From Paraphysomonas bandaiensis (lineage: Eukaryota > Protista > Chrysophyceae): a stretch of DNA of 42,302 bases. The stretch is from NCBI GenBank assembly GCA_965644295.1, contig CBFFRP010000104.1:1-42302 (forward strand). The letters are read 5' to 3'. Below the pieces are notes generated by a model. It ran no database searches and was not told the origin of the DNA. It saw only the letters and a program-made list of their open reading frames with translations. Shown here in pieces: positions 1 through 42,302 of this stretch (within the stretch, counting starts at the first letter, position 1; the number at the start of each line of letters is the position of its first letter). A program made the position numbers and the translations under genes.

Positions 1-228
1 GAACTGTAGTATTCAAACGCTACTACTAAGTTAGACTAATGATACACAGTAGCACAGTAGTAACATGTGGCTTGTGAGTTCTTGGAATGGTACTAGTCGA
101 TCTGAGTTCTTTGAATAAGCACTAAACATACAAAACTTACTCATTGACCAGTTTGAGAGCAATGATAACGACAAATTGAAAATTACATAATATACTATTT
201 CAACTGTTGACAATTGTAAAATATTCGG

Positions 229-1468
229 TTATTCATGAGTCAGTGGCTCCGCCGATGATGTTGAAATGGCTTCTGTCTCACCCTTAATCCGACGCCTTTG
301 AGGCTGTTCCTCAGTATCACTCATTGATTGCTCTATTTCGTTACTCTCATCATCTGGCCCATCTGACGACCGATCCCTCTTGCGGAGTGCAGAGGGAAAG
401 GATATGCTAGAGCGTCTTCGTGGTCTGTTTGGCATGTTCCTGGAATTATTAGGGTTACCTCTATACAACCGTAGTCCACTAGGATCTACTGTATAAGGGG
501 TGCCACTTTCAGTGTAAAACCATTCTCCTGATCCTCCATCTGTAGCTGCAAACCAATTTCACACTGCTGCATATGTCAAAGGACACAACTGTGCTCACCT
601 GCAGCTTCCTGCTGTTGTGGAAGTTCACTGGTATTCGCACATAAAGCAGCATCAACACATGTTTCAGTCGCTGATTCGCACGAAAAAGGAACTGCATTGG
701 TCACCACTTCCTGGTCTTTATTCATGTCTTTTCCTCTTTTCTTGCGCACTTTCTTCTCATGCTTGGCTAGTTCCTCTGCAACCCATAAAGCAGGGTCGTC
801 TCCTAAATTACCAGAAAGTCTTTTAGATCTTCGCGATAGGAGTACGACATCAGTAGTGGACTTTCTCCGTAACAGGACTTTAGTTGGTATTGTTTTTGGT
901 CGTGTCTGTGTTTCAATGACAGATCGCCTTCGAGTCCTCTTTGAAACTGTGACAGTTCGGTCAGGAGAAGATGACTTTACAGTGACTACTGCCTATACAT
1001 AATTACCATCACTGCACCGTTCACATACTCAAAATAAATTCACTCACTTTCAAGAGAACCTTGGCACCCGACAAGGCGATTATTTCTTTTAAACTGTGAA
1101 AGTTGCTATTGTTGATTGATATATAAGACTTTCCTGACTTAATGCGCAATTCACTGATTGTATACGACGGATCTTCGGGACATGTCCTCAGAGACTTTTC
1201 AATGACATCAACTAAACTAGCTATATTATCCTTGGAATAATTAATGGTAGAATGCTTTACGCCAGGAATGGAATTTTCTCGGGAGCAGGAATTTACATAG
1301 AGTTTTATTGCTGTGTACTTGTTGTACGCTCCACAGACAGCCATTCTGCACACAAAGTTGAGGAGGATGTCAGGTATGTGCTTGTTCTTTAGAATTTAGG
1401 GAATGTTTGTTGTAAGGCTGGTTTTACCGTCCATGCGCTGCAGTGTGCCTGTGGAAACTAACGTCCAT
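229..1468 (-). CDS. Hypothetical protein, 4 exons (~350 aa), basic/low-complexity C-terminal half
   Basis: Manual splicing from ATG at 1468 (MDVSFHRHTAAHGR) through three GT-AG introns joins ORF 1021-1353, a K/R-rich exon and ORF 229-468 in frame to TAA at 229-231. No recognisable family. Confidence 0.65.
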
Positions 1469-1736
1469 ATTTCCTATACGGTCCTGTATAAATATATACC
1501 GTATATGGTATACAGCATACAGTATACAGGCGGTGGCCAGCCATACCATTGATCTACTGCTATACTACGGTACGGTATACTATTCCTGATATACGTATCA
1601 TGGGCCAATGAAATGCTTGCGATTATTTCTAGTACACTGCAGCTCGCTCAGTGATTGCTGTAACCCTGAAGGACACATGCTGCCACTCAATGCACGTAGA
1701 GTACTTGCAGTGTTGATCTCCTGAAACCTCCTTTAA

Positions 1737-2780
1737 ATGTCAGAGTTTGATATTGCTGTTTTCCATTATATCCACACACTCATTGCTACTGATGTCAATG
1801 GATGCGAAGCTAATGCTGGCCCCCCATCGTATGCAGGGGATATATTGGATAACCCTGATATTGTTTGGTCCGAGGTAATTGTAGAGCAAGGGCGGCTATT
1901 TTATATTTAAGATTAATTTCAGGATAAATGGGACGAGGAGCGACTTGCAGATGCGCAAGAGAGATTGAAGGCTCAAGAAGGCCACCATATGCCGGCGTAT
2001 TGGAAGGACAGATACGAAAATCGCGCCGATATATACTGGCATGAATTTTACAAGGTGCGTGTTTTCCAGATTTAATTTGATAATGCAAGGAGAGAATGAC
2101 TCTGTGTGCAGAGAAATACAGATAACTTTTACAAGGACCGCCATTACCTCCATATTGTTTTTCCTGAATTGCAACCGGTGTCTGACGATTCCGCACCAAA
2201 TCCTCTGCACTTACTGGAAGTAGGAAGTGGAGTAGGAAATGCAGTACTTCCGCTTCTTGAGATAAACTCTCGCTTGCATGTGCACGCTATTGATGTGGCC
2301 CGCAGCGCTATCGACATCCTGAAATCTCACCCCTTGGTTGTATCTTCGGGCCGACTCAACGCCTCCGTCTGTGATGTGGTACGGGATCCTCTACCACTTC
2401 CGACTGAGGGATTTCATTTGGCTCTCTGCATGTTTGTTCTCTCTGCTGTACCTCCACAGAGTCAGCAGGCGGTGGTAAGAAAGCTTTCTTCCTCCCTTAA
2501 GCCTGGCGGTAAGCTGTTACTGCGGGATTACGGACGATACGATGAGGCACAGCTTAGGTTTGCAGGAAACTCCAAGATCGCTGACAATTTCTATGTTCGA
2601 CAAGACGGCACCTGCGCGTATTTTTTCACAGTGGAAGAATTGCAGACACTTGCTAGGGGAGCGGGGATGGAGGTAGAGGAGTGCTACTATTTACAGAGGC
2701 AATACGCTAACAGAAAGCAACATAAGGCACGCTACAGAGTATGGATACACGCAAAGTTTGTTAAGTTGAGAAATGTATAG
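1737..2780 (+). CDS. METTL2/METTL6 (Trm140-like) tRNA N3-methylcytidine methyltransferase, 3 exons (1737-1874, 1923-2054, 2112-2780)
   Basis: Motifs YWHEFYKRNTDNFYKDRHYL, LLEVGSGVGN (SAM motif I), FVLSAV, LKPGG.LLLRDYGRYDEAQLRF, FYVRQDGT.AYFF and RVWIHAKF. Two in-frame GT-AG introns. Confidence 0.92.
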
Positions 2781-3479
2781 TTTCGAATGTATATACTAGG
2801 TATAGAGTCAGTAATAATTTTTTCTTAGTACATTGTCATAAAGCATAAAGAGAGTTCTGATTGTAATTCTGAGTGAGTAAGCATATTATATATGCTCCAT
2901 GACATATATATGCGAAATTACAAAAATCGCGCCTACTGTTTGTCTATCCTGCTGCTGAATTACTCTGTGAGAAACGAGTAGTATTATAAGGATCAAGTGA
3001 AGTCCTGTATTTTCTATACCAGGGTATTCAACTCTGCTCTCTGCTATGTTATCATTGCTATAATATGCTTTAGCTCTTGGCATATTGGTCCAAAAACTGT
3101 AATAATCGCATGATTTCAAACATACAATATGTACAAGCTTTAGCATATATACAGAATAGAGTTCATAGTGTAAAACATAAAAAAAACAGAGAGTTGGTTT
3201 TTACACTATTAATCTATTAATACGACAGCAGCAACAGAAATGATCCTAAAAACTATATACTTTTTCTGAATCGTGTGCATCGCTGAGATCTCTAAGGAGC
3301 GTATCACAATAGCAAAAACTAGCCCATAGAGGAGTTTAGAACTTACGAAAGATTCGCTTACAAGTATTAGTTCACATCACGTATTCGAAGCAGTTCGTAG
3401 AACGAATACCTCAACACATGAGCAACATTATAGGCGAACTATACATTTATTTTCCACTCAATCTATTCATCTCTCAAAC

Positions 3480-4397
3480 TTATGTTGTCCACCCGTCTGA
3501 CGATTCTAGCATCCTACAATAAATCCCAAGTGTATGAGTAGTTCACAGAAATATTGAATACACCACTCACCATTCAACATCCTCTCTGGAGACTGACCCG
3601 GGATCTGTCATATAGTCCTGCGCTATATTCTTGATTACAGTCACTTGTTCCCCCGCCCTATATATGGATATAATGGGCAAGGCCCGAGGATTCACTTGCA
3701 CCCCACTCATGCAAGACTGTTGAAGACATTTCTCAGCTAAAATTTTCACATCACAATATCACATACCATCAGCCGTACAAACTTAACATGCACCCATGAT
3801 GCAGCAATATCTTCTAAGTGCTTATTTAATGTAGCACAGGCCTACCATATAATAATGAAGTGAAAACAAGATGTCAAATTGTGAACTGAGCGTACCCGAA
3901 TATTCGGCTCGTATATATGTACCACCACCGTCACCTGGGGATCCTCCTCATTTACCTTGTGAGCATCTAATTACAAAAACTGCACAATCGTCCACGCCAC
4001 GTGAAAATACCTCTTTTAAAAACCATCCTTCTCCGCCAGCATCAATACAGTAGCCGAATTCAGGACGTCGTAGTTGGACAGACACTGGATTCTCAGCAGG
4101 TTTCCCAGGAATTGGAAGGTTTTTAGTCATCTCTACATAGAGGCAAGGTATCATTGCAAACATATACCCCACAACAGTGCAGTCAGTACCTTGAATTCGC
4201 TTTTCTCTGAACTCTTGCATGAACACATAGTCGGCTTCAAGCTCGTCCTCACTCTCGTGTTCGCTGCCATTGGTATTCATCGACACAGTACTTGCTTATA
4301 GCCTATAAATTATATTAATTGTCTGTATCTCAGGCACGACTTAGAGCCCCTTGATTTCCATAAACCTTTGCGTGTTCCTGTACTCCGCTGTGGTCAT
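3480..4397 (-). CDS. Phosducin-like protein (thioredoxin-fold CCT co-chaperone), multi-exon; 5' end uncertain
   Basis: Spliced product includes EDELEADYVFMQEFREKRIQEM...FLKEVNEEDPQVTVVVHIYEPNIRACATLNKHLEDIAASWVHVKFVRL...ALPIISIYRAG...EDVEWML, matching the phosducin family pattern. TAA at 3480-3482. Confidence 0.8.
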
Positions 4398-4520
4398 GTG
4401 TGTATGTATGTACAGTAGGTAGGTACGAAGGTATGTAGGTAGGTAGGTAGGTAGGTACGAAGGTATGTAGGTAGGTAGGTAGGTAGGTACGGTAGGTAGG
4501 TAGGTAGGTACATGCATGCA
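4398..4520. repeat. Compound microsatellite (TATG/TAGG/TACG) in the short divergent intergenic region
   Basis: Directly visible gtatgtatg / gtaggtagg / gtacgaag arrays. Confidence 0.9.
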
Positions 4521-4636
4521 TGGCTGTATGTAAGCATGTACATATATGGGCCCTGAAGTTCACTCCATGTATCTCAGCAGCGAGCACAAGGACAGCACGA
4601 AGTGTATGTTCCGCTCGTGTTGTGAGGATTCTGGCT

Positions 4637-5578
4637 ATGTCGTTGAAATCCTTAATGTACTTGAGGGCCTTATTTAAGAGTCAGTTGGCTGATAATAATA
4701 TCGTGGAGGGGGAGGAGTTTGTTCGTCATCATGTTAAGCAAACATGGGAAAACTTGACACCTAGTGAGATAATTGCTCTGGAGTCGGAATCAGATCACAA
4801 GTGGAGCTGCGACCCTAATCGTGCTGAGCCCATTGACCCGCCTCCTTCTTGGCATGTGCACACCATGTGTCCTGGTACCAGAGAGCCTGATCCGGCAGCA
4901 GAAGTACCTGTTATTGGGAATTTCGGTGTGTTTTCTCGTGACCCGGAAAATAAGAATACCTATACTGTTGGTAAACGGATTGTAGCTGCCCAATTGGCTA
5001 AACAGTTTGCAACTATTCCGTCAACAGACCCCTTTGTGAACAGTCTTATCCCTCCACAGATTGTACATGACGTTAACAAGATAACAACTGAGCGGGTGGA
5101 ACGCCTTACTGAGTACGCTGCATTCTCCAGCGAGGAGGATCTACAGACGACATGGTCGGAGTATCGGCAACGTGGTTGTGTTCCAGAATATCAGGAGCGG
5201 CAGGAAAAGAGGAGGCGAGACACGATCTCGACTGGAGCTGATGCTAATGGCAGTTTTAATACTGAAGAGACCCAACGGAGTAGGAATGCTAATGTGCAAG
5301 ATACCCGATCTCCGTATCACCTCGTGAAGGCTCACCCAGCACTACCGAATACATGGATCGCTTCTGTGGCATTGCCGACGGGAGGCTACCAATCACTAGG
5401 AAAATTTTCCTCGGAGTACGAGGCCGCAGTTGTCCACGATGTGGCTGCGAAACATTTTTACGGAGAAAATGCAGTGACGAACTTCGACGAGAAAGGGCAA
5501 AAAATTGAAAATGTGAATAGTATGAAGCAATACCGTAGCAAACGAAAGAGAAAGCGAATATATCGAACTCAAAAATAG
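4637..5578 (+). CDS. AP2/ERF-domain DNA-binding protein, apparently intronless, with C-terminal NLS and possible degenerate N-terminal HMG-box
   Basis: C-terminal YHLV...WIASV...SLGKFSSEYEAAVVHDVAAKHFYGENAVTNF fits the AP2 signature. RSKRKRKR NLS. First in-frame ATG after the repeat is at 4637. Confidence 0.8.
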   Translation: MSLKSLMYLRALFKSQLADNNIVEGEEFVRHHVKQTWENLTPSEIIALESESDHKWSCDPNRAEPIDPPPSWHVHTMCPGTREPDPAAEVPVIGNFGVFSRDPENKNTYTVGKRIVAAQLAKQFATIPSTDPFVNSLIPPQIVHDVNKITTERVERLTEYAAFSSEEDLQTTWSEYRQRGCVPEYQERQEKRRRDTISTGADANGSFNTEETQRSRNANVQDTRSPYHLVKAHPALPNTWIASVALPTGGYQSLGKFSSEYEAAVVHDVAAKHFYGENAVTNFDEKGQKIENVNSMKQYRSKRKRKRIYRTQK

Positions 5579-6167
5579 TCATTGTGTCATATGGATATAA
5601 TTGAATACAGTATCGTAAGTAGCTGATATAGAGTACACTGTGCATTGAGAACCCTTACCATGAGAACCCTTACCATGTACTGAGCTTACTGAAATGAGTG
5701 GTTGACGTAGTTACTAGTGTAATGTGTACTCCAATTGCTCCCATATCCTCTGCAGAATGACGCCCACCATTTAAGTCATTTGCAACAATTGTGACTCACT
5801 GACATATATAAACAACCAAACAATCATATAGATGGTAGATGGATGTGAGCAGAGTACGTGTGCAGACTATTTTGAATTTTGATGAAGTCAATCCTACAAG
5901 TTCATAGTGACGCGCCATTTCAATGATATCGACAAGTTTCGAAAAGATACCTAAGCACTGAGCAGCGTATGTATAGTGTCTAATAGTGTATAGTGGACGT
6001 AGTATTTAACATATTCTACAGTACTATCTTAAAGAACCATACGTATTCCAACATGCCGCTGATAATGTGCAAAAATTTGAAACAAAGTAGATATAGGGCC
6101 ATATAGGGTATAGGGCTTATAGTATTTCTACGTTCATATATATAGTGAGTTTGGCTGACCCTGATAT

Positions 6168-6605
6168 AGATAAGTACCGGAGAGATTCTCTCTGGGAAAC
6201 TAACGTGAGCTGCAAACATATAGTCAGCAGATATTCTTCTGCCCACTCATAGCCGAATGCTTGTGTGGTACAAGGGACACCAATAAGTGTCACTTGTGTA
6301 GACGTCTTTGGGCCCTGACGAATAAACAGGCATCCGGGAATGGGCCCACCTGAAGGGTAACCGGGGTATTGGGCTGCCTGCTGAAGTCAAGCATCCGGGA
6401 TGTTCACCTTAAGAACTCACAGCGGAAGTGGTCGCACCTTGGTGCTTGCGGCGACGCACAAGCAGCGTCCGTAGCGTTAAATAGTAGGATAAAAAAAGTG
6501 TGTACTGATTATTACAGGTAGAAGTCTAACAAGTTTGTCTAGCATTCATCTAGATACTAAATTGGTGCAGGTTTTTAACGCCTATTGCTGTTAATAAGAC
6601 TTTCA
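6168..6605 (+). repeat. Interspersed repeat family, copy A
   Basis: Colinear similarity to 30345-30872, e.g. gataagtaccggagaga...gaaactaacgtgagc and gcaccttggtgcttgcggNgacgcacaagcagc...gtagcgttaaatagtaggata. Confidence 0.85.
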
Positions 6606-7865
6606 AAATTTAGACAAGGGACGATACTCCTTATCCCTAGGTTAAATTGTAGGTTATCCTCATGATGTTGAAAATTTAATAATATTAGATTGTAGAGCTG
6701 TAGAGCTGTTAGTAGCTTGCTTTCTGTAATAAGAAATAGGTGTTTCCTGATTAACATATTAAGAAAACAGAAATGAGAATACATAATATTGAATGTGTAT
6801 TCTGCATATGCTTTGAGAATAGAAATTGCACTATACTGTAGAGATCAACTCAAACAATAACCCCAAAAATTTATATATATATAGCTACAACAAATGCACT
6901 CCTATCACAGAAGGATACAGAGAGAATGGCAACTGCGAGGTGTTGAAATTCTTACATAAGTATGATGATGAATGTGAACAGTGGTAGTGGCATTGCCTTA
7001 ATTAGCATCATCATCACATTTATATACAATATACAATGCGCTTAACCTCCTCCTAGTGCACCTGATTGAATGATGTGTGTTTGATATGAGGTACACAATA
7101 TCCTCATAAGCACAATGCGGCCCAAACCCTGAAAGAACTGGATGCTACTGCCCTTAGCCACCTATACAGCATCAGATATGACACTTAAACTCTCCTGAAA
7201 CATTCTTGAAGTTGTTTCGAAGTCCTGGTTATGAAGATAGATCGCTTGCACTGACATCATTATGATATTCTACAGCAGACGAAAAGAATGGAATATAACT
7301 TGGAGTGCTATATGACCTGCTTTGGATGGTTTGCTCATGATCGTGGTTTCTATATAATTGTGTAAGAATATAATGAATTCACATACTTACATATGACTGT
7401 CAATATCATAATAAGGATAGAAGTGAGCTTCTGTTGAACCGAATATTGAAGTTGAATGTCTACATTTGCCCGGTGCTGATATGAGCGCCCTGTTGAGCCC
7501 AAATCAGGTCAACAAAAGCTTTTTTTAAGACAAAATGGGGATAACTACTTAGTGTAGAGACTGAAGCTTAATAAAATAATATCACACCATGCATACAGCA
7601 AATTGTAGATACTCTCTTAGTTCAGAAAATCAATTTAAATATTTCAACATGCTACTGTGTTAGAGTTCATTAGAAATGAAGAAAAAGAGTATAATGAATA
7701 TAGGGTTTAAAGACACAAATGAGTTGTGTAAATGGTACATCAAGCGAAGTATAACCATTCACACTAAATTCAGAAAACAATGAAAAGTCAGTGTAGACAC
7801 TTGATAAAGTGTATCTTTCTGGGTTCGAAGTATAGATTTCAACACAGTTATCTGTGAATATCACA

Positions 7866-9014
7866 TCATGTGAGCAAAAACAACTGGACCGGCGGATACC
7901 CAGCAAACACAAGTCGATTGTGTAGATCATGAAAAAGAAGGTCAATCATCTCGTGAGATGATACAATCACAGCAGTAGCCGTTCCACAAGAGAAAACAGC
8001 CTTTGTTTGTAGTATGTGATCGAGATCCACAGCAATTATATGACCGTATGGTTCAAAAAGAGAAATGACAACCTTAGCGCTTGCAGCATGAGGTATGCCA
8101 CATATTTTAATGCTGTGTTGTTCAAGGGTCGAGGATGTCGCAGTAGAATGAATCCCAGGGGAACACTGATACGAATTTGACGCAATCGCTGGTACATATT
8201 GCCCTGAATAGGGAGATGAAAAGGGTGCACTCGGTGAGCTGTGGAAAGACATGGGCGAACCCCAGCCAGTTCTGTGTATAGGAGATGCAGAATGGATAGG
8301 TGGTCGACTCTGCCCATGTAGTGCGGAATCATTAGGTGTATCTGATTTCTGGGTCGCAGGAGGTGGCTTCGCATAGTATACTTGTACACGATTTGTAGCC
8401 CCTGGTGGAATAGTCTCATGGAGGCTCTGAACAGCTAGAAATTCATGATCATGGAAGAGAGAAAATATATAAATAAATAAATAAACCTCGTTTGCAGGAT
8501 ATGGCGTCCATAAATTCCACAAACGCTCGTCCCTTTGATGTAGTATGATCGGCTTCCTTTAGCAGTCGGCATTCAATAATTTCACCGTACTTTGAATTCG
8601 CGTGAGAGTATATGGGATATATCATACCGTACATACCTCAGAAAACAAGCTCCAAACGTCTTTCTCGGTGTATTGAAGTGGAAGACCACGCACAAAAAGC
8701 TTTCTATCAGCGATGTTCCCTATTTTATTCCTAGCTATGCTGACCTTTATCTGCTTATTTCCGATGTGCTGTCCATTCAGAGCCGCTATAGCCGATTGAG
8801 CATGTTCCGGTCTATCAAAAGTGATGAAAGCATACGAGAGATTCGCTCCGGTAACTCTATCCTTAGCTATAGTGGCTTTGGACACGTTACCGTATGGCGA
8901 AAATATACTCTACAAGCACAAGCGTTACATCAACAGAAGTGTGCCTTAACAGCAGCGTACCAGCAGATCGATATCATCTGGTAAATAATTGACGATAACT
9001 GTACATGAATCCAT
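7866..9014 (-). CDS. ELAV/Hu-like RNA-binding protein with three RRMs, 4 exons
   Basis: TVIVNYLP...KDRVTGANLSYAFITF...AIAALNG...IKVSIAR; KLFVRGLP...YGEIIECRLL...KGRAFVEF; degenerate third RRM. Three GT-AG introns. Ends in TGA. Confidence 0.85.
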
Positions 9015-9430
9015 CGCTTCGATGGTATGTACGGACGACTAGAGTATCTGCATTCCTCGTCAGTGAGATGAGATACTGTATATACAGAGCAGAGCAGAGC
9101 AGACACACACCGCCCCTCACCTTATGGTTGTTAACGCTTAACTCAATTCAATAACTCCTAGCCTTCCTGTGTCACTATTGTGACTTGCATCAGTTCAGCT
9201 TCCTGGAAACAAGACGAAGATGTTAAGTTGCTGCTTGATGTTGCAGCAGTGCCGGGGAAGAAGCATCCCTAAATCTTCACATACAAATACATACATACAT
9301 ACCATCACATACACACATACATACATATGCTGTATACCGTCGTATACTAGTATTCTAGATGCAGTTATTTTTTTGAATCATGAAAAAAGAGATACTGACA
9401 TGTTGACTTTGACTCCTATTAAGCATCTGT

Positions 9431-9456
9431 ATCCAATCAAAACACAATGATTGGAT
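9431..9456. promoter_or_regulatory. Inverted pair of CCAAT boxes in the bidirectional promoter of the RRM paralogs
   Basis: atccaatca-N8-tgattggat, a perfect 9-bp inverted repeat lying between the two start codons. Confidence 0.4.
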
Positions 9457-9696
9457 AGATACCCGTGACACTCTTCCCTCATTCTGAACTCCATGTGAGT
9501 TCACAGTGTCTGAGCTGACGAACGCGCATCTTATTGAGGCATATGTTCAGTCTCAGCTCGGCTACACACACATGTATCTTAAACACCCACACAGCACAGT
9601 GTGTACTTACCGTGAAGTATTATTTATGTATCTACGTACGCGCTCCATATAGTGCCACTTCACCGCCTATTCAGCTCCAAGAATCTTACGCTGGAT

Positions 9697-10817
9697 ATGG
9701 AAGATCATCATAAGATTGTGGTGTGGGGCCTGCCCTCCTCTATCGATATCGACAAGCTGAAGGTACACACTGATATATACATACATACATGAATGGAATA
9801 AATCAGAGCGACCTCTTGTATGGGTAGGATATGTTATTAGTGTACGGAGAGCCTGTGAGAGCGGACATAACAAGACGAAACACTCTCGTGTATGCTTTTG
9901 TGGAGTTTAGAAAGATGCAAGAGGCGGCGAAGGCTGTGGAAGCCCTCAATGGATCCCGTGTCGATAAACAAATCATCAGCATCAAACTGGCGAGACCTAG
10001 ATCAAGTAGTTGCGAACCTAAGAAAGTATTTGTCTACAATTTGCCAGCATCTTATACAGACGACCAGATATGCGACCTTTTTGCTCAGGTATTACAACAC
10101 TATATTTCCATTTCGTAGTGCTAAGGCCACGTTTTGTATGTATAGTTCGGGGAAATTACTGCATACAGTATTACATGGGGAGGTGATTTTCAGTCTGGAT
10201 TTTTCGAATATAAACATGCCCATGAATGTGATGCAGGTGCATAGAATATTTGTGTACATCGTTTGTGTATCCTCTGCTGATATTGGACTACAGCGTTGAA
10301 TATATTACACAATAGTGTGCTTGAAGGTGCACACTCTATATATGTGTACTACGCGCGATCTCCGCAACACACAGTTTTTTTTACTGGGGCTTCGAATCAA
10401 GTCGGAGGTGTGTGCCTAGGTTCAACACCTCATCAACATGCAAACTGGTCATCGTCCTCCCCTCCGGCGAGTCAACCATTTGCGATATCTTTTACAGATA
10501 TTCCTCCAGGGATTCACCTTCCTGAAGGCATTTTGGATGGATCATCTTCTCTGAGAGATGTCGACATCGCGGTTTCTGGGCTTCCCCCATACATATGCGC
10601 GAAGTCTTTATTCCAGCTATTTGATGGATTCGGAAGTGTTGTGTCCGTAGGCATCGATGTCTCTCTAGAGGATGGTGGTATATCCTCATCTGGTACTGGG
10701 CGCTTGCGTATGGTCGTAACTGCATCAAGGTTACAAGATTTGGTTTTTGATATTCACAACCGCGATTTGTTCGATTCTAATTCACCGATACAGCTCTCCG
10801 TGCGACTTTCCCACTAA
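9697..10817 (+). CDS. ELAV/Hu-like three-RRM protein, paralog of the divergent neighbour, 4 exons
   Basis: IVVWGLP...YAFVEF...AVEALNG...ISIKLAR; KKVFVYNLP; third RRM ending DIHNRDLF...PIQL, similar to DLHNRLVF...PVQL of the neighbour. Equivalent intron positions. Confidence 0.85.
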
Positions 10818-11289
10818 CTTTTGTCAATAACTTTTGTTACCCACCTAATTATCTCACTTCGTTTTTTTATATTCTGTTTCTACAGCCAATATTTGAGAGT
10901 GATTCCACTACCGAATGGGTGTATTACATGCGTACAGGTTCTGGCACTGACAATGAGTCCTGGTGATTTTGAACCTCTGTAAACTATAAATATTAGTAAA
11001 CCAGCGGTTTGTCCTCCATGAATTTTGAAAGTGGTGATTTCAGCTTTTAATTCTAATCACAATGAGTAATCAGAATTCTCACTTGGGACAGTATGCTCCG
11101 TTAATAGTATCCGCAGTTCATTTTGTTTGTGAAAGTAATTTGAATAAGTAAGTCTTATACAGCTGTTGTTATTTCTTCATGTCTATTGTAATATAGTTGA
11201 GTATGCTACACAGCATCAATATCATTGTTGGTTGGCTGTTGGCTGTAGTTTTACTATTCTAAATGTATGAGTATTAGCAATATAATATA

Positions 11290-11575
11290 TCAGAATTAAT
11301 GTAGCAAAACAATTTAACTAACTAGTGCTTAATTCTGATATCCTACTCTTAGTGAACATCTTATTATGAGCTATAGGCATGTTTGAGTCGGAACAAATGT
11401 GGTAAAACAATATAAATAACTGGTGCTGCCTATGTGTGTCATCATAAAGTTGCAACTACTTCCGCTCTATCACTCAAAGCAAACGCAGTGAGCACGCAGA
11501 ATGTTGACATACCTGGCATCAGCTGACATCAAGATTTTGAGTTCTTAAGTAAGTGTGAGAGCTTCCCACGGATGT
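11290..11575 (-). repeat. Interspersed repeat family, copy C (inverted)
   Basis: Reverse complement matches 30620-30830, e.g. atcactcaaagcaaac...gcagaatgttga...ctgacatca and actaactag..cttaa.tctgatatcctact. Confidence 0.8.
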
Positions 11576-12716
11576 GTAGGCCTTTAGTGTCAAGCGGTGC
11601 GGTGAATCAGGGGGGCGTGATATTTAATGGAGGGTCAGAGTTCTGTAGATGAGAGGATACTGTTTCGAGGGAAAGTGAGATGGTGCGAGGTGGAGGCGTA
11701 GAATCTGTATAGTCTCGGGGCGCCGCTGACTGCAGTGTATAAGTTGGACGTAAATAGAGCTGGTGGAGCTGTCTATGTAGTTGGGGTTTGCGTTGGGGGG
11801 GGGGCGTGAAAGTGTTAGAAGGGTCATTTTTCCAGCTGGGAGTCTCTGCTGAGGCACCATTGGGTCCGAAGTGGGGGGGCTAATGGGATAGGGATAGCGT
11901 AGCGTTGACTGCGATCTTGAAACATCTGCTGGCCACTGCAAATAGTGGTTGAAGTATACGCATCACCGCATTTTTGAGATTGCGTAGTCTACGCGAGGTC
12001 AGACTGCAATGCAGTGGATTTGTGTACCACAGACTACTTCGAGTTGAGTTTGAGTAACAATGCCTGTTCAGAATCTTTCAACCTGAGAGAGTGATGAGTC
12101 TCATGCTTTACTGGAAGTGATCTCTAGTACTGGGGTAAGCCAAGGCGGTAGTGTCTCGCCCCGTAAGGGTTGAAGTCTTTCTTTGTGCAACTGAAAAGAT
12201 GATTCTCGTATTTGGGTCATAAAATCGTGGGTACAGTGAATGAACATATGTTTTAGGGAATCTAGCTGGTGCATGCGATCTTGTTGGGGTCAAGAGGCCA
12301 CGTTTTGTTTTGGCTATATTTTACGACCAATATGCTGAATGAATTGTCCCGAGTTAGCGCAGCGAAGAGAAATGGTTGTTTTAGATGTGATCTGTGTCGG
12401 TCCATCTTGGAGCGATTATCTGCAAGGCGAGTTTGTGAGGGAGAATGACGCCACTATCCTACACTAGTATCGTACTATTACAATGTAAGAATATCTGATT
12501 ATATTAAATTCTTTTATAATCAGTAGTATTGAAGAGATTAGATGTGTCATGCTATGATACTATGGCAATCAAATAGTTTCTAAAAAGACGCTCACAGTGA
12601 TAGTAATGCACTGCAAGCTGCAAGTGATACTAGTAAAGTTTACTTTACACTGGCACGAACCCTGAGAAGGACGAAAGCTAAGTTGACCTTGCTCTACTCC
12701 TAAACCGCAAGCTTGC

Positions 12717-12852
12717 TTTTCTGCACAACGTACTTTCTTTATTAATCTCAAGATATTCATGTACCATCCGTACCAGTCACAATATAGTCATACTGGTACG
12801 AATGGTACATGAATATCTTGAGATTAATAAAGAAAGTACGTTGTGCAGAAAA
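12717..12852. repeat. Long inverted repeat: 61-bp arms (1 mismatch), 14-nt spacer
   Basis: 12717-12777 is the reverse complement of 12792-12852 except at one position. Confidence 0.95.
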
Positions 12853-13163
12853 AAATTTTCTTCCTTTGTAACTATACTTCTTCCGTTGCACGTATTGGGC
12901 ACTATTAACTCACTTCAATTGCACAATATATATCTTATCATACAGCAGGACTCAATAAACAGCTCTATGTATAATCATTGTCGATATATTAGGCTGCCAT
13001 TGCAATGATATTTGAAAACCACAGGGAGTTCGTATCACTGTTTGCCGGTTGAATCGCATTGCTCCCATTGAATATTCGAATCTTTATGTGCTAAGTAACA
13101 CTGAAAAATTCACTGTGTAGTAAGTTGAATTGAATTACTTATACCATGAGATTATATATAATT

Positions 13164-16100
13164 CTAAAACTGAGAAATATTGCTTTGGCTATAAAACAAA
13201 GTTCGCGAGCGAGACACAACTGATATGTCACTTACATGCGGATATATAGAATCCACGAGTAAGTCATATCCCTTCTCCATTTCAACAAGCCACACGAGCT
13301 CCATCGCATTGTTTGTACTGACGCTGGTAGAGAGTGCAGGGGTAATAGACGATGTGGGGGTCCTATCATCCTCTGACAGAATAGGGCTCGAGGATTCTGC
13401 GCCAACATCATCTCGAGCATGGTATTTCTCGATGACATGCTTGCTGGAAGGTGTGTCCGATGTACCACTCGGGAACGATTGAAGAGGGGGTTTCGAATCT
13501 GGTGACGTGGTATTTGAGTCACCAGCTAGAAAAGGCGCCGTAAGCTGGCGATACTTCTCCAAGATTAGTCTCGACTTGCGCAAAAATTCCACAAGGGATG
13601 TCTGTAAAACAAATATTATCCATTTCATATTAACGGTCATACTATAAATATAATACTATTATATTAGGACCGTATATTTTCAATATTAAATTCATAATAA
13701 ACTATACGATCTCGTACCTTCAGGGATTCTCGGTGGCTATGTAGAATGGTATCGACAGGGGTGGGTACAATGCTCCCTCCAGGTAGCCGAGTGGGTGCAC
13801 TAGACAATGATATATTAGGAAGAAATACTCTCGCCACCTCCGCAGCTCCTGCGTTCACCTTGACGCAAGGTTAACATGGTACATACTACTGACAACTTGT
13901 TACCTGCGGGGCAACAGTTCCTTGGACGAGCCGCATCAAGTTGTTTATATCAGACTGGGCTTTGGAAGGTTTCTTCTTGAGTTCGTCGTTCATAGTTTGA
14001 ATCCTCTCGTTAATATCGTCTATAGCTACCTCTATAGGGGTAAGGTCGCGTACCTCTCGCTTGCAGACAACTTGGCGAGTGAGAACGTAGGGAAAAGGAC
14101 GAGGCACATGAAGAACAGTGGTCCTCTTCCACTGTAAGTCGATAGACTTCGCATGAGCCTTGCCTTCCTTAGTGAAAGGCACTGAAAATTGAAACGTGGA
14201 ATACTCATTTTCAGTCGCTAGGTTAGTGATACGTTCATTCCAATGCTCCAATCGTGCCGGGACGGATAATGTGGGATCACCTCTCTTGAAGACGGGCGTT
14301 ACACTCGTCATATATGCATAGGCTTCGACCGAGTCTTCAGGCGGAACAGGAGACGTATCGGGTAAAACAGATACAGGAACCTTCTCTCCAACAAGTAACT
14401 GAAGTTGGCACTTGATGAGTGCCTGAAACTCAGATACATGTAAGTAATTGCCATTTCGAACGATGAATTCTTTGTTGCGTAATCTTTCTGGGACACCTTG
14501 ACATCAAAGTTAATGGATCTACACATGACAAAATAAATATTTACCTTGACCAATATATAGCACCCTGAAAAACGTTCCCATCGCAAACTTCATATTTCCA
14601 ACGGATATATCACTGAACATTTTGGACAATTTTTCGTAGCAGGACGAAATGAGAGCGTTGTTGTCTGCATCACTGCGGTACATACCAATCATGGCAAGCA
14701 GGGATCGCTCAGAAAGATACAGCAAGTTGGCCTTTCGAAACATGTCCGCACTCACTGATAATGACGTGATGGTGTGTCTTCGATGTTGATTACTCGAAGC
14801 CCAAGGGGCCAGAGGGGGCTTTGCCAGGCTTGCATTCAATGCAGCCATGAAATGTGTGTAAGTGGTAGAACTAGCAGAAAAAGACGCACGTCGAACCCAC
14901 TTCAGCGGAGGCTTAGGTGCCCACATATCAGCCCAGTGGTGTTTAAGCTCTTCGCACATGACAAAGATTTCCCACCTAATCATAGCGCTCTCTGCAGGAT
15001 TTCCAAGAAGATCGTGAATTTTGGAGAGATTCTCGTATACATACATTTTCAACCGTGGCAAGTTGTATCTCCACAATACATCTGCGGCTGAAACAAACCG
15101 ATCCATCATCGAATTCACATCTACTCCGTTGAACTCCCTCGATACTAAATCATCTTTTCCGTCTCTCTTATCCAGCATGTTAGCACCTTCCCAGTCAAAG
15201 GCTACAACTCCCTGAAGATGTACGTTAATGAAATTGAAAACATGTATCAAAGAGGTCATCGAGGAAAGAAAACAGTCCAGGGATGCTCCAAAACCACGAT
15301 CAGATGACGGCGATTTAGTAAAATCCCGCATCACTGATATAGATGAAAATATTGGAAGTAAATGTGCCGTGGTCTGAATCATATTTTCATTCGATCTGTA
15401 CTTCAGTACGATGGACTCAATGACGTCCCTAAGAACTGCCAATAGCGTAGTTGCTACAGGGGTAAAATTCCCTTCCCATTGAAAGTGAGACAGCATTAAA
15501 GTGAAAATAAACCGAGTAGCCGATAATCGTAGTGCTGCAAACATAGAACAGCAGGCCAATAGTGTTGAGCGCATCCAGAACTGAAAAGAATCTCCCGCCG
15601 TTCGAATAAATGCAGGTGCACCGTATGTTTTCAACACAGCTTCTGCGGATGCATAAGTTAAGCAAATAGCAATTTCACTCTGTTTTGAATTGAGGGCATG
15701 AAGCATCACATGTAGTGTTGCTGACATAAACTCCCTGCATGAATCGTTAAACGTGTTGTCCCCGTATCGCGACGACATGGGCTGCAGTACTCGAGGGCAT
15801 TCCTCGACTACAGTGCTGAGCGTGCGTAATACGCACATCGTACTCTCATGATTCACATGTTTCGCAGCTGAAAATGAACGCATTAAACTCACCATATCCA
15901 CGCCAGTGCGATTTTTTGTGATCGTTGCTGTAGATTTTACGGACTTCTTCCAGTTCCTTTTCTCTCCCTTCTCAGCCCGTGTTCGTCGATATGGTTTTGC
16001 TGCCCTTTGGGTGACCCTGTCCTCCAACTCTTGGAGCCTTTCAGTGGTTCCTCGATAATCCTTGGATATCGAATTAGAACTCTTATTTCGCATCCCGGTG

Positions 16101-19100
16101 TTAGACGATGCTCCATCGATATCATCTACACTAACTCCTGGAGACAGCACACACTTTGCATCTCCTTTTTCGCCACCATCACTTAGTGGAAGTTCAAATG
16201 TATCCAGTATTAGGTGAAGAAGCTTAATTATGTTGAATATAGGCAACTTGTTGGACCTACTGTCACCCGCAATGCTGCTATCCGCACTAAACATTTTCTT
16301 ATACACAATTGGGTTAGTGCCACGCGGCTTAGACATTTGTCTCCATTCCTCTCTCAATAGAAATTCCGGACATTCCTGTATGATAAATAAGACCAGTGCC
16401 AGTTCTTCGCGCCTCTCCTCTGTACCCACTGACAGTTCATACAAACGATCGGCATTCTCAGCAATGCAGTGCAAAAGCGGTAAAAACATCGCAGCTATTC
16501 GATGTTTGTATTCTCCTGACTGAAAGCGCGCATCGTAGCACAGGCGTACAGCTAGTTCTCTCAACATTTTTATAGCATCTTCTTTCAAATTTTTCTCCAA
16601 TTGAGAGTAGTCGGCCATTATTTCATAAATTACAAGGTGAATGAGCCAATGGTGCGGAGGATTCTTAATTCCTCTTATACTTGACCCACTCGCACGATTA
16701 AGCAGTTCCTTTGTACTGAATATGGGATTAAAAACATATGCATCGTGAGATTCTCCAATATGGAGTGGAAAATTCATCGCAAAAAAGTGATCTGTCCGAC
16801 ATAGCTCGCGAAGAAAGTTAATGCGGGTCACAATATAGTCCGTTTGAACCTTAAGCGTAGACTCTTGGTTTTGCTTTTGCTTCTTTCTAGAAGAGAGCAT
16901 ATAAGCATATATAACCCGCGCAACCTGTAGAGGAGCGACAAGAGCATACAACTCTCTAAAAAAGTGTGATATCGCCATAGCCAGGCGCCTACATGGGAGT
17001 AAACTCCTTTTTCGAGTATGAACCTCCCTCCCCAAAGCTTCCATCAGCAACTCTAATTCAGTCACAAACTCTTCATCCATAATCACAGGAGCGTTCTTGT
17101 GCTCTCTTACAATTCTAAGTGATATACTCTTCACAATCAACCCCAACAAGATTGGACCGTGCTTTGTGGCCAGTGAACGAATTTGGGCTTCTGACCCCTT
17201 GAACTCGCAAAACATTGCGTCGTCTAATGAGAAAGGGTATGGGTCTGTGCGTACCCATTCACTGTTGTCTTCGTCTTGATTATCATCACCAGTTTCGTCC
17301 TCCTCACCTTCTTCCTCAGCAATGGCAACCTCCGCATGGATATGAGTGGTGGTGTCGTCATACAATCGCAAAAGTGCACACCACTGGTGAACGAGAACCT
17401 CATACATCCACGGCCACCATTGCATTGAGGGTGACTTTTTCTCCTCTGTTGAGGCCTCGCTGAGAACCTCTATCAATTGCAATCGTCGAACAATAAAACC
17501 ATCTACATGACTGTATCGTGGTAGCTGCGGAGTTACAACAACTGGTTCCTTTAAAGGGTTCACCTTGCTTGACTGCGTCATACCTCGTCCATTCATTTCG
17601 ATGATCTGGAGAACAGATTTGTCATTCGTGTACCCTCTCCACCATCTTTCCCCGCCGCTTTCGGACTGTAACCTTCCGCTGAGAATTTCATTAGTTGCTT
17701 TTCCGACAGCACTCAGAAGTGCCCCTTGATAAATGACAAGTACCGCCTGGTCGATAGCATGCTCGACCATGTTATCAATGAGTTCTTCCTCAGATACAAC
17801 CGCAGTCGCTTGTCGGCGCACCAGGTCTATTACCTTTGATTTCTTGGACAAGGACTTCCGCTGGTCACTTGAATTAGCTCCTCGAGTGGGTAAACACACC
17901 TCCTCGTCAAACACATATTCCACGTATGACCGTAAAAACTCGGCATCAGTCGCCTCATCTTCACTACTCTCAACGACATTTGGGGCGACAAATTCAAAAA
18001 CATGAAGCATAGCAAGAAATGAAACACAACGGAGGTTTGAGTGACAGTAAGGGTTTACGAATCGAGGGTGGCAAACGCAGGTACCCCCACACATGGTGCG
18101 CGTTAGGTGGCGCATTATGCCAGGAAAATGACGACATATCTCTACACGCAAGGATGCATCACTCCTACCTGATGACGTTACAAGGGAAGATTCACTTGCA
18201 TCACTACGTCTACCAGACGACCTCGAGGGACAATCAAGGAGAAACATCATGCTATCCGCCATCTCCGCTTCCGTATTATCCGCACCGCCTCCCGTAGAAG
18301 TGGAATTGGACACCTGGCGCACAGCGGCCGCGATAATGTTAGACAATTGCGTACCCCGAGTAGGTGTACGCGGTTTTAAAGACTGCAATTGCTGTTGAGT
18401 AAGAGAAGGCAACGCGCCAAGTCGAGGTGGGTGAGTGGCAAGAAATCTCTGCAGTTCACTGTGACTCGACATGAAAGAAGAGAAAGCCCGCGTACGAAGA
18501 GTTATCGTAGGTCCAAGGGAAGATTTCCCCCCTCCTAAAGTACCACTCCTACGATGCCCTCCTTGTGATGATTGTGGGCGGGAAGATGAGGCAATACTGG
18601 AGGGCGTGAATGAAACGCCGCTCGAAAGAGATTGTGTTGATTGAACAGACAGAGGTCGAGTTTCTATTGACAACCGGTCGTCAGCTTCCCCCCCCGCTGT
18701 ATCGTCGTGAACAGGGATGACATACTCTCCATCAGGAAGCATACACCCCTGTTCCGATAGAAGCGGAAGATAGCAGTGCCCGATCAAAGAACACACTTCA
18801 CCAGAATCCTCCCCCTTTTTCGCGAAAAAACCACCGATGGACCCCCTGTGTTCGGTTTTCTTTCCTTTCACATGCACATGATATATGTGGAACAAAAGGA
18901 AATGGTTCTTCGTAAGTGGTAATGGTAGTCGGATCTTAATCTCGTCGTTCAGCTCAGGTGATGCCTTATGGTATGACACCCTCGTGCATGCCGACTGACA
19001 GTACATATACCCGGGCACATTGCTATAAATGTTGTTGAGCACGGTGTAGCTTCGTTTGGAAGGTACAAATTCAGTTTCCAGGAACTCAATTAGCTGTACC

Positions 19101-20742
19101 TCTAGACAAAGATTGCGCTCAGTCCTACGGATACAATAGGTGACACAACGGTAAAATTGTGATGCTCATTATATACGCCCACGCACCTTCGCTGAAAGTT
19201 CTCAAATGCGGTAGGATATAAGAATATGGTGTGATCAAGAGTGGACCTTATGCCGCGCAGTGCGTTGTCGGACAGCATCGACTTGGTGGGGGGTAAAGGG
19301 AGCATACACCGCACCGCCAACTTCCCCCCTGCATGGTCGAACCATTTCGTGTCCTCTGCCTCAGCCTCGGAGTGGTACTGTGAAGGCAGGAAAAACAACA
19401 AGTCGCTATCAGCCACTGTGTCATCAGATCGCGGAAACAGGCCTTCTGGGGGTGATACCTTTTCCTAGTACACAAGGGTCAGTGTATACTAACAGAACAA
19501 CAGGCGACATCAACAATATTACTAACCAGTGAATCTGACCCTAAGCAGTACATTGAAATCCCAATATCCAGCTCCGTGATGTCTAGTCGAATCTGCTGGC
19601 TGGATCCCTCCGGAGGAAACATGTCCTGAATATGCTGCGGCGGTAAAGTATCAGGGCTACTATTCATTGAGGTAATCAAAATCACAGTATACCTGCTTTA
19701 ATCCAGCTTCATTCTGGCAATTTTTCAAAGCAAATACTGACAAAATACTGGCACCGGGAGTGACGACGTTCTGGTAGACCTGTCCATCGGGGTTGAAGAC
19801 CTTAACGACACTAATCCCTAGGGGCTGGCGGTACTTTCTCAGTCTCCTGCACGTATCCGTAATACTGAATGACTGATCAGTGGCAAATAGAGATTTCTTA
19901 TCCGGGTGTATGTATGGGAGTAGAGCTTTATCCGGCTCTCCTGTGAGGACCTTCGACAGTTCAATAACCAGGTATATATCAGTTGCCAACAACTCCGTGG
20001 GAAATGAAAAGAGACACTTCGATGTCTCATGAATAGGATTAATATGTAGCGGATCCGCCTCCGAACGAATGATTCCTTCTTCATCAAGAAAATGAGCTCG
20101 GTATACACTTTTGAATCGTGATCTCATAGATTGTGGGGTTGCATCGAAATTAAAGGTCTCAGTAATCTTCGTGAGCTCTCCATCACGGGAACTCATGCTA
20201 TAAAGACAAGCGGTACCAAATATGGGCTCCATTATGTGGTGCTTACCATAGCGGATTTTTTCTTTAGGTCCAATGCTCACGAGGAGCTTTGTATACCCGT
20301 ATGCACAATTATCAACTAAGTGTTTGTTGCCCACAGGCACACGACGGAAGGTGGACTGCTGAGGGCTACTGTGAGGGTGGTAATTTTGAAGAAATCTGGA
20401 CTGGTCATACAATCCACCTTTCGTTAACTGTGGAAACTCTTCAAATGTATCTGTTTCCTCCACTTCAGGAAATCGTAAATGTGCTGCATTGTTAGCATGA
20501 TAGTCAATCGTATCCAGCACCGGGGGCATAGACGGGGCCACTGACACTGTGTGATAGTTCCTGGAAAACTCCTCCAGACTAGTCTGAACATAATAAGAGG
20601 GTGCATGGTCGGAGCCTATGTTGCCGACATAGTTCGATACACGCTCCACCGTATCCACCTGCAGCTGCCTCTCCATGGCCTGGATCTCTGGTTTATCTAT
20701 AGCATATGACATGGTGCCCGAACTAGCTAAGTGATTGAGCAA
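13164..20742 (-). CDS. DOCK-family Rho GEF, DOCK-C/D (zizimin-like), >2000 aa, multi-exon; start uncertain
   Basis: N-terminal EPIFGTACLY...KITETFNFD; DHR1 C2 domain (RNLCLEVQL, VSYHKASPELNDEIKIRLPLPLTKNHFLLFHIYHV); DHR2 (FQFSVPFTKEGKAH...QWKRTTVL...FPYVLTRQ...LTPIEVAIDDI...LVQGTVAPQVNAG). Confidence 0.93.
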
Positions 20743-20884
20743 TCTAAAGCATCAACAACCACAACACAGGGGGTGATAGAAACGAACACTATTAATTAAA
20801 CTATTTCACAACACTCCCCACTCCATTGTGAAATAGTTAATTAACAGTATCTAACCACACTACACATCCCACGTATGTGTCCAT

Positions 20885-21351
20885 ATACATACATACATAC
20901 ATACATACATACATACATACATACATACATACATACATACATACATACATACATACATACATACATACATACATACATACATACATACATACATACATAC
21001 ATACATACATACATACATACATACATACATACATACATACATACATACATACATACATACATACATACATACATACATACATACATACATACATACATAC
21101 ATACATACATACATACATACATACATACATACATACATACATACATACATACATACATACATACATACATACATACATACATACATACATACATACATAC
21201 ATACATACACATACATACATACATACATACATGCATAGATACATACATACATACATACATACATACATACATACATACATACATACATACATACATACAT
21301 ACATACATACATACATACATACATACATACATACATACATACATACATACA
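20885..21351. repeat. (TACA)n tetranucleotide microsatellite, ~470 bp
   Basis: Nearly perfect repeat with a few interruptions around 21208-21240. Confidence 0.99.
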
Positions 21352-21442
21352 TTTACAGAACTGTTGGCAGAGGTTGAAGCAAAGGAGCAGTCCAAGCAAG
21401 AGGAAAACGCTGTGACAGCGTCGCCTATTTGTATCTCCAGCG

Positions 21443-21881
21443 ATGGAACCCTATCGTGTACTTCAAGTAAATGAGTATGATTCGTATGATACCATCAAGT
21501 CTTCGTTTCAGAATTTAGCCCGTCAGTATCACCCTGATAAAACAGGAAATTCAGAGTCTTTGCGATTCGTTGAAATTCAAGATGCATGGAATGCCATAAA
21601 GGAGAGAGTAGAAAACAAAACTCATGGCAAGGGAGTATCTTCTGAAATAGTTTTACTTACAGATTTGGAACGTTCGCCTTGTGGGGAGTTTTATATTCGT
21701 ACCTGTCGATGTGGCAGTGTGTATGAGGTATGAGCAATGGATGTGTTTCTATTGTCATGTATAATTCTATGTGGTAAAGGTGTACATCGAGGACTTGGAT
21801 GCGGGTTATAACACATTTCAATGCACTGGATGTTCTCTCCACATTACTGTAGATGAAGGCTCCACTAGAAAGGAATCTTGA
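21443..21881 (+). CDS. DPH4: Diphthamide biosynthesis protein 4 / DNAJC24 (J domain + CSL zinc finger), 2 exons (21443-21727, 21780-21881)
   Basis: J domain with YHPDK followed by CRCG...CTGCSL. Intron gtatga...aag restores the frame. TGA stop. Confidence 0.9.
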
Positions 21882-22450
21882 CTTCTGATAAATAGTGATA
21901 CCAGAACACCATTGCTAAATAATTCCTACCTCTGTTTATCTTAAATATCATATTGTATATAATCTATCATTTGCTTAAGAATTCCTATTTTATATTCTTT
22001 TTCTGTTCATAATAACCCTAATGCCATCAGTGCTCTTGTGGTAATATATTTGTCCCTACTTCATTTATCCGACGCTCCAACTAAACCAAAAGTGACATTT
22101 GTTCCTGCTAAATTTCTTTTACGTCCATATTAAATTAGAAATGGCATCTGAGCCTACTAATTTTTTCAGTCATTCCTAATAAGATAAAAATTTTATTCGA
22201 TTCTACTAATTCCATAAAGAATTGATGTTAGTAATAGTAAAGTAATGTTGTGATTATTAGAACGTAAGTGAGAAATATGAATAACAATACAAAACATAAC
22301 TATCATGCACAACGGAATAGTTAGAAGTGTAACTTATAATGACGATCATGTATCTTCAACCGATACTCTCTCTAATTCAGTTCATGATATATTGCATTGA
22401 ACATTATAACTCACAGAGGATACTATCTTATATTAAGCTGAATCCTAATA

Positions 22451-23780
22451 CGCCCCCTCAATGAAATAATCAGTAAACCGTAGGTAATAAAGGGGATATG
22501 AAACTTATACACACTGAGAGTAAAAACCAGAGCAGCAGTCACTAGTCAATAATAAGCGAACTGCAGAGATGCTGTATTGTGAGTCCATCATCATGTATTG
22601 AAAAAAATGTAAGAACTCCGTGTAACTCAAACTAGCCACCTAGATCGCTTGTGGCTTGGTAATTGTAATTTGGGTGTCTCTAAGGTTGTTGATCGCTTTC
22701 TGTTGTTGCTGGATGGGATGTCGAACCCAGCTCCCCCCATCAATGTAGTTCGCAATGTGAGGAAGTTAGTTACTCTTAGTGATTTCGCAAGAAGATCGGC
22801 TAACATTGACTTGGTGGGTAAATGATCAACAGTCAATAGGTTCTCGGCAATATGTTCTCGAATGAAGTGCTATCGAATCGCGATATGTTTTGTGCGTCGA
22901 TGATGAGTAGGATTGTAACATAATTAGACTGCACCTTTATTATCGCACCAAATAGTTGTTGAGAATGGAAGTTTGAAACCAATTTCTGATAATAAAGAGC
23001 GTAGCCATAATGCTTCCTGAGTTGCTGACGATAAAGCCATATATTCAGCTTCAGTAGATGACAATGTCACTGTTGTCTGTAATCGAGATTGCCATGATAT
23101 AAAACAATTACCTATGAAGAATGCAAAAGCTGAAGTGGACCGTCGAGTGAGGTGACATCGCGCCCAATCGCTATCGCAGTATCCTGACAATGTTATGTGG
23201 GATCCAGAATATATCAATCCTTCCTTGTTTTTAGCAGTGCCAGAAAACCTGGCAAGAGTATTGACTGCGTAGGCGATGTCCGGTCGAGTACATACAGCGA
23301 AATACATCAGGGATCCAATGAGCTCCTTCTATGGAAAGTTTTGAACATATCATTGATTTGAGTCCGAAAAATGATTGAATTCATGTAAATCATAATTTGA
23401 ACAACATTGGTGTAGACATTGGTTTATACAGTTAGGCACATTGAATTTGCCTACTATTTTGGTGACATATTGTTCCTGACTTTTAGAGTCGTGATATTTT
23501 TATCGAAGTCTTGGTGAATGGGAATACCTAAGCAATAATAATCTAAGAGTCCGAGATCCGTAATTTCGAACTTTTTGGGTAGAAGTGATCTTTGAATTGT
23601 TGGATATCAGTGTCAGATGCAGATGCAGTGATGATATCGTCAATATACATAGAAATTAGCATAATCCTGCCATTGATCTGTGTTTTAAATATACATGGAT
23701 CAGATATTAGTCTGGTGAAACCCATGTCTAACATGAAAATAGTACAACACTTGTACCAATTTAAACCTGCTTGTTTCAAA
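22451..23780 (-). mobile_element. Decayed Ty1/copia LTR retrotransposon, 3' part (RT + RNase H, PPT)
   Basis: KQAGLNW...DPCIF...MYIDDI; YFAVCTRPDIAYAV; GYCDSDWA..RRSTS; ISWQSRLQTTVTLSSTEAEYMA; CDNKGA; TKHIAIR; MLADLLAK, with stops and frameshifts. PPT gagggggcg at 22451-22459 followed by tattag (possible mutated LTR start). Confidence 0.93.
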
Positions 23781-23799
23781 CTTCAAACCACAATCAGAG

Positions 23800-23918
23800 G
23801 TTTCACTAGTTAGTAAATGGTAGATGCTTATCTAGCTATTAGACTATTTTGTTCATTTATCTACTAAACTGATACTGACTCTTGAACGCCTACTGCTATA
23901 AATAGACATTCACGACTA
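23800..23918 (+). repeat. Interspersed repeat family, partial copy D, abutting the truncation point of the copia element
   Basis: ctaaactgatactgactcttgaacgcctactgctataaatagacattcacgac resembles ctaaattagttctgactcttaaacgcctactatagctaataatcaggcattcacgac (30815-30871). Confidence 0.7.
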
Positions 23919-24036
23919 TGTATGTGCATTATTTAAGCTTGCTTGGGCAAGAAACTAAAATTAAGTTTTTTTCAAGCTTGTTTACTTTTCAGTATGTGGT
24001 TTAAAAGTTCTATTCTTACGTTATTGCTTTGATGAA

Positions 24037-24190
24037 GTTACAGGATGGTTTCAGACTTATTGAGACAGTCGTCATTACAACCCTTGTAACAGGAAGACAA
24101 TGGACAATCAGCGCTGTGTCTACTTCGGTTTGTATGCCGATAATTATCACACGATGGTTTCAGACTATTAAGACAGTCGTCATTACATCG
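24037..24190 (-). promoter_or_regulatory. Two tandem SECIS-like kink-turn hairpins in the ArsM 3' UTR (24152-24190 and 24037-24090)
   Basis: Sense strand: cgatgt-aATGAc-GACT-gtcttAAt-AGTC-tGAa-accatcg and gttacaagggttgt-aATGAc-GACT-gtctcAAta-AGTC-tGAa-accatcctgtaac. AUGA/GA core, lower helix and AA in the loop are present in both, but the upper helix is only 4 bp. Confidence 0.55.
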
Positions 24191-24227
24191 CTTGAAACAG
24201 TATGGCAACGAATAGTCAGCGCTATAT

Positions 24228-25322
24228 CTACTTCGGCTTGTAAGCCGATAAATTAGCACTAGCTACATAATCTTCTGCATTACTTCCGGGAAGCCATTGT
24301 TTAATGACCTCCCGTGATTGTTCTTTAACATCGATATCAATATTAACGAAACCTGCCTCAGTTAGGTATCGCCGGAGTGCAGATCCATCCGGCGCACCTG
24401 AAACTCAGCACGCTAGGGCTTGTGCTGTACGCAGCGACTCCGGTAAAATCATATTCTCCCGCTTGATAACATCGCATATCGCCAGCCTTCCACCAGGACG
24501 TAAAACTCGAAACATATCCCGAAATACCTGCTGCTTGTCAGGAGAGAGGTTTATGACACAGTTCGAGATAACTACATCAGCCGAGTTGTCCGCCAAAGGC
24601 AAATATTCAATCTCTCCAAGGCGAAATGAAACATTCGTATGATTGTTTTCCTTTGCATTTTGACGGGCTTTGTACACCATCTCTGGTGTCATGTCTATGC
24701 CAATAACTCTGCCTGTCGATCCAACTTTGGTGCCAGCAAGAAAGCAATCTATTCCAGCTCCACTGCCAAGGTCAACAACCGTCTCGCCCTCTTTCAAATC
24801 CGCAAATAAAAGCGGATTTCCACACCCTAACCCTAGATTAGCAGTTTCGACAGTCTTTAGGTCCTCCGCGGAGTAACCATTTAGGGTACTGTCAACACTG
24901 ACACAGCACGACGCCGTACCCTGCAGAGTGGATGCATAGGACGACGAGACTAGCTTGTAGACATCATCATCAGGAACTTCTTGGCAACATGATGGAAGGG
25001 GTGGACTTTTCAGCATTGCATGTATACTATCTATCGAAGCATTCTCTGGGGACAACGACGATATCAGTCGCCCTCCAGCTCCATAAATGCGAACAGTGGG
25101 TATATCATGTAAGCCTAGCGATAGCGCCAGCTCGTCCATGCCATCTTCATCGACTGGAATAGCCACTATCCGTACATTATCATCGAAAGATGCACTCATC
25201 ACATCTGACAGCAGCTGTTTGGACTTTTTCTTCCAAGTTGCAGTGGTGAAGACAATTGTGGTCTCGGGACCATGAATGGCCTCACTGACAGATTCAGCAT
25301 TTATTTCAGCAATAAGCGCCAT
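24228..25322 (-). CDS. arsM: Arsenite S-adenosylmethionine methyltransferase with N-terminal thioredoxin-like domain; in-frame TGA (24405-24407) probably selenocysteine; intronless, 364 aa
   Basis: SCC; NLGLGCGNP; [15 protein letters not shown]; [10 protein letters not shown]; [16 protein letters not shown]; [12 protein letters not shown]; then ALAC-[TGA]-VSGA...[49 protein letters not shown] (24228-24230). Confidence 0.9.
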
Positions 25323-27943
25323 ACTACGATATGAACAGTAAGTCTGTGTCAGGTCTTGTGAGTGTTATGCTCTGGGTCGAGTGAGTGCATTGATTGTGTA
25401 TATACAAGTGCAGTGCTCTACTGCTGATGGTGATTTTTCTGTATGGAATTTCGTGCTTACACTATCTCCTTGATTCTGATTGGCTGAAGTTTAGAATTCT
25501 CAAAGTGAAGTGAAGTGATGCTGGTCAAAATCAGGTGTATGAGTTCCAGTGAGTGGATGATATGTATGACTATCCAGCTATGAGGAATAGATTATACACA
25601 GTAAAACAGAATACAGCCGGTTCAAAGTCTCGTTGATGACACCTGGAAGCCCTTGGATGCAGTCAAATCATCGGGTTTATTCCAGAAAGAATGTGGAGAG
25701 CTGATGCGCCAAATCTGATTTGAATGAGTAGGCTTGATATGTAAATCAGCCATTTTTCCCATAATGAAGGTGAAGCATGGTGGACCTTCCTGGAAGGAGT
25801 TTCGGGATCTCTCGGGAGGTTGACCTCAGTCCTGTGTAGCTATACAATGAAACTGCTACTTGAAATAAAGATGCATTACGATTCTCAAGGCTACTATTAA
25901 GTTGCTAAGTAGAGACCACACTGGCGTTAAAAGTATACTATGTTTTCAACAAAGCTGTCGATTTCTCCTTCTATTGATTCCGAACGTTCCTCAGCGTAAA
26001 AAATGATTGTCAATTTCGGCCTCGGCTGCACAGTTATACTTCAGCGGCAAAAGACGTTGGAGTGAATTGGTTTTTATGGACATCTATAGTTAATTACTGT
26101 TACTCTTAACGAAAGATAAACGATTCCCAGACTGTAGCATGCGACCACGACCTACGGTCTGCATTGTCTCTTAAATGATTACAATCACGATAAATTAGAG
26201 AGAAAAAGCTAATACATCCTTATGACACAGTCATGTATAATGGTCGATATCACACTATCAAATATGTTACCACTACTTTCCAGGAGCTCGTGTTTATGAA
26301 CATACGGGCTCTCCATTCCATCTGTGTGTCTCGAGAATAATGGATGCATGTAACTGCTAAGTCACCGCCTGGACAACAATTTTTTAAAATATTAACTTTC
26401 CTTAACGGAACTATGGCTTTTCACGGTACCGTAGTATTTTGTAGGTAGTATGGAGTAGCTTTGTGTTGCGGCTTTCATGCTGTCGGTTAGGCTTTTCGTT
26501 ATCTTGTGAAGGCCGATGATGTAAAATGGACTATATTAGTGGGGATATTGATGGCGGACTTATTTTTGACAGCACCATGTTACGAGTAATAACTAATTGA
26601 TTAAGAAGACTGAAAAATGTCAGGGCCGGGTATCCCGCAACGACACCACTGGTTTACTCAGACTTATGGCGTCTAAACTCTAAACAGTGACTTCGTGGAC
26701 CACTATGTGGCTGTAAGCAGCAAGTTGATATAAACTAAACTCAGTTTATTGAACATTCTCCATCAGTTATAGGCACATATTATATCGCTACTAAGTTATG
26801 TTTTGTATATTAGTATATTGTATAGTGCCCTGCGACAGCTTTCGTGTTTTGATAGATGGTGCAAATGTTTTATTTCGCACATTAATATATAACCAGTGCA
26901 TAGTAAGTCTGTAAAAGAAATCATTGTTGTCACCGTCACACTTTCCCTGTTGAGTAAAACTCCTAATAGAATTTATTAACTTAAACCTACAGTCCAGATC
27001 TTCTTAGCTCCTTGGTGACCACTTACATATTCACAAACGGACGGATGCAAGATATATGCAAGACAAATAAAATAGTCATAGGAGGTGTAATTGAAACCGT
27101 ATAGTATATAAAATAGGGTATATTTTAACTGTCTACAGTAATTTCTTTGGTTCCGTGATCTGTACATGGGGGCCCTTACATATCAAGAAGCATTGTGATG
27201 GGTATTGAGAGCCATCTACCCACAACAACACTAAAATACGTTAGTGATAATGTGTCTAATGGCTGTGACGATAAGAGCATATGCTATCGTGTGGTTCCTT
27301 TAGAAAGTGTGGTATATTTGCAACCTTTAGAAATTTCCAAAATCAATGACATAAAATACTAGTTGGCTGTCAATCTAATCGAGATGAGGACAGGCATACG
27401 CCGATAATTCAGGGAGTGAGTGGAACCCTTTTCAATGGTCTCATGACGCAATGACATCCCGTTGAAGCATTACTAAAACCAACCAGGAAGTCATTAGTCA
27501 CTCACGTATGCCCTATCATATGCATACAAATGCTTTGAAGTGGTGTGTGTCTTTCGTGTTGTCTGATTGTTCCATGTGTTGATGCGTTAATGTTCATGTG
27601 AGGATGTGGTATGATGGACCTGTAGATCATGTCTACTTCTAGACTTGCTACTGTCCGCTGTAGCATGCGGCATGGTGGAGATGGCTGCATGTGATGTACG
27701 ACTCACGAAGACAGCAGGGTGTATACGTCCCGTATATTATGCCGTATGCCACCGTATTTTTGAGCTCACAACAAACAGCAAAATAATGAAATTCAAAATC
27801 CCATCTATACAATACACACACACACACAGAGTGGAGGATAGCAACACACACACCTGCCACGCCACCGTTACCTCTCTTCACGACTCAAAACACCTCTCAG
27901 TCCTCAAGTGCAAGGGCTTGACAGCAGTGTCAGTGGAGTGAAT

Positions 27944-29733
27944 ATGAATAAGATCACCTCCTATATGTCTGAGTACCTGCCACAGCACCCCTCTGAGTGT
28001 GAGTACTGCATGTATACACAGCATGACTGTGATGTCGCAGAGAAGAAAATAGACTAACTTTTATATTATCAGCTCAAAAGATCCGAAAAGAGGCCGAAGA
28101 AGAGATGAAACGCGTAGCGCAGTATGCAAAGCTGGAAAAGAGTGTTTTCTTGAGCAGAATGCAAGACTCTACTAACAAGTATATAACACGTATGTATATG
28201 GTATACTATCAGCTAATATTTTACATAGAATACTTGGAATTCCAACCTCCTTAGAGAAAAAAGAAATCAATCGTCGTCAGGAGCTCTTACGACGGAAGGA
28301 GAGAGAATTGAAGAATAACATCGCTGCTGATTTGCGCGTTCCCTCATCAACATCACTGGATAAACTACGACGTCTAAGGTCAGAATTATCCAGCTCAAGT
28401 AAGCACGAGACTTGTTCATTCTCGTTCCGTCGAGAAGATGATTCCGCCATTGGCCGACGGACTCTTTCCACTGCAGAGGCATACCATTGCCAGCCTCCAC
28501 CTTCCGAACGCAGTACACATAGTCAACCTGTGCATACCGATGATAGCGTTTTATACAGCCCCCGTCCGAGTGTACACAGCGATCATCAGGTACATAGTAC
28601 AGCTGCTTTTGCAAGCAGTCCTCAAGCATGTACCCGTTTGCCTAGTCGTCTAGTTGTGAGCGATGACTGTGCGACCACCCACACATTATCATATCCCTTG
28701 TCTTCACCGAAACCAATTCCTGTATGTCACTCTGTGCTGAGTCCTTCTCCAACTTCGAATCGTGCAAGCAGTCCCTCATCCCCGTGCCACACCCGCGATG
28801 ATAAGAGCTTTACATCCGACGTAGAGAGTCTGCTATCTGCATCTCCACGGGAATCTGTGGAGAGCATTGACCATTTAGTGACCAGGAATAATGTGATGTC
28901 AATGTCATGCACTTCGGAGGATACCTCACAGGGTCGAAAGGACCAGATGACGAATGACGCGCCGAGCCGTGCTGATTTTTCTGTACAATGCGACCTGGTA
29001 GATGCTACAAATTCTGACCAGCAAGATAAACCGTGCAAATCACCTGCAAATAGTAACGATGGTACGTCTGTAGCACCTAGTATCGAGGAATATGAATCCA
29101 AAAGCGAATACAATGATCTTGAAGATGAAACCAAGCCTGCTACTGAACTAAAGGAAGGGGTGGAGTTGCTTGCAAAGAATTCCAGTGAACCTGCCTGCTC
29201 CAAGCAAGAGTATGATCCATGGCGTAGTGATCAATGTGAGCGTGGTCATGGAGTGAAGGTTAGTTCCAGTGACCGATCCAGATGGCTACGTCCTCTTCTT
29301 CACTGCAGCACAGACCGTGAAGAATGCTTCTCAGACTGTAGCGAGAAGCACGGATTGGTGCAACACAATGACTCTCATGTTGGATGCAGGAACAGGAGCC
29401 GCCTTCAATCCCAAAATCGTAGTCATCTCCCAAGTGCATTTGGTTCCCTCGACAGGGAAAGTGATAGTGCATTTAGTGGCCGTATGAGCATCGATATCCC
29501 ATCCGCTTCAGTGGTCATTGATTCTGCCTCCCGTCGGCCACCCCGCCTTGCCACTGATAGAGTTCATAGACCTACTTCGAAGTATGTAACGACACGATAT
29601 CATGCCGCGTATGAGGAGCCACGCATATCTCTTGACCTTTCAGGGCTTACGTTCGAGGTAATATATATCTGCTTATCGATGACACTCGCTCATGGCATTT
29701 GTATAGCACATAAGAGAACTGACAGCCTCGTGA
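27944..29733 (+). CDS. Hypothetical protein: charged helical N-terminus plus long Ser/Pro-rich disordered region, 4 exons
   Basis: ATG 27944. Two short introns lead in frame into ORF 28308-29783. A final intron after LTFE gives HIRELTAS-TGA (29731-29733). Confidence 0.7.
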
Positions 29734-30344
29734 TCGATGAGATAGTTGCATTGTGTCAAACATTTAATGTGCTGGCTATCTGATTGGGTGTGTGGTGTTA
29801 AATGTAATTTTGGTGTTGCCGTTCGTTAAGTAATACTATATATACTATAGAATTGATCACCATATTTAGTCTCAGCCGTTTCTGCTGTTGAAATACAAAT
29901 AGATATTCTGTATTTATAGCAGGGCTGCTTAACCTTTATTTTTCAATAAGTTGAAATTATAATTGACTACAACGTCCGTCAATTAATTGGCAATTAATCG
30001 TTACGCAATGATACGCAGCCCTGATTTATAGCAATTATGTACCAAGAAAATAGACAAGCGCTTCCTCCTTCCTCTAACTAGTACGACATTGTAGTAGTGC
30101 TATCTAGTATAATACCCTTGAAAACATCTGAAAGTTGGGTGGCGGAGACGTGAATAGTCCAACAATATCTCTCAGTTTGGCAGCTTTGGGGAGGTCAAAT
30201 AGGGTGGAGTAACCCAGGGTGATTAGTATCCGTTGTCTCGGAGAATGTTGAGTTTAATGAGATTGAATGTCGGATGCTTTTCATCAATATGGGTGATCTA
30301 CCCTCATAAAAGTTGGACTCGCACGTTTTCGTGGTGTTCTGTGG

Positions 30345-30872
30345 GATAAGTACCGGAGAGATTTCTCCGGGAAACTAACGTGAGCCACAAACAGAGACAT
30401 TCTACCCACACATATAGCCCAATGGGGGACACTGATATAAGTGTTACTTGTGTAGACGTGACGAATAAACAGACATCACAGGGAATGGGCCCACCTCAAG
30501 AAGGGCATCAGGAGTATGTAGTATTGAGCTAGTATCACTTGTGTAGATGGCTTTGAGCCTTGGCGAATAAACAGGCATATCCGGGAATTGGGCTGCCTGC
30601 TGACTGCTTAAGTCAAGCATCCGGGATGTTTACCTTTAATGAACTCAAATATCCTGATGTCAGATACATCAACATTCTGCTTGCTCATGGTGTTTGCTTT
30701 GAGTGATGGAGCAAAAGTGGTTGCACCTTGGTGCTTGCGGTGACGCACAAGCAGCTTTCGTAGCGTTAAATAGTAGGATATCAGAGTTAAGTGCTAGTTA
30801 GTGAAATTGCAATGCTAAATTAGTTCTGACTCTTAAACGCCTACTATAGCTAATAATCAGGCATTCACGACG
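30345..30872 (+). repeat. Interspersed repeat family, copy B (longest; internal duplication of the cacttgtgtaga...cgaataaacag segment)
   Basis: Colinear with 6168-6605 and with the reverse complement of 11290-11575. Confidence 0.85.
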
Positions 30873-31362
30873 TGGGCGATCTCTGGGATTTAGCAGTGGA
30901 GGACCATGTAAGTGGGAGTATAATGTAGTCAGTACACTAACGCTTCGAATGAGCTCCAAGTGCTGTTGAACTTAAGAAATTAAAGTGTTAGGCGACATCT
31001 TTGCTTAATTATATTTAGCTATAAAATTATACATAGTATGTGGGATTTCATAATTCAAAGTCTTTTTGCTGACTTAGAGAAACGCGATCGCTTACTCACT
31101 ATGTGCTTCAACTTTCTGTCGCTAGATAGAGACATAAATCGATATAAGATAGGTACAAGCGCAGCTATATTAAGCTGATTAGTTTGAAGGTCTATGCACT
31201 TTTAAAATATATACACTCTCGCTCTGGACAAAGGCATAAGAACGAAATGATGTCATAATTGCGTACTGTTTTCACAATATACAATTATTATCGCACCAAA
31301 CTTTCGAACGAAAGTTCTACCACACACTACACCTATGACGGAGTATACCAAGAATGTCAGAA

Positions 31363-34300
31363 CTATTTCGCCTGATATGATATACTTTTCTTCGCTTGCC
31401 CAAGCTGAACAGATCTATAACGGCAACCACACAAAACTAATTAGTATGCAGTATAACAGACAAGAACATATATAGGCGTACCTGCACCGTGAGGCAAATT
31501 GCAGAGAGCACGTACTCTCACCCGCATACCCAGGTGTTGGGTTTATATTTACAAACATGAGAACTTTAGAGCTCTCTTTTAAGGCATCTTGCAAGAGGAA
31601 AGTCAACTTCGAGTTCCTGTAGGGAACATGCTTCTGTCCTGCGGCCAATGCAGCGATAACATCTCCCAATGAGCTTAGCGACCTGAAACCACAGTTACAA
31701 AAAGGCGTTCTTATAAAATAGAAGATATATATTTTGAGTTTGGGATAGTCATTATTAGCACTGACTTGTTGATATTTTGGGCTTCCTTGAGTCTCTGTCC
31801 AGTGGCAGCTGTTTGTTTAATTCTTTCACTTCCAGCAAGGTCTACCAGATAAAGGTACCCCGACACATTCTCCGTTGTACGTTTGTGTCGTCGGTCAATC
31901 TGAATTAAACCAAAGTGTCATTATATAAACCTCGCAAAATAAAATACAAGCACGTGAAAGTTAAATATTTCACCTTAACAAGAATAACTAAATGGGATCT
32001 GGAACTGTGCTCGTTCACATTGTTGGATGCAACTTGTCGAATACTTTGTCCACGCGTGAAGTGAGTCAAGGCATCTTCCACCGATTCAATCGGCCATTCA
32101 CTCAAATTATCAACATATGTTCCATTTTTTCCCATGCGCACCTCTAACTCGGCTCCCCTAGCACCGTCACTGAGCAAATCACTGTATAGAAAACAATAAC
32201 GTAAATCATATAGCACAAATATATACCCCACAGAATACCGAATTTTTTCGTTGTAGACCTCAAGCATTGATACGGTGACAGTGGTTTGATAGTCCTCTGA
32301 TGTGTGGCAAAGTTCCATAACTGTTTCAAGAGCACGTAAGTTGACTCCTCGATTACCCTCTGGCCCTTCCATTGTATATGTCTTCCCGCTCGACGTCTGT
32401 CCATAACTGAAATCCGTATCAGAAACATGAAGAATACGTAAACACGATATCGGGTATTCCAACAACACAATCGCAAACAAACAGAATAGTCTTAATCGCC
32501 ACACAGTAGATTGAAACTTACGCAAAAATGCATACGCGACAACCACCCATTGCTGACCGCACGAATGGCTCGACCTCTTCAAAAATATCTTCTTGTGTGT
32601 TGGACGGACCAAACACACGGTCAAATTCAAAAGGAAAATCATTGAAATTCAACATATTGTAGTCAGGGTATTGAATAAGAGTATCTACGTCGCGTTGTGT
32701 TATGTTACACCTATCTCTTTCTTCATCGAATATTGGTCGAACACGACAAAATACGCGAATACTTCCCTTCAGAGCCACAATCAAGTCATTCAATTTCATT
32801 ATTCGACACTTCAAATCTTTAATGGCGTCCTTGAGAGCTGCATTTTCATCACTGAGAACGACACACAGATCGCGTTCTCGATTAAGGTCTTGTTGAAGTG
32901 CATCTATGTTTAACTGGTGACGATCCCCTTCCCGACGGAGCTGATCTCTCTCATTTCTCAGTTGTTTGTAGTCACTTTCCTGATCCATGAGCTTGCTGTT
33001 CAAAACTTGTATAGACTTCTCCAGCTCTTGGTTTCGCTCGCGTTCGATGTCTAATCTGACCACACAGCTGATAGTTTCCTTGCTCTCTTCACTCGCTTTA
33101 GAGGCCAGCTCATCAGACAGTCGCTTGTTTTCCAACTCTGATTCCTTCATCTGGGCTTTAAGGTCTGACACCATGTCCTCCAATGTCCTCTTCTCAGCAC
33201 ACACTTTATTCACTTCAGATACCGTGTCTTCTAGTCTAGTCTCTAGAATACGAATCGAATTAGTATGGTCAGCAGCCATCCCGCGTTCTCGGCGTGAAAC
33301 TTCAATGAGTCTACTTTCTGTATCGGACACTCTACGTCGCTCGCTCTCCAACTAGAGGGTTACAAATGTAATCTAACCAATAAAAACAGAATACACCCAC
33401 TTGCTCGTGCAGAGTTCGTACTTTTATATCTAAGACGCGAACCTCGGCTTCAGCTTTAGCAATAGTTTCATTCTCTGATGTGTTAGATATGACAACAATA
33501 CAATATTACGAACTTCTTAGCACCTCTTGTAACTTCTTGATTGGATCGTATATCCTCAATACTTCGGCTTAGCGCAGCAAACCGTGTAGAGAGCATATCT
33601 TCCGTTTTCTCACTGTCGTCCAAGCGACGCTGCAGTCCTTTCATCTGGGCATGAGCAGCATCCAATCTACAAGAAGTTACGCAAAAAGCAACAGTGTCAC
33701 GGATAGACGCACTCATGCTGTTTCAGGTCCAATTCATACTCGAGCTTTACCACCTTCTCCTGCAAAACGGATTGCTCTTTGGCCGCACACTCCCCCTCTT
33801 CCACCTTCAACTGCATTTCCGATAGTCTAGAGGTCATCCGATTCAATCTGCACAATGTCATAAGCACAATGTCATGAACCCAAGCATTTGTTACTTGTCT
33901 GATACTTTGGCAAGATCCCCCTCGAGCTCTCTCACTCGCCGAGTCTCTCTTTCTAGTTCCCGCTGTGTCTCTCTGGAGGTTGTTTGGGCTGTTGCAAGCT
34001 CCACACTCAAGCTCTCGTTGCGTCCTCTCTCCCTATCTAACTCCCCCTGCAGGTTTTGAAGTAATAGGCGGGATGCACTCAATTCTGCATCGAGCTTTTC
34101 ATTGTTTTTTCTTAGCTCTTCTCCGTTTTGAGCCCTGTGCTGCAATTCCTCCATTCGTGTGGTCAAAATCTCTATTCTGCATTGTACATAACGTGCTGAA
34201 AAGTACCATGAGTTGGTTTACCTGGATGACGATCGGTTAAGTTCAGACTCCAATTCCCGGTTACGTTTACACTCGGTTTCCACCTCTTTACGTGCCTCCA

Positions 34301-36279
34301 TACACATTTTCTGTGAAGATACTAGCTCCATTGATGTGGACTCAAACCGGCAACGCTCCCTCTCCAACTCTCCCTGTAAGTTCTGAAGAAGAGTACGAGA
34401 TGTATTCAACTCTGATTCTAATCTGTCATGTGCCCGGATAATATCAGACTGAGATTCAGCACGAGAACTCATTTCCTCCAACCTATATACAAGTGCTAGG
34501 ATTACATAATTTATGTCTTCACTACATTGCATACTTTTCTGATACTTTGGCAAGATCCCCCTCGAGCTCTCTCACTCGCCGAGTCTCTCTTTCTAGTTCC
34601 CGCTGTGTCTCTCTGGAGGCTGTTCGGGCTGTTGCAAGCTCCACACCCAAGCTCTCGTTGCGCCCTCTCTCCCTATCTAACTCCCCCTGCAGATTTTGAA
34701 GTAATAGGCGGGATGCACTCAATTCTGCATCGAGCTTTTCATTTTTTTTTCTCAGTGCCATCTGAGCTTCTTCTGCAACAGGAAAGGAAGACCGAATACG
34801 AGACAATTCCTGACTGAGCTCACGTGATTTCTCTTGCTCTACGAAGAGCCGGGTTTCTGAGATATCATTGCTGTTGTGAAATCTCTCTTTTATGCTCTCT
34901 ATTTCCTTAACAAGTAAAGCATTTTCCTGCTTTGCCACATTGAAGTCGACCTGTAGCGTTTCATGTCGCTGCAGAGCAACTTTTAGCTGGGTTTCTAAAT
35001 TATTTAACTCGGAATCTTTCTGATCAAGCTTCCTTTTACAGTCTCTCCTTGTTTGGCCAAGCTCAAACCTCAATTCGTCCACTCTCTCACAAGCCTGCTC
35101 CTCTAGCTCAGATACTCGAGCTGCACCTCCTTGAGAGGCTGTCTCCAGTGCATTCTCATATGACTCGAGAACGTCATCGCATGCCGTCAACAAGGCGTCC
35201 AGGGTTGGGACAGACAGTTTCTTATGCTCCTGTTTAGTGAAGCAGATAAGAGTGGTAGTATCGCATACGGTGGAGTAGATCATAAAGAGTACAAAATGGT
35301 TTCACCACTTGATTACACGCATAACACAAGATTAGCGCATCACAATGTGAGAAACATAGGACAGGATGAGGAATTGCCACAAGACGCTAAAGTGTATGCA
35401 GGAAAAAGCAATAGGACAGCGAAACATATATTGCATTATGAAACTGAATCATCCAACACAAGTTGCATAGAGGTGAATTGTAGGCGACAGTGTAGTACCT
35501 ACCTGCCCTAATTGTGCATTTATTTTGCATATTATGCCTTTAAGCGTATCCTCTACTCTTTCTGAAGCTGAAATCAGCTGGGACTTCTCGTTCTCTAAGT
35601 TGCTCAGAATCTCTAGTTGCGAATTCTCATAGCTTTGAAACTTGTCCTTCAGCACGTCGAGCTGCCATGGCATCACGACGTTAAATTGATATACACAATA
35701 TACAAATTAATCACAATATACACAACGTATCCGCCATCTCAAAAGCACATACAATAACACGATAATCACCTCGCTCTCGGCCTTCAAACATTTCATTTTC
35801 CAAGCATCTGCCTCCCCAGTTTGGCCAAACCCATAAACCGATGATAAAGGTGTTTGTTCAGAACGAATATTGTCACCAGGACATTCTTTAACAAAATCCA
35901 TCATTGATCCCTTGTCGTCTGTGCCATGGTCATCATTCCACGCCATTCTGGGCTCCGTGGGGATACCACAATCTGAAACTCTTTGCGATCTAGCTTTCGC
36001 ATATATTGTGCGGTAATGATTCATCGCGGGGTGCTCCCAGCTGCTTTCTGAGGTAGCAGTGTTGAAATAGTAAATGTCACCTTTATCGGTAGCGTATTCC
36101 ACCCATTCAGTGGGCAGTTTGGCTTTCAAACTCTGTCGAGCAATCCACAGTAACTTATCATCTTCATGAGGGTCCATACCAAGCTCGATAGCCCTCGCCA
36201 CCACCTCCCTGTGCCCAATATCATCATCTCGTCGTGGACTATTCTCAAATGCTAAAGCGATAAAGTCATGAGAGGACAT
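31363..36279 (-). CDS. Kinesin-14 (C-terminal motor) with long coiled coil and N-terminal CEP164-like WW domain, many exons
   Basis: Motor: [91 protein letters not shown]-terminus: [27 protein letters not shown]...[15 protein letters not shown]. The junctions checked splice in frame. Confidence 0.88.
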
Positions 36280-36950
36280 GCGTCTGTTCCCTTATATCAA
36301 ATACGGACAATTCTCCTCATGCTTGTCGGTTATAACAAACAGCTGCGATTCATCAGAGGAGTTCATTCATTTATTGAGGATAGCCCAGTCTCAGTCTCAG
36401 TGTACCATGCCCTGCATTCCTGCTATGATAGTTCGTGCTTGTGTTATCCGTGACTGAGTGGGACTGATTTGGTTCTCCTCACGACATACACACATGTCAG
36501 ATATAAGCATAGGCATACTACATACTGTATACCAGTACACAGTATACAAATACCGCACTTGGACACGGCTCCAATTGGACAAATATATACTGTGGTATAC
36601 TGTAACATACGGTTCCTACTACAGGGATACGAAATCTATTCCATATTGCTGTACTAGAACATACCTCAGTGGGCAGGTACGAATACAGCAGTACATTAAA
36701 CACCACTTCCTGCTGTAGGAAATCCTCCATCCAAGTACTCGAGAGTGCCGTATACGGTATACTGTACTACATACAATACTGCTGCAGGAGATGCTCTCCC
36801 TCAGTCGGGCTCCCACATACAGCAGGCTGCTCATCATATTAATAACACTATCTGGCACATCTACAAAACGTGCGCACATCAACAAATCCGTGGTATCTGC
36901 TACTGCCTTACGTGCCGAAGAGTTTGCTCCCGTCGCCTGCTTGTGTTAAT

Positions 36951-38353
36951 ATGGTAAGCTGTTGCTGCGGTGTGTATATCTCCCCCTGCTCCACCTCACT
37001 ACACAAATATCTGACATGTCGATGAATTATATACAGTTTCGATTCGGTTCAGGACCTAGCATCAACATAAAGTTCTCTGGTTCAGATGAACGATTGAAGA
37101 AAGAAGTTAAAGCTCCTGGCAGTGATAATACAGAGGAGCTTCTGATATATGAGGGACAAGAGGTCGACTATATCGATACCGTCACTGATGTTGTCCTTAT
37201 TTTATATCACAGCCAGTCAAAGGAACCGTTGAAATTATTGTGCCGTCTGGTAAGAAAGTAGATCACCTTGGAATCAAGATTGAAATGATAGGGTTAATTG
37301 GTAAGTATTGCGATATCAATTGACGATACTAATTGATTTTATAAAGATTTATACTATGATCGCGGAAATAGTATTAAGTTTACTACCCTTGTTAGAGAAC
37401 TTGAGCCTTCTGGGTCGCTGAATGACTCTAAGGTAGGGTGTAATTGTTGTATGATATCATCCATGCCTTATGCCTTGAATTTCTTTCATTTTGCTTTAAT
37501 TGGCATGAAACAAAGGTTTATAATATGATGTCGTAGGAGTACCCATTTGATTTCAGCACTGAAAAGCCTTATGAGTCCTATTCTGGTCTTAATGTGCGAT
37601 TGCGCTATATAGTGCGGGTGACTATCACTAGGAATTATAACGGGAGTTTTTCCAAGGAACAAGATATACTTGTACAGAACATATCAGCGGTACGAAATTG
37701 TATGTTTGATCTCCATTGACACAAGAGATAGGCTAGTGTTATATATTTTTTGTATCATATAGATATCTTAGTGAGTACCTTTTCTTCCTTAACTGTATCG
37801 TGTGGTAGATTACTCAAGACCCCGCAACCGGTGGTGCCCCTGCCACACAGCCCCTAAAGATGGAAGTTGGTATTGAGGACTGCCTTCATATTGAATTTGA
37901 ATACGACAAACACAAGTATCACCTGAAGGTAGATTTTTATTTATTTTATGGGTTGTATTTAGCTATGTTGGTATCGCATGAAGTCACCAATAACTGAGTG
38001 GTAAATATATGCAGGATGTCGTGTTGGGGAAGATCTACTTCCTCCTTGTACGCATTAAAATCAAGCATATGGAGCTTGCAGTCATTCGCCGAGAATCAGC
38101 TGGAAGTGGGCAGAACACCTACAATGAATCCGAGAACATAACCAAGTTCGAGCTGATGGATGGGGCGCCTGTCAAAGGGGAATGCATTCCCATCCGCCTA
38201 TTTCTGAGTCATCTTCCACTGACACCAACCCATCGATCGGTCAACAACACATTCTCGGTCAAGTACTACCTAAACCTAGTACTTATTGATGAAGAGGACA
38301 GGAGGTACTTTAAACAGCAGGAAATTATCCTTTGGCGCAAGGAGTTGCACTAG
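36951..38353 (+). CDS. VPS26: Retromer subunit VPS26, 7 exons (first coding exon is the ATG alone)
   Basis: GKKVDHLGIKIEMIGLI, EKPYESYSGLNVRLRY, KMEVGIEDCLHIEFEY, GKIYFLLVRIKIKHMEL, MDGAPVKGECIPIRLFL, YYLNLVLIDEEDRRYFKQQEI. Confidence 0.97.
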
Positions 38354-38736
38354 ACGATGTCAATATGTGATAATTGGCTGAATCGATCCGATGGACAATT
38401 GTGTTGTTAGACAAGCTGTGTAATGAGTCCGTAGCTACGCAAGATTAGTGAGCAATTACCTGGTGATGAGTTATTAGATGTATGCGTCTTTAATAATTTA
38501 AATTGCAGCAACTACTTAACAAAGCAGCTGCTTGGGCTTTATTATGTCAGCGTACAGCATCGCCATGTTGAAATGCATATGGTACTGAAATGTAGTGCTG
38601 TATTTTCTATTGAGTGCAATGTAGAGTGTAGTCAACAATACTAAACAGCTATGTAGCTACAAAGCTGAAATGTGTGTAGGCAAAATATATAATGTAGTAT
38701 ACTGTCAGAAAATACGCTAGTAAAGTTATTTGAATC

Positions 38737-41700
38737 TCACCATTGCATGATGTTGTCATCTTCGCTACTACTTTCACAATCAACGGAGGCATCCGACAAT
38801 ACCACTCCACCACCATTATTGCTGGATATCGATTGTGCACGCGTAGATACGTCTGCAATATCGCGAAGCAAAACTACACCTTGATTTCCCACTCCATCAG
38901 GTGGCGAATCTATTTCACCAAACGCAATCCATCCACCATCTAACTTTCGTTCAAATGACTTGTCAGGGGGGTTATCAGGATAAAATTCTCCTCCTCGCTT
39001 GTTCTTCCAGTATATACGATGTCCTCCATTTCTTATAGAAACTACTTGACCCTGGCGAGTGAATGATGAAGACATGTCGTTCGGAATACTTCTTCCGAGA
39101 ACAAATTTAAATTTTCCAACCTCATCAGGAGAGAGTTTCTTTCTTCTCTTCCACTTTCTGAAAATATTTACTTGTGCAGGTAGTGCACTTCTCTCCACTA
39201 CATCACCGTTGATAGTGCACCTCTCAACCCTAGCAAAGTTCTCACTGTGGTAATCATCCCGTTTAAAACCCCAGCGTGACCATTTGACACAGTCCGTTGT
39301 CCTCATCCTCGTTAAGTCACTACAGATATTGCGACCATCATTCGGTAAATGAACTTCAGTCTGATCGATTGGCTCACCGGAGAACAGAATATCTCCTAAT
39401 GGAATATTAAGAGGGTGTTGCTGAACGTACTCTTCAACGGTATCTACGGCAGGTGCTTCATCTCTTGCCCATGCATTCCACTCATCGAGGGCTGCTGAAT
39501 GCTTTTGATGAAAATCAGTCCGTACTTTTATCATTACATTATCAAGGACCTCTCGAGATCCTTCAGAAAAAGAATAAGGTGATGGTAATTCGAACGGTAA
39601 GGAATCAAGAATTCGCATTCCATCTACCATGATTCCTCTCCTGACATCGCGCATAGGGTAATCGAAAACATCCACGACTTTCGCGTAAATTCCACAGCGC
39701 TTAGTGGGGTCTGCTACGATTTGAACTACATCCTCGGCACAGTACGCGCGATAAAATACACGCACTCCGTGTTTGAAGTAAACTGGATCAGGAGTGACAG
39801 CCTCAAAAGTCCACTGCAACTGCGTCTTCTCACCCTTAATTTGGGCGTTTAACCGTTTGTCTGTATGAGCGTCCAATAGTTTCTTGTAGTCTGGAATCGC
39901 GAAAAGATCTTCCACAGTGCAGCGTGATTTCTTTGTCGACAGTGCAGATTCAATGTGATCTTTGTACTGTTGTGGGGTGTACACGTATTTGGATCTGGAC
40001 ATACATATTAACACAAAAAGACAACGTAAAGTAAGAGTTCATATTGCGTCGTACCTTATTTTCTTCCACAAAGTACCATACTTAGAATCAATATCTTCGT
40101 GCGTATGCCCCACCATTAGTCGAGTCAACACTAAACGCTTACACAGACGTCGTGCTACAATCAATTCACAGAGTGCAAACCAACAATACGCTGTGTTTTC
40201 TGGACCTCCATCAATTTGATAGAAAACAGTATCCGGTAATTTCCCCTCCGCGTTGATGGTTTTCTGTAAAGTATCTAGAAAACAATGCATCGCCACATTT
40301 GCACAGTTGTTAACTGTATGAAACGTACGGTAGATGATAATTCCTCGATTGTGATTAAGTACTCCTTGAAGATGCTGCGGCAGACTATCTGCCCCCCAAC
40401 TGTTTTGATTCCCAAAATGTGGAAGAATGCAATGATTCTGGGCCATTCCATCTGATATGCACGACATAAAACTCGACTTTTGCATAATCGCTTTGTTCCG
40501 ACGCTCCGCATAGGCCGCCCGTTCCCCCATGTATGCACTGCGGTGCAGTGCGTGCATCGTGGTGACATACTCCCTGTCCATTTGTGACTTGTGAGTACGT
40601 CGCAGTGTGCTTAGGTCAGCACAGCATTGACATTTACCAGTAACTGCTTTGAACTCTCGGATTTTCACATATGGCAGGCAGTTGGTCCAAATCGATGCAA
40701 ATTGATCAACAGAAACTGCAGGTATCTCAGCGTGCTGCAGGTCCAGCGTGTACTCTCTGTATATTTCAACAATATGTCGAGGCTCTAAATGGATTTCTCC
40801 TCCTAGGTTAGGTTGATAATCACCCACCAGCTTGAAATGATCTAGCATCCATCCGTATGCAGATAGAACCTAAACGTAGTACATTATTATTGTCACATAA
40901 ACTACATTATTATACATAATATAATTACAAATACAGACAACACGTCCAATATAATTTTAAAAATCTACTCACCACGGGGCTGTTGGGTAGTTTCGCAGCA
41001 GCCACTTGCCGCTTGGTCAAATGAATACCAAAAGACTTCGCAACTCTTCTCAATCCGGCAAGTACAGCAAGAGGAGAAGTACTGTGGTCTGAGAATACTT
41101 GTGACGAGTTTGTCGTGCCAGTTTTGAGTTCACGAACAACCATATCAACATGTGATGGTGACACACCATACACATTACAAAAACAATCCTTGCATACGCC
41201 AGATACCCGTGTCTTCATCTTGTCTCCAATCTTCCATTCCATTTTGCAATAACCGGAATCTGAGTGTCGAGACACTATACAGGTCTCTAGTATCTGACGG
41301 ATGTGATCCCTTCGTTCTGCACGATTCATTGAATCTCGAGCTTTAAGGGACTCAAACACCAACATCTTTCCTTGTTCATAACCGAGGGTTCGGAGTAGAC
41401 ACATATCCTGGCAACATGCTGATCTCGTAATTGCATCTGCGTGGCTCTCCAAGGCTACAGTATCTACGGAGAGCAGGATTAGCTATAACGTCGACGTCAT
41501 AAATTGTAAAATATAGTAGAAGCAAAATATATAAGGAAAATGCTTCAATATATATATATATATATATACAGTTTCAATGATGAGAGCACAGGTTCAACCA
41601 AGCCAGGGACTGGGACGATCTAAGCAGAAGCTACGCTGCCAATCATCTACCTGCCATTAACCCTGGGAGGGAGCACGCTGAGGAGTTTCACCTCATTAAT

Positions 41701-42104
41701 TCATCAAACTCACATAAGTGAGGAGAAATAACTCCGCGCTCAATCACCATGAATCCATATATACATACATACATAGACAACATCAATAAACAATTGTATG
41801 AGAACAATTATATATACAGTTTCAATGATGAGAGCACAGGTTCAACCAAGCCAGGGACTGGGACGATCTAAGCAGAAGCTACGCTGCCAATCATCTACCT
41901 GCCATTAACCCTGGGAGGGAGCACGCTGAGGAGTTTCACCTCATTAATTCATCAAACTCACATAAGTGAGGAGAAATAACTCCGCGCTCAATCACCATGA
42001 ATCCATATATACATACATATATAGTACAGGAACGAATACAGACATCTATCAGTGGATCCGACTATACCTGTGAGATTGCGTCGTCTCGAAAGAGCTGATG
42101 GCAT
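38737..42104 (-). mobile_element. Intact Sola-like DDD transposase-like gene (GHTHEDID family), 4 exons (42068-42104, 40973-41463, 40055-40869, 38737-39994), ~866 aa
   Basis: VCKDCFCNVYGVS; KCQCC; SDGMAQN (D1); YQIDGGPEN (D2); LMVGHTHEDIDSKYG (D3); TPQQY...PDYKKLL. Exon phases match and there are no stops. TIRs not identified. Confidence 0.7.
41569..42005 (-). repeat. Two identical 189-bp structured elements (41569-41757, 41817-42005) in intron 1 of the transposase-like gene
   Basis: Exact duplication with 248-bp period, each copy flanked by (TA)n/(TACA)n, separated by a unique AT-rich spacer. Confidence 0.92.
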
Positions 42105-42302
42105 TTATTGGAAGAGGGCCTGAATAAGTGCTTATGATGGCAGCTATAATTCAACCTGTGACCGAGTAAGCACTCGACTATACCACTCAACACTATCCTA
42201 ACTCTAGAACTGTCACGCTTTACTATCATATCTATCTATGGTGTGTTAATATGATGCATATGTATTATGGTCATTATGTGCATGTTGTAAGCACTGCTTG
42301 TG

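Follow-up and report, generated by a model that had tools for sequence, protein, structure and literature searches.

Tandemly duplicated, putative miniature SECIS hairpins in the 3' UTR of a methyltransferase selenoprotein mRNA

The 3' UTR of a selenoprotein mRNA encoded on the minus strand of the window (the whole stretch of DNA that was analysed, 42,302 nucleotides) carries two tandemly duplicated hairpins. Both have a helix I, an AUGA/GA kink-turn core, an upper helix of 4-6 bp and a small loop bearing AA. With a probability of roughly 0.7, judged from the sequence, we take them to be working SECIS elements with a short upper helix, which became compact in this lineage. Upper helices as short as these are described for no SECIS in the open-access papers and preprints that we searched, with subscription journals mostly outside the search; where the literature searched speaks of a 'minimal SECIS', it means a full-size hairpin excised from its UTR.

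The selenoprotein gene and its mRNA

The host gene (25322..24228, minus strand) encodes a thioredoxin-like N-terminus and an arsenite-methyltransferase-like SAM methyltransferase. The piece upstream of the Sec codon matched Pfam Methyltransf_31 (7e-36), arsenite methyltransferases in the PDB (5e-26) and the NCBIfam arsenite methyltransferase model NF008823 (253.9 bits, where the cut-off of 263 is meant for the whole protein). Its relatives come, by their source names, from diatoms and other stramenopiles (Attheya, Thalassiosira, Amphora and Triparma). All 28 aligned homologs end at the identical ..ALAC, the effect that an in-frame UGA shared by them has on gene calls. Readthrough of the TGA adds 58 codons (VSGAP...AYKPK), and the identity of this tail to those of six homologs (60-67%) is higher than the identity over the whole protein (51-58%). 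In one homolog, L138, a Cys occupies the Sec position (..ALACC-VSGAP), and the predicted Sec of the host aligned to it is a classical Sec/Cys pair. As predicted from these alignments, the host is a real selenoprotein gene. It belongs to the selenoprotein MT subgroup of the ArsM/AS3MT family, since ArsM fold models were matched and U aligns with C near the C-terminus. The SAM-dependent methyltransferase (MT) is a listed selenoprotein family in diatoms and Ostreococcus (Lobanov 2007, PMC2375036; Jiang 2020, PMC7539508), and the host gene is a member of it, with an arsenite-methyltransferase-like domain and Sec near the C-terminus.

The mRNA was covered by transcript contigs from four samples (L026-L029), which run from 25385 or 25367 to 23997-24027 with no intron and with 100% identity to the genome. 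Contigs of runs X3, X5 and X8, from three other studies, end at 23999-24007. The 23 T found past position 23997 on the plus strand represent the A-tail of the minus-strand mRNA. With this poly(A) site and the stop codon at 24228-24230, the 3' UTR is 231 nt long (24227..23997) and encloses both hairpins. The initial annotation had named polyadenylation upstream of the hairpins as an objection to its proposal. This objection can be set aside, since the A-tail begins at 23997 and the RNA contigs of four studies end at 23997-24027. When words were sampled from 23800-24700, their share was 0.77-0.78 in the RNA libraries and 1.00 in the DNA runs; the RNA share matches the transcribed part, 23997-24700. 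Since the RNA contigs from several samples are 100% identical to the genome, the duplication is real and no artefact of the assembly.

Two further observations concern this region. Over 722 nt, an RNA contig from a 2024 run, labelled as another organism, shows a single difference, A>T at window position 24088, which belongs to the outer flank of the distal hairpin. About 220 nt past the poly(A) site begins a degenerate fragment of a Ty1/Copia-type retrotransposon (22500-23780, minus strand). Its ORFs are broken, one of them matches RVT_2 (PF07727, 1.3e-8), and its 5' part is missing.

Table 1. Features of the mRNA in the window and miniature hairpins at other selenoprotein genes of the genome
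Feature	Position	Strand	Basis or description
Poly(A) site, mRNA 3' end	23997..23997	-	Contig end in run X1, followed by 23 T on the plus strand
Intronless selenoprotein mRNA	23997..25385	-	Transcript contigs L026-L029, 100% identical, colinear
Selenoprotein CDS before Sec, 305 codons, ends ..ALAC	24408..25322	-	ORF list, Pfam, NCBIfam, PDB, 28 homologs
In-frame TGA as predicted Sec, motif C-U-VSGAP	24405..24407	-	Frame continues here and in six homologs; Cys in L138
CDS after Sec codon, 58 codons, then TAG 24228-24230	24231..24404	-	60-67% identity to six homolog tails
Tandem duplication, 108-nt unit	24040..24259	.	Tandem Repeats Finder, pairwise alignment, 100% identity in RNA contigs of four samples
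Proximal miniature SECIS-like kink-turn hairpin	24146..24197	-	Sequence and folds; AUGA 24183-24180, GA 24161-24160
Distal miniature SECIS-like kink-turn hairpin	24037..24089	-	Sequence and folds; AUGA 24075-24072, GA 24052-24051
SelM-like L116, miniature	C167:71554-71574	sense	AUGA-C-GUUC-UGAAU-GAAC-U-GA, helix I -17.8 kcal/mol
GPx L015, miniature	C41:267309-267331	sense	AUGA-C-GACU-UUUGAAU-AGUU-U-GA, helix I -15.0 kcal/mol
GPx L018, first hairpin	C335:93732-93759	-	6-bp helix, 8-nt loop, helix I -17.0 kcal/mol
GPx L018, second hairpin	C335:93606-93638	-	120 nt further on; 5-bp helix, 15-nt loop
GPx L016, miniature	C288:513679-513706	-	4 bp, helix I -19.6 kcal/mol
GILT L125, miniature	C234:123852-123878	sense	7 bp, helix I -12.2 kcal/mol, loop without AA

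Structure and conservation of the two hairpins

Tandem Repeats Finder returned 24040-24259 as a single tandem array with a period of 108, 2.0 copies and 83% matches. Read on the minus strand, the unit spans the end of the coding sequence (ten codons), the stop codon and, with one hairpin in it, about 75 nt of 3' UTR. This agrees with the initial annotation, which had described a duplicated unit of about 108 nt made of the last codons, TAG and 3' UTR; the TAG does lie within the unit, and only its position had to be corrected, to 24228-24230.

The proximal hairpin reads GCGAUG-UA-AUGA-C-GACUGU-CUUA-AUAGUC-U-GA-AAC-CAUCGU, in which an upper helix of 6 bp is possible around a CUUA tetraloop. The distal hairpin has an upper helix of 4 bp (GACU/AGUC) closed by a 9-nt loop, GUCUCAAUA, which contains AA. 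The upper helix of 4 bp that had been proposed for both copies is thus right for the distal one, while the proximal one can form 6 bp. The distance from AUGA to GA is 18-19 nt. Below the core, helix I comprises 6+3 bp in the proximal hairpin, where it is modest (-7.7 kcal/mol), and 10-12 bp in the distal one. UA-AUGA-C and U-GA-AAC are present in both copies and are predicted to form the G.A pairs. In both copies the AA lies 10 nt downstream of AUGA, on the 3' side of the loop, and one of its A is paired in the minimum free energy fold of the proximal hairpin. The exact core, ATGACGACT..AGTCTGA, occurs at two places only in the 62.5-Mb genome (669 contigs), and these are the two hairpins.

The proximal hairpin is located 46 nt past the stop codon and 222 nt past the UGA, close to the 220 nt estimated before. 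The distal one follows 154 nt past the stop codon and 330 nt past the UGA, 40 nt before the poly(A) site. Unconstrained folding returned the expected architecture for both, at -13.7 kcal/mol for the proximal hairpin (z -2.84) and at -9.4 kcal/mol for the distal one (z -0.86), which is thermodynamically unremarkable. The earlier statement that both copies keep the AUGA/GA core and a pairing lower helix is consistent with these folds. Combining the AUGA of copy 1 with the GA of copy 2 into one larger SECIS was rejected by inspection, since only the same 4 pairs are possible.

The copies have diverged outside the hairpin, as had been noticed from the letters. In the pairwise alignment of the units, the core from UGUA-AUGA to ..ACCAUC shows 2 differences in 36 columns, both in the apical loop, compared with 22 differences at 77 positions outside it (Fisher p about 0.01-0.02; p = 0.019 in the conservative version). 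The spacer between stop codon and hairpin has diverged by about 28%. Within helix I, one pair changed in a compensatory manner from C-G to G-C and one became U.U. The few differences in the core against the diverged spacer, together with the compensatory pair, are a modest sign that both hairpins may be under constraint.

The presence of a canonical SECIS elsewhere in the transcript would speak against the two hairpins as the Sec signal. We scanned for AUGA or GUGA cores (later also NUGA and GGGA) with a downstream GA, using constrained folds of the insert and the flanks. No SECIS of normal length was found in the whole mRNA or in the 1.2 kb downstream, relaxed cores included, and the only sites with a proper helix I and helix II in this range were the two hairpins. 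Applied to the GPx genes of this genome and to the orthologs from other species, this scanner had no difficulty in finding SECIS on their 3' side; the negative result is therefore more than insensitivity.

With the Rfam models, nothing on the window reached the gathering score and no match to SECIS_1 (RF00031) appeared at E up to 10, so the expectation that standard searches would miss the element proved correct for this model. In the whole genome, SECIS_1 gave two sub-threshold matches (22.6 and 20.4 bits) at places not linked to a known selenoprotein gene, and its cut-off was reached by none of the SECIS of this genome, the longer ones included. Model-based surveys of the selenoproteome would fail here, and filters of the SECISearch type would under-count selenoproteins in such lineages.

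The hairpins share with eukaryotic SECIS (RF00031; type 1 and type 2) the location in a selenoprotein 3' UTR, helix I, the internal loop and the AUGA/GA quartet. They further share the A before UGA, a non-Watson-Crick pair followed by G-C on the quartet and a distance of more than 200 nt from the UGA codon. They differ in size, since eukaryotic SECIS measure 70-100 nt overall and have an upper helix of about 10-11 pairs (14-15 with the quartet), whereas the hairpins measure about 45 nt and have 4-6 Watson-Crick or wobble pairs. Thus helix 2, with 4-6 pairs above the quartet, falls short of the usual 14-15 bp counted with the quartet. Moreover, the AA that they carry near the apex is partly paired or belongs to the 3' part of a small loop, and Rfam does not detect them. 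In animal SECIS work and in textbooks, helix 2 is treated as having a required, fixed length and the apical AAR a required, fixed place. In human elements, helix 2 counts 14-15 bp when the quartet is included, and it 'ensures a precise distance' to the AAR (PMC2761289).

Miniature and longer SECIS in this genome and in other species

The genome contains the Sec machinery (tRNA-Sec, 69.6 bits; SepSecS, 426 bits), and an in-frame TGA at the active site was found in its GPx, SelM/Sep15, MsrA and GILT genes. Miniatures of the same build lie, by genomic position and on the sense strand, 3' of five other Sec genes, namely one SelM-like, three GPx and one GILT gene (Table 1). The motif that the initial annotation had proposed to look for at other UGA-containing genes thus recurs in this genome. 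The miniatures of the SelM-like and of two GPx genes are some 50-100 nt past the stop codon. In GPx L016, stop codon and miniature may overlap, provided that the final exon continues as an open, hydrophobic extension of the C-terminus; the alternative is an unrecognised intron.

Longer SECIS, with 28-43 nt from AUGA to GA, were found at the GPx genes L012, L014 and L019, at MsrA L123 and at the SelM-like L119, SelT-like L020 and SelU-like L124. The upper helices of these seven have roughly 11-13 bp where the pairing is clear; that of L012 folds weakly (-1.9 kcal/mol). Since the genome also keeps SECIS with upper helices of 11-13 bp, the miniatures stand at the lower extreme of a size range and are one form among others. 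Both groups have in common the core consensus RA-AUGA-C-G...Y-GA. For another MsrA gene with an in-frame TGA (L122, C289:21364-21771, plus strand), the 1.4 kb downstream yielded no SECIS candidate, large or small.

In most miniatures, an AA follows AUGA at 7-10 nt within the 5' strand, which is near the usual linear spacing, and the 3' arm is short. In three SECIS of this genome, L012 (C145), L020 (C395) and L125 (C234), the segment from AUGA to GA lacks AA altogether. From these sequences, the apical AAR seems to be dispensable or replaced in this organism.

Six miniatures were folded freely, and every one adopted the architecture, at z values from -0.7 to -4.4. Pairing was analysed in an alignment of four miniatures, which come from three unrelated genes of one genome. 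Here 86.8% of the cells were paired compared with 68.6% in shuffles, a value reached by none of the 500 shuffles. Two-sided changes were seen in 6 of the 10 pairs, and slid controls fell to 28-60%. A covariance model built from four miniatures was too sequence-specific, giving 57-65 bits for its own seeds and 4-8 bits for other miniatures, and its alignment contained spurious rows.

The orthologs of the host gene have longer elements. From AUGA to GA, the two closest ones (71-75% identical in the domain) have 29 and 35 nt and those of more distant species 40, 60 and about 72 nt, and the upper helices have at least 10 bp. Since the six orthologs among the MT selenoproteins span 29-72 nt compared with 18-19 nt in the host, the compaction to 18-19 nt is, by this comparison, specific to this organism's line, for this gene at least. 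The proposal of a lineage-specific minimal SECIS gains support from both sides, the orthologs with at least 10 bp and the five other genes of the genome with miniatures. Related loci among metagenome contigs were almost only bacterial ArsM genes, which are useless for a comparison of UTRs. For the GPx miniature, a 98%-identical protein is recorded from a transcript, without a contig, and a single related contig was found across species (L142), a Cys form without SECIS. This contig comes from an environmental relative (JGI sample 3300073878) in which the methyltransferase, L138, is also a Cys form without SECIS; this relative is a lineage with Sec replaced by Cys.

Competing explanations and a possible mechanism

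Since the motif is short, we weighed whether an AUGA...GA hairpin could have arisen by chance within a duplicated piece of 3' UTR. The miniature descriptor of our own design (ATGA, 12-25 nt, GA, at least 4 closing pairs and a helix I of -7.5 kcal/mol or lower) does match a few unrelated places. It also matches coding sequence: a site at 28954-28975 on the plus strand (AUGA-C-GCGC..GUGC-U-GA), inside a 491-codon Ser-rich ORF (28308-29783), was taken as chance. However, only 0.3% of 20,000 random 232-nt sequences of like composition hold a match, which is the rate to be expected per UTR. In the 324.6 kb that were scanned (both strands of the window and 35 loci of the genome) there were 13 matches. 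Seven of them fell into the 3' regions of selenoprotein genes, to which about 1% of the scanned sequence belongs. The six others are mostly weaker and without the AUGA-C-G consensus, and one is inside a long ORF. A chance origin is thus very improbable. The hairpins could instead be decayed SECIS, which lost their upper part before the duplication, in a gene that is being lost and whose UGA mostly terminates translation to give a truncated enzyme of 305 residues. This would explain why the upper helix has about half of the length regarded as required in animals (PMC2761289), and why a near-canonical 5' arm with 10 nt from AUGA to AA is combined with a short 3' arm, as after an internal deletion. 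Nevertheless, we regard decay as unlikely. The 58 codons past the UGA are open and 60-67% identical to the homologs, the mRNA is well represented in RNA runs of several studies, and the core was kept in both copies while the spacer diverged by about 28%. Moreover, five more selenoprotein genes would have to be dying likewise.

The remaining alternative concerns the binding partner. The hairpins could be kink-turns for another protein of the L7Ae family (Snu13/15.5K, L30 or L7Ae-like) that controls the stability, localisation or translation of the mRNA, with the Sec signal located elsewhere. Such a site is conceivable because the core resembles box C (AUGACGA) and box D (CUGA), and the sole Rfam match is a weak C/D snoRNA (15.3 bits, E 4.8). 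Snu13 also binds kink-turns with short helices without restriction (PMC1874613). The kink-turns of box C/D and U4 snRNA, bound by Snu13/15.5K/L7Ae, are similarly compact, with short helices around tandem G.A pairs and a box C and D-like sequence. The hairpins differ from them in being part of an mRNA 3' UTR, with no guide region or terminal box arrangement, and in having a larger, two-sided internal loop as in SECIS. They lie specifically 3' of selenoprotein genes, and this tie argues against another L7Ae-family protein as their main role. In addition, their core is common to the longer SECIS of the genome and the mRNA holds no further SECIS candidate. We therefore give this explanation little probability and return to the two hairpins as short-helix SECIS elements.

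SECIS are recognised by an L7Ae-family SECIS-binding protein through helix I, the internal loop and the tandem sheared G.A pairs of AUGA/GA. Above the quartet, both hairpins have a non-Watson-Crick C.U pair followed by G-C and A-U pairs. [quoted passage not shown] All of these published determinants can be read in the core sequence of the hairpins. In the proposed mechanism, SBP2 would bind the kink-turn and bring eEFSec and Sec-tRNA to the ribosome at the UGA, which would be served from 222 nt (proximal) or 330 nt (distal) downstream. The need for a certain length of the upper helix, and probably also for a fixed place of the apical AA, would have been lost in this lineage. A relaxed apical requirement is suggested by the three SECIS of the genome without AA and by the short 3' arms of the miniatures. 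Once it was relaxed, the SECIS of several genes could have shrunk, with the upper helix drifting freely in length down to what SBP2 binding needs.

We think it rather probable, with somewhat less confidence than we have in the two hairpins themselves, that SECIS were reduced in this genome to a kink-turn and a hairpin of 4-7 bp, about 45 nt in all, in 6 of about 14 sampled genes and sometimes in tandem. The spacer of one helical turn and the positioned AAR, both treated as universal in eukaryotes, would then no longer be needed, and no natural eukaryotic SECIS would be smaller than these elements, which standard search tools would not see. Half-length elements that work in a natural lineage would, if true, reveal which parts of a SECIS are truly essential. 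They would also point to an altered interface with SBP2, eEFSec or the ribosome as an object of study, and would offer a very compact SECIS for the engineered expression of selenoproteins.

In the mRNA of selenoprotein P, many UGA codons are combined with two SECIS that are full-size and unlike each other. The host mRNA resembles it in having two SECIS-type hairpins in one 3' UTR, but it has one UGA, and its two copies come from a recent 108-nt duplication that includes the stop codon. This tandem duplication across the stop codon would have placed two hairpins in the mRNA, both of which were retained. That the doubling raises the efficiency of Sec insertion, as the initial annotation suggested, is a speculative idea. 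A second case of doubled elements for one UGA was seen at the GPx gene L018.
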